A stretch of DNA of 45,155 bases. Source: a virus. Its lineage: Duplodnaviria > Caudoviricetes. A program made the position numbers and the translations under genes. The DNA lies in IMG/VR virus record IMGVR_UViG_3300027798_000073, positions 1-45,155 of that record, one strand, 5' to 3'. Below, in pieces: positions 1-45,155 of the stretch (positions within the stretch are counted from its first letter, which is position 1; every line of letters begins with the position of its first letter). The notes beneath the pieces were generated by a model. It was not told the DNA's origin. It made no database searches and saw only the letters and a list, made by a program, of their open reading frames with translations.

Positions 1-573
1 ATCACCTTCAGTTTCATTCCCATCTGAGTCAGAGCCTTCCCCTTCCTCGGCTTCGTCTAGATGCTGGTCTATCAATTGTTTGGCCAAGCTACTAATGTTT
101 ATCTTTTTTGCCTTCTTGTACAGGTCGTCATAGACAGCTTCACCACTCCAGTTCAAATACTTTTGTGAATACAGAGCAGTAGGAATCATTTCGCCAAGTT
201 TGGCCTCGACTAAATCGCCGTTGACGCAATAGTCAACAGCAATATTCCACAGTAGAGGGTCTCTCTTATCACGTCGTCCCATGTGATCATATGCCACGTG
301 GAGCACCTCGTGACCAAACAAGAACTCAACTTGCTTGAGAGGCATGTTATTGACAAATTCGCTGTTGTAGTAAAACCGGCGTCCGTCGGTGGCAGCAGTA
401 GAACACCACTCGTCTGCGTTAATCAACTGCATGCGAGTGGCCAGGTTGCCAAAGAACGGAGCCTTGAGCAAGAGTGCAATACGGGCAGTGATAAGTTTTT
501 CGATTGCCGCCGCATTTACTTTTGGATTTGTGACAGTGTTAACTTTAACATTGTCTGCTACAGTAGATGACAT
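1..573 (-). CDS. DUF2201-type metallopeptidase-like protein (N-terminal part; usual vWA-containing partner of MoxR ATPases), runs off the window edge
   Basis: Not in the ORF track. Manual translation gives MSSTVADNVKV...APFFGNLATRM...TAATDGRRFYYN...FLFGHEVLHVAYDH...WNIAVDYCVN, with HExxH and TAATDG motifs. AAGGAG RBS before ATG at 573; adjacent to a MoxR ATPase. Confidence 0.8.
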   Translation of the reverse strand, partial: MSSTVADNVKVNTVTNPKVNAAAIEKLITARIALLLKAPFFGNLATRMQLINADEWCSTAATDGRRFYYNSEFVNNMPLKQVEFLFGHEVLHVAYDHMGRRDKRDPLLWNIAVDYCVNGDLVEAKLGEMIPTALYSQKYLNWSGEAVYDDLYKKAKKINISSLAKQLIDQHLDEAEEGEGSDSDGNETEGD

Positions 574-598
574 TTGAGCTCCTTTTGTTTATATAAAC

Positions 599-627
599 AT
601 TGTAAGATAGGATGGACTTGTTGTCAA
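599..627 (-). promoter_or_regulatory. sigma70-type promoter overlapping an inverted repeat (610-635)
   Basis: Minus strand TTGACA-17 nt-TACAAT. The GGATGGGCTTG-ACAA-CAAGTCCATCC hairpin spans the -35. Confidence 0.75.
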
Positions 628-644
628 GCCCATCCTGTTAGCTC

Positions 645-1763
645 TTATCTGCTGTCTTTGGCACTTGCGGCCAAAATGTACTTGCCAAAACGCTTGTGGA
701 ACTCATCAAAGTTCTTGAGCTTGGTTGGTACCAGGGGCAGGTTGAATGTGGTAAGTGCAGTACGAGCACCCATAACAACCAACTCTGTGTTAAAGTTCTC
801 CATCATAAACTTCAGGAAGTTATCTGCCATTGGGTTCCAGTCTTCTGGCTTCGCCTTGTTCTTGAAGTGGTCCTGGAGTTCATAGCACAGGCTCACTGCC
901 AAGGAGTACTGAGCACTCACTTCTTTTGTGTCCAGTGTAGTAACCTTGCCACTCAGGATATCCGCCGCTTTAGGCATCTTGCCTGCAATCTTGCGGTGAG
1001 CCATGAACTTGATAGCGATACCTTCACCCACAGTACCTGCAATCAGGTCAGTGAGCTCTTGATCAGTGCCATCGTGATCTTCCAAGAACTGCGATACGAA
1101 ACTCCATGAACGTGGAGTAGCAAATGCACGTGAGCTTGAACGAGAATCAAATTCAAACAGGTCTTGTTTAGCAAAGCCAACATAACCAATGACCTCAGCA
1201 TGGACTCCGTTCAAGGTAGCCCAGTTTTCCCAGCTGGTATGATCCACGCGAAGTTCCAAGTGAACAAAACGGTTTGCCAAGGGCATGGGCATGCGATATG
1301 TAACACCCTTGTCGCTTTCGCGATTACCTGCGGCAACCATTACTACGTTTTTGGGCAAACGATACTTGCCGATACGACGATTCAAAACCAACTGATACGC
1401 CGCGGCCTGCACACTTGGCGCCGCACTGTTCATTTCGTCTAGGAACAGTACAACGATAGGATATTGTGCGGCGGTTTCCTCATCAGGCAAGTCAATTGGG
1501 GGAGCCCAATCCATCACGCCTTTGTCCTTGTTAAAAAATGGGATGCCGCGAAGATCCGTCGGCTCCATCTGCGACAGGCGCAGGTCAATCATTAGTCCAC
1601 CGAGTTCGTCGGTGATGCCCTCAACAAGTTCGGATTTGCCGATACCTGGAGGACCCCAGAGGAACAGTGGGCGTTGCTTTTTAAAGCAGGTTAGAATACC
1701 TTTGCGAGCACCGGTTGCTGTTACTGTACGGGTCTCTGTTACGGAAGCGGAAGTCTTAGCCAT
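645..1763 (-). CDS. MoxR-like AAA+ ATPase
   Basis: Walker A GPPGIGKS, Walker B LFLDEMN, AAGNR sensor, LANRF, TPRSW. Confidence 0.9.
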   Translation of the reverse strand: MAKTSASVTETRTVTATGARKGILTCFKKQRPLFLWGPPGIGKSELVEGITDELGGLMIDLRLSQMEPTDLRGIPFFNKDKGVMDWAPPIDLPDEETAAQYPIVVLFLDEMNSAAPSVQAAAYQLVLNRRIGKYRLPKNVVMVAAGNRESDKGVTYRMPMPLANRFVHLELRVDHTSWENWATLNGVHAEVIGYVGFAKQDLFEFDSRSSSRAFATPRSWSFVSQFLEDHDGTDQELTDLIAGTVGEGIAIKFMAHRKIAGKMPKAADILSGKVTTLDTKEVSAQYSLAVSLCYELQDHFKNKAKPEDWNPMADNFLKFMMENFNTELVVMGARTALTTFNLPLVPTKLKNFDEFHKRFGKYILAASAKDSR

Positions 1764-1796
1764 AAATTACTCCTGAAAATTAACTATTGAAACTCT

Positions 1797-1825
1797 ATTG
1801 TATTGCACAACTGCTTTTGTGTCAA
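1797..1825 (-). promoter_or_regulatory. sigma70-type promoter
   Basis: TTGACA-17 nt-TACAAT upstream of AGGAG RBS. Confidence 0.8.
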
Positions 1826-2064
1826 GCAGGATCTGCATCTTTTTCCTGAACACCAAAGGTGTCAAGGCATCCAAGTACGAATGGTAGCGGCAGTTCAAGA
1901 ATCTTTGCAATGCTACGAGCACCGTGGCCATCAATGAACAGTTCTTGGATCTCGTAGGAGCGGGCATCAATCACTTCATCGAGGAAGTTCTCGTTCTGTG
2001 GAAATGCCGCGTCCCATTCGTCGGGATCGATTATGTCCATTACCATTTCTTTCATTCTACCCAT
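1822..2064 (-). CDS. small hypothetical protein, possible HTH
   Basis: GGAG RBS; IQELFIDGHGARSIAKILELPLPFV resembles an HTH. Confidence 0.6.
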   Translation of the reverse strand: MGRMKEMVMDIIDPDEWDAAFPQNENFLDEVIDARSYEIQELFIDGHGARSIAKILELPLPFVLGCLDTFGVQEKDADPA

Positions 2065-2147
2065 TTTACAACTCCTTCAACGATTACACAGGCCAACATT
2101 AGCCAGATAGGGATCAGCACGATAGCCAAATTTATTAATGCCTGCAT
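2052..2147 (-). CDS. 31 aa membrane peptide
   Basis: Manual translation MQALINLAIVLIPIWLMLACVIVEGVVKWVE; fills the gap between neighbours with TAAATG coupling. Confidence 0.55.
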   Translation of the reverse strand: MQALINLAIVLIPIWLMLACVIVEGVVKWVE

Positions 2148-2333
2148 TTATGCTACCTTTTCAGTTGCGATATCCAACAGTTCTTCCCAGGCTTCTTCTA
2201 TAGTGTCAAAGCCACACACATCATAGGATCCATCGTAGAGTCGGACATAGAAGGATCCGTTGCCCGGACTGGCTTCTGTGTCCAAGCCTGCTTCACCCAC
2301 GTGGGGGATAACTCGCATTGTCTGGTCAGTCAT
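2148..2333 (-). CDS. small hypothetical protein
   Basis: Likely start MTDQTM at 2333, coupled to upstream stop; similar to a module at 45058-45155. Confidence 0.65.
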   Translation of the reverse strand: MTDQTMRVIPHVGEAGLDTEASPGNGSFYVRLYDGSYDVCGFDTIEEAWEELLDIATEKVA

Positions 2334-2707
2334 TATGCCACCTTGCGAAAATAATGATAGGGCAGGCCCAGGTCCCAGCACAGGTATTCCCAGTCACCAT
2401 TGGCAGTGCTGGCATCCATGATCCAGCGCAGGGCAGTTTCGCGATCGCGAGCACCCATGCACATGGTGTTGACTACATGCTGTTCAAACTTAGCCACGGC
2501 TTCGGCTTCAGCCTCTTTGCGAGCAATGTCTTCTTGCACCATGATTTCGCCAAGTAACTTGAACTCAGCGTCGAAGTCCGCAAGGGACCAACCAGAAGTG
2601 TCGACACCGCGGGGACGAACGCCATATGCATCCTTGTACATATCCCAATAGGTACATTGGGCTTGCTCAAGATCGCTCATCTCTTCCCAGCTTTTGAACT
2701 CTTCCAT
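2333..2707 (-). CDS. hypothetical phage protein
   Basis: AAGGAG RBS before ATG at 2707 (MEEFKSW...YWDMYKDAYGVRPR). Confidence 0.75.
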   Translation of the reverse strand: MEEFKSWEEMSDLEQAQCTYWDMYKDAYGVRPRGVDTSGWSLADFDAEFKLLGEIMVQEDIARKEAEAEAVAKFEQHVVNTMCMGARDRETALRWIMDASTANGDWEYLCWDLGLPYHYFRKVA

Positions 2708-2737
2708 TGTGAACTCCTTTTTACTTACTAAGCCACT

Positions 2738-2766
2738 ATTATACAAGAAATGGGTAAAACGGTCAA
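2738..2766 (-). promoter_or_regulatory. sigma70-type early promoter
   Basis: TTGACC-17 nt-TATAAT; the -35 lies in the palindrome GTAAAACGG-TTGA-CCGTTTTAC (2754-2775). Confidence 0.8.
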
Positions 2767-2771
2767 CCGTT

Positions 2772-3050
2772 TTACATGCTCCAGTAGGTTTCGGAAGCAG
2801 GGTTGCAACACCACGGAGTGTCAGCATCAATCACCACATCCTTGCCCGTCATCAAGTTCTTAACAGTGACCTTGGGCGACTTGTAGGTGTCACGAGCAAC
2901 AATGTTCAGTTCGTTTTCGCTCCAACCTGCTTTGTTGCACAAACGAGTGCGGGTAGCACGAGCGGCACCAAAGGTCTTGTATGCACGGCTCTTGTTAGGA
3001 CCGTCTGTAACGATAAGACCAGTACCTTTTGCAACAATTACATAACTCAT
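2772..3050 (-). CDS. hypothetical phage protein
   Basis: AAGGAG RBS before ATG at 3050; C-terminal TPWCCNPASETYWSM. Confidence 0.75.
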   Translation of the reverse strand: MSYVIVAKGTGLIVTDGPNKSRAYKTFGAARATRTRLCNKAGWSENELNIVARDTYKSPKVTVKNLMTGKDVVIDADTPWCCNPASETYWSM

Positions 3051-3081
3051 TTTCGGCTCCTTATTACTTAATATACTTCGT

Positions 3082-3110
3082 ATTATAGGTGAAATGGACT
3101 TTTGGGTCAA
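3082..3110 (-). promoter_or_regulatory. sigma70-type early promoter
   Basis: TTGACC-17 nt-TATAAT. Confidence 0.8.
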
Positions 3111-3122
3111 CCGTTTTTAGAC

Positions 3123-3152
3123 AAAAAAGCCCTGTTTTTGAGGGCTTTTTTT
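3123..3152. terminator. bidirectional intrinsic terminator
   Basis: A6-GCCCT-loop-AGGGC-T7. Confidence 0.8.
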
Positions 3153-3159
3153 GTTGTTT

Positions 3160-3441
3160 TTACGCAACATTTTTGTCCAAAAACTTGAATACTCTACGTT
3201 GCGTTTTTACAACAACAGCATCGCTGTTATTTTGGACCCTAAATTGCTCAATTTTTGCTTGCAATAGCTCGCGGGTTGTATCTTGCAAAGAGAGCTCTTT
3301 GTAATACATGGCTTTGTTTGAGCCACAGCCCTCAAAATTGTCCGCAACAATGCGTATGGCTACGGGCTCATATGAGTAAGGTGTTATTTTAACACTTACG
3401 TTTACATACAAGATATTGCTTGCTTTTGTATTAAACTGCAT
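3160..3441 (-). CDS. hypothetical protein
   Basis: AAGGAG RBS before ATG at 3441 (MQFNTK). Confidence 0.7.
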   Translation of the reverse strand: MQFNTKASNILYVNVSVKITPYSYEPVAIRIVADNFEGCGSNKAMYYKELSLQDTTRELLQAKIEQFRVQNNSDAVVVKTQRRVFKFLDKNVA

Positions 3442-3471
3442 GTTGAGCTCCTTTTTTGTTTGTAAGCCCAC

Positions 3472-3500
3472 AGTATAGCAAAACGGGTCATTTGCGTCAA
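3472..3500 (-). promoter_or_regulatory. sigma70-type early promoter
   Basis: TTGACG-17 nt-TATACT with extended -10 TG. Confidence 0.75.
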
Positions 3501-3503
3501 CCC

Positions 3504-3534
3504 AAAAAAAAGCCCTACAATATGTAGGGCTTTT
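3504..3534 (-). terminator. intrinsic terminator
   Basis: AGCCCTACA-ATA-TGTAGGGCT stem followed by a T8 tract on the minus strand. Confidence 0.85.
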
Positions 3535-3543
3535 ATAGTACAG

Positions 3544-3966
3544 TTAAAAATCTAATAGGATTTTACCGTTGATGATGTTCAGAGCACACTGCAAGCGATC
3601 TCGCTTGAGCCAGTGCATGCGACCCAGTTGGTAAACCTCGGTCCTGAACACCTTGCGTACCTTGGTCTTGTTGCTGACCACAGTCATCCGTCCCCAGCTG
3701 GCGTCTTGGAATGTGTAGCGACCATCAGGAGTGAGATAGCTCCACTTGTTGCTCATCTCTGTGTCACCACCCACAGGATCAAACTTGATGGTTTCTGCAA
3801 GTGTGCGATTGCTCTTGGCCTCCTCGGTTTTCTGGGCACGGTCAATGTGTCCACCCAGGCTCACTAGGTCGCGACCACTCAAGCCCATCATTTGGCTCCA
3901 GGCAATCAACTGTTCCAGCTGATCGTGCTTGTCTTTGTCAAACCTTTTTAGTCTAGTCAGGTCCAT
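3544..3966 (-). CDS. hypothetical protein
   Basis: GAGG RBS before ATG at 3966 (MDLTRL). Confidence 0.7.
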   Translation of the reverse strand: MDLTRLKRFDKDKHDQLEQLIAWSQMMGLSGRDLVSLGGHIDRAQKTEEAKSNRTLAETIKFDPVGGDTEMSNKWSYLTPDGRYTFQDASWGRMTVVSNKTKVRKVFRTEVYQLGRMHWLKRDRLQCALNIINGKILLDF

Positions 3967-3967
3967 A

Positions 3968-4390
3968 CTACACCTCTTGAAATAATTCCGAAAACATTTT
4001 GTTCTTGTATACATAGCGATTTTGATAATCGCCAAACAGTTTGGTTTTTTGTTTGTGGCAAGTGGCACACAACACCCTGAGATTATCTTGATCACTATTA
4101 TCACGATCGCCGTCCCAGTGATCAATTTCTAGCAAGGATGCATCGATGTTGGGTGCCGCACAGGAGAATCCAAGATCCAGCGCACCGTCTCGGTTCTCAC
4201 ATCCACCACGACTTTGCTTGAATATAACAACTGCTTCCTTGCCCACAGTCCTGTGATGCTCACAGAAGGTTTTCCAATCATAACCCCTTGTGCCGTCAAG
4301 TTTTGGGTATCTATGGTGATAGCTGACCTGGTGGTTGCAGTCAGGTAACCCGCACTGAGGTGCATATAGTTTATAGGCGGCTGTTTTCAT
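3968..4390 (-). CDS. HNH endonuclease with Cys/His zinc motifs
   Basis: EIDHWDGDRDNSDQDNLRVLCATCH; N-terminal CxxxxC...CxxH. Confidence 0.85.
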   Translation of the reverse strand: MKTAAYKLYAPQCGLPDCNHQVSYHHRYPKLDGTRGYDWKTFCEHHRTVGKEAVVIFKQSRGGCENRDGALDLGFSCAAPNIDASLLEIDHWDGDRDNSDQDNLRVLCATCHKQKTKLFGDYQNRYVYKNKMFSELFQEV

Positions 4391-4974
4391 GATTGTTCCT
4401 TAATATCAAATAGTTTCCAATGATCATCAAGTGTCCAGTTTGCTAAATCATCAATGGTCTTGCCATTGTATGCTTCAAACTCTGGTGCTATACCCTTCTT
4501 GCTCATGCCTGTTACATATCTACGGAATGGGTAGTAGGGTGTATTGTTACTGTCATGCAGGCCTTGTTCGTTTAGCAGTTTATTGTTCTTGCGGCTCACA
4601 CGGCATGTAGGAACATTCAGTGCTTGATTGATAGTTAATTTGCTGTCTATTAACATATCACGAACTTGTCCTGCGGGAATCACATGCTCGAAGATGCAGT
4701 CAGCTGACGCCATGCTCGCACCTTTTTGCTTGTAGTGACTCTTGATGCTGCCTTGGATAGCATACTTGTGGTATCTACGCAAATGGTGATCAATGCTGTC
4801 ACGTACAAGGCGTGCCTGCATGTCTTCGTCGAACACTTCATTGCGATACATGTTGAGCAAACGTTCAAGTTCTTGTGTGGTAAACTCAAGAGCCTGTTGG
4901 TATGCTTTGGCATTACGCTTGACTGTTTTCTTTCGCTTGGGTTGCCAAGACTCAACTGTTTGTTGTGTGCTCAT
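4387..4974 (-). CDS. hypothetical protein with His-Me finger-like motif
   Basis: FEHVIP...N motif reminiscent of HNH/DUF1524 domains. Confidence 0.6.
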   Translation of the reverse strand: MSTQQTVESWQPKRKKTVKRNAKAYQQALEFTTQELERLLNMYRNEVFDEDMQARLVRDSIDHHLRRYHKYAIQGSIKSHYKQKGASMASADCIFEHVIPAGQVRDMLIDSKLTINQALNVPTCRVSRKNNKLLNEQGLHDSNNTPYYPFRRYVTGMSKKGIAPEFEAYNGKTIDDLANWTLDDHWKLFDIKEQS

Positions 4975-4975
4975 T

Positions 4976-6226
4976 TTAGTACAAGTCCTTTTGATCAGGA
5001 ATGAAAGGTGTGCTATTGCTCAGTGTTGGCAATGGATACTGATTCCAGCTCTTGTTGAGTTGTGCCCAAAGGAATGTTCCGCCTGTGTTCCAGTTCTTGC
5101 TCATGCGTGAACTTGGTCGAGTATTTGCCGGGAATGAACTATAGTAGTTGGCATGCCAGTTCTTGTATGCATGATGCACATCAGTCCAAAACGAGCTTGC
5201 TTCGTTGCCCCAGTCACTACCAAACGTTGTTAGCACGTAGTCTGCTAATTCCATAACCTGCTCGTCAGTGTAGTCAATGCCTGCGTTCTTGGCCATGTCA
5301 AACCATGCACACATGATCTCGATCTCCTGCGAATCAATGGCACGTGGTGTTGTAATTGCAGTGGTGTACAAACAGAACTTGCGGATCACATCGCTGGTGT
5401 ACTTGTCCATCTCTGCCATACGACTGATAGCACCTGGTTGATGTGTGTTGCCAAATTTGTCGTGGGTTACAAACAGATCTGCTTGCTCAAGATACTGTTG
5501 CTTGAGGTCTGCCTCAACCCATTTAGTATCTGTGCTTCCATCCACACGCACACCAAGTACCATTTGCATAAACAAGTCAATGGACTCCAGCAAGTGCTTG
5601 CCTGCTTTGCTGTTGCCGTTGACAAAGTTCATGCGGATGTCTGCACGGTTCTTTACCAGGTAGACATTGCTGGGCACCTTTACATCTTTTGGATCTTCTT
5701 TGGTAATCATTGTAGCAATGATCCAATACACCATTGCAGTGTGTTGTGCATCCCAGCTGGCAAATAGTTTGGTACCCACAGGGTACTGTTTAGCAAGATC
5801 ACCACCATCTATCACTTCGTAGAGTTTGATAGGATCTGCTTGCACTTCGCGGAAATTTTTAAGTATCTCAACTACCCAGCCAAGATCAAGCAGGCGTTGG
5901 ATAGTGATGTCAATAAAGATATCACTCATTGGTGTTAGTCCTGCCTGTACTAACTGTAGGTCTGAGAACTTTTTCACGTGAGGATATTTCTTAGCAAAGT
6001 CTTTGCATGCGCCTACAAGTTGGGCTCGGATGCCAGACTGCTTTAGTGCTGGAAGGTTTGAGATCGTGTCGTTGAACCGTTTGTTTAGATCAACGTAGAT
6101 TGAACCGGTTTGTTGGTAGCGAGCATTTTGTTGTGCGGCATAGGTTGCTGCCATTGTTACTACTCGCTTGACTGCTTTTTTAGTGCCCACTGTTTTAAAC
6201 ATGGATGTGGCTACTGCTGTTGTCAT
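4976..6226 (-). CDS. ParB/Srx-like domain protein
   Basis: GGAG RBS before ATG at 6226; IDITIQRLLD and WDAQHT match the QR...DGQHR/T motifs of ParB-like/DGQHR domains. Confidence 0.65.
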   Translation of the reverse strand: MTTAVATSMFKTVGTKKAVKRVVTMAATYAAQQNARYQQTGSIYVDLNKRFNDTISNLPALKQSGIRAQLVGACKDFAKKYPHVKKFSDLQLVQAGLTPMSDIFIDITIQRLLDLGWVVEILKNFREVQADPIKLYEVIDGGDLAKQYPVGTKLFASWDAQHTAMVYWIIATMITKEDPKDVKVPSNVYLVKNRADIRMNFVNGNSKAGKHLLESIDLFMQMVLGVRVDGSTDTKWVEADLKQQYLEQADLFVTHDKFGNTHQPGAISRMAEMDKYTSDVIRKFCLYTTAITTPRAIDSQEIEIMCAWFDMAKNAGIDYTDEQVMELADYVLTTFGSDWGNEASSFWTDVHHAYKNWHANYYSSFPANTRPSSRMSKNWNTGGTFLWAQLNKSWNQYPLPTLSNSTPFIPDQKDLY

Positions 6227-6300
6227 TGATTTCTCCAAATTGTGATTGCACCTAGTTTTAGGTCTAGGCAAAATTTTGTAGCACCATCGCTACAGGAGTC

Positions 6301-6329
6301 AGTATACAACAAAAAAAGGAATCTGCCAA
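6301..6329 (-). promoter_or_regulatory. sigma70-type promoter overlapping a terminator-like hairpin
   Basis: TTGGCA-17 nt-TATACT inside an AAAAGGAAT...ATTCCTTTT inverted repeat. Confidence 0.55.
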
Positions 6330-6364
6330 ATAAAATGGACAAATTCCTTTTCTAGTACTAGAGT

Positions 6365-6520
6365 TTATCGAGTCTGATGGCGGTATTCGCGCTTGAGCCA
6401 GTATTTGTAGCGGTTCCAATACTCTTGTAGGCTATAGGGCAGTTGGCCAAACTCTTCATGCTCACGGCAGTTCTCTCGCCACACATTGTCTAACCATCTA
6501 CGAAATTGGGACTCTTTCAT
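6365..6520 (-). CDS. 51 aa hypothetical protein
   Basis: Manual translation MKESQFRRWLDNVWRENCREHEEFGQLPYSLQEYWNRYKYWLKREYRHQTR; AGGAG RBS. Confidence 0.7.
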   Translation of the reverse strand: MKESQFRRWLDNVWRENCREHEEFGQLPYSLQEYWNRYKYWLKREYRHQTR

Positions 6521-6528
6521 AACATCTC

Positions 6529-7020
6529 CTATACAATAAAGGCAGCTAACATATCAATTGATTTTTTATGTTGTTCAAGTTCTTCTGGTGTGAGTGGCAC
6601 CGCCTTTTGTCCGTGCTTGGGTGCATAACCTTCTTCTGGCAGTTGTTCGGTCAATGTAAGCAACATACGATAGTGTTCCCATGCCTGTCGAACAGCAACA
6701 GAATCGGCACCAGACGCCGCAGTCGGCGACAGATCCATCCACAAGTAATCACGTGGCACACTCACACCAGCACCAATGTTGTTGGCACGTGGTTCTAGGA
6801 TGCGACCTGAGTTGAACAATTCTAATCCCACACGTTCACATTCTGTTTGATCCAGACCCTGTAGGTAGCCACGACGGGTTAGGTATTCTGCTATTACTCC
6901 TCGCACATGATCTTCTGTTTCCATGCGAGTACGTGCAATGATAACCAGCACGTCTTCTAGTGCAACTTCACTGCGTACGATACTACCAAGGCAACGACCA
7001 AAACTAAATCCAATTTTCAT
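6529..7020 (-). CDS. hypothetical phage protein
   Basis: GGAG RBS; ATGA overlap with upstream gene. Confidence 0.75.
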   Translation of the reverse strand: MKIGFSFGRCLGSIVRSEVALEDVLVIIARTRMETEDHVRGVIAEYLTRRGYLQGLDQTECERVGLELFNSGRILEPRANNIGAGVSVPRDYLWMDLSPTAASGADSVAVRQAWEHYRMLLTLTEQLPEEGYAPKHGQKAVPLTPEELEQHKKSIDMLAAFIV

Positions 7021-7481
7021 AATATGCTCCTAAATGTACGCCAATCATCTATGTTTGGCTTTTCGTTGGCGTCATAAGTCCACCCGAGTGCTTTCATCAG
7101 GCGATGCTTTACACGCAGATTGGGACTGCGAAATCGTTCACAGTCTTGGAAACCCATCATTACTCCAATTTCAACCACAGCACCTGACCTACAGAGACCA
7201 GCGGTACAGTGTACTACCACGTTCATGTGATTGTCTAATGCATGTTGTAACAATCGAACCAGCTCTGCGGCCTGCTCATCGCTGATTTTTGCTTCTTCGG
7301 GGAAGCCGTCTTGATCTTCTGCATCTAGAAATTCAAATTCGTGTGTTTCTTTAAAACTGTATTTTGGCGTTGGTCTATATCCGCCTGCTGGATCAAAGAT
7401 TCTGATCAGTATGCTGTTAGCACCAGCGTCATGATGAAAGCCTGTTGAGATGTCTGTTGCGGCTGCATTTTCAATCCACAT
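7017..7481 (-). CDS. protein-tyrosine/dual-specificity phosphatase-like protein
   Basis: VVHCTAGLCRS (HCX5R). True start MWIENAA at 7481 with GAGG RBS; the longer ORF merely reads through a tRNA. Confidence 0.85.
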   Translation of the reverse strand: MWIENAAATDISTGFHHDAGANSILIRIFDPAGGYRPTPKYSFKETHEFEFLDAEDQDGFPEEAKISDEQAAELVRLLQHALDNHMNVVVHCTAGLCRSGAVVEIGVMMGFQDCERFRSPNLRVKHRLMKALGWTYDANEKPNIDDWRTFRSIL

Positions 7482-7497
7482 AAGTATCCTCTGTAGT

Positions 7498-7575
7498 TGG
7501 AGCAACGGGAGGGATTTGAACCCCCGATTTTCGGGATTTGCAATCCCGTGCATTGGGCCACTCTGCCACCGTTCC
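7498..7575 (-). tRNA. tRNA-Cys(GCA), copy with a G2:G71 acceptor mismatch
   Basis: Cloverleaf; anticodon arm CGGGA-TTGCAAA-TCCCG; U73; CCA. Confidence 0.85.
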
Positions 7576-7576
7576 A

Positions 7577-8494
7577 TTATTTGTAGTATCTTTCTAGTAG
7601 TTCTGAATGTACAGAACCACCAAACAGTCCTGGTGCTTTTAACAGTTCGTGTCCACTTGCATTCACTACAGACATTTGTCCATGTATGCCTGGGCCACTA
7701 AACTGTACCTTACAATCGCCGTTTACCAAACGATTGTTTCCTTTACCTTGTTGCATGTCGTGGATTCTTTTATCAAACCCTTCTTTACCCCAAGTTAAAA
7801 ACTCTTCATCATCTCTGAGGATGTAAACTGAATCTGTTTTATGGACAAACTCACAATGGAATTTGTCCAACGATGTACTAGGACTCGGCAACTTCCAGTC
7901 TACTAAGAAGCATGGAAGTTTTAGCATATGGGCAGAGTGCGCCATGCCGCCTTCGTAACTGATAATTGCCTTACAGTGTTTTGCCAGTAATTCAATTTTG
8001 TTTTCTAAATCGTGAGATGCATAGGACAGCATGTCTACAGTTATTACATCGTATCCTAAGCTCTTCACATACATGAAAACTTTAGCCCAATACTCCAGCG
8101 GCCTAGCTCTACACCATGGCCACTGATTGGGTTCTGCGGGATTAAGTTCGAAGCTTGCCGCAATGGCAATACATTTCTTTTCCTTATTGTCCCGTACTTT
8201 AATCATTTGTCTATTTACATAGATGTATTCTGGACGATAATAATCTGTGAAAAATTTTATGGGCCAACCTAGGTTGTTGAAGTTTCCGTTTTCTTCCGTG
8301 TAGTTGATGGTCAACAAATCATTTGGAATACGAAAAATCTTCTTGTATAAAGTCAAACTATCAAAAGTGTTATGGTCATTGTTCACATACAGGTTTACCT
8401 GCGGTGGAGCATTTGCTAATGCTGACAATAAACATAAGTTATCGCCTAACCCCACACAATTAGTATTGTTTAACTGTACGTCTATCTTTTCCAT
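7577..8494 (-). CDS. glycosyltransferase family 9-like protein
   Basis: GLGDNL at N-terminus, RPLEYW, IISYEGGMAHSA (GT9 DSG..H.A-like); AT-rich. Confidence 0.65.
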   Translation of the reverse strand: MEKIDVQLNNTNCVGLGDNLCLLSALANAPPQVNLYVNNDHNTFDSLTLYKKIFRIPNDLLTINYTEENGNFNNLGWPIKFFTDYYRPEYIYVNRQMIKVRDNKEKKCIAIAASFELNPAEPNQWPWCRARPLEYWAKVFMYVKSLGYDVITVDMLSYASHDLENKIELLAKHCKAIISYEGGMAHSAHMLKLPCFLVDWKLPSPSTSLDKFHCEFVHKTDSVYILRDDEEFLTWGKEGFDKRIHDMQQGKGNNRLVNGDCKVQFSGPGIHGQMSVVNASGHELLKAPGLFGGSVHSELLERYYK

Positions 8495-8516
8495 TTACAT
8501 AAGTATCCTCTATAGT

Positions 8517-8594
8517 TGGAGCAACGGGTGAGATTTGAACTCACGGTTTTCGGGATTTGCAATCCCGTGCATTGGGCCGCTCTGCCACCGTTGC
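8517..8594 (-). tRNA. tRNA-Cys(GCA)
   Basis: GCAACGG/CCGTTGC acceptor, GCA anticodon, CCA. Confidence 0.92.
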
Positions 8595-8598
8595 AAAT

Positions 8599-8808
8599 TT
8601 ATCTTTCGTCTCGTATTTTTTTCAAATACTCGGTTCCGACTTTACCTTGCTCTACTTCTAGTAGTGCAGTGACACTTGGCCCATGGGTAGTGACTATCTT
8701 GGGTGCGTGGCCACGTTTTAGCTCTCTGACTCTGGTGCTCATGATCAGCACTAGATTAAACAAGCCACCAACTTTTGCTCCTGCTTCTTGCGAGGTTCTA
8801 CCGGGCAT
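8599..8808 (-). CDS. rpoZ: RNA polymerase omega subunit-like protein
   Basis: KVGGLFNLVLIMSTRVREL...SVTALLEVEQGKV aligns by eye with RpoZ (GNRFDLVLVAARRARQ...TVIALREIEEG). Confidence 0.75.
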   Translation of the reverse strand: MPGRTSQEAGAKVGGLFNLVLIMSTRVRELKRGHAPKIVTTHGPSVTALLEVEQGKVGTEYLKKIRDER

Positions 8809-8826
8809 ATAATTCCTTTAAAATTT

Positions 8827-8855
8827 ATTGTAACATTATTTCTACACAAAGTCAA
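8827..8855 (-). promoter_or_regulatory. sigma70-type promoter for the rpoZ-like gene
   Basis: TTGACT-17 nt-TACAAT. Confidence 0.75.
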
Positions 8856-8866
8856 GTACTTATTCA

Positions 8867-8962
8867 TGGCAGAGAGTAAGGGATTCGAACCCTTGAGCCG
8901 GAGTTTTTGCCCCAGCTGTCTTCTTAGCAGGAAGGTGGTTTCAGCCGCTCACCCAACTCTCT
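8867..8962 (-). tRNA. tRNA-Ser(GCT)
   Basis: Long variable arm, loop CTGCTAA, G73, CCA. Confidence 0.9.
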
Positions 8963-8969
8963 ATAAATT

Positions 8970-9043
8970 TGGTGCCCCGTGACAGAATCGAACTGCCAAC
9001 TACTGATTACAAAACAGTTGTTATACCACTTAACTAACAGGGC
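8970..9043 (-). tRNA. tRNA-Thr(TGT)
   Basis: Loop TTTGTAA, CCA. Confidence 0.9.
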
Positions 9044-9047
9044 GTAT

Positions 9048-9137
9048 TGGCGGAAGTAGTAGGATTCGAACCCACGGACCCTTTCGAGCCTTCAGTTTTC
9101 AAGACTGCTGCCTTAAGCCATGCTCAGCCATACTTCC
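9048..9137 (-). tRNA. tRNA-Ser(TGA)
   Basis: Long variable arm, loop CTTGAAA, CCA. Confidence 0.92.
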
Positions 9138-9149
9138 ATAAATTTTTAC

Positions 9150-9224
9150 TGGCCGGTCCGGAGAGATTCGAACTCCCGACGCCTGGTTTCGAAGACCAGC
9201 ACTCTTCCACTGAGCTACGGACCG
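9150..9224 (-). tRNA. tRNA-Arg(TCG)
   Basis: CTGGT-CTTCGAA-ACCAG, CCA. Confidence 0.9.
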
Positions 9225-9229
9225 ATAAC

Positions 9230-9305
9230 TGGTAGTAGAGGTGGGACTCGAACCCACGATAAACAGCGTATGAAGCTGGTGCATTAGCCGCTATGCTACT
9301 CTACT
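9230..9305 (-). tRNA. tRNA-Met(CAT), elongator Met or Ile2
   Basis: Loop TTCATAC, A1:U72 paired, lacks initiator GGG/CCC. Confidence 0.85.
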
Positions 9306-9311
9306 ATAAAC

Positions 9312-9385
9312 TGGTGCTCAAGTACAGAATCGAACTGTCGATTGCTCCTTACCATGGAGCCGTTATGCCACTTAACTACAAGAGC
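9312..9385 (-). tRNA. tRNA-Thr(GGT), partly degenerate
   Basis: GCTCC-ATGGTAA-GGAGC; two U:U acceptor mismatches and one T-stem mismatch. Confidence 0.8.
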
Positions 9386-9386
9386 C

Positions 9387-9462
9387 TGGTGCGTGATGAG
9401 AGATTCGAACTCCCGGCATCCAACGAGTCAAATTGGCACTCTACCAACTGAGTTAATCACGC
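9387..9462 (-). tRNA. tRNA-Val(GAC)
   Basis: CCAAT-TTGACTC-GTTGG, CCA. Confidence 0.88.
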
Positions 9463-9463
9463 A

Positions 9464-9538
9464 TGGTCTCGCCAGGAGGAATCGAACCTCCGTTTTAACC
9501 TTAGGAGTGTTTTGTTCTATCCACTGAACTATAGCGAG
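9464..9538 (-). tRNA. tRNA-Arg(CCT), weak anticodon stem
   Basis: Loop CTCCTAA; only 3 Watson-Crick pairs in the anticodon stem. Confidence 0.8.
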
Positions 9539-9539
9539 C

Positions 9540-9617
9540 TGGTACCCTACCTCTGATTCGAACAGAGAGAACTTCTCCTTTTGAGAGAGATGACTTTACC
9601 AATTTGTCCAGTAGGGC
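9540..9617 (-). tRNA. tRNA-Leu(CAA) without long variable arm
   Basis: TCTCT-CTCAAAA-GGAGA; about 6 nt variable region; A73; CCA. Confidence 0.85.
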
Positions 9618-9623
9618 ATTGTA

Positions 9624-9699
9624 TGGTGCTACCTCCTGGAATCGAACCAGGCACACCCTGCTCTTCAGGCAGGTGCTCTACCAACTGAGCTAAGGTAGC
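9624..9699 (-). tRNA. tRNA-Phe(GAA)
   Basis: CCTGC-CTGAAGA-GCAGG, CCA. Confidence 0.92.
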
Positions 9700-9725
9700 A
9701 TTTGTTTGTTTGGAGTATATTTTCA

Positions 9726-9733
9726 TATAAATA
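9726..9733 (+). promoter_or_regulatory. T4-type late promoter motif
   Basis: Perfect TATAAATA 8 nt before the ATG of the only convincing plus-strand gene. Confidence 0.6.
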
Positions 9734-9741
9734 TTTTTGCT

Positions 9742-10335
9742 ATGAATATGTACTTTCAAAAGTTAGATTTTAAGGTAAGTCCTTGCGACATAGATTTTAC
9801 GACCTTTAAAGGGACTTACGACTATGAATACGGAAATTCAGATTTTACACTTAAATTTTATTTTATTCATGATGATCTGAAAGCTAGAGTAAAACAACTT
9901 TTTTCAAATTTTGTAGAAGTAGCACCCAATCAAATCAGATTTGTTGAAGCCACAGGATCAGAAGGTGCGATTATACCTCCGCACAAAGATCATCTGCTGT
10001 CTAGCATAAACTATTATTTCTGTGCAAGTGGGGCATCTACTCTGTGGTACAAAACAAAAGATGATATTGTGTTTGGCCGGGCAGCAGAATATGAAAGCGA
10101 TCAAATCGACCTACAAGATCAATTTACTGCTGTTAACGGAGACTGTTACCTGTTTAATTCTAACCAGGTGCATTCAGTTATACTAGGGAACGGCACACGA
10201 AGATTCCTACAGATACAGTATGGCACACCATACGATGAGCTGTTTCAAAAACTTGTGACATTTAAAATGGCAGAGGGTAAAGGAATCGAACCTTTAATAG
10301 CGGAATCAAAATCCGCGGTTATACCATTTAACTAA
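9742..10335 (+). CDS. 2OG-Fe(II) oxygenase/cupin-like protein (inverted insertion)
   Basis: IPPHKD...NYY...CYLFNSNQVHSV...RRFLQ (HxD...H...R); start at 9742 or 9748. Confidence 0.7.
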   Translation: MNMYFQKLDFKVSPCDIDFTTFKGTYDYEYGNSDFTLKFYFIHDDLKARVKQLFSNFVEVAPNQIRFVEATGSEGAIIPPHKDHLLSSINYYFCASGASTLWYKTKDDIVFGRAAEYESDQIDLQDQFTAVNGDCYLFNSNQVHSVILGNGTRRFLQIQYGTPYDELFQKLVTFKMAEGKGIEPLIAESKSAVIPFN

Positions 10336-10341
10336 CCCCCA
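10268..10341 (-). tRNA. tRNA-Gln(TTG)
   Basis: GCGGA-TTTTGAT-TCCGC, unpaired 1:72, G73, CCA. Confidence 0.9.
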
Positions 10342-10348
10342 ACAGAAC

Positions 10349-10425
10349 TGGCGCAACCGGAAGGATTTGAACCTCCTACCCCAACGTTCGTAGCGTTGTG
10401 CTCTATCCAAATGAGCTACGGCCGC
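10349..10425 (-). tRNA. tRNA-Arg(ACG)
   Basis: CAACG-CTACGAA-CGTTG, CCA. Confidence 0.92.
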
Positions 10426-10428
10426 AAA

Positions 10429-10926
10429 TTATAAAAGATGTATACCAGCTAATACTTTTTCAAATGATTCATTAAACAGCAGTCGCATCACCAGTCTGGA
10501 TTTACCTACGCCAACGTCAACATTGTGTGGAACATGCGTATTAAGCAAATAGAAGTCGCCAGTCTTTGCAACAAAGGATCCAACTTTTTCTAATTTTTCT
10601 ATAGGAAAGGCAAGCAAGATCGTGTTGTCTATGGATGCTTCATCTTTCCACTTATAAAAAAACGTTTCTTCGCTGTTGGTTTCTAAATAAAAATTTAGTC
10701 CTGTTGGTGTTGTGTCCAGGTGTGGCAGCACGTATCCTGTGACTGCCAACACATGTGCCTCTATGGGCATGATATCAAATTTAACTTTTTCCTTGAGAAG
10801 TTCCCGTACATATCCTATATCAGGAATACTGTATTCCGTGTACACAGATCCATCTGTTGCATACGCAGATCCTAATAGGCGTTTTAGGTCAACATCAAGT
10901 AAAGTTAAATTTATTTTTTGGAACAT
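10429..10926 (-). CDS. 2OG-Fe(II) oxygenase/cupin-like protein, paralog of 9742-10335
   Basis: VLPHLD...LNFYL...FVAKTGDFYLLNTHVPHNV...RLVMR. Confidence 0.7.
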   Translation of the reverse strand: MFQKINLTLLDVDLKRLLGSAYATDGSVYTEYSIPDIGYVRELLKEKVKFDIMPIEAHVLAVTGYVLPHLDTTPTGLNFYLETNSEETFFYKWKDEASIDNTILLAFPIEKLEKVGSFVAKTGDFYLLNTHVPHNVDVGVGKSRLVMRLLFNESFEKVLAGIHLL

Positions 10927-10977
10927 TTCATATCCTTGCTGAAACGTATTTAACTTGTAGATATTGCATAGATTGAA

Positions 10978-11199
10978 TTTGTAAGCCTACGCCGCGTTTA
11001 TCGTAGATTTATTCAGGACTTACCGGCCGCCTAGCCTGACCTCGAGCACGATGGATATCACTTGGGATCCGTCCAGCGTAGTCTCCTTTACAGACCTCCG
11101 CGGTTCCCCGCGGGTGGGAGTTGAACCCATTTGCCTTTTACTGCTTTGGTCCTTCGAAGAAACCTAGACAGCGTGACTTCACTTGCTGACACTTACAAA
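10978..11199 (-). ncRNA. candidate ~220 nt structured RNA
   Basis: Ends pair (TTTGTAAGT/GCTTACAAA); contains T-loop hairpin ATGGG-TTCAACT-CCCAC, CCGCGG-GGAA-CCGCGG and a UUCG-capped stem; no credible ORF. Confidence 0.65.
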
Positions 11200-11202
11200 A
11201 CT

Positions 11203-11280
11203 TGGAGCGGGTAGGGAGAGTCGAACTCCGCGATCTTCAGCTTGGAAGGCTGCTGGTGGCCCCATCACCTGTCTACCCGC
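11203..11280 (-). tRNA. tRNA-Gly(TCC), non-canonical (8/4-like, atypical D-arm)
   Basis: GCGGGTAG/CTACCCGC, GGAG-TTCGACT-CTCC, loop CTTCCAA, U73. Confidence 0.8.
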
Positions 11281-11285
11281 ATATA

Positions 11286-11320
11286 TGGTCGGAGTACAAG
11301 GATTCGAACCTTATACTCTA
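11286..11320 (-). pseudogene. tRNA remnant/minihelix (acceptor + T arm + ACCA only)
   Basis: GAGTATAAGG-TTCGAAT-CCTTGTACTC-CGACCA. Confidence 0.75.
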
Positions 11321-11323
11321 AAT

Positions 11324-11397
11324 TGGTCTCGGTAGCAGGAATCGAACCTACGCTCAAACGTCCCAAACGTCTAGTGATACCATTTCACCATACCGAG
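11324..11397 (-). tRNA. tRNA-Pro(TGG)
   Basis: AGACG-TTTGGGA-CGTTT, C1:G72, CCA. Confidence 0.9.
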
Positions 11398-11406
11398 AAA
11401 ACTAAT

Positions 11407-11480
11407 TGGTAGCTCGTGACAGAATCGAACTGCCGTCTGATCCGTGTAAAGGACCGGCCCTACCATTAGACGAACGAGCT
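11407..11480 (-). tRNA. tRNA-Val(TAC)
   Basis: GGTCC-TTTACAC-GGATC, CCA. Confidence 0.9.
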
Positions 11481-11485
11481 ATATT

Positions 11486-11559
11486 TGGTGGAGGATGGGA
11501 GGATCGAACTCCCATAAACAGCTTGCAAAGCTGCCGTAATCCCATTATACTAATCCCCC
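11486..11559 (-). tRNA. tRNA-Ala(TGC)
   Basis: G3:U70, loop TTTGCAA, CCA. Confidence 0.92.
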
Positions 11560-11568
11560 GGAAACTTT

Positions 11569-11597
11569 ATTGTATGCTAACAGACGTTCACTGTCAA
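11569..11597 (-). promoter_or_regulatory. internal sigma70-type promoter in the tRNA array
   Basis: TTGACA-17 nt-TACAAT just upstream of tRNA-Ala. Confidence 0.75.
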
Positions 11598-11725
11598 CAC
11601 TTTCGGATGATTTGAATTGCTTGTACAACAACATCAAAATTCATGTGCAAGGATTGTGCAATCTGATGCGCATCCAGATTTCTGTCCAACAGCTCTCTTA
11701 CTTGATTGATGATAGTACGTGTCAT
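11594..11725 (-). CDS. 43 aa HTH-like protein
   Basis: Manual translation MTRTIINQVRELLDRNLDAHQIAQSLHMNFDVVVQAIQIIRKC; AAGGAG RBS. Confidence 0.65.
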   Translation of the reverse strand: MTRTIINQVRELLDRNLDAHQIAQSLHMNFDVVVQAIQIIRKC

Positions 11726-11792
11726 TGATGTAACTCCTTGTACTATATACAACGCCTGTGAGTGCCATTGCGTTGACAGCCATGGTCTAAAT

Positions 11793-11866
11793 TGGCGTAC
11801 CCCCAGAGACTCGAACTCCGACGAACGGTTTTGGAGACCGCTATGCTGCCATTACATCAGGGATAC
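11793..11866 (-). tRNA. tRNA-Trp(CCA)
   Basis: GCGGT-CTCCAAA-ACCGT, G73, CCA. Confidence 0.92.
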
Positions 11867-11872
11867 ATTGAT

Positions 11873-11948
11873 TGGCTCCACAGGGTGGGCTCGAACCACC
11901 GACCAAATGATTAACAGTCATCTACTCTACCGACTGAGCTACTGCGGA
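11873..11948 (-). tRNA. tRNA-Asn(GTT)
   Basis: GATGA-CTGTTAA-TCATT, CCA. Confidence 0.93.
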
Positions 11949-11957
11949 ATGAAAAAT

Positions 11958-12032
11958 TGGTTCCGAGGGCAAGATTTGAACTTGCGGCCAATGGCTTATC
12001 AAGCCACTGCTCTACCCCTGAGCTACCCCGGA
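11958..12032 (-). tRNA. tRNA-Ile(GAT)
   Basis: GTGGC-TTGATAA-GCCAT, CCA. Confidence 0.92.
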
Positions 12033-12038
12033 ATAATA

Positions 12039-12121
12039 CCATATAGAAACACACTTCGGATACTGTACTAAACAGAAACTATCCACCACAGGCCATCCTG
12101 CTGAAATGTGTTTTTATATGG
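12039..12121 (-). ncRNA. structured spacer RNA closed by a ~20 bp stem
   Basis: CCATATAAAAACACATTTCAG ... CCGAAGTGTGTTTCTATATGG, enclosing two small hairpins. Confidence 0.6.
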
Positions 12122-12193
12122 TAGGGGCACAGAGAATCGAACTCTGATTAATAGGTTAAAAGCCTACTACTTTAGCCGTTAAGTTATACCCCC
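12119..12193 (-). tRNA. tRNA-Lys(TTT)
   Basis: GTAGG-CTTTTAA-CCTAT, CCA. Confidence 0.92.
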
Positions 12194-12222
12194 GACATCT
12201 TATCACTCTTGTCACTATTCAT
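12184..12222 (-). CDS. 12 aa micro-ORF (MNSDKSDKMSGV) ending inside tRNA-Lys
   Basis: AAAAGGAG RBS 7 nt before ATG. Confidence 0.4.
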   Translation of the reverse strand: MNSDKSDKMSGV

Positions 12223-12246
12223 GACAGATCTCCTTTTAAAATTAAA

Positions 12247-12460
12247 AATGCTCTGCGAACCCCGGTGGTAATTATACCGCATCAGAAATTTGGTCAGGTT
12301 GCCCCAATTAGTCTTTCATCACACACGGCCTCCACCCACTTCCCGACGGGTTCCGTTCTCGCATTGCCAGCGGCCTTTCGGTAAAAAGACTACCACCCTT
12401 GAGAGTCACCTCACTTCTTATCCTGCGGGTCACAGTATCCGCTAACCAAGCGGAACGTTA
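12247..12460 (-). ncRNA. candidate ~210 nt structured RNA
   Basis: TCCGCT/AGCGGA hairpin; long-range pairs TAGTCTTT/AAAGACTA and GGTGGTAGT/ATTACCACC; GAAA and GCAA loops. Confidence 0.6.
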
Positions 12461-12464
12461 GGGA

Positions 12465-12526
12465 GAGAGCCAGGTTGCAGGACCTAGTGCCTCTTGCGAG
12501 GGAAGTATCCAGGCGATATGGCTCTC
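12465..12526 (-). ncRNA. candidate 62 nt structured RNA in the tRNA-Asp trailer
   Basis: GAGAGCCA/TGGCTCTC, GCCTGG/CTAGGT, CCTC-GCAA-GAGG. Confidence 0.55.
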
Positions 12527-12531
12527 AAACT

Positions 12532-12607
12532 TGGCGCCTCGTAGGGGTTTCGATCCCCTTACCTCGACAGTGACAGTGTCGCGCTCTCCCAATTGAGCTA
12601 ACGAAGC
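12532..12607 (-). tRNA. tRNA-Asp(GTC)
   Basis: CGACA-CTGTCAC-TGTCG, G73; T-loop ATCGAAA. Confidence 0.9.
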
Positions 12608-12612
12608 AAATA

Positions 12613-12687
12613 TGGTACACGGTACGGGAATCGAACCCGTCTTACAAACGTGAAAGGCTTGTGTCCTAACCGATAGACGAACCGTGC
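12613..12687 (-). tRNA. tRNA-Glu(TTC)
   Basis: CAAGC-CTTTCAC-GTTTG, CCA. Confidence 0.92.
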
Positions 12688-12699
12688 ATGAAATCTTGT

Positions 12700-12774
12700 T
12701 GGGTTGAAGTACCAGGATCGAACTGGTGATAGCGGAATCACAACCCGCGGTTTTGCCACTAAACTAACCTCAAC
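12700..12774 (-). tRNA. tRNA-His(GTG)
   Basis: G-1:C73, loop TTGTGAT, CCA. Confidence 0.92.
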
Positions 12775-12780
12775 ATTGAA

Positions 12781-12867
12781 TGGTGGAGACGGTAGGAATC
12801 GAACCTACGGTGTTTCTGATGTCACTGATTTACAGTCAGCTGCCTTCGCCGCTCGGCACACATCTCC
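12781..12867 (-). tRNA. tRNA-Tyr(GTA)
   Basis: GCTGA-CTGTAAA-TCAGT, long variable arm, CCA. Confidence 0.92.
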
Positions 12868-13081
12868 ATATTAAAACATACTACAGGAACTCCACAGCAA
12901 TCACAGGACCGTCTCCTGCTAGGTCTGCTTCGTCATTACAGTTCAGCATTGTTCCACCGTGTCATACTTGGGTTTCCCCTCAACTTTCATGCACATGATA
13001 GCGAGCCAGCCCGTCAGCTGGTGTAGTACTCTCTATCATGCACCTAGCGGTGCTGTCAACCTCTAATACATTTTAATATGG
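12866..13081 (-). ncRNA. candidate ~215 nt structured RNA between tRNA-Leu and tRNA-Tyr
   Basis: 18 bp closing stem CCATATTAAAATGTATTA/TAGTATGTTTTAATATGG; nested ACAGCA/TGCTGT, GCTAGGT/ACCTAGC, CATGATAG/CTATCATG, CCAGCT/GGCTGG, GGG-GAAA-CCC, CAGGA/TCCTG. Confidence 0.7.
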
Positions 13082-13162
13082 TGCTCCGGGTCAGACTCGA
13101 ACTGACACACACAAGGTACTGGCTTCTAAGACCAGCGCGGCTACCAATTACGCCACCGGAGC
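13079..13162 (-). tRNA. tRNA-Leu(TAG)
   Basis: CTGGT-CTTAGAA-GCCAG, long variable arm, CCA. Confidence 0.92.
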
Positions 13163-13177
13163 AAATGTTACAACAAA

Positions 13178-13190
13178 TTGTAAAAGAACC
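13178..13190 (-). promoter_or_regulatory. boxA-like antitermination element
   Basis: GGTTCTTTTACAA versus rrn boxA TGCTCTTTAACAA; 15 nt before the first tRNA; preceded by two hairpins. Confidence 0.55.
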
Positions 13191-13250
13191 ATGTTCGTCT
13201 GCATGGATATGCAGTGTTATTAGCAACACGATGTTTGCTACAGTTCCACA

Positions 13251-13278
13251 AGTATAACATCATTTGGATAAATGTCAA
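13251..13278 (-). promoter_or_regulatory. sigma70-type promoter upstream of the first tRNA
   Basis: TTGACA-16 nt-TATACT with extended -10 TG. Confidence 0.65.
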
Positions 13279-13378
13279 TTACTTTTTTCAACTGTTGTAA
13301 AAATACTACACTGGTGTTTGCGTCCGCAACCTGCCGCCTGGCGATTCACAGTCGCTTAGGCTTGGCCATCCAATGTAG

Positions 13379-13453
13379 ATAGTAAAGTGCTCTACATGAG
13401 CATGAGCCCACTGGTCACCTTGCTTGTGACAAGGCTAGAGAACACTTTACTAT
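13379..13453 (-). ncRNA. structured RNA element closed by a ~15 bp stem
   Basis: ATAGTAAAGTGTTCT...AGAGCACTTTACTAT enclosing AGCC/GGCT and GTCAC/GTGAC stems. Confidence 0.55.
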
Positions 13454-13570
13454 AACTGGATTTTACACATCAGCGTTGTCGCCACTGACTTACCATCCCC
13501 AGTTCCGCCCACATTAAGCCCATGTTTTGAGTGCAGGCAGGGTCGCGTTCCCTCACACTTTCTAACTTTT

Positions 13571-13607
13571 AAAAACAAAAAACCCCAGGGTTTTTAATCC
13601 TAGGGTC
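13571..13607 (-). terminator. intrinsic terminator of the attenuator
   Basis: GACCCTAGG-ATTAAAAAC-CCTGGGGTT followed by TTTTGTTTTT. Confidence 0.85.
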
Positions 13608-13659
13608 CTTGGAGTTTGCGTTTAGTTAGTTGTTAACTATACATGGTCTCCTGGACCCT
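13602..13659 (-). promoter_or_regulatory. antiterminator pairing
   Basis: AGGGTCC-A-GGAG in the leader ORF (13659-13648) is complementary to CTCC-AA-GGACCCT (13614-13602), which includes most of the 5' arm of the terminator. Confidence 0.75.
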
Positions 13660-13770
13660 TGATTCCTGTGGTGTGCGATCATTACTAATCTCAGTCGCAG
13701 ACCACAAGGCCACTGGCATATTATAGCCTAGTGAGCATGTGTGTTTGCTAAAGAGAGAGAATGTTTGCAT
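13633..13770 (-). CDS. 45 aa attenuator leader peptide containing all 20 amino acids
   Basis: MQTFSLFSKHTCSLGYNMPVALWSATEISNDRTPQESRVQETMYS*; lies between the promoter and the terminator; A-rich 5' UTR without a clear SD. Confidence 0.7.
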   Translation of the reverse strand: MQTFSLFSKHTCSLGYNMPVALWSATEISNDRTPQESRVQETMYS

Positions 13771-13817
13771 TTTAATAACTTTTCTTTTTTATAGGCTGCT
13801 TTTGCAACCTATGTCGT

Positions 13818-13846
13818 ATTGTATATTTATTTAGCCTTGCTGTCAA
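13818..13846 (-). promoter_or_regulatory. sigma70-type promoter of the leader
   Basis: TTGACA-17 nt-TACAAT with TAAATA in the spacer; 5' hairpin ATAGGTTGC-AAAA-GCAGCCTAT at 13791-13812. Confidence 0.8.
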
Positions 13847-13859
13847 CCTGTTTTGTAAT

Positions 13860-14504
13860 TTATTTATGGATTTTTTTCAAACCCATATCGTTGCTACCAG
13901 GCGTACCATCTAGATTCGAAACCCAGTAACGTTCGTAGCCCAGTAATTCCAACTGGTCTGCTACATCATTGAGCACAACATGTTGTGACGGGTTGCTGAA
14001 AGCATATTCAAATTCAATGTTTTCTATCACAAGGCCATGCTGTACCATTCCTAGCACACCAGGCATAATATACACTTCATGTCCTTCGGTGTCGATCTTA
14101 AGACGTCCAATTGATTTTATACTGTACCTGTCACATAAGCTAGAGAATGTGAGTATTTCAACAGGATCAATTTTTACTGTACCCAATCCTAGCGTTGTTT
14201 TTTTAAGCAAGACATCGCGTTGGGTAGGATGGTAGTCACCAACTGAGTTGCACCCGTTTAAAAATCCCCAGTCAGCTGGCAACTGATTTCTGATCACATC
14301 TTCGGGTATATAGTATACCTGGCTCTGACCATTATGGCTGCCCACTGCGGCATAACACTTGGTCACATGTGGAACAACAGGCAATTGATCAAGATAAGGT
14401 GCTACTGGTTCGACCAGCAGTATCTGTGGTTTGTTTGTTTCAGTGATGTGATCACAGCTGGTACCCCAATTTGAAGTTCCAATATCAACATAGTCGTAGT
14501 GCAT
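13860..14504 (-). CDS. FkbM-family methyltransferase
   Basis: YVDIGT, LLVEP, LKIDTEGHE, IEFE. Confidence 0.85.
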   Translation of the reverse strand: MHYDYVDIGTSNWGTSCDHITETNKPQILLVEPVAPYLDQLPVVPHVTKCYAAVGSHNGQSQVYYIPEDVIRNQLPADWGFLNGCNSVGDYHPTQRDVLLKKTTLGLGTVKIDPVEILTFSSLCDRYSIKSIGRLKIDTEGHEVYIMPGVLGMVQHGLVIENIEFEYAFSNPSQHVVLNDVADQLELLGYERYWVSNLDGTPGSNDMGLKKIHK

Positions 14505-14505
14505 T

Positions 14506-14898
14506 TTATATTTCCAGGTTATTCAAAAATTGTTCTAGATTGCCTGCATGCAGTTGTAACATGATTGCATCCTGTTCGCCAACTAATTTGATTGCATTTC
14601 TGCTGACCAAACAGTAAGGTGCAGTCATCATGTGGTCAAGTTGTAATAGTACTTGGTTTGACATGCGCTTGTCAACCTTGATGTTCCAGGCCGGCATGTT
14701 ACAGTGTTTGATTACCCAGGCATACCCACCATTGGTCAGTCTGAGACTGTTTGGGTTTAATACGTTATGCCAGAGGCTATGACGAAATGATTCTTGGGTA
14801 TGCTCTCCACCCTTGAACGTAGGAGGCACAGGGGCGATGCTGGCGAAGTGTCGCTGCCACTGTGCCTGTTGACTATGACTTGGGATAGATTTGGTCAC
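14506..14898 (-). CDS. hypothetical phage protein
   Basis: Operon packing; GTG start uncertain. Confidence 0.65.
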   Translation of the reverse strand: MTKSIPSHSQQAQWQRHFASIAPVPPTFKGGEHTQESFRHSLWHNVLNPNSLRLTNGGYAWVIKHCNMPAWNIKVDKRMSNQVLLQLDHMMTAPYCLVSRNAIKLVGEQDAIMLQLHAGNLEQFLNNLEI

Positions 14899-15166
14899 CT
14901 TGTTTGAGTATCACTACACTAAATTTGTCGGTCTTGAACAGGGCATTGAGTTTCTTGGCCAAGTTGATTGCATGACCTGGATTTGAAAAACTTACTTTTT
15001 TATACTTTGGGCCTGGGTATGCAACCAGTACATTCTGGTTCTTGAGGTTGATTGGTTTGCCATCGTAGAAAACCGCCCAGATGCCTTCAGAGCTCAATAC
15101 TTGTTCACTCTTGTAGTTGCTCTTGTTCACGTACTCTAGGAGTACATTGGGTTTTGGTCTACTCAT
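14873..15166 (-). CDS. hypothetical basic phage protein
   Basis: AGGA RBS; MSRPKP...YPGPKYKKVSFSNPGHA. Confidence 0.75.
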   Translation of the reverse strand: MSRPKPNVLLEYVNKSNYKSEQVLSSEGIWAVFYDGKPINLKNQNVLVAYPGPKYKKVSFSNPGHAINLAKKLNALFKTDKFSVVILKQGDQIYPKS

Positions 15167-15211
15167 TATTGATCCTAACTTGTATATTATTTATGAGATA
15201 AAGTGGGTATA

Positions 15212-15433
15212 TTATTTAAACCCGCCACCATCCATAACAACTTCAACTGTGGCGTTTCCTGCTTGTTCTAGCTGTTGCACAAGACTGGTATTTTGTGCTA
15301 GAACTGCAAAAATATCACTGAGTAGATTGTTAGCATCAACTGCGGTAAGTCGCAGTTCTGTTTTGTGTGTTTGATTCATTGCACGTACACGGTCGTTGAA
15401 CATCTGTACATGATAAGCAAGATTATTCTCCAT
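15212..15433 (-). CDS. hypothetical protein
   Basis: Likely start MENNLA at 15433 with AAGGA RBS; ends MDGGGFK. Confidence 0.7.
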   Translation of the reverse strand: MENNLAYHVQMFNDRVRAMNQTHKTELRLTAVDANNLLSDIFAVLAQNTSLVQQLEQAGNATVEVVMDGGGFK

Positions 15434-15899
15434 TTGCAATTCCTTGTTGTTCAAACATCTGTTCCTTGGTATGGAAAGGTCCTGCAAATTCATACCGCTG
15501 TAGTGTGATCAGTTTAGGACAGAATGCTCTGGTCCAGGTACTGTTGAACTTAACAATGTAGTAGCCTGCGCAGAAATAGCTTTTGCTTTTCACACCCTTG
15601 GTAAAGATTGGCAGTCTGCGTGTTACATCATAGAGTTTGTTGAAAGGTTTGAAGCCACTGGGCCAGCCGTAGACTTCGTGGTCTTCTGACTCTGCTCGGG
15701 GTTTGCGTTCGGTTTTGTCAAACACAATGTTGTACTGACTCTTTAACATCTTGACTGTGGGAAATGTTTCACGTTTGTTCTCGTGAACATAGGCAAAGCC
15801 GCCTTCGTCAATGGCCTGGATGGTAGCAATCTTTTCTCCGTCTTGTTCTACAATCCAGAATTTGTTTTTAATCACTGGACGAGCTTTTAGTTCAGTCAT
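15423..15899 (-). CDS. hypothetical phage protein
   Basis: Start at 15899 (MTELKA) or 15941. Confidence 0.75.
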   Translation of the reverse strand: MTELKARPVIKNKFWIVEQDGEKIATIQAIDEGGFAYVHENKRETFPTVKMLKSQYNIVFDKTERKPRAESEDHEVYGWPSGFKPFNKLYDVTRRLPIFTKGVKSKSYFCAGYYIVKFNSTWTRAFCPKLITLQRYEFAGPFHTKEQMFEQQGIANGE

Positions 15900-16410
15900 G
15901 TTCACCGGTGTCCTCTCCAATAAATTGGTAGCTGATTTCATTTTTAGTTTCCTTTTTTGTTTCGTATTCTGCTATTCTCCTGGCATCTTCTGTTGCACGT
16001 TTGCGTTCGCATGGTTTGCATGTGGTCTTGATCCAGACGCTGTGAGTTTGTTCGCCAGGGTTGCCACATGTTTCGCAAGTGATAGCACTCATGCTTTCTG
16101 CCATACTAACAAGTCCGCGAATGTAGTCATCGCCGCCTGTGTAGTAGAAGCGCAGTGTACCAAACTTTTCTTTGACCTGGTCCAAGATCACCTGTGGTAC
16201 TTGTTTGTACTGAGTGTATTCTTTTTCAACATTCGTGTTGTTCCAGTCAATGTGATGTTGGATATTGCTCATGAGAGAATTCAAGATGTTGTACCATCCA
16301 TCACCGCATTCAACGCCCCAACACATGCAGGTCTCAGTCACAGCGCCGTTACGGTTCACCATCATCAGTGGATACTTCTCGCACAGCTTTTGGTCTAGTT
16401 CTTGTTTCAT
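15892..16410 (-). CDS. hypothetical phage protein with CxxC zinc ribbon
   Basis: ECGDGW, QVKEKFGTLRFY, TCETCG...TCKPC; start MKQELD. Confidence 0.75.
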   Translation of the reverse strand: MKQELDQKLCEKYPLMMVNRNGAVTETCMCWGVECGDGWYNILNSLMSNIQHHIDWNNTNVEKEYTQYKQVPQVILDQVKEKFGTLRFYYTGGDDYIRGLVSMAESMSAITCETCGNPGEQTHSVWIKTTCKPCERKRATEDARRIAEYETKKETKNEISYQFIGEDTGEHD

Positions 16411-16414
16411 ATGA

Positions 16415-16660
16415 TCACCATTTGGAAACGTCAGTAACATCGGTTTTAATTTCAGTGCTATCTCCGGCCAGGTCAAGAGTGAAACGCAGATTCATGCTCT
16501 GGCCAATGCCTGATTCGTTGCTGATATGCAATTCAAAATCGTTGATGTCTTTGAAGTGTTCAGCCATCTCACACATCTGTTTGATCTGCTTGCGTGTGAG
16601 ATGTATCACTGTGGGTGTGGAATATTTCGTTGGTATAAAGTCTTTTTCTTTCTTGCTCAT
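16415..16660 (-). CDS. hypothetical protein
   Basis: ATGA overlap, operon packing. Confidence 0.7.
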   Translation of the reverse strand: MSKKEKDFIPTKYSTPTVIHLTRKQIKQMCEMAEHFKDINDFELHISNESGIGQSMNLRFTLDLAGDSTEIKTDVTDVSKW

Positions 16661-16920
16661 TTTGCGTCTTTCATAATATTAACAATCTTTTCTTGTTCTT
16701 GATTAAACCGAATCCATTGATTCTTGATACCATCCCAGAACACCATCTTGAACATGCCACCAGCTAGAATCACAAGTGCAATGCTATACAAGACTCTCTC
16801 ATGGGTACTGCCAGATTCGACTCCGATACCTGCGCCAAGAAAGCACATGCCCAGCATCCACCATTTTTGCCAAGCATCAAACTGACGCCACTGCCATTGT
16901 AAAAAATACCATACCTTCAT
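16657..16920 (-). CDS. small membrane protein (2 TM)
   Basis: GGAGG RBS before MKVWYF; two hydrophobic stretches. Confidence 0.7.
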   Translation of the reverse strand: MKVWYFLQWQWRQFDAWQKWWMLGMCFLGAGIGVESGSTHERVLYSIALVILAGGMFKMVFWDGIKNQWIRFNQEQEKIVNIMKDAK

Positions 16921-16921
16921 G

Positions 16922-17158
16922 TTAGCCTCCATAGTACTCAATTATTGAGTCCAGTTGCCTTATTAGAATCGTATTCTTGGCAACATCTTCTGGATGTAGC
17001 CAATACCCATCTGGATTATCGTCAGTCTTGGGATTTTTCTTCCACTGCTTGAGTTCCGTTTTCAAGTAGCCGCGATGATTAATAAGACTGGCAAGTGTGA
17101 TCTGATCCGCGGCTTCCCAGGGAATAGTGAATCCTTGTGCTTGGTCTTTTTTGCTCAT
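16922..17158 (-). CDS. hypothetical protein
   Basis: Start MSKKDQ overlapping the end of the cytochrome gene. Confidence 0.7.
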   Translation of the reverse strand: MSKKDQAQGFTIPWEAADQITLASLINHRGYLKTELKQWKKNPKTDDNPDGYWLHPEDVAKNTILIRQLDSIIEYYGG

Positions 17159-17463
17159 TTTAATCCCAGTATCCATTTAACCAGCACACGAGACTCTGCT
17201 TCGTTTGCTATACCGCCTGGCATGGGCATAGTACCCCATACACCACTGCCGCCGCCTACAACTTTCTTAACCAGTTTGTCTTCTGCGGCTTTGTCACCGG
17301 CATACTTCTTGGCAATATCTTTGTATGAAGGGCCAAGAATCTTGGCGTCTACGCCATGACAGCTCAAACAACCCTTGCTCGCGGCAAGAGTCTGCGGGTC
17401 AGCGCCCTGTGCGCTGCCACTGCTTAATACCAACGCAAATAATAATGCTGATAAATTGTTCAT
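17155..17463 (-). CDS. class I cytochrome c (c551/c552-like) with signal peptide
   Basis: Signal peptide, CLSCH heme motif, GPSYKDIA, GGSGVWGTMPMP (axial Met). Confidence 0.92.
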   Translation of the reverse strand: MNNLSALLFALVLSSGSAQGADPQTLAASKGCLSCHGVDAKILGPSYKDIAKKYAGDKAAEDKLVKKVVGGGSGVWGTMPMPGGIANEAESRVLVKWILGLK

Positions 17464-17465
17464 GA

Positions 17466-18017
17466 TTAATCCTTCCATTTACTATGAACCCAACCCAACA
17501 CATAGAGATCGTTTTCAATCTCTTCCGTTACAGTACCTTCTGGTACGAACCCTTTTGCTTCAAGATTTGCACTGCCGTCGTCCTCGTCGTCATCACTCAT
17601 GTGATTTCCTATACCAGAGCAGTACCAGTCAATATAGTCGCCCTTGCCCTGCAGATCTGCGACAATTCCGCCTGCAGAGCGCCAGCTACATGACCAGTAT
17701 TCGTCCTTGAGGATAGTAATTATTTCACGCTTCTGCCAACGCATGTTGCACAGTGCGGCATAAAGATTCTGTGCATAGCCATCACTGCGACACTTTTCAA
17801 TTACCCAGCGAGTGGTACGCAGATCCCACTCTAGATTGTTTTCACGCCAGGCTGGATCTACTTCTAATTCATCTGCACGAGCTTTCCAGTCATCGTAGAA
17901 CTTGATCATACGTTGTACTTCTGGATCGTCTAGGCTCTTGCCTGCTTCAAGAGTTCGTTGGATGTAGCCTTCTTTTTGGAAGGTGCCGCGGTCTGGGCTG
18001 GATGCTAATTCAATCAT
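17466..18017 (-). CDS. hypothetical phage protein
   Basis: YAQNLYAALCN, WSCSWRSAGGIVA, DYIDWYCSG. Confidence 0.75.
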   Translation of the reverse strand: MIELASSPDRGTFQKEGYIQRTLEAGKSLDDPEVQRMIKFYDDWKARADELEVDPAWRENNLEWDLRTTRWVIEKCRSDGYAQNLYAALCNMRWQKREIITILKDEYWSCSWRSAGGIVADLQGKGDYIDWYCSGIGNHMSDDDEDDGSANLEAKGFVPEGTVTEEIENDLYVLGWVHSKWKD

Positions 18018-18175
18018 GCGTAATCCTTTGAGAGAGCATCCAGCACATCTTGCCGATCTTGGTTAATATAGCACATGGCCACGTGCAACATTTGGTGAGC
18101 ATGATCAATGTCGTGTGGAATAATCAACAAGCGACCTTCTTGTAGATCTTTTAGTTTTGCTTCTAGCTCATTCAT
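18014..18175 (-). CDS. 53 aa hypothetical protein
   Basis: Manual translation MNELEAKLKDLQEGRLLIIPHDIDHAHQM...; ATGA overlaps at both ends. Confidence 0.65.
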   Translation of the reverse strand: MNELEAKLKDLQEGRLLIIPHDIDHAHQMLHVAMCYINQDRQDVLDALSKDYA

Positions 18176-19173
18176 GCTACAACTGCCTCTGGATATGCGG
18201 CACTCAAGAACTCTGCATAGTTCTGTGCCTGTTCGCCAATCTTCACAAGATCATGCTTGCCGCAAAACTTCATGAACTTGATACCAATCTGTGCAATGTC
18301 CTTGGGAGTACTGCCTTCAGCGATGGTTTGTGCAATCTTGATCTTGACATCTGCTGGTTGTGCTCGAAGGTCCACCAGTGTCACATTGCGTTCATAGTCA
18401 TCCAACACACGATGTTCATCGCCATTGTGGTCCACCCAACGTTGCAACATCATGTTGTTCCAAGAATATCCTTTCTTGTCCATGTCAGCAAAGGCTTCTT
18501 GCAATCCAACTTTCTTGCTGGAGCCCTTGGTACGCACACCTGGAAATGCACTGAACACATTGTCAGTGGGATCTCCACGCATGCACTTTTCAAACAGGAT
18601 CCATTTAGGATCAGGTATCACTTTAGATTCCTTGGTCTTCTTGTCGATCACCAACTTGCCCTTCTTGTCCAGGATACCTTTTAGTGTGTGCAGTTCATCA
18701 CTGATACCGTTGTACTGATTAACGTTTTCTGCCAGCAACTGATAGAAGTCTGTGTCTGAACTCACGATAGTGTGGTGATCATCGGGATGGCTCTGTATCC
18801 AGCCCGCCACTAGATCATCTGCTTCGAGGTTCTCGTGACGCAGTACTGTGCAGTTGCTTTTTTCTACAAAGAATGTTTTAAGGTCATCAAAGGCTTCCCA
18901 GAACATCCGATCTTCTTCTTGTTCACTTTCAGTAAGTGCGGCACGAGCCACAGCACGATTGGCCTTGTAGGGTTTGTAAAAGTCCTTGCGCCAGCTACGA
19001 CCTTCGAGGCAGATGACCACATGGTCTGCCTTTTGATCGCGCCAGGCTTTGTAGATGCTGGCAAGTGTTACATGGATAGCAAAGCCCACTCGTTCTTCAC
19101 TCGTGGCCGCTCTATGAGCACTGTGCCTAGCACGGAAAAATGTATTTGCTGTATCAACGATTAGATAGTTCAT
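18172..19173 (-). CDS. rnh: T4 RNase H-like 5'-3' exonuclease / flap endonuclease
   Basis: LIVD, SWRKDFYKPYKANR, LEADD, SSDTDFYQL, GDPTDNV. Confidence 0.9.
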   Translation of the reverse strand: MNYLIVDTANTFFRARHSAHRAATSEERVGFAIHVTLASIYKAWRDQKADHVVICLEGRSWRKDFYKPYKANRAVARAALTESEQEEDRMFWEAFDDLKTFFVEKSNCTVLRHENLEADDLVAGWIQSHPDDHHTIVSSDTDFYQLLAENVNQYNGISDELHTLKGILDKKGKLVIDKKTKESKVIPDPKWILFEKCMRGDPTDNVFSAFPGVRTKGSSKKVGLQEAFADMDKKGYSWNNMMLQRWVDHNGDEHRVLDDYERNVTLVDLRAQPADVKIKIAQTIAEGSTPKDIAQIGIKFMKFCGKHDLVKIGEQAQNYAEFLSAAYPEAVVA

Positions 19174-19179
19174 AGAGTA

Positions 19180-19208
19180 ATAATAGCATATTATTTACCC
19201 CAGGTCAA
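19180..19208 (-). promoter_or_regulatory. sigma70-type promoter with nested TAAATA
   Basis: TTGACC-17 nt-TATTAT. Confidence 0.65.
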
Positions 19209-19227
19209 CCACTGTTTTCTCGTTTAT

Positions 19228-20382
19228 TTAGAATTTTGGGTTAATGTACCATTCTTCGGTATAACCATCACGTAGCCAAAAACGACTGCGATCAGTTCGA
19301 GTAAGTCTATCTTTGTACTCGTTTTTGATCACACTACGAACCACGTGTTGCATAACACCATTATAGGTTCCTCGGCACTCTTGGTTGACGCTGTAGAATG
19401 ATCTGGCACTGTTAGAAATAAAATCTAGATAGGTGTTCAATGACTCTTTATCCATTTCGGGCATGCTGTCACAGTTCACAACCAGATCAAACTGGTCAAT
19501 GCGATGAGGAATCTGTTCAGGAGAAATAAACTTCACAGCAGCTTCATGGCTTTCGTTTGGCAAGCTGATATTTTCTGCTCCGATGTTTGCAGCCAATTGG
19601 TACGCTTGGCATGTGGCCACACTGGGAATGTCTACCATGAATAGATTGGTAAATCCAAGTTTATGCAACCAGTATGCGGTAAAACCGGCACCACCGCCAA
19701 TTTCTAGTATGCGTGTTTCTTTAGGATATTTTTCTGTTATCTTGAGTGCAATGTACAAGGACATCAGATCTCGGTCGCTGAACAGTCCCCTAGAGGTTTT
19801 TATACCCCATAGACCGCCTTGCCACCGTGGTGCAACTATGGTATTAGGAGCACTTTGCAGTAGAGTATCCTCGGCTACGGCCAGAAACGAAGCACCTTGT
19901 TCATGATTCTGTGGACTGATTACTCCAACATACTCCATAACGCCTAAAAAAACATCCCAGGTTCGAAGCAGTCGCATTTCTTGTGCCTTGGGATATTCTT
20001 TCATGATTTCTGTTTCTCCACTGCCTTGACTGATGCCATGCATGAGAGGACTCTGGTGCATGAGGTTCAGATGCTCATGTGCTTGTTCTAGTTCTCCATT
20101 GCGCATCCAGTCCAGGAAGAATTGATGTTGTTGAACAATGTCTCCCCACATGTGTCCAGACTCTTTAAGCCATTGGCTGGATTTAATAAATGCAGATAAG
20201 CGTTTCATCAACACAGGATCAAACTCTAGATCACCTGCTCCCCAGGCACCCGTGGGCTCATAAGGAATTTTTTGTTGTGGTGAATTACGAGTGGTCCAGG
20301 TCATATCTCGAGTGAGATATACTCTATAATCGTCCTGATCAAAATTCTTTGTTTTAATATGAGTGTGTAGTGTGTGCGTCAT
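19228..20382 (-). CDS. putative sugar O-methyltransferase (class I SAM-dependent)
   Basis: ILEIGGGAG, VDIP, DLVVNCDSMPEM, FYSVN; start MTHTLH coupled to upstream stop. Confidence 0.75.
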   Translation of the reverse strand: MTHTLHTHIKTKNFDQDDYRVYLTRDMTWTTRNSPQQKIPYEPTGAWGAGDLEFDPVLMKRLSAFIKSSQWLKESGHMWGDIVQQHQFFLDWMRNGELEQAHEHLNLMHQSPLMHGISQGSGETEIMKEYPKAQEMRLLRTWDVFLGVMEYVGVISPQNHEQGASFLAVAEDTLLQSAPNTIVAPRWQGGLWGIKTSRGLFSDRDLMSLYIALKITEKYPKETRILEIGGGAGFTAYWLHKLGFTNLFMVDIPSVATCQAYQLAANIGAENISLPNESHEAAVKFISPEQIPHRIDQFDLVVNCDSMPEMDKESLNTYLDFISNSARSFYSVNQECRGTYNGVMQHVVRSVIKNEYKDRLTRTDRSRFWLRDGYTEEWYINPKF

Positions 20383-20789
20383 CAGCTGACCTCGGTTCTG
20401 CCACCACCTAGATTTCTGCGTGACACGCGATTCTCTGGAGTTTGGTTTGCTTCCCATTGTTCAAAGTTTTCCATGAGAACATTACGGCAAATATCCTGGA
20501 ACCATTGATCCACAATCTGTGCATCATCCTTGCCCTGGTAGCCGGCCTTCATGAGCTTGGACACAAAGATATCGTTCCAATCCAGTTCAAATGCACCATT
20601 CTGCACATTGTCGGGATCTAGCTCAACACTGACCACGCTAACATATGGTTCGCCTTTTTTAGTAGCGGCCGCTTTGGCACTGGCACCAACCTTGAGTTTT
20701 GGTTCTGCAGGTTTTTTAACTGGTGCAGTTTTTGCAGCCACTTTCTTGGCAGGAGTTTTTACAGCAACAGGTTTTTTAGAAGTTGCCAT
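20382..20789 (-). CDS. hypothetical phage protein with Lys/Ala/Pro-rich N-terminus
   Basis: Start MATSKK; FELDWN and IVDQWF motifs. Confidence 0.75.
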   Translation of the reverse strand: MATSKKPVAVKTPAKKVAAKTAPVKKPAEPKLKVGASAKAAATKKGEPYVSVVSVELDPDNVQNGAFELDWNDIFVSKLMKAGYQGKDDAQIVDQWFQDICRNVLMENFEQWEANQTPENRVSRRNLGGGRTEVS

Positions 20790-21685
20790 TATTTGCCCCA
20801 GCCATTGCCCCATAGATCCACATGCAAGCGGGGACTGTAGTAGTAACCACGTTTGAGTGCTTCGTCTGCCATGCGCACACGATTGGTGTTGTAGCTTTCA
20901 AGTGTGCCGCCAACTGGCATGATGTATACAGGACCCAAGAAGCCACCACCACGGTACTCGCTCACGGCTTGATCGACTTCTGCAAAGTCTTCAACCTTGT
21001 CAACAACAAATTTAAGATAGGTAATACCAATTTCTTGATACTGTTTAATCACGTCAGGTTGAATTGCTTCCGACCATTTTTCGCCACTTACACTGAGTTT
21101 AGGACTCACACTAAAAGTCATTTCTCTCCATTTACCAATATGGCTTTCCATGAAGTCTGGATCCATGTGCCAGTTCTGGATCCAGCCGTGAAAGTCTTCA
21201 TCCAGCATCTGGGTACCATTGGTCTCAAATGTAATGTCAGCCAGGGTTCTCAGACCAGGATGTTCCAGTAGTGCAGGATAGTTCTTTTGCCAACCTAGTA
21301 AAGGTTCACCTCCGGTGATCACAAGATGCACATGATTGCCGTTGGGCTGTTTCCAGTCACCGTTAGGCAACAAAGACAACATACGAACAGCAATAGCATC
21401 ATTGTCCATGGATGGACTGAATTCTTTGAACTTTGGATCCCATGATGCATAGCTGTCACAGCCTGTGGTTACCAGAGGCAGGTCTTCAAATTTCTGATAT
21501 TTGTCTGGACTTGCACGTACAAGTTCCAGTACCTGCTCACGTTCTGTGCTGACTTCACCTGGCTTGCAACCAAATCCAGCACATTTGAAGTTACAACCAA
21601 ATGTGCGCATGAACACACTGGGCACTCCTACAAAGCGTCCTTCGCCTTGTGCTGAATAAAAAAGTTCGCTGATTTTAAATTTCAT
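20789..21685 (-). CDS. queE: 7-carboxy-7-deazaguanine synthase (radical SAM)
   Basis: ELFYSAQGEG, RTFGCNFKC...GCDS (split CxxxC...C), ITGGEP, FETNGT, VSPKL, SPRLH. Confidence 0.9.
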   Translation of the reverse strand: MKFKISELFYSAQGEGRFVGVPSVFMRTFGCNFKCAGFGCKPGEVSTEREQVLELVRASPDKYQKFEDLPLVTTGCDSYASWDPKFKEFSPSMDNDAIAVRMLSLLPNGDWKQPNGNHVHLVITGGEPLLGWQKNYPALLEHPGLRTLADITFETNGTQMLDEDFHGWIQNWHMDPDFMESHIGKWREMTFSVSPKLSVSGEKWSEAIQPDVIKQYQEIGITYLKFVVDKVEDFAEVDQAVSEYRGGGFLGPVYIMPVGGTLESYNTNRVRMADEALKRGYYYSPRLHVDLWGNGWGK

Positions 21686-22551
21686 TTTAGAATTTCCTTA
21701 GATACTTTATTGTATAGATTGTCAAAGTTATTGTCTAGCCAGTCATCTACCGTTTGTGGATTCCAGTCTGGAATGACTTTCTTTAGCTTATTTAGGTTTG
21801 CGGAGCTCTCCCATTGATATTTCTCTACCATGTGTTCGGGCATGGGTACAACCATTATCTGTGCATTTTCCACGCCTACCTTGCGTTGTATGCTGGTAGC
21901 AATATCTTTAAATGTGAGTTGGAGGCCTGTGCCAACATTGTAAACACCACTAATTTGTGCTTGTTTCAATTTCATTATTGCATCAATGCAATCGTCAACA
22001 CTGATAAAGTCACGTGAACCCAGGCGACCTTGGTGCGACCACACAGTGAGCCTACGCTGTGTGATTGCTTGTTCAACATAACGGCGTATAGGACTTGGTT
22101 GTTGCTTGTGACCTTCGTTGCGTCCATATACGTTGAAGAAACGCACACCAATTACTGGCACTGTGAATTCTTGTACAGCACACCAGTTGTCCACAGCTAA
22201 CTTGCTTACACCATATAGGTGTTGTGGTTGCACAGGTCCCCATTCAGAACTACCATTCCATGGTCCGTAGATACTGGCACTAGAAGCATAGGTAATTCCG
22301 CAACCGTGTTGTTCAGCAAAGTGAATCCAGTGTTGAGTATCTTCAATGTTTTTGCGAACAAGATCATCCCAGTTGTCTGCAATAGTTTCACTGATTGCAC
22401 CCATGTGAAAAACCCATTCAATAGGTTCTTGGGCAGTCCAGGTTTTGCCGCGATCTGCCCAATCCATGCTGTGTACCTTGTGCCCATGATCCACAAGGTA
22501 TTGTTTAAGTTCGCTGCCTATAAAGCCGCGATCACCGGTTAGTATTATCAT
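21682..22551 (-). CDS. NAD-dependent sugar epimerase, ADP-heptose 6-epimerase (HldD/RfaD)-like
   Basis: MIILTGDRGFIGS, HMGAIS, YASSASIYG, YGVSK, RFFNVYG, YQWESSAN. Confidence 0.85.
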   Translation of the reverse strand: MIILTGDRGFIGSELKQYLVDHGHKVHSMDWADRGKTWTAQEPIEWVFHMGAISETIADNWDDLVRKNIEDTQHWIHFAEQHGCGITYASSASIYGPWNGSSEWGPVQPQHLYGVSKLAVDNWCAVQEFTVPVIGVRFFNVYGRNEGHKQQPSPIRRYVEQAITQRRLTVWSHQGRLGSRDFISVDDCIDAIMKLKQAQISGVYNVGTGLQLTFKDIATSIQRKVGVENAQIMVVPMPEHMVEKYQWESSANLNKLKKVIPDWNPQTVDDWLDNNFDNLYNKVSKEILK

Positions 22552-22967
22552 CTTCCCTCGTCCAACCACGGCCACGTTCCCGCTGGTGCCGTTCTATAGT
22601 TGCCACGGCCCGGAATTGTATGTCGTACACCACCCACCGGATCCTCGACGTCACCCTGGCGACGGGGAATAAGATGGATGTGAGGCCACGGCACAGTTTG
22701 ACCTGCACTTTCGCCGTAATTAAATCCAATGTTGAAACCATCCCACTCTCCTGCATTTACTTGATCAATTCCATGGTTAATAGCATCCATGACTGCTTCT
22801 TGTAGAATATCTACTGTGTTGTATTGTGGAACAAACAACATGTGCCCTTCGGTGCATGGATACTTGTCTAGGTACACTGTAACATGAAAATCTTCACGTA
22901 CCACAGTGGTCCAGGGAGTACCGGCTTCTTCTCGACTGTCTGGAATGGTTTCAAACACCTTCTTCAT
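22548..22967 (-). CDS. HIT family nucleotide hydrolase
   Basis: AGQTVPWPHIHLIPR. Confidence 0.9.
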   Translation of the reverse strand: MKKVFETIPDSREEAGTPWTTVVREDFHVTVYLDKYPCTEGHMLFVPQYNTVDILQEAVMDAINHGIDQVNAGEWDGFNIGFNYGESAGQTVPWPHIHLIPRRQGDVEDPVGGVRHTIPGRGNYRTAPAGTWPWLDEGR

Positions 22968-22970
22968 TGA

Positions 22971-23474
22971 TCACCCTTCGTATATTGAGCTGTTACCAGC
23001 GTGTTCGAATACCTCAGCACTTACTAGACGCACACGAGGAAACTCGTCGCCTAGCAAGTTTTTGTATTTGTTGTCTGGCAGATCATGCAACCACTGACTA
23101 ACATGCTCATAGACTATTTGTGCAAACATTTCACAACCAACGCCAGCAACAATGCGTAGATCACAAACACCGCTGTCATTGTATCCACCTTTGATGTCAT
23201 TCATTTGCTTGAAGAAATCCAGGTGAGGATCATCTTCTGCCACAACAAAGGTATGATCAAACATGCTGTCTAGCCATGCTTTGACTTCCTTGAGTCCTCC
23301 AAAGTCTTGTACCCAGTTATTTTCATCCAGTTCGTCTGCTTCAAATACAAAGCGGAATCCTAGACTGTATCCGTGGATGGTTGAGCAATGTGAGTGTGTG
23401 GCCTTGTGTTGTCTAAAACAACAACTAAAGCCTCTGTCGTTACCGTAAGTTTTTGTACTGAATCGTCTTGCCAT
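22971..23474 (-). CDS. queD: 6-carboxytetrahydropterin synthase
   Basis: HCSTIHGYS, DFGGLK, FDHT, GCEMFA, EHAGNS. Confidence 0.9.
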   Translation of the reverse strand: MARRFSTKTYGNDRGFSCCFRQHKATHSHCSTIHGYSLGFRFVFEADELDENNWVQDFGGLKEVKAWLDSMFDHTFVVAEDDPHLDFFKQMNDIKGGYNDSGVCDLRIVAGVGCEMFAQIVYEHVSQWLHDLPDNKYKNLLGDEFPRVRLVSAEVFEHAGNSSIYEG

Positions 23475-23480
23475 GATTTT

Positions 23481-23545
23481 CTCCTATGTTAGATTATAGC
23501 ATAGGCAGCAGAATTTGTATAGCGGGATGATGCTCAAAGACCGCT
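23481..23545 (-). promoter_or_regulatory. preQ1-I-like pseudoknot plus SD-sequestering hairpin in the queD leader
   Basis: AGCGG-TCTTTGAGCATCATC-CCGCT-ATACAAATTC-TGCT, then CCTATG...CATAGG covering AGGAG. Confidence 0.5.
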
Positions 23546-23552
23546 TAGAGAA

Positions 23553-24050
23553 TTATTTATTGCTAGGGCCAATGCGGTCGTCGGGAACCTGATCAAAGTA
23601 GCCTTCCTTGGCCATTCTTTGTTTCAGTTCCTCTGCACCTGCAACACGTTGTCTAAGCTCACTGGAACTGAAACTGTGATCTCGTCCGTTAAAATACAGA
23701 TCAATATTACGCTTGATACAGATATTACGACCTGTAAATTCTTGACCTTCGTACTCCACACCGAGTATGCGTACATCAATAGGTAAAACAAGCAAGAGGT
23801 CTTCTAGATCTTTTTCTGTGTTATACACCCAGATCTCGTCCACATACTTACAGCCTACCAGTTGCAGTTGTCGTTCAACCACACTCTGTACCGGACGATT
23901 TTTATTAGGCCGGTCCAGCGTTGGATCATTTTGCAAAGCACAAATCAAGTACTCGCATTGTTCTTTTGTTTCACGAAGCATAGCAATATGACCTGCATGT
24001 AGAAGATCAAACGTTGAGGCTGTGAAGCCAACTCTTTTTCCATTTATCAT
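23553..24050 (-). CDS. cytidylyltransferase (TagD/RfaE-II-like)
   Basis: TFDLLHAGH, ERQLQL, KYVDE, FSSSELR. Confidence 0.9.
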   Translation of the reverse strand: MINGKRVGFTASTFDLLHAGHIAMLRETKEQCEYLICALQNDPTLDRPNKNRPVQSVVERQLQLVGCKYVDEIWVYNTEKDLEDLLLVLPIDVRILGVEYEGQEFTGRNICIKRNIDLYFNGRDHSFSSSELRQRVAGAEELKQRMAKEGYFDQVPDDRIGPSNK

Positions 24051-24051
24051 T

Positions 24052-24618
24052 TCAGTTCTCCCACCAGTTTTCCCAAGGAAACACCACCCATGATGGTTCA
24101 TCAAGTTTGTTAATAGTTAGCCCTACGTAGTCCACGTTCTTAAATTCACTGGCTTCGTTGTTGACTAGAACCGCGAAGCGAACAGTGTTGTTCCAGATAC
24201 CTCCCCATACAGGATCATCGGGCAAACATCCACTTGCCCAATCTTCCTGTATCCAGTTTAGTGTACGACCGCTATCGTTAATGTCATCCACAATCAAGAT
24301 GTTCTTGCGAAGTGCAGGGCTAGATGTGATCCGGTCAGGGTCGCGAACCGCAGGAGGCTCAGTGCCTTCGTATGGAACATAACCAAATGCGTCTTCTGCC
24401 ATCCACAAATTGCTTTCAGGTCCAAGGTCAGCATCACGGAAACTGACGTTTAGTGTTTGCATAGGAATGTCGAGATAGTGACTCAACATAGTGGCAGGCA
24501 CAAGTCCGCCACGTGTGATTCCTACAATGTAGTCTGGCCGCCAGTTGTCCTGTGCCATGTCTCTTACAATTTTGTGTATCCATGTTCTTACATGTTTGTC
24601 ATTGTGATATAGTTTCAT
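24052..24618 (-). CDS. purine phosphoribosyltransferase-like protein
   Basis: GITRGGLVPA, ILIVDDINDSGRT, WVVFPWE. Confidence 0.88.
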   Translation of the reverse strand: MKLYHNDKHVRTWIHKIVRDMAQDNWRPDYIVGITRGGLVPATMLSHYLDIPMQTLNVSFRDADLGPESNLWMAEDAFGYVPYEGTEPPAVRDPDRITSSPALRKNILIVDDINDSGRTLNWIQEDWASGCLPDDPVWGGIWNNTVRFAVLVNNEASEFKNVDYVGLTINKLDEPSWVVFPWENWWEN

Positions 24619-24690
24619 TTCTTGGTACCTTTATGTTATGATTAATAATGTTGTCTGGCCATTTCTTGTGTGAGATCGTGACATACAACC

Positions 24691-25164
24691 TTAAACGGAT
24701 TTAGTGCTACTACGCCGGGCGAGATAATCTTCATTGTGTTCCCAATCTGTTCGTGGATCTCTACCTACTAAAAATCCCCATGCGCGAGTGTGTGGTCCGG
24801 GCATGAACAAGGTCCAGGCAGTCACGCCAGGATCCAGTTCAATCCGATGATAACTGTTAGCACTGCAAGTGCGAAAGTGTCCAGGCCCACGCCAGTGACG
24901 AATCTCGCCAATCTTGTGACCAAGGATGTTAAACTCTGGAATCCATTCATAGTAGCCACCTTTCAAAATCAATGTAGCATAAGGCCAGGGATGATCATGC
25001 ACATCATCTGGATCACCCTTTAGAAATTTATGCAGAAATATGTTAAACGGAAAACGCTCTCGTTCTTTCAAGAACAAGTAGTAGCGTTCTAGATACGGCT
25101 CGTTGTCAAGCCTATCTGTGATGATACGTTTGCGTCCTAGCCGATCAAGCAGTTTCAACAGCAT
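24691..25164 (-). CDS. cupin-like phage protein
   Basis: LHKF...HDHPW...GGYYE...HRI. Confidence 0.7.
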   Translation of the reverse strand: MLLKLLDRLGRKRIITDRLDNEPYLERYYLFLKERERFPFNIFLHKFLKGDPDDVHDHPWPYATLILKGGYYEWIPEFNILGHKIGEIRHWRGPGHFRTCSANSYHRIELDPGVTAWTLFMPGPHTRAWGFLVGRDPRTDWEHNEDYLARRSSTKSV

Positions 25165-25558
25165 CTACTTCTTCTTTCAAATAGCGGATCAATTCCTTGT
25201 CCGTGGGTTGTACTGTGTAGTTGGATTTGAAGAATATCTCATATGAGTCGGAACCATATTTGCCTATTCCATACAGCATTGTAGCATCATCATGATCCCA
25301 AGTCAAGAAGTCTTGACTCATTCGTCGCAGTGTGTTTTGCCGTTTGTTGTACATGCCTAGTGGAGTAATCACTTCAATCACTTGTTCGGGTGTGCTTGTT
25401 AGGAACGATTCAGGATCAAGCCAACGACTTAAGAATTCAGGCAAGACCGTTTTTACTGGTTTCCTGCCTGTTTGATTCAACATGATCACACCAACCATGT
25501 GCTGCCATGCTCCGCTGATCTGTTGCTGGACCATAAGATCATCACGCAATTTTAACAT
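25145..25558 (-). CDS. HhH-GPD DNA glycosylase, MBD4-like
   Basis: IMLNQT, PLGMYNKR, LYGIGKYGSDSYEIF, PTDKEL; GGAGG RBS before MLKLRD. Confidence 0.85.
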   Translation of the reverse strand: MLKLRDDLMVQQQISGAWQHMVGVIMLNQTGRKPVKTVLPEFLSRWLDPESFLTSTPEQVIEVITPLGMYNKRQNTLRRMSQDFLTWDHDDATMLYGIGKYGSDSYEIFFKSNYTVQPTDKELIRYLKEEVDAVETA

Positions 25559-26069
25559 TGATGCCTCCCACACTGGAGCCTTTGTAGTTGTCATCTTTTA
25601 ACAAATCATTCACTTGTGTAGCGGTCAGCGGAGGAACAGCACCGTATCCTAGGTCTAGTGTCGTGCCTGTGGATGTTTGGGTTTGTGCCCAGATTGTTCC
25701 CGGAGGATAAGTTCCAGGTTGCGGCGGCCAATTGGGGCCTCCACCAGGTGGCCACTGGGGTGGTGGTACATAAGGGCCAAGCGGAACGCTCCCGCCTCCC
25801 AGACCTCCGCCAGGGTAGACTCGTTTTTGTTGTTGATCAGTTTCAAGTCTTTCCAACCTCCGGAGGATAGTGGCTTGATCATCAAACATGCGGCGCAATG
25901 GACCATTACGTCGATCGTGTTGTGTATGATTACGTGCCAGAGCCGCAATGACCATTAAATGCTGTAAGGTCTTTTGTACGCCAGGATCGTCACTGGCAAT
26001 TGCTTCATCAAATAAATCAATGAATGCTTCTAGGTCAAAATCTGACTGGTCTTTTTCTCTACTTGGCAT
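25542..26069 (-). CDS. hypothetical protein with Pro/Gly-rich tail
   Basis: Start MPSREK; PPPQWPPGGGPNWPPQPG. Confidence 0.7.
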   Translation of the reverse strand: MPSREKDQSDFDLEAFIDLFDEAIASDDPGVQKTLQHLMVIAALARNHTQHDRRNGPLRRMFDDQATILRRLERLETDQQQKRVYPGGGLGGGSVPLGPYVPPPQWPPGGGPNWPPQPGTYPPGTIWAQTQTSTGTTLDLGYGAVPPLTATQVNDLLKDDNYKGSSVGGINVKIA

Positions 26070-26082
26070 ACTGGTTCCCATG

Positions 26083-26313
26083 TTACCACTCTGTGGCTGA
26101 ATTGTCGTCTAGATATTTGTCTACCATTGCATTTGCTTCTGCAAGATCTACGGCATGTACGATAAATGTCACCATACCGTTTTTAATTGAAACATCAAAT
26201 GGCACCTTACCATTGAACATAAAATTCTCAGGCTCGGATTTAATGATGCGAAATTCCTGCATCCTTCGAGCCCTCTCGATTAGATTTTGTGCGAACTCCG
26301 CAGCATTTTTCAT
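26083..26313 (-). CDS. hypothetical protein
   Basis: GGAG RBS, operon packing. Confidence 0.7.
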   Translation of the reverse strand: MKNAAEFAQNLIERARRMQEFRIIKSEPENFMFNGKVPFDVSIKNGMVTFIVHAVDLAEANAMVDKYLDDNSATEW

Positions 26314-26483
26314 ACTATCTCCTCAACAATTCCTAATCCTTCTGCTAGAATTAGCAATGACCCTGCAATCAGTAAGTTTCCATCAATTAGAAAAACTCCT
26401 GCCACAATTCGTAATCCGCTTTTTGCCAGGCTCACATAAAAGTGTCCTCGGCTGGTATCTTTGGGTTGAACGTCTATATTCAT
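26310..26483 (-). CDS. 57 aa membrane protein
   Basis: Manual translation MNIDVQPKDTSRGHFYVSLAKSGLRIVAGVFL...LAEGLGIVEEIV; ATGA overlaps at both ends. Confidence 0.7.
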   Translation of the reverse strand: MNIDVQPKDTSRGHFYVSLAKSGLRIVAGVFLIDGNLLIAGSLLILAEGLGIVEEIV

Positions 26484-27226
26484 CTTGGTGCAAAGTCCTG
26501 TTGTAGTTTGATGTTGTCAAAGAATTCCTTCTTAACACCAGCATCCTCTTTGAATGCTCCGTGTAACACAGTGGTCTGTGTCAACGAACTGTGAGCCATG
26601 ATGCCACGGTTCTCACAGCATCCATGTATGGCCTGTATGTACACGCCAACATCTTTGGATCCTGTTGCTGCCATTATTTCTCGGGCGATGTCGTTGCAGA
26701 GTTCTTCCTGTAGAGTACCACGACGAGCGCACCACTGAGCAATACGAGTGTACTTGCTAAGACCAATGAGCTTTTGAGCGGCAATAATCCCGATATAAGC
26801 AACGCCACTGACAGGTTGGTGGTGATGACTGCACATACTGCGAAGCTCACTGCGTACCACAAGCATTCCTTCGTAGCGGTCTGCTGAATCATTTGGAAAT
26901 GCTGTTGCGTCTGGTGCTGGTTCATATCTTCCTGCCATTATTTCGTTAAAGTACATCTTGGCCAGTCTACGTGCTGTACCTTGACTATTAGGATCGTTTT
27001 CACGATCGATCAGCAGTGCGTCTAGCACACCTTCGAATGCCACGGTGGCTTCATCAATCAGTTTATCTTTTGTAACATCTGATACGTATTCACTAATGTT
27101 GTCGCCTGCCCAGAAACGTCTGCCATCACGTTTCATCTTAGCACGGAGGTATCCACCTAGGTAACCTTCCGAATATCCGCCATCGCCTGCCATTGCGTCC
27201 AGGCCTGTTTCTTTTTTATCTGTCAA
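26480..27226 (-). CDS. folE: GTP cyclohydrolase I
   Basis: TARRLAKMY, SMCSHH, IGLSKYTR, LQEEL, HGCCENRG; TTG start with GGAG RBS. Confidence 0.95.
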   Translation of the reverse strand: MTDKKETGLDAMAGDGGYSEGYLGGYLRAKMKRDGRRFWAGDNISEYVSDVTKDKLIDEATVAFEGVLDALLIDRENDPNSQGTARRLAKMYFNEIMAGRYEPAPDATAFPNDSADRYEGMLVVRSELRSMCSHHHQPVSGVAYIGIIAAQKLIGLSKYTRIAQWCARRGTLQEELCNDIAREIMAATGSKDVGVYIQAIHGCCENRGIMAHSSLTQTTVLHGAFKEDAGVKKEFFDNIKLQQDFAPR

Positions 27227-27267
27227 TTTGATTTTCTCCGAGTTAATGACGTGGATGTCAATTGTTA

Positions 27268-27296
27268 ATTGTAAACTTATTTAGACGAGCTGTCAA
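27268..27296 (-). promoter_or_regulatory. sigma70-type promoter with nested TAAATA
   Basis: TTGACA-17 nt-TACAAT. Confidence 0.75.
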
Positions 27297-28281
27297 CAGA
27301 TTCTGGCAGGTTATTATACCATTTCCATGCACTGTTGATGATTGTTTCTAGGTCACTGCGTTCTGGACTCCAACCTAGTGTACTGCTGGATAGCACAGTT
27401 CCAGCAACTAATCTAGCTGGATCTCCGGCTCGACGATCTCCGACCACTACTTCTACAGGTCCAACATACTGTTTTACTGCATCAATGATTTCCTGGTTGC
27501 TGTAGCCTCTTCCAGTGCCTAGGTTCAACATATAATGATTGCCACGTTGGCTATCACCAAAGCTCATGCAGTATTGGATAGCCATCATGTGAGCTTCTGC
27601 TAGATCTTCTACGTGTACATAGTCTCGAACACAGGTACCATCAGCAGTAGGATAATCTGTGCCATATAGTGTGAACTCTTTATGGTCTCTCACACTCTCT
27701 AGCAAACGAGCAATGATATGAGTTGCACCTGGTGCTTGTCCTAGCTCACCATCTGCATCTGCTCCACATGCATTGAAATATCTCAAGCTCATAGCAGTTA
27801 GTCCGTATGCACGACACATGTCAGTTAGCATGAGCTCAATCATGGCCTTGCTTTGTCCATATGGACTGAGTGGATTCCAAGGTTGGTTCACTTCAATGAG
27901 ATCAACGTCGGGCTCACCGTACACAGCGGCACTGCTGGAGAATATCACAACAGGCGGATGTGGTAAACTCTTTAGTACAGACAAAAACATAGCTGTCTTG
28001 GCCACATTGTTTGTGTAGTACTCTGCTGGATCTAGTACGCTAGGACCAACAAGACTGGTGCCTGCACAGTGTACAACTGCACTGATAGCTTGATATTCTG
28101 TGAGTAATTTGAAACAGTCATCACTTGCATAGTCAGTCTCAATGAACTCGTGCATGTGTTTTATTGCATGCTCGCGCCTTACCCGATCAACGCCAACCAC
28201 AGCATATCCTGTATCTTTAAGAAGTTTGCACACATGACTACCAATGTAGCCAGTTGCTCCTGTTACTAACACAGCAATCAT
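27277..28281 (-). CDS. galE: UDP-glucose 4-epimerase
   Basis: VTGATGYIGSH, FSSSAAVYG, YGQSK, LRYFN, DGTCVRDYVHVEDLAEAH, RRAGDP. Confidence 0.92.
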   Translation of the reverse strand: MIAVLVTGATGYIGSHVCKLLKDTGYAVVGVDRVRREHAIKHMHEFIETDYASDDCFKLLTEYQAISAVVHCAGTSLVGPSVLDPAEYYTNNVAKTAMFLSVLKSLPHPPVVIFSSSAAVYGEPDVDLIEVNQPWNPLSPYGQSKAMIELMLTDMCRAYGLTAMSLRYFNACGADADGELGQAPGATHIIARLLESVRDHKEFTLYGTDYPTADGTCVRDYVHVEDLAEAHMMAIQYCMSFGDSQRGNHYMLNLGTGRGYSNQEIIDAVKQYVGPVEVVVGDRRAGDPARLVAGTVLSSSTLGWSPERSDLETIINSAWKWYNNLPESVDSSSK

Positions 28282-28282
28282 C

Positions 28283-28495
28283 TTAAACGTCCCTGTCCAT
28301 TTCGCCTGCTTCTTTGACCAAGCTCAATACTTCGTCCAGCGTGTTGCACAGGATCTTGGCATTCACATAGTCGCCTTTTTTGTTACGCCCACCAGCTTCT
28401 AGCATGAAGCCATTGTCGTACATGTTGACAGTAAATGATTCATTTACCTTGGTCAGCTTGTCGCTGAGTTTGTTTACTGATTTAGCTGTTGCCAT
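28283..28495 (-). CDS. hypothetical protein
   Basis: Operon packing. Confidence 0.7.
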   Translation of the reverse strand: MATAKSVNKLSDKLTKVNESFTVNMYDNGFMLEAGGRNKKGDYVNAKILCNTLDEVLSLVKEAGEMDRDV

Positions 28496-28497
28496 GA

Positions 28498-29193
28498 TTA
28501 TTTCCTATCCCCAAAAAGTTGTAATAAATTCAAGAACAAGTTGATAAAGTCCATGTACAGTGTTAATGCGCCACGCACTTCTGCAACATTGCTGGCCTCT
28601 ACACTGAGTTCTTCACGAATCTTTTGTGTGTCGTAGGCAGTGAGTCCTAAAAAGATAATGATGGCTAATGCTGAGATTACCATTTGCATAACTGTTGAAC
28701 CAATGAAGATATTAACAATACTGGCAATAACAATAGCAATCAATCCTACGAACATAAACTTGCCCACGCTGTCCAGGCTACGTTTGGTAAAGTAACCATA
28801 GCCACTCATCACTCCAAACAATATGGCTGCACCCATGAATGCACTCACGATTGATCCCATGGTAAACACAGCAAATATCATGGAAAAGCTCAAGCCCATT
28901 AAGGCCGCAAATCCATGCAAACATAACTGTGCAGTACCTTTGCTGGGATTGTTACCCAGCACGTAGCTGATGCCAAAGATAGCCGCAAGTGGTGCAAAGA
29001 TCACAATCCACTTCAACACACCTGTAAAAAAGAATGCCAGTAACTCTGGGGTGGTGCCCACAAAGTAACTAACAATCATGGAAACTAAAACAGCCAGGCT
29101 CATGTGTCCGTAAACACGGCCCATTGCTGAATTGATTTCCTCGGCTGAACGGTATGCAATAACCCCGCCGTCTGTATAATTTGTACCAAACAT
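28498..29193 (-). CDS. BAX inhibitor-1/YccA family membrane protein
   Basis: About 7 TM segments; LTAYDTQKI, GALTLYMDFINLF; AGGAG RBS before MFGTNY. Confidence 0.9.
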   Translation of the reverse strand: MFGTNYTDGGVIAYRSAEEINSAMGRVYGHMSLAVLVSMIVSYFVGTTPELLAFFFTGVLKWIVIFAPLAAIFGISYVLGNNPSKGTAQLCLHGFAALMGLSFSMIFAVFTMGSIVSAFMGAAILFGVMSGYGYFTKRSLDSVGKFMFVGLIAIVIASIVNIFIGSTVMQMVISALAIIIFLGLTAYDTQKIREELSVEASNVAEVRGALTLYMDFINLFLNLLQLFGDRK

Positions 29194-29194
29194 T

Positions 29195-29410
29195 TTATTC
29201 TCCTTTAAGTACTTGTAGCATTCTATACTGTTCAAACAGTTTTGTCAAGTCGACCCATCCACCTAGCCCATCTGCTATCTGCAGAGTTTGTCCATATGCC
29301 CATGACGCTGCCGCACGATGATACAATATTTGTGTGGTGCGATGATCAACTATGGGTGCAGACTCTATTAACATTTGTGACCATAGTTCCTGATCAGAAC
29401 TTTGTTTCAT
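29195..29410 (-). CDS. hypothetical protein (start uncertain)
   Basis: Fills the operon gap; ends FEQYRMLQVLKGE. Confidence 0.5.
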   Translation of the reverse strand: MKQSSDQELWSQMLIESAPIVDHRTTQILYHRAAASWAYGQTLQIADGLGGWVDLTKLFEQYRMLQVLKGE

Positions 29411-30587
29411 GTGTGTGCTTGCGATAGTCTGTGCTCATGCGCCGCATACGCTCGCCTTTACCTTGCATGATGTTCACGATACGTTCAACTGTATTGTTGG
29501 TGTGATCACTGATACGGCCTTGGTTGGCATGCGGCCTGCGGATCAGCTTTTCCAGCTTGGTGATAGCATCCTCTAGACTCCAAGGAATATAAAGTCTGTC
29601 AGGACAGTTTGCAAAGGTTTCAGGGAAACTACGATAAGCAGGATAAAGTACATTGCAACCAAGAGTGTCCGCTTCTGATACAGTGTTTGAGACCCAATCT
29701 TGCAGAGCGCAATTAAAAAGCACACGAGTGTCATTAAGGAGACGATAGTAATCATTCTTCTCCAGGTCCTCATAGATTGTGAGCAAGCCACGTGCTTGTA
29801 GGTCTCTTGTACGAGCCATGTAGCTGTCGTTGTTGCTCTTTAGTTTGGCACCAGAGAACAAGGCAAACTCCAGCTTCTCACCTGGATGGCGTTCTGCCCA
29901 CAGTTCAATTAGATCCATGTAAAAGTCTGGTTGCTTCTCTTGATCCCAACGTGCGGCAAAGCCCACTCGGAATGCACGTTGATCAAATGGTCGAAGCTCG
30001 CCGCCTGGCACACGCTCACGTACTTCGCTCTTGCCAAACGCAAGTCCGGAGATGTTGTAGATAGGAGCAGTCCAGCCTGCCACCTTCATGTGCATGACCA
30101 TCTCTTCGTTGGTAGCAAGTACAGCACCACCAGAGATTGTGACAATATCATTGACCATGCGTTCATAGTCCATCATCCACCGGCCCATGCCCCAAACGTG
30201 TACAAAGTCATCTGGGTCAATTGCTTGTGCCAAACAGCGCACATAGATTTTGGGACGCAGGTTATCAGGAACTTGGTTGATGATGTAGCCAAGACTTTCA
30301 AAGCCTGGTTGGAACATGTCTTCAAAGTAGATCACATCCTCGCCAGTTACTTCGCCTTGTTGCATCATACGAACCAGGTTCATCGTCTGGCTCATGCTAA
30401 AGTAACTGCGACCATGTGCGTCCAGCACCTGACCCACAACAATCTGCTGACTGTTGTCTAGGGTCTCGCCGGGCACATAGACCACATCTAGTCCACGTGC
30501 ATCAAACACACGCCGGTTCCACTCTGTGAGTTGCAGAGTATATCGAGCCTTGTAGCTCTCCAGGCCCATGTAGTATAGCTTACGCAT
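29394..30587 (-). CDS. GT-B fold glycosyltransferase (GT4-like)
   Basis: FAARWDQEKQP, LQDWVSNTVSEADTLGC, YRSFPE. Confidence 0.8.
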   Translation of the reverse strand: MRKLYYMGLESYKARYTLQLTEWNRRVFDARGLDVVYVPGETLDNSQQIVVGQVLDAHGRSYFSMSQTMNLVRMMQQGEVTGEDVIYFEDMFQPGFESLGYIINQVPDNLRPKIYVRCLAQAIDPDDFVHVWGMGRWMMDYERMVNDIVTISGGAVLATNEEMVMHMKVAGWTAPIYNISGLAFGKSEVRERVPGGELRPFDQRAFRVGFAARWDQEKQPDFYMDLIELWAERHPGEKLEFALFSGAKLKSNNDSYMARTRDLQARGLLTIYEDLEKNDYYRLLNDTRVLFNCALQDWVSNTVSEADTLGCNVLYPAYRSFPETFANCPDRLYIPWSLEDAITKLEKLIRRPHANQGRISDHTNNTVERIVNIMQGKGERMRRMSTDYRKHTHETKF

Positions 30588-30877
30588 TATCGATTTCCTG
30601 AACGATAGTTGTTGTATCCACGAGGACCATTGGTATCACGTGGTTTGAATTTGTTACGATCGTCTTCCTTTTGGAACCAACGATTCTTCACATACTTGCC
30701 ATCACGCTTGCGCATGAAGTCTTGATAGGTGATACTGCGTTCGTTGTAGAGATCACGTTCATCAAAGATATACCCGTAGTTTACACAAAAGGTGCGTAGG
30801 TCCTCAAGATCATCGTAGATCTGCGATACTTCTGGCTTCATTTGTAGATATTTGTTGAGCCATTTTGGTTGTGCCAT
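30587..30877 (-). CDS. hypothetical protein
   Basis: AGGAG RBS. Confidence 0.75.
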   Translation of the reverse strand: MAQPKWLNKYLQMKPEVSQIYDDLEDLRTFCVNYGYIFDERDLYNERSITYQDFMRKRDGKYVKNRWFQKEDDRNKFKPRDTNGPRGYNNYRSGNR

Positions 30878-30891
30878 TTTAGTTTCTCCTA

Positions 30892-31332
30892 TCAGGCGTT
30901 AAGTGTTTGTTCGGGGGTACGTGGATCGCGGTACACAATCTCACAGCCATTTTCATCATCCTCGCTAACACTGATAATAACATGTCTGCCAGGATAACGC
31001 AAGTTGATTTGGGAATATAGGTCGTCTGCAATCATTTCGCATGACTTGTAGTCAAGTGCTAGGACGGAACCGTTACCATTATACAGTGCCTCGAGCCATC
31101 GCTTGAATTGGATGAACTCAATATCTCTGTCGTTATGGAACACAGAGATGGCCACCTTGAAATGGAAAATATGGCGATGAGGATTAGCCAGGAACGCAAC
31201 ATCAGCCAGTTGTGGATCAGTGGCTGCTGCCGGATACTTATGTATGCCTTCTTTTTGGAATCTCACCCAGATCATACGATCTGCCATGTGACTGTTGATG
31301 CCGGTTTGTTCTCGGTCTGACTGGGTGGTCAT
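30892..31332 (-). CDS. QueD/PTPS-like T-fold protein (second, divergent copy)
   Basis: EGIH, PHRHIFHF, DRDIEFIQFK, SCEMIA, VSEDDENG parallel QueD motifs. Confidence 0.65.
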   Translation of the reverse strand: MTTQSDREQTGINSHMADRMIWVRFQKEGIHKYPAAATDPQLADVAFLANPHRHIFHFKVAISVFHNDRDIEFIQFKRWLEALYNGNGSVLALDYKSCEMIADDLYSQINLRYPGRHVIISVSEDDENGCEIVYRDPRTPEQTLNA

Positions 31333-31532
31333 GCTAACAGTCCTTCGCACATGGTTTTGATGTGTGCTTCTTCTAAAAAGAATTGATAGGTGCTCGTGTT
31401 TACAACTTCACCTTGGTCGTTGTAGCACTCTCCAGTGAACTCTAGGCACTTGAGAGTGCTTGGGCTCACGCAGTTGAATACTTTTGCATGTAGTTTAAAA
31501 GCCTCTTCGTCTCTTATATAAAACTCTTTCAT
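31329..31532 (-). CDS. hypothetical protein
   Basis: ATGA overlaps. Confidence 0.65.
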   Translation of the reverse strand: MKEFYIRDEEAFKLHAKVFNCVSPSTLKCLEFTGECYNDQGEVVNTSTYQFFLEEAHIKTMCEGLLA

Positions 31533-32044
31533 TTGATTACCTCATCTTGTGTGTATTTAGACCAGTCTGTGAATACAGCACGATTTTTTAGTTCGTGCAA
31601 ACTATGACACCAAACACCAGGATTAGTTGCCTGGAAATCTTTGTCGTCAATCTTGATAGTTGTGTTATAATTGTAGAGTTTAGCATAGGGTAATTTTACA
31701 CTGATCATTGGAATAAAGCGATCGTGGTCAATCAATGTGCCTTCTAGTAGACCTTCTGCCGCACTCACATCAACATCCAAGGTACACCAGGCGCCATGCA
31801 TGAGGCAAACACCAATCATGTTTTCCCAGCGTGTCCATTCGTCACTGTTGTTAACTGCTAGATTGGGGAAACTTTGATTAGCACCAAAGTAGATATGCTC
31901 GCAGTTGTTTTTCTGTGCGGCCGCTGTGATTTCTGTTGAGTCCTGAACACCAACCACAAACAGAGTACGCATGCCATATGCAGGGCTGTGTTCTACTTCG
32001 GTACCAACAAAAAACTTTACACTGTCGTGTCCATCTCTATTCAT
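31529..32044 (-). CDS. hypothetical protein within the deazaguanine cluster
   Basis: FFVGTEVEHSPAYG, HIYFGANQSF, KIDDKDF, NPGVW. Confidence 0.75.
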   Translation of the reverse strand: MNRDGHDSVKFFVGTEVEHSPAYGMRTLFVVGVQDSTEITAAAQKNNCEHIYFGANQSFPNLAVNNSDEWTRWENMIGVCLMHGAWCTLDVDVSAAEGLLEGTLIDHDRFIPMISVKLPYAKLYNYNTTIKIDDKDFQATNPGVWCHSLHELKNRAVFTDWSKYTQDEVIK

Positions 32045-32232
32045 TTGTTCTTTTCTTCCTGCTCTAGTTTGTTAAGGCGGGCAATCTCGTCTTTGTATTG
32101 TAGCTTCTTTTTCTTGAGTTCTGCAACCTTTGATTCGTCCGCATGTGGATGTTTTTCCATTTCATGCAGTTGTAGCTCTAGAACTCTGTGTGCTTCTTGT
32201 AGGTGTTTGATTCTAACTTCGTAAGATTCTAT
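32041..32232 (-). CDS. DUF465/YdcH-like small coiled-coil protein
   Basis: HLQEAHRVLE...ELKKKKLQYKDEI; no ATG after the GAGGAG RBS, possible ATA start at 32232. Confidence 0.6.
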   Translation of the reverse strand: MESYEVRIKHLQEAHRVLELQLHEMEKHPHADESKVAELKKKKLQYKDEIARLNKLEQEEKNK

Positions 32233-32233
32233 T

Positions 32234-33832
32234 TCAATCTCCTCTGTTTGCTCTTTCAAGAAGGTTCTCCAATGCATTTTCGTCCAAAGTTTCTTCCACT
32301 TCCTCATTTGTAGTCTCCTCTACCACTTCAAATAATACATCAAACATGGGTCTTGCGCTAAATGTTTTTTCGCCTTTGAATCCACGAGTTCCAATGATCT
32401 GATTCCAGTATCCTGTTTTGCTTGAATACATGGGAGTTTCAATGATATCCAATGCAGCCTGTTTGGTTGGCGCAGAAAATATACGTTCCACAATGTCTGT
32501 AAAGTACTCACCATCACCAGTGTCTAGCTCATGTCTCATCATGTAAGGATAACGCCCAGCATCAAATTCACGATTGGCACGTTGTACACTTTCAATATGA
32601 GTCCATACATTATGACCCATCAGTAGCATGTAGCTAAAACTATCCCAGGACGTTTTGCCTTCTTTGCCATTCTTGTTTAGATCACCTGGATTGTACACAC
32701 AGATATCTTTCATTTGACACAGCGCACTAATCGGCGACTCATCAAAGTAGTGGATCAGTTTGTCCTGTAGGATAGCATCACGATAGCCACGAGTATCGGT
32801 AGCATACTTCTTGTCATCCACAATAGGACTCATCCTATAGGACCACTTGCCTTGGTGTGTGAGATCAATCTCGTGATACACCTGACCATTGGCTGTGGCG
32901 AGGAATGGGCTGGCACAATCAAAGGATATAGTAAAATTCGGATTAACGTGTTTCCTAACAGCCCTTTGAATCACGGTGAGTAGCACAGCCCATTCCAACT
33001 TTGAAGTACCCAAGAAGTGCATCCAATCATGAACACCTTCTTGCAGTAGATTATCGTAGCGCAGTGTAACCAGTCGCTTGAGAATCAACTGTATGTCACA
33101 CATGTTTTGTCCACCCATGGCCCAGCCATCAAAGTGTGTGTCGGGATATTTCACCGGATCACAATACTCTTTCATGATATCGTACCAGGCATCGGCGTTG
33201 GGATGATTATCACCTTGTAGCACGTTTAGAATACGTGTGCCGCCATTCTTGTAACCTTTACGGTTCTTCATGAAGTATTCGTTGTTGTACTTGGTAGCAT
33301 CAACTGCTTGTGATAGTGTTTTAATGCCACAAGCATCACTGGCTTTCTTGTCATGGATGACCCAGGTCGGAATATCCAAGGTCATGGCATAGTCACTAAT
33401 ACCGTCTAACCATTTGAGAATAGCTGATCTTTTCTTTTCTGCCTTGGCACAGCCCGAGTTGGCTTTCCAGTCGCCTTCCCACAAACCCTTGGCAATCTGG
33501 AATCCACCCGAGTCACCCAGCATGAACGTGCCTGGCTCGCGAGCTCGTACCATGTCCTCAGACCAGTCTTGTTTGTTTAGGTCTAGGTTAGCATGTCCAC
33601 CGGAATACAAACTCCACTTGTATGGAAACAATGCTTTAGAACTGTTGAGCCAGTTCATCTGTTCCATGTCTGGCATGCCTGTGGGCATACGTGTGGGTTC
33701 TACATAAGGACCGTTTACTAGATCTCTTTGCTTGCCCACAAAGGTAGCATAGAAACCAGAGATAGCCGGAAGGAACACAGCATAGTCATTCTGCTTGGCA
33801 GTGAAATTATCTTGATTAGGCTGGTTGCTCAT
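32234..33832 (-). CDS. dpdA: TGT-fold guanine transglycosylase, DpdA-like
   Basis: GDSGGFQ, TLDIP, VLQG, GWAMGG, HFLG, SFDCAS; clustered with folE/queD/queE. Confidence 0.8.
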   Translation of the reverse strand: MSNQPNQDNFTAKQNDYAVFLPAISGFYATFVGKQRDLVNGPYVEPTRMPTGMPDMEQMNWLNSSKALFPYKWSLYSGGHANLDLNKQDWSEDMVRAREPGTFMLGDSGGFQIAKGLWEGDWKANSGCAKAEKKRSAILKWLDGISDYAMTLDIPTWVIHDKKASDACGIKTLSQAVDATKYNNEYFMKNRKGYKNGGTRILNVLQGDNHPNADAWYDIMKEYCDPVKYPDTHFDGWAMGGQNMCDIQLILKRLVTLRYDNLLQEGVHDWMHFLGTSKLEWAVLLTVIQRAVRKHVNPNFTISFDCASPFLATANGQVYHEIDLTHQGKWSYRMSPIVDDKKYATDTRGYRDAILQDKLIHYFDESPISALCQMKDICVYNPGDLNKNGKEGKTSWDSFSYMLLMGHNVWTHIESVQRANREFDAGRYPYMMRHELDTGDGEYFTDIVERIFSAPTKQAALDIIETPMYSSKTGYWNQIIGTRGFKGEKTFSARPMFDVLFEVVEETTNEEVEETLDENALENLLERANRGD

Positions 33833-34169
33833 TCTTTTTTTCTTCTAGTGTTAGTATGTCCATGATCTTAAACTGCTCGTAGGCTTGTTTAAGACCAGGA
33901 TGGCGTTCCATGCGTTGCAGAAGATCACGTTCTTCTTCCATCTTGTACCTAACCCATTTAATGGCTTCTTCGGCAGTGGGCTCTAGTCCTACTGTGGCAT
34001 AGCTGGTACTCAAGTTGAGCCAGCTTGATCCGTCAAACACCTGCAGGTCTGTTCCATTGATGCGCATCATACCTTGCATGGGATTGTTTACGTTTGGGCT
34101 AACATACGGAACACTGGTATTACCACCAGTTACTGTTATGCCGCCAACGCCTTGCAAGCCTTTGATCAT
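33816..34169 (-). CDS. hypothetical protein
   Basis: ATGA overlap, operon packing. Confidence 0.7.
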   Translation of the reverse strand: MIKGLQGVGGITVTGGNTSVPYVSPNVNNPMQGMMRINGTDLQVFDGSSWLNLSTSYATVGLEPTAEEAIKWVRYKMEEERDLLQRMERHPGLKQAYEQFKIMDILTLEEKKNEQPA

Positions 34170-34897
34170 TTCTGGTGTGCTGGTAGCAGATATGTGTATG
34201 CGCAGATACCACTGTCCACAGTGATCTGTAGCACACCTTCATCGCTGATCTTGAGATGCTTGTCACCAGCCAGTCCAAGGATACTGATCACAGCGCCAAC
34301 TGGCCAACACCAGTTTTTAGTGAATGTACCACTTACCCCGTCAGCAAACACAAAGTTACCTGCATGGCTTGAGTGATCACCAAAGTAGAACTTCAACTGG
34401 TTGTTTTCAATCTTGGGTGCAAAGGTTGTTTCTTCACTGTTTGCTGCCGCTTGGTATTTCATCTTTTGGAAACTTGCCACAGTTGGAGTAATTTCCACAG
34501 TCCACTTGACCTGCTTCATCTTTACTGTTTTTAGTTTGTCGTTAACAACTGCCGCTTCCATAAAGCGATAATCATTCTTGAAGTCACCGTTCTTGTTTTC
34601 AAAGTGGATACCAACGGCAACAGTGTCTGGTCCTTTGACCTGTGTGTTGATACTGAGTTTGGCATCTTCTCGGTATTCAGGAATACCAAGGATAGTGTTT
34701 AGCTTGCCCAGGTTAGGCATACCGAATGTGCCCACAAACTCTGGTACAGGATTGTTAAATTGTGCTTGTACGATAACACTACGATCCTCACTCAGTGAGT
34801 CAAGGGTGGTTGTGTTAGCATCCCCAGTTACTTTAACTAGGTCAATAAAACCTAGGCTGTGTGTATGTTGTACGATGTCTTGTAAATAATCTTTCAT
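34166..34897 (-). CDS. probable DNA polymerase sliding clamp (gp45-like)
   Basis: 243 aa, adjacent to polB; FGMPNLGKL, C-terminal YTYLLPA. Confidence 0.65.
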   Translation of the reverse strand: MKDYLQDIVQHTHSLGFIDLVKVTGDANTTTLDSLSEDRSVIVQAQFNNPVPEFVGTFGMPNLGKLNTILGIPEYREDAKLSINTQVKGPDTVAVGIHFENKNGDFKNDYRFMEAAVVNDKLKTVKMKQVKWTVEITPTVASFQKMKYQAAANSEETTFAPKIENNQLKFYFGDHSSHAGNFVFADGVSGTFTKNWCWPVGAVISILGLAGDKHLKISDEGVLQITVDSGICAYTYLLPAHQK

Positions 34898-34918
34898 TGA
34901 GATTCTCCTATAGGGTTG

Positions 34919-34947
34919 ATTTTAGATGATGTATTTAGATTTGTCAA
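34919..34947 (-). promoter_or_regulatory. sigma70-type promoter with nested TAAATA
   Basis: TTGACA-17 nt-TAAAAT. Confidence 0.7.
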
Positions 34948-34961
34948 CGGCATTGAGTAAA

Positions 34962-37622
34962 TTATTCAAATGTAAACAGGCTATCAAATGTGGTTGCAAT
35001 ATCTGTGTTCTCTGGAATCTTCCAGTCCAACACACCCAGCAAGTTTTCTACCTTTTGATCCACAATGGTTGTTTCCATCAGCGCATCATCAAACGGCAGT
35101 TCTTTGAACCAGGCAGGAATGTGTGACTCATCGGTTGGATAGCCCACAGACGTATAGCCCAATGCATTGTCTTTGAGCTTGCACACAATGGTTTTCATGC
35201 CATCAACAATGCTTTGGCTGTAGTTGTCGCCATGCATGCGTTTGAGGTTGTTCCAGTTCATGGCTGCTCGCACATGCCCTGGCATGTTGGCACGACCCAG
35301 CCTTGCTTCTTCGGCTGAATACTTGGTCAAGTTGTTCACACGTTTGGGTGTGCCTTTTTCCCACGCAGGCCGGCTTTGGAAAGCAATCTTGAAGTCACGC
35401 ACCTTGTCATAGATGCCTTCCTTCTGTCCGCCTGTTAGCACATCCAACAGCAGTTCACTCAAGAAGTCTTGCACAACCTTGGGAGTGTCTGAACGCTTCA
35501 GATCCAAGCCCATGGCCTTGACCTTGCCTGGCTTGCCATGTGTGTCCAGCCTATTGCCTTCAAGGTCATAGATCAATAGTGCATAGCGTTTCTTCTTGAT
35601 AAACAAACTTTTCTCAGCCACCAGTTCTCTACCACCTTTGATCAGCTCACCCATGCTACGTGGACAGTGACAGGCCCGTTCCATAAAAGCAGGGAAGGAG
35701 GCGTTCACTTGATCTGCAATATTGTCGTAGAGTTGAACACAGATGCTTTTGTTCCACTCCATCCTGCCAGCTTCAACATCTTCCTTGATCGCCGGCCACG
35801 CACTGAAGTACGCAGAGTCAGTGTCTCCATAGATGATACTCTTGCCCACATGATCGTATTCCCCAAAGATGCACTCATTGATATAAGCATCCATGTGCCT
35901 AGCAATAATTCGTCCAGTGAGTGTGGTACTCTGACCAATTCTTTTATCGAAGAAACGACAACCTGGGTTGAGGATGGCTCCGTAGAGACTGTTAAGGTTA
36001 ATTTTCTTGACCAGCTGTCGTTTATCCCAGAATGCTTTGTCTTCATCTGTAGTTGCATCCTTCTTCTTGGTCTGCATCTCTTGACGTTCACGATACCAGC
36101 GTTCTAGTAAACCTGGGATAATGCCTTTCTTTTCATGGGTCATGATAGTGCCGTTGGCAGTAAGGATCCAGGGTCTGTTGCTGTCAAATATCAGCCGCCA
36201 GATTTCTGCCGCACTATGCACTGTGGGCGCTTGGCCTTCCCAGTCAATGGTAATTTCTGTGCCTGCCTGTGTTTCCATCACAGCAGTGTATTCAAGGGTG
36301 CCAAACATGTTTTCCCAGGCATCAGCAAAGCTAGAACCCGAGTCCATCTTGTCCTTGATATACTTGTCGGTCATTATCGGCCGGAGTTGGCCAACAATCG
36401 TTTCTGGGCCCATGTTGCAGGCTCTAATAGCCGAGGGATAGAGCGAGTTAATGTCAATTGCGCCAACCCAGTCGTGCATTCCTTTTTTGGGGAAAGCAAC
36501 ATAGGCACCTGCGGCTTGCGTGTCACCTTGATCATCTCTATTTCTCCTGTTAGGTACAATCAACCCAAGTTGATGTGCTTCGTTAATAATAGCTTGCTCG
36601 GTAACTGCCACAGCACCCATGGTGGTCTGTAGCAACACGGTATTTTCATGTGCCAGCACGTTGGCTAGATCCAAGAACTTTAGTTTCTTGTCCAGCTTGT
36701 TCAACAGCATGGTATCTTGTCTGTTGTACACAATAAACTCTTTGAAGTCTTTGTTGTACAGCTGATCCAGTGTGCCTTCATACTGTGTCTTGCGCTCGTC
36801 TAGTTCATACTCTGAAATAGCATCCAGACTATAACTGTGACGTTCTTCGTATGTGTACTTGCGATACAACTGCATGTAGTCAAGATGCACACGACCCACA
36901 AGATCAAACGTGAGTGTTTCGGCACCAAAGCGTTCAAACATACGTTGCTTAGGCACCTGCCCCCATAGGCACATTCTGCGTGTGTCATCCTTACTGAGCA
37001 CACGAGTGATACGCATTGTGGTATAGGGAATATCAAAGCCTTCACTGTTCCAACCACTCAGGATGTCTGCATCGTCAATGAGATCCAAGAAACTGTTCAG
37101 TAGATCTTCTTCACGTTCAAACAAGAAACAGTTTTCAAACTGATCGCAGATCTCTTGTGCAGTTTCCCAGCTCATGCTCTTGGGTGGAATCACCAGAGTA
37201 ATAAGTTTTTCCATCCAGTCCAAGTACAACGAAATAGCAGTGATAGCATTGAATGGGTCTTCTGGTTTTGAGAAGCCTCGCAGTGGATCAAAGTCCACCT
37301 CAATGTCAAAGAACGCTGTTTGCAGTTTGGGACTTGTGGAATTTAAGTAGTTGGTCTCAAGGCATCTGTGTATGGGATTGATATCGCTTTCCCAGATGCG
37401 TTTGTTGCTGTTGACACGCAGTTCCTTTTGATACTCTTTGTTGTTGCGTGAGTGGAATCTGCTTACAGGTGTTCCATAGATTGTGCGGAACTTGCCTCTA
37501 GGGTCGTCATAGTAAAATATGTATTCGGCTGGGTATTCTCTATACTCCCTCTTGCCGTTCACACGTTCTACCACATGTATACGATCTTTTGCTCGATCGT
37601 AGAGAGCGTCTACATAACTCAT
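34962..37622 (-). CDS. family B DNA polymerase (gp43-like)
   Basis: Exo FDIEVD, GWNSEGFDIPY, YNRQD; pol DINSLYPS, KINLNSLYG, YGDTDS, KKRY. Confidence 0.97.
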   Translation of the reverse strand: MSYVDALYDRAKDRIHVVERVNGKREYREYPAEYIFYYDDPRGKFRTIYGTPVSRFHSRNNKEYQKELRVNSNKRIWESDINPIHRCLETNYLNSTSPKLQTAFFDIEVDFDPLRGFSKPEDPFNAITAISLYLDWMEKLITLVIPPKSMSWETAQEICDQFENCFLFEREEDLLNSFLDLIDDADILSGWNSEGFDIPYTTMRITRVLSKDDTRRMCLWGQVPKQRMFERFGAETLTFDLVGRVHLDYMQLYRKYTYEERHSYSLDAISEYELDERKTQYEGTLDQLYNKDFKEFIVYNRQDTMLLNKLDKKLKFLDLANVLAHENTVLLQTTMGAVAVTEQAIINEAHQLGLIVPNRRNRDDQGDTQAAGAYVAFPKKGMHDWVGAIDINSLYPSAIRACNMGPETIVGQLRPIMTDKYIKDKMDSGSSFADAWENMFGTLEYTAVMETQAGTEITIDWEGQAPTVHSAAEIWRLIFDSNRPWILTANGTIMTHEKKGIIPGLLERWYRERQEMQTKKKDATTDEDKAFWDKRQLVKKINLNSLYGAILNPGCRFFDKRIGQSTTLTGRIIARHMDAYINECIFGEYDHVGKSIIYGDTDSAYFSAWPAIKEDVEAGRMEWNKSICVQLYDNIADQVNASFPAFMERACHCPRSMGELIKGGRELVAEKSLFIKKKRYALLIYDLEGNRLDTHGKPGKVKAMGLDLKRSDTPKVVQDFLSELLLDVLTGGQKEGIYDKVRDFKIAFQSRPAWEKGTPKRVNNLTKYSAEEARLGRANMPGHVRAAMNWNNLKRMHGDNYSQSIVDGMKTIVCKLKDNALGYTSVGYPTDESHIPAWFKELPFDDALMETTIVDQKVENLLGVLDWKIPENTDIATTFDSLFTFE

Positions 37623-37634
37623 ATTTTTCTCCTT

Positions 37635-37689
37635 TGTGCGACTTTGAGCTCACACACACTCTACCTGCCGTTTCATGTCCGGCGCGACA
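37635..37689 (-). promoter_or_regulatory. tandem H-type pseudoknots in the polymerase 5' UTR
   Basis: TGTC-GC-GCCG-GACA-TGAAA-CGGC and GAGT-G-TGTGTGA-GCTC-AAAG-TCGCACA, directly before AAGGAG. Confidence 0.55.
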
Positions 37690-37696
37690 AAATTAT

Positions 37697-37987
37697 TTAT
37701 TGCATTAACATTCTTGCCAAACCTACTGAGTCGATTGTGGTAAGAAGGATGTAATTAGCCAGCATACCAAAGGAACCGCGACTATAAGCACACCCAGCGT
37801 ATATAGCACAACCTGCAATCCAGACTGGGTACATGTAAAGAAGGGGTGGATTAGGCACGGTCGCGGCCATAGTGATAGAACAGCCAATAGATATAGCCCA
37901 AGCAAGGACCTCAAAACAAAAACGAACTCGATCGCTTTTGTAATCTTCTCGGATCCAGTTAGCGGTTCCACTTAATATATCATTCAT
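37697..37987 (-). CDS. small membrane protein (3 TM)
   Basis: Hydrophobic profile. Confidence 0.7.
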   Translation of the reverse strand: MNDILSGTANWIREDYKSDRVRFCFEVLAWAISIGCSITMAATVPNPPLLYMYPVWIAGCAIYAGCAYSRGSFGMLANYILLTTIDSVGLARMLMQ

Positions 37988-38343
37988 TAATCTGCATGCC
38001 TTGTGATAAAATTAGTTCTAATGTTTTGAGCGCCAAAATATTCTTTTACAGTCTGGATGACTGTTTCAATATCAAATTTTTTACAACTAAACACATCAAA
38101 GTATGCGGTATAGTTTGGCTCAATAAAGTGCCCTGTAATGTTACTGGTTGTTATCAACTGCATTAGGCTGTAGCCTTGTTTAGGATCATTGGGTAATAGA
38201 AATTCAATTATAGGATCTCCATGAGGTGTCATGTCTATCCGTTGCACAAGATCTTTAACAAAAGCCGCAATGTTCTCACGGCTTTTGATACCTTCGTTAC
38301 ATCCACTGCAATCAAGCATCAAGTGATAACCAAAATATTTCAA
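37987..38343 (-). CDS. speD: S-adenosylmethionine decarboxylase proenzyme-like protein
   Basis: GYHLMLD, QLITTSNITGH (cleavage-site region), DVFSCKKF; TTG start. Confidence 0.8.
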   Translation of the reverse strand: MKYFGYHLMLDCSGCNEGIKSRENIAAFVKDLVQRIDMTPHGDPIIEFLLPNDPKQGYSLMQLITTSNITGHFIEPNYTAYFDVFSCKKFDIETVIQTVKEYFGAQNIRTNFITRHAD

Positions 38344-38600
38344 AGAGTCTTGCCTACGGTTTCAAGTATAGTGTTAAGCTCTTCGTGGTCTTGGTTGTGT
38401 TTGCCCAGTTCGGCCTTGTGTGCAATACGCACTGCCTTTTTTAGCACAGCAGGTTTGATTTCCATTTCCTCTGCAATGGCTTTAATTGTGTCGTTAAGGC
38501 CTTCGTTGAGAGTTTCAACTTCTTGCATGACCTGCATGCCTTCATTGATAAGTTGAGTAAGTTTTGCTTTTTCGGCTGAGCCGAACATACGTGCTGACAT
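38340..38600 (-). CDS. small dsDNA-binding protein (T4 DsbA/GapR-like)
   Basis: Helical; LNDTIKAIAEEMEIKPAVLKKAVRIAHK. Confidence 0.6.
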   Translation of the reverse strand: MSARMFGSAEKAKLTQLINEGMQVMQEVETLNEGLNDTIKAIAEEMEIKPAVLKKAVRIAHKAELGKHNQDHEELNTILETVGKTL

Positions 38601-38636
38601 TGAATATCCTCCAGTTGATTAATTATACAGTTTGTT

Positions 38637-39350
38637 TTAAGAATTAGCAACTCGCAGTTTCGCCAATCTTGCCTTTTCAAGAATCTTGATATAGACCCAG
38701 CCTATGTCAAGTTCAAACCAGCGTCTGCTCAGCCGCGGATTAGCAGCGTCAAGATGGTGATTGCTGTGAAGCTCTTCACCGCCAACGACAATGCCAAAAG
38801 GAACCAAATTTCTACTTCTGTCTCTAGTCTGTCCATTACGATACCCCCACCAGTGTGCAAGACCATTTATAACTCCCGCGGCCCAGAACGGGATCCAGAG
38901 CATCTGTATGCCCCATAGTACTAATCCTAAGATGCCAAACAACCAGAGATTGATCAGCAACATGATCATGATGCCTAGTCTGCTGTGTTTTGCGTACACA
39001 TTGTTTTCCATCCAGTCATCTGGTGTGCCCATTCCATACTGCGCCAGCATTGCAGTATCTTTGCTGGCAGCATGATATAATAAAGCACCACCAAACAACA
39101 CACGCCAGATACCAAACACATGAGGCGTGTGTGGATCGCCAGGTTGGTCACTGTGAACATGGTGCTTGCGATGTATGGCCACCCATTGCTTGGTAATCAT
39201 GCCAGTTGTGATCCATAACCAAAAGCGCATGAAATGAGATACCGCAGGATGGAATGTTACTCCGCGATGTGCTTGACTACGATGTAGGAACAAGGTAACA
39301 CATACAATAGTGATATGGGTTACCACTAGAGTATATAAGAGTGGATTCAT
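38637..39350 (-). CDS. fatty acid desaturase (Delta9, DesA-like)
   Basis: His boxes HRSQAH, HRKHH, HSNHH; ELDIGW. Confidence 0.92.
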   Translation of the reverse strand: MNPLLYTLVVTHITIVCVTLFLHRSQAHRGVTFHPAVSHFMRFWLWITTGMITKQWVAIHRKHHVHSDQPGDPHTPHVFGIWRVLFGGALLYHAASKDTAMLAQYGMGTPDDWMENNVYAKHSRLGIMIMLLINLWLFGILGLVLWGIQMLWIPFWAAGVINGLAHWWGYRNGQTRDRSRNLVPFGIVVGGEELHSNHHLDAANPRLSRRWFELDIGWVYIKILEKARLAKLRVANS

Positions 39351-39381
39351 TGTAATATTTATTGGGATAAATGGTTAACCG

Positions 39382-40923
39382 TTATTTCTGCTTTGCCATT
39401 ACTTTTTTAAGAAGGTTAACTTTGTACTTTGTTTTTTCAGTTTCTAGAGCAGGAAGTATTTTGTATTTTTGATCTATCTCATGATTTGTGTTAGTCAACA
39501 AATCTCCCGCAGGCACTCCAAATCGTTGGTAATAAAAATATGCCCACATTGCAGTTTTACGTGCAGGCCAATGTTTGGCGTTTAATTCTTTGGCTTTTTT
39601 AAAACAAGTTTCAAAATCTAATCCTGTTCGAGAGTTGCGCCACGGATGCAGAGTAACTAGAGTGTCCGACAATCTAGATGTTTCGTTAGTTAAAATTTCG
39701 TAATCATGGCTGGCATATTCATGATCTAAAAAACTGACATAATAAACATTAAAGAATTCCTTTGGAACAATGTACAATGGTTCAATCTTCCAGTCGTCCA
39801 GCGGGTTTTGATCACTTGTTGCCCATTTATCAAACTTTTCAAAGTCTTCTTCGGTGTCATGTGGTAATCCAAAAATAAATGCAGAGTGTGTGGTAATATC
39901 TTTCCATGATGATTGTTTTAACCCACGAAGGAAATCAAGTTGATCATATGGATCCATGCCTTTGCCGATGCTCTTTGCACTTTTTGTATTCAGTGTTTCT
40001 ATACCAAACGTAGCAGACTTCAGTCCTGATTCTTTTAAAATTTCTGCAGTCTCAGGAAATCTAGACATTAGGTCAAGTCGTAGATAGCTTGTAAACTCTA
40101 GCTTGAATGGCAACTTGCTATAAACTTCATCGTATAAAAATTTTATTTTATCTGCACTGTCATTGTATGTGTCATCACTGAAATAGTATCTTGTGACTCC
40201 ATGTTTTTGATAATTTTGACTCAGTTCATCTTTTAATACCGCGGCTTGCTTGACCCATTCGCCTTTGGTTTTACCGTTCAACGGAAATCCACAAAATTTA
40301 CATTTAAATATACATCCTCTAGCAGTTTCAATGGTTAAAGTTTCGTTGTCAAGTACTATGTCATCTTCGTGATAGATAATTTGCGAAGTTGTAAATTGAT
40401 CGTATTCTTTATTGGCTATGTAATTACTATAAAAACTTAACGGAATAGGAGTCTTCTCACTATTCACCCATTTGGTATAGGTTATAATCTCTTGGTCAAC
40501 ATACCCTTCAAACTGCACAAATCCAAATGCAGAAAGGTCCCACGATCGAGACCCACCAATCAAGAATTTAATGTTAGGTTTTAAGTACCTAACGAAATCT
40601 ACAAAAGATCTTATTCCTTGTGTTAGTGTGTCATGAGAGTAGTTTGCCTTCACCAATTGTTTTTCTGCATAGTATGGCAAGCCAAATATGTGCCACAAGA
40701 ACGACCCACTGATGCCAATCCAAAGGGTGTTCCTGCCAATTGCTTTTGAAAGTATTAGTTTTAACGTTGAATCTAGTCTAGTGGTTGAATTTGAAAATGC
40801 TGTAAGGTCAATGCAAAGAACGCTGTAGTTATTTTTTCTAAGTTCAGTGGCTATTCTGAAAGGCCCGCCAGTTTTAGATAAGTGCATTTCGTCATTGCCA
40901 TATAGCAATATGCATTGATACAT
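39382..40923 (-). CDS. radical SAM protein (B12-binding class-like)
   Basis: ETARGCIFKCKFC, FSDDTYN, FGIET, FIFGLP. Confidence 0.85.
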   Translation of the reverse strand: MYQCILLYGNDEMHLSKTGGPFRIATELRKNNYSVLCIDLTAFSNSTTRLDSTLKLILSKAIGRNTLWIGISGSFLWHIFGLPYYAEKQLVKANYSHDTLTQGIRSFVDFVRYLKPNIKFLIGGSRSWDLSAFGFVQFEGYVDQEIITYTKWVNSEKTPIPLSFYSNYIANKEYDQFTTSQIIYHEDDIVLDNETLTIETARGCIFKCKFCGFPLNGKTKGEWVKQAAVLKDELSQNYQKHGVTRYYFSDDTYNDSADKIKFLYDEVYSKLPFKLEFTSYLRLDLMSRFPETAEILKESGLKSATFGIETLNTKSAKSIGKGMDPYDQLDFLRGLKQSSWKDITTHSAFIFGLPHDTEEDFEKFDKWATSDQNPLDDWKIEPLYIVPKEFFNVYYVSFLDHEYASHDYEILTNETSRLSDTLVTLHPWRNSRTGLDFETCFKKAKELNAKHWPARKTAMWAYFYYQRFGVPAGDLLTNTNHEIDQKYKILPALETEKTKYKVNLLKKVMAKQK

Positions 40924-41489
40924 TAAGGGATTCTTTCTTTGATGATTTCTATTATTTGTGGACTGAGCACAACTTCATAATGATTATAATCAACATCAAC
41001 CAATTCCATATCTTTGTGCGCACGTTGACTTGCCAGGGTGACCACACCGTCATTGGGTTCAATGATCCAGGGTGCTGACCCCTTGGTAGTGACAAGATTA
41101 GTCCATGGCCATGTTATGTGAATTTTTTCAGCCTGTTTCATAGGCTCACTTCTTGGGCCTATATCCTTGAGTAATCGACTGAAAAAGTAAAAATACTTGG
41201 CATAATCTGCCACTTCTGCACCACCATAGGGTGTGCTTAGTGTGACTGCACCTTGCACACGATCTCGATAGTAATCTGCAATATGCAGTGCATAGATACC
41301 ACCAAGGCTATGACAAACAAAAAACATTGAATCAACCGATCCAAGTTGTTCGATCATGATGCCTAGATTGTGATCAAACCCATCGCGACTATCATATTCT
41401 AGCACAATGTCATCACCGGGCATCTGAGATCTAATATAGTTAAAACTCTCGCCAGTGGCGCTGGCACCATGTATGTACACTGTTTTCAT
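40923..41489 (-). CDS. alpha/beta hydrolase
   Basis: YIHG, CHSLGG, LSTPYGG, NDGVV, NHYEV. Confidence 0.85.
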   Translation of the reverse strand: MKTVYIHGASATGESFNYIRSQMPGDDIVLEYDSRDGFDHNLGIMIEQLGSVDSMFFVCHSLGGIYALHIADYYRDRVQGAVTLSTPYGGAEVADYAKYFYFFSRLLKDIGPRSEPMKQAEKIHITWPWTNLVTTKGSAPWIIEPNDGVVTLASQRAHKDMELVDVDYNHYEVVLSPQIIEIIKERIP

Positions 41490-42127
41490 TTCCATATCAC
41501 CATTTTAAATCTTTCTTTTACAATGCGAAAGTAGTTGCACTTCCAGTCGCTTTGTGCAAAAAAATCTAGACCATGCCATTCATCCTTGCGCTTGAGTAGC
41601 TGTTGTGCCGCGTCGTCCCAGTCTATACTATTTAATTTTGGCTGTACTGACTCTTTTATCTCGGCGGCTTCGGTGTAGTCAAAGCAATCGTACTCCCAGT
41701 GCAGTATTTCAAATGCATTACCTTCACGATCTACCCAGTCCATGCTAAAGTCTAGGCCCCACTTGGGACGCATAGCACACAGCTGATGTACTCTTGGAAG
41801 GTCACCGGCCCAGTAGCGCAGTTGTGCCAATGCACCTTCTCGATAGCCTTTTCGTTCAAACAGCAGGCTGTGGTTTAGCACAGCCCCTTCTAGTTTTTCT
41901 TCTTGTGCGAACCAATCTTGTTTTAGTGCAGTCCGATGACTACGATGTGGCTTGGGTGTGTTTTCGTTTGCACCAGCGAATTCTTTTTCTAGATCAGTAA
42001 GGTCGTAGCCATTTTGATCAAACAATGCTAGGTCATCCGCAGTAGGTTTAAACACCAGTTTACCAATCGAATTGATCCAGTATCCTTCTGGATTAAATTG
42101 ATTCGTGGTAAGAGTGAGATCTCGCAT
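41486..42127 (-). CDS. hypothetical phage protein
   Basis: AGGAG RBS; FDQNGYDL, PKWGLDFSMD. Confidence 0.75.
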   Translation of the reverse strand: MRDLTLTTNQFNPEGYWINSIGKLVFKPTADDLALFDQNGYDLTDLEKEFAGANENTPKPHRSHRTALKQDWFAQEEKLEGAVLNHSLLFERKGYREGALAQLRYWAGDLPRVHQLCAMRPKWGLDFSMDWVDREGNAFEILHWEYDCFDYTEAAEIKESVQPKLNSIDWDDAAQQLLKRKDEWHGLDFFAQSDWKCNYFRIVKERFKMVIWK

Positions 42128-42155
42128 GCAGGCTCCTATCGTGCCGCATTAAGAA

Positions 42156-42473
42156 TTAACTGGCAGGTGCAGCTATTTTCTTAATGTCTTTGATATCTGC
42201 TTTGGTTTCATGCAGTAGTTGAGTAGCAATGGTTAGATGGTGATGTAGTTCGAGCCACCATGTTGCTATGTCGTATATTTTTTTCAGGATCCACATCCAC
42301 CATATGATGCAGGTTGCAACCCCCCAGGTAATGATAACTTTAACTGCCATATCCCAGCCGACGAAGTTTTTGTATTCGAGTATAGCAAATGCAACTACTA
42401 TAACCATTACACTGAGCACAGTGTATCTAGACCACCAGCTGCACTGGGTTGAGAATCGTCTGGAGCAACTCAT
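42156..42473 (-). CDS. membrane protein (2 TM plus coiled tail)
   Basis: ATGA overlap with dps; two hydrophobic helices. Confidence 0.65.
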   Translation of the reverse strand: MSCSRRFSTQCSWWSRYTVLSVMVIVVAFAILEYKNFVGWDMAVKVIITWGVATCIIWWMWILKKIYDIATWWLELHHHLTIATQLLHETKADIKDIKKIAAPAS

Positions 42474-42904
42474 TTCAGTGTGGCTCTCAACTGCCATGAA
42501 TGCTTGCGATGTGCATCCATGCGCTCTGCTAGGAAGTTAGCAAGACCATCTTCTCCTGCGGCAGTGGCAATGTCGAAAGTCAACTTTAGTAGTTTGGTCA
42601 TTTTATCCGAATCGGCCAACAGTTCTGACAGCATTGCTTGGGGTGGTAGTATTTCGGATTCGTCATCAATCTGGCTCAGCATGCTGAAACGACCATAACT
42701 TGCAGGAGTGTATGCATTCAGCTTGCGTATGTTTTCTGCAAATGGATCAATACTGCCGTATACTTCTTGGTAGATGTTTCCAAATAAATCGTGTAGCTCT
42801 GCAAAGTGTATGCCTTCAACATTCCAGTGGAAGTTGTGCGCCTTCAGATAAAAACTGAATTCACTTGTAAATGCTATCTTCAATGCGTTAACTAATTTAT
42901 CCAT
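42470..42904 (-). CDS. dps: Dps / ferritin-like DNA protection protein
   Basis: KAHNFHWNVEG..F..LH..F..IY, D.FAENIR, HRKHSWQL. Confidence 0.92.
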   Translation of the reverse strand: MDKLVNALKIAFTSEFSFYLKAHNFHWNVEGIHFAELHDLFGNIYQEVYGSIDPFAENIRKLNAYTPASYGRFSMLSQIDDESEILPPQAMLSELLADSDKMTKLLKLTFDIATAAGEDGLANFLAERMDAHRKHSWQLRATLK

Positions 42905-42918
42905 GATCTAGTATTTAT

Positions 42919-42993
42919 GCTCACTTAATAGTTTCAGGGTAGCGAATCCTTGTCTAGCGCAGCAGCCGCGCACACGGTCCTAAGGCTGTGTTC
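42919..42993 (-). ncRNA. candidate structured RNA upstream of dps
   Basis: CAC/GTG, GCGCG-GCTGC-TGCGC, AGG-ATTCGCTAC-CCT with loop TTCGCT complementary to downstream AGTGAG. Confidence 0.45.
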
Positions 42994-42998
42994 TTTAC

Positions 42999-43400
42999 CT
43001 AATCCTTTACTATAGGACCACCTGTGATCCACAGCTCACAGCTACGTGATCCAGCACATTTAAAGTGCAATAGATTACAATAGCCTAGGTCGGCTGCTTC
43101 ACGTGTTTTTTCTGCATCATATGCTTGTGTACCCATGCCGTCATGGATACATTTGTACATACTGTCTGAAATATTAAATGCAGCACAATTCTCACACTTC
43201 ATGGTCTGTGCTGTTTTTTCATCTATCTTCCATTGCCGGGCTGACTGTTTCCAGTAGTTACCTGGTTTGTCAGGGTTGGCAGGACCATAGTGATGCTGGT
43301 CAATCGCCACTTGACGATTCTTTACATTGACTTCTAGATCATGAGTAGCAATAGGACACCCTTTGCTAACCGCTTCTATTAGACTAATATAGCTTCTCAT
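42999..43400 (-). CDS. Cys-rich hypothetical protein, possible capsid-targeting N-terminus
   Basis: MRSYISLIE; CENCAAF, GYC...FKC...RSCELW. Confidence 0.7.
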   Translation of the reverse strand: MRSYISLIEAVSKGCPIATHDLEVNVKNRQVAIDQHHYGPANPDKPGNYWKQSARQWKIDEKTAQTMKCENCAAFNISDSMYKCIHDGMGTQAYDAEKTREAADLGYCNLLHFKCAGSRSCELWITGGPIVKD

Positions 43401-43401
43401 A

Positions 43402-45155
43402 TCAGCAGTTCCATTTGCGCAGAGCTAGAGTTTTGCGTGTGGGTTTGCCGTTGGGTTTTTTTGCAGGCCCTTTAACGCCTGACATTCTTGCACAGAAACT
43501 TTTACGGCGCTTGGCAGCTTTAGATCCTGGTTTGAGTTTGCTTGGCTTGGTAGTTACCGCTGTTTGTAGTTTACTACCTGGATTCTCACGACGATAGCTG
43601 GCTACACCTTTTGCGTTGAGTCCACCTTTTTTGCTTTTTCCTTCTTTACGACGCCAGGCGGCGGATTCAGCAAGCAAGACGGTATCATCAAAGGACTCAA
43701 GATCTTCCCAGATCTGTTCAGCATCAACACCACGAGCCAGTGCAAGACTTTCAACCATGTGTTCAATCATGTCAAACTGCTCGTCTGGTGTCATGCTTTC
43801 TGTTATATCTTCATTTTTGGCAGTTTTGGCTGCATCTTTCCAGGCCTGAGCTGTGGGTGCTTTGGGACTGCTGGCAGGCCTGCTGGTGCCGGCCTTTTTT
43901 CGCTTGTTCACGTTGTAGTAAAGGCCGTGCTTGGCTTCTTCTTCAACGCTTTCATTGGGCACACAGTTACGCACTTGTCCGCCATTCCGACCCTTTTTAG
44001 TACCTTCGGCATGTTTGCCAGGCCAGCATTTGGTTACGCCGTTTGAATCCTTAGCACCTTTTGCGATCTCGTTGAGATTACCATGTGACTCACACATGCC
44101 ACAGTCTTCACAGACCATTTCCATTTCAATGGATTCGTTGTGTTTTTTCTTGCCGGCACAATGTGCCTTTTGTGAGAAACCTTTAGGATGACTGCAATTG
44201 ATACTGCTCTTGTACTTTCGACTCCAGCCTTCTTTAAATTCGTAACCGTCTTCCATCATGGATTTTGCTGCACGGTCTACTGCTTCGTCGATGCTTTCTT
44301 TGGCCATGTAGTTGTCTGATGAACCACTTGCGCTGTAAGGACCACTGTCCATAGAACCAGAATGTCCTGTATCGGACGCTGGAGTTTTTTCTAAATAGTC
44401 AGGGTTTTTAGGTTTCACACGCTCAATACTAAATTCATAAAATTTAATACCTTTACTCTTTAAAAACTTTTCTAGTGCAGCTGATGCTTGCCCTGGAGAT
44501 TTAAAACTGTTTCCTAGGTTGATGTCTTTGGTGACAGTATTGCCATCAACCTTAAATGTAACATGAGCAACGATCTCTGGTAAGAAATCTTCACCAGATG
44601 GAGTACTTTGTGCATGGGCACCACTACCGCCTAGTGCCATAGCACCTGCCAAGGCCGCACCACCCAGTGCTGACTTCCAGCCTTCGTCTACACTTTTTTC
44701 TTTTTTCAGTTTCTCAGTTTCTCTGCGAGCCTTGTCACTTAGGTTTGTTACCCTGCCACGACCGTCTTTTTCTTTGCTAACCTTGCGCCAATCGGACTCA
44801 TCTCTCCAGCTGGTAACTTCACCTTTTTCATTTTTAGTTTCAGTGCGTTCTTCCGCCATACCTTGCTGACCGTACATATCCATCAGTTGTCGAACATAAA
44901 AATTATAAAAACCACGACGGCCGTTGTATTCTCTGTCTCCCAGCACAGTCTTTAGTGCGGCTACCGCATCATTTGATTCTGACCCACGCATTATTTTTAG
45001 TGCATCCGTCACAAGTGAATCAACTTGTTGTGTGTTTTCCGCCACACCTTGCTTCATACAATGTTTTAATTCTGCTAATGCTTCTTCTGCATTATCAAAA
45101 CCTACTACATCATACCCTGACGCATAGTGTTTTACATACCAATTACCATTGCCTG
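43402..45155 (-). CDS. large modular protein, probably virion-internal (5' end outside the window)
   Basis: Frame stays open from 45057 to the window end; short modules joined by QGVAE/QGMAE/SVDE/SIDE/LNE/ITE/LAE linkers. Confidence 0.75.
   Translation of the reverse strand, partial: GNGNWYVKHYASGYDVVGFDNAEEALAELKHCMKQGVAENTQQVDSLVTDALKIMRGSESNDAVAALKTVLGDREYNGRRGFYNFYVRQLMDMYGQQGMAEERTETKNEKGEVTSWRDESDWRKVSKEKDGRGRVTNLSDKARRETEKLKKEKSVDEGWKSALGGAALAGAMALGGSGAHAQSTPSGEDFLPEIVAHVTFKVDGNTVTKDINLGNSFKSPGQASAALEKFLKSKGIKFYEFSIERVKPKNPDYLEKTPASDTGHSGSMDSGPYSASGSSDNYMAKESIDEAVDRAAKSMMEDGYEFKEGWSRKYKSSINCSHPKGFSQKAHCAGKKKHNESIEMEMVCEDCGMCESHGNLNEIAKGAKDSNGVTKCWPGKHAEGTKKGRNGGQVRNCVPNESVEEEAKHGLYYNVNKRKKAGTSRPASSPKAPTAQAWKDAAKTAKNEDITESMTPDEQFDMIEHMVESLALARGVDAEQIWEDLESFDDTVLLAESAAWRRKEGKSKKGGLNAKGVASYRRENPGSKLQTAVTTKPSKLKPGSKAAKRRKSFCARMSGVKGPAKKPNGKPTRKTLALRKWNC

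Follow-up and report, generated by a model that had tools for sequence, protein, structure and literature searches.

Ribosome-operated attenuators such as trpL, hisL, leuL, thrL, pheL and the multivalent ilv leaders share a design in which the leader ORF overlaps one arm of the antiterminator, and a ribosome at the stop codon masks the antiterminator. In leaders of the trp, his and thr type, one to three amino acids occur in runs, and the genes behind the switch encode biosynthetic enzymes or synthetases. The purpose of phage tRNA genes has long been debated, with codon bias, host tRNA decay and anticodon nucleases all invoked. The accessible part of one report (PMC10274678) describes the whiB7/wblC uORF as a general translation-sensing attenuator: efficient translation of the diverse uORF leads to the intrinsic terminator and stalling to the antiterminator, uORF composition determines which starvation is sensed, and the M. 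smegmatis uORF contains 19 of the 20 residues, all but Cys. A sequence-only reading of the locus studied here knew of no description of such a general sensor, whereas the same accessible text gives one (PMC10274678). In E. coli toiL-topAI, a uORF likewise senses stalls at several positions; according to the accessible text (PMC12121999) that system differs in working through ribosome-binding-site occlusion and Rho, in sensing antibiotics and in gating a toxin-antitoxin pair. The ilvB1 attenuator, as far as the accessible text covers it (PMC13236596), is a further parallel. No account of attenuated phage tRNA genes was found in a literature search that covered mostly open-access main texts, and the main texts of PMC7824862 and PMC11242549 contain neither "leader" nor "attenuat".

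The locus lies on a 45,155-nt virus record, below called the window, from a giant (jumbo) lake-water phage whose genes include a DNA polymerase B, a cytochrome c and an RNA polymerase omega-like gene. The following features are found at and behind the head of its tRNA region.

13818..13846, minus strand: sigma70-type promoter P1 (TTGACA-17-TACAAT, 11 of 12 consensus matches)
13791..13812, minus strand: 5' hairpin at the predicted transcript start
13633..13770, minus strand: leader ORF of 45 codons, with 20 amino acids by codon 32 and 33 distinct codons
13665..13708, minus strand: hairpin across codons 21-36, formed between the side with the Trp codon and the Asp-Arg-Thr-Pro side
13648..13659, minus strand: antiterminator 5' arm, codons 38-41 (AGGGTCC at 13659-13653, plus GGAG)
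13602..13614, minus strand: antiterminator 3' arm (CTCC plus GGACCCT), overlapping the terminator 5' arm
13571..13610, minus strand: intrinsic terminator hairpin and U tract (-15.2 kcal/mol), with covariation
13453..13558, minus strand: structured RNA motif of ~105 nt, the first feature past the terminator, conserved at 85 of 88 homologous loci
13251..13278, minus strand: internal promoter P2 (11 of 12 matches, extended -10), between the switch and the first tRNA
7498..13162, minus strand: tRNA array (27 genes, 20 amino acids); promoters also lie at 11597 and 8855

The layout of the leader proposed by the sequence-only reading was recovered part by part: the promoter at 13846-13818 is a near-consensus match, the ORF encodes the 45-aa peptide it had given, the 20th new residue is Arg32, the codon 21-36 hairpin has a z of -2.3, AGGGTCC plus GGAG pairs with CTCC plus GGACCCT at -23.9 kcal/mol, and the terminator folds down to 13571. 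The entire leader folds at z -6.1 relative to shuffles. A terminator scan had missed the terminator because its loop is 9 nt and the limit of the scan is 8. Among the matches listed, a promoter stands upstream of 133 of 137 homologous leaders. The 5' hairpin is followed by an A-rich spacer without a Shine-Dalgarno (SD) sequence. The missing SD, which had been raised as a caveat, turned out to be a common trait of the family: 30 of 136 listed leaders are leaderless, and an SD-like word occurs in 31 of 100 leadered leaders compared with 70 of 89 next ORFs. Three leadered relatives (L076, L099, L158) carry a tiny ATG-stop frame at the predicted transcript start, at the position where leaderless relatives start their leader. 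The hairpin across codons 21-36 is possibly a pause hairpin; in 37 hand-picked homologues 90% of the cells of the named structure are paired, the same homologues show no covariation in it, and RNAalifold returned no consensus structure for it among homologues.

Like trp/his-type leaders, the ORF extends over the antiterminator arm, one arm is shared and a terminator follows, and antiterminator and intrinsic terminator are mutually exclusive. Unlike trp/his/thr-type leaders, it has no residue run, its rare residues are single-copy, and it is followed by tRNA genes. It also differs in having no protector hairpin. The upstream hairpin ends before the antiterminator arm and does not hold it, so the predicted default without a ribosome is readthrough. 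With the whiB7/wblC uORF it would share a choice between terminator and antiterminator made by translation of a short ORF. The whiB7/wblC uORF, to the extent described in the accessible text (PMC10274678), is cellular (Actinobacteria), gates a transcription factor and is alanine-enriched, and that of M. tuberculosis lacks several residues, whereas the present family, compared with it by design only, is viral, has leaders of ~47 codons under one-of-each-residue selection and is located ahead of tRNA genes. What lies downstream is an RNA motif and tRNAs, and Ala makes up 5% of leader residues. Neither leader nor window matched a T-box or other curated leader model in Rfam, and the leader peptide has no Pfam or PHROG match. 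The element is conserved, resembles a leader-peptide attenuator, and lies outside the trp-type and whiB7 families.

The chance of meeting all 20 residues is 0.001 in 32 codons, the computation that the sequence-only reading had proposed, and 0.03 in 45 codons. The window alone is therefore suggestive only, and the decisive evidence comes from the family. Three pattern scans of viral contigs gave at least 139 unique leaders from uncultured jumbo phages, selected for their position and RNA motif without regard to composition; a contig-edge match without an ORF was left out, as was, after the first set, an unrelated match (L216). Among the matches listed, 112 of 139 unique leaders are complete, that is, contain all 20 residues, and the remaining ones contain 19 (n=18), 18 (n=8) or 17 (n=1), giving at least 19 in 130 of 139. 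All 20 residues are likewise present in 46 of 68 representatives with <70% identity. Counting against completeness, complete leaders predominate in just 8 of the 17 clusters formed by 50% single linkage.

In the first set, 79 of 103 leaders were complete, compared with 4.7 expected from proteome composition and 4.0 from pooled leader composition, while other reading frames of the same set gave 1-5 of 103. Other 40-55 aa ORFs in the loci were complete in 5 of 268 cases and protein 47-mers in 41 of 1302. Null tests were run on 138 leaders (one 67-aa ORF excluded), where the observed completeness of 81% contrasts with 15% after column shuffling and 12-20% (maximum 55%) in a tree-aware simulation with site profiles, a range that also holds from a complete root. 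Relatedness is thus no explanation for completeness, and the idea that divergent leaders upstream of tRNAs should stay complete withstood its test. Collectively these data show selection for amino-acid completeness in the leader family. Cys is single-copy in 112 of 138 leaders and absent in 13, and is spread over 26 alignment columns; the Trp and the Asp-Arg-Thr-Pro block keep constant positions, and most columns are variable. Differences between sister pairs fall 87/61/165 on the three codon positions, a third-position excess, and comprise 151 synonymous and 162 non-synonymous changes, a synonymous excess; the leader ORF, downstream of a promoter, is under coding selection. Leaders use 29.8 distinct codons each, compared with the 27.4-28.4 needed by their peptides. 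They prefer NAU codons (Tyr, His, Asp, Asn) relative to flanking genes (TAT 0.95 vs 0.59) as well as GAG, GCG and ATA, a preference that may tune sensitivity to wobble or modification.

We compared leader content with array content for 11 of the 27 incomplete leaders and for the cultured phage Phosso. Sixteen residues are missing from these 12 leaders, and for 9 of them the tRNA is absent from the array (3.65 expected), with arrays read over 8.5-19 kb and among related loci. When the tRNA of a missing residue is present, it lies late in the array in all but one case, and the mean rank for missing residues is 16.7 vs 10.5-11.5. Two arrays, of 32 and 42 tRNAs, miss exactly the residue that is missing from their own leader. 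The exception is L276, whose leader has no Cys though tRNA-Cys stands early in its array. Matching of codons to anticodons is mixed, positive for ATA and TTA and negative for AAG and GTY; the overall p of 0.04 is uncorrected and comes from related loci, and we draw no claim from it. The sequence-only reading had proposed a general sensor of translation capacity. Its attenuator design is supported; since leader content follows the tRNA content of the array, a sensor of the supplied tRNAs describes the element better than a general one.

Both helices covary, as the sequence-only reading had expected of a true antiterminator/terminator pair. Across the 68 representatives, the antiterminator reaches 97% pairing and shows 19 two-sided changes, and the corresponding values for the terminator are 99% and 25; 0 of 500 shuffles come up to either. 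A single pair contributes most of the covariation, and part of the helix was already fixed by the search patterns. A helix-independent pattern recovered rare helix variants, including a three-way change in L329. Across the family the antiterminator arm is read in all three frames. We then modeled equilibrium folding with a ribosome placed on the leader. In the window, the antiterminator forms without a ribosome (P ~1.0) or with the A site at codons 2-33, and the terminator replaces it once the ribosome is at codon 35-36 or beyond. The model thus agrees with the proposal that a ribosome late in the ORF would mask the antiterminator and a stalled one would not. Among representatives, the antiterminator is favoured without a ribosome in 59 of 68, with a mid-leader stall in 57 and with a stall just before the arm in 52; the terminator still wins in 11 of 68 during a mid-leader stall, and once the ribosome is at the stop codon it is favoured in all 68, partly by construction. 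In the window, 18 nt separate the last new residue from the antiterminator arm. In most relatives this distance is 9 nt, the edge of the ribosome footprint: for 79 complete leaders it is at least 12 nt in 19 and at least 9 nt in 65, and the residue lies at or past the arm in 7. The last residue may therefore often be sensed poorly.

In the ~105-nt RNA motif behind the terminator two helices covary, one of them a 3-bp hairpin around AACG[AC]G[AG], and a GGGCG is invariant. The motif matched no Rfam family, and identities as a ribozyme, T-box or RNase P RNA were considered and found no Rfam support. In 60 of 88 loci the first gene behind the terminator, ahead of the motif, is a ~52-aa charged ORF (e.g. 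L246:9737-9892, minus strand), which is absent in the window and for which no named family was found. The 27 tRNA genes counted in the sequence-only reading are obtained with ARAGORN at a relaxed threshold, which adds a Gly tRNA near 11207-11280; the default gives 26. Promoters predicted at 13278 and 11597 are real matches, and another lies at 8855. The associated caveat stands as well: P2 sits between the switch and the first tRNA, so in this genome the switch would directly gate the ~105-nt RNA. Between the switch and P2 there is only a weak terminator-like site of 5 pairs. tRNAs lie within 2.5 kb downstream in 78 of 78 loci with enough flank; a consensus promoter intervenes in 28 of these, the window included, and none does in 50. 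Additional promoters also lie inside most of the arrays.

Contigs from lake metatranscriptomes span the leader at 13588-13729 (0 differences) and 13645-13790 (two differences), and two RNA-library contigs bridge P2. Such contigs may be DNA and show no strand, ends or level, and are therefore only a weak hint of transcription. Contig depth peaks on the terminator only because many relatives share it, and gaps in coverage carry no evidence. Two non-tRNA stretches of the array on the minus strand (~10950-11200 and 12250-12450) have very high lake-RNA contig depth, to ~30000 and 10000 respectively, summed over relatives; they matched nothing in Rfam and are likely abundant unnamed RNAs. The array also contains an RNA polymerase omega-like protein gene (window 8599-8808, minus strand) and is interrupted by an opposite-strand ORF of 209 aa (window 9706-10335, plus strand) with no Pfam or PHROG match.

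We believe, with a probability of roughly 0.8, that the element is a ribosome-operated attenuator sensing the tRNAs that the array supplies. Its all-20-residue ORF and mutually exclusive helices open the tRNA region of the phage. According to the folding predictions, no ribosome or a stall at codons 2-33 would leave the antiterminator to form, whereas a ribosome at codon 35-36 or later would cover the arm and let the terminator form. A shortage of any array-supplied tRNA would then stall the ribosome and allow transcription to continue. Host sigma70 polymerase and a coupled ribosome presumably operate the switch in vivo, the trigger would be uncharged, cleaved or scarce tRNA, and readthrough would add to transcription from P2; in the window genome full control by the switch would extend to the ~105-nt RNA alone, with the tRNAs receiving a boost. 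We give an even chance to the further idea of a codon checksum, in which the leader holds one selected test codon per replaceable tRNA, co-evolves with the array and, when host tRNAs are attacked (anticodon nucleases, starvation, loss of modification), stalls the ribosome and so turns on replacement tRNAs. If true, attenuation would here be put to a new use, the control of tRNA genes, and the phage would possess an inducible counter-defence. A switch responding to tRNA supply speaks for replacement on demand as a purpose of phage tRNA genes and would reveal which tRNAs the phage monitors. Selection to contain every amino acid once, wherever it stands, is a constraint rarely met in coding sequences, and a leader cassette could become a general reporter of tRNA damage.

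The attenuator might instead sense the general supply or speed of ribosomes (failed initiation, hibernation, antibiotics, uncoupling), with completeness only broadening its response and no special tie to the phage tRNAs. The antiterminator default without a ribosome, in the window and in most representatives, and the weak or absent SD of the leader family would fit such a sensor, as would the antibiotic response described in the accessible texts on whiB7 and toiL (PMC10274678, PMC12121999). We consider it unlikely, as completeness is preserved residue by residue, its exceptions follow array content, and the cultured phage SCTP-2 splits residues among block-specific leaders. It is also quite improbable that the switch controls only the ~105-nt RNA motif here, together with the ~52-aa ORF in relatives, and that the tRNAs are made from independent promoters. 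The near-consensus P2 with its extended -10, the near-constant position of the motif behind the terminator and the frequency of internal promoters speak for this arrangement; against it are the loci without an intervening consensus promoter, which form the majority, the weakness of the sole terminator-like site between switch and P2, the contigs bridging P2 (weak, as they may be DNA), and leader content that tracks tRNAs.

A role for the peptide in trans or as an arrest peptide strikes us as very unlikely, as does an origin of the ORF as a by-product of RNA structure, with completeness incidental in each case. In favour, the fixed Trp and Asp-Arg-Thr-Pro block are base-paired with each other, and the peptide matches no Pfam or PHROG family, but most alignment columns are variable, the C-terminal part is read in three frames, and the profile and tree nulls fall far below the observed completeness.

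By polymerase, the closest cultured relatives are Phosso (50%) and Atu_ph07 (47%), the latter a member of jumbo group 2.2 in the accessible text of PMC7824862. Similar switches were found in 3 of 7 cultured relatives examined, and their leaders are annotated only as hypothetical proteins.

Phosso, PV764938, 419754-419918: leader of 54 codons with 19 residues
Atu_ph07, MF403008, 339246-339118: leader of 42 codons with 18 residues
Salicola phage SCTP-2, MF360958, 296520, 303694 and 308741, and also L530 near 6340: leader-terminator units (four leaders)

Like the window, all three have a short ORF, a complementary arm and a terminator ahead of tRNA genes; unlike it, Phosso has 19 residues, Atu_ph07 has 18, and SCTP-2 has four block-specific leaders, each rich in the residues of the tRNA block behind it. 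Phosso, whose host is Sinorhizobium meliloti, keeps the GGGTC/GACCC helix core, followed by further promoters and then the tRNA array, with its tRNA-Cys located outside the array. The Atu_ph07 terminator lies ~120 nt ahead of tRNA-Ala. Folding contrasts are weaker in the cultured phages, and for one SCTP-2 leader the terminator wins the equilibrium comparison every time. The tRNA regions of Paride, Sharanji, GAP32 and Vibrio 2.275.O contain no such switch. Searching cultured phages at the nucleotide level with the window region returned tRNA matches or noise and nothing else, and a protein search gave 4 matches, all near relatives. In 5 of 64 parts of the bacterial genomes, the terminator pattern matched 125 times in 121 loci, one of them with the arm and none with arm and leader together, so that no cellular source was seen in these parts.

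Five near-complete relatives measure 345-383 kb, and the terminator pattern is single-copy in 39 of 40 records. A betaproteobacterial permuted tmRNA in one relative (L286:284-761) hints at the host group. Elsewhere in the window, on the minus strand, are the cytochrome c gene (17155-17478) and genes for GTP cyclohydrolase I (26480-27226) and a Bax inhibitor-1 family protein (28498-29235), and the tRNA array of another relative contains a GOLLD RNA (L310:8574-9038).
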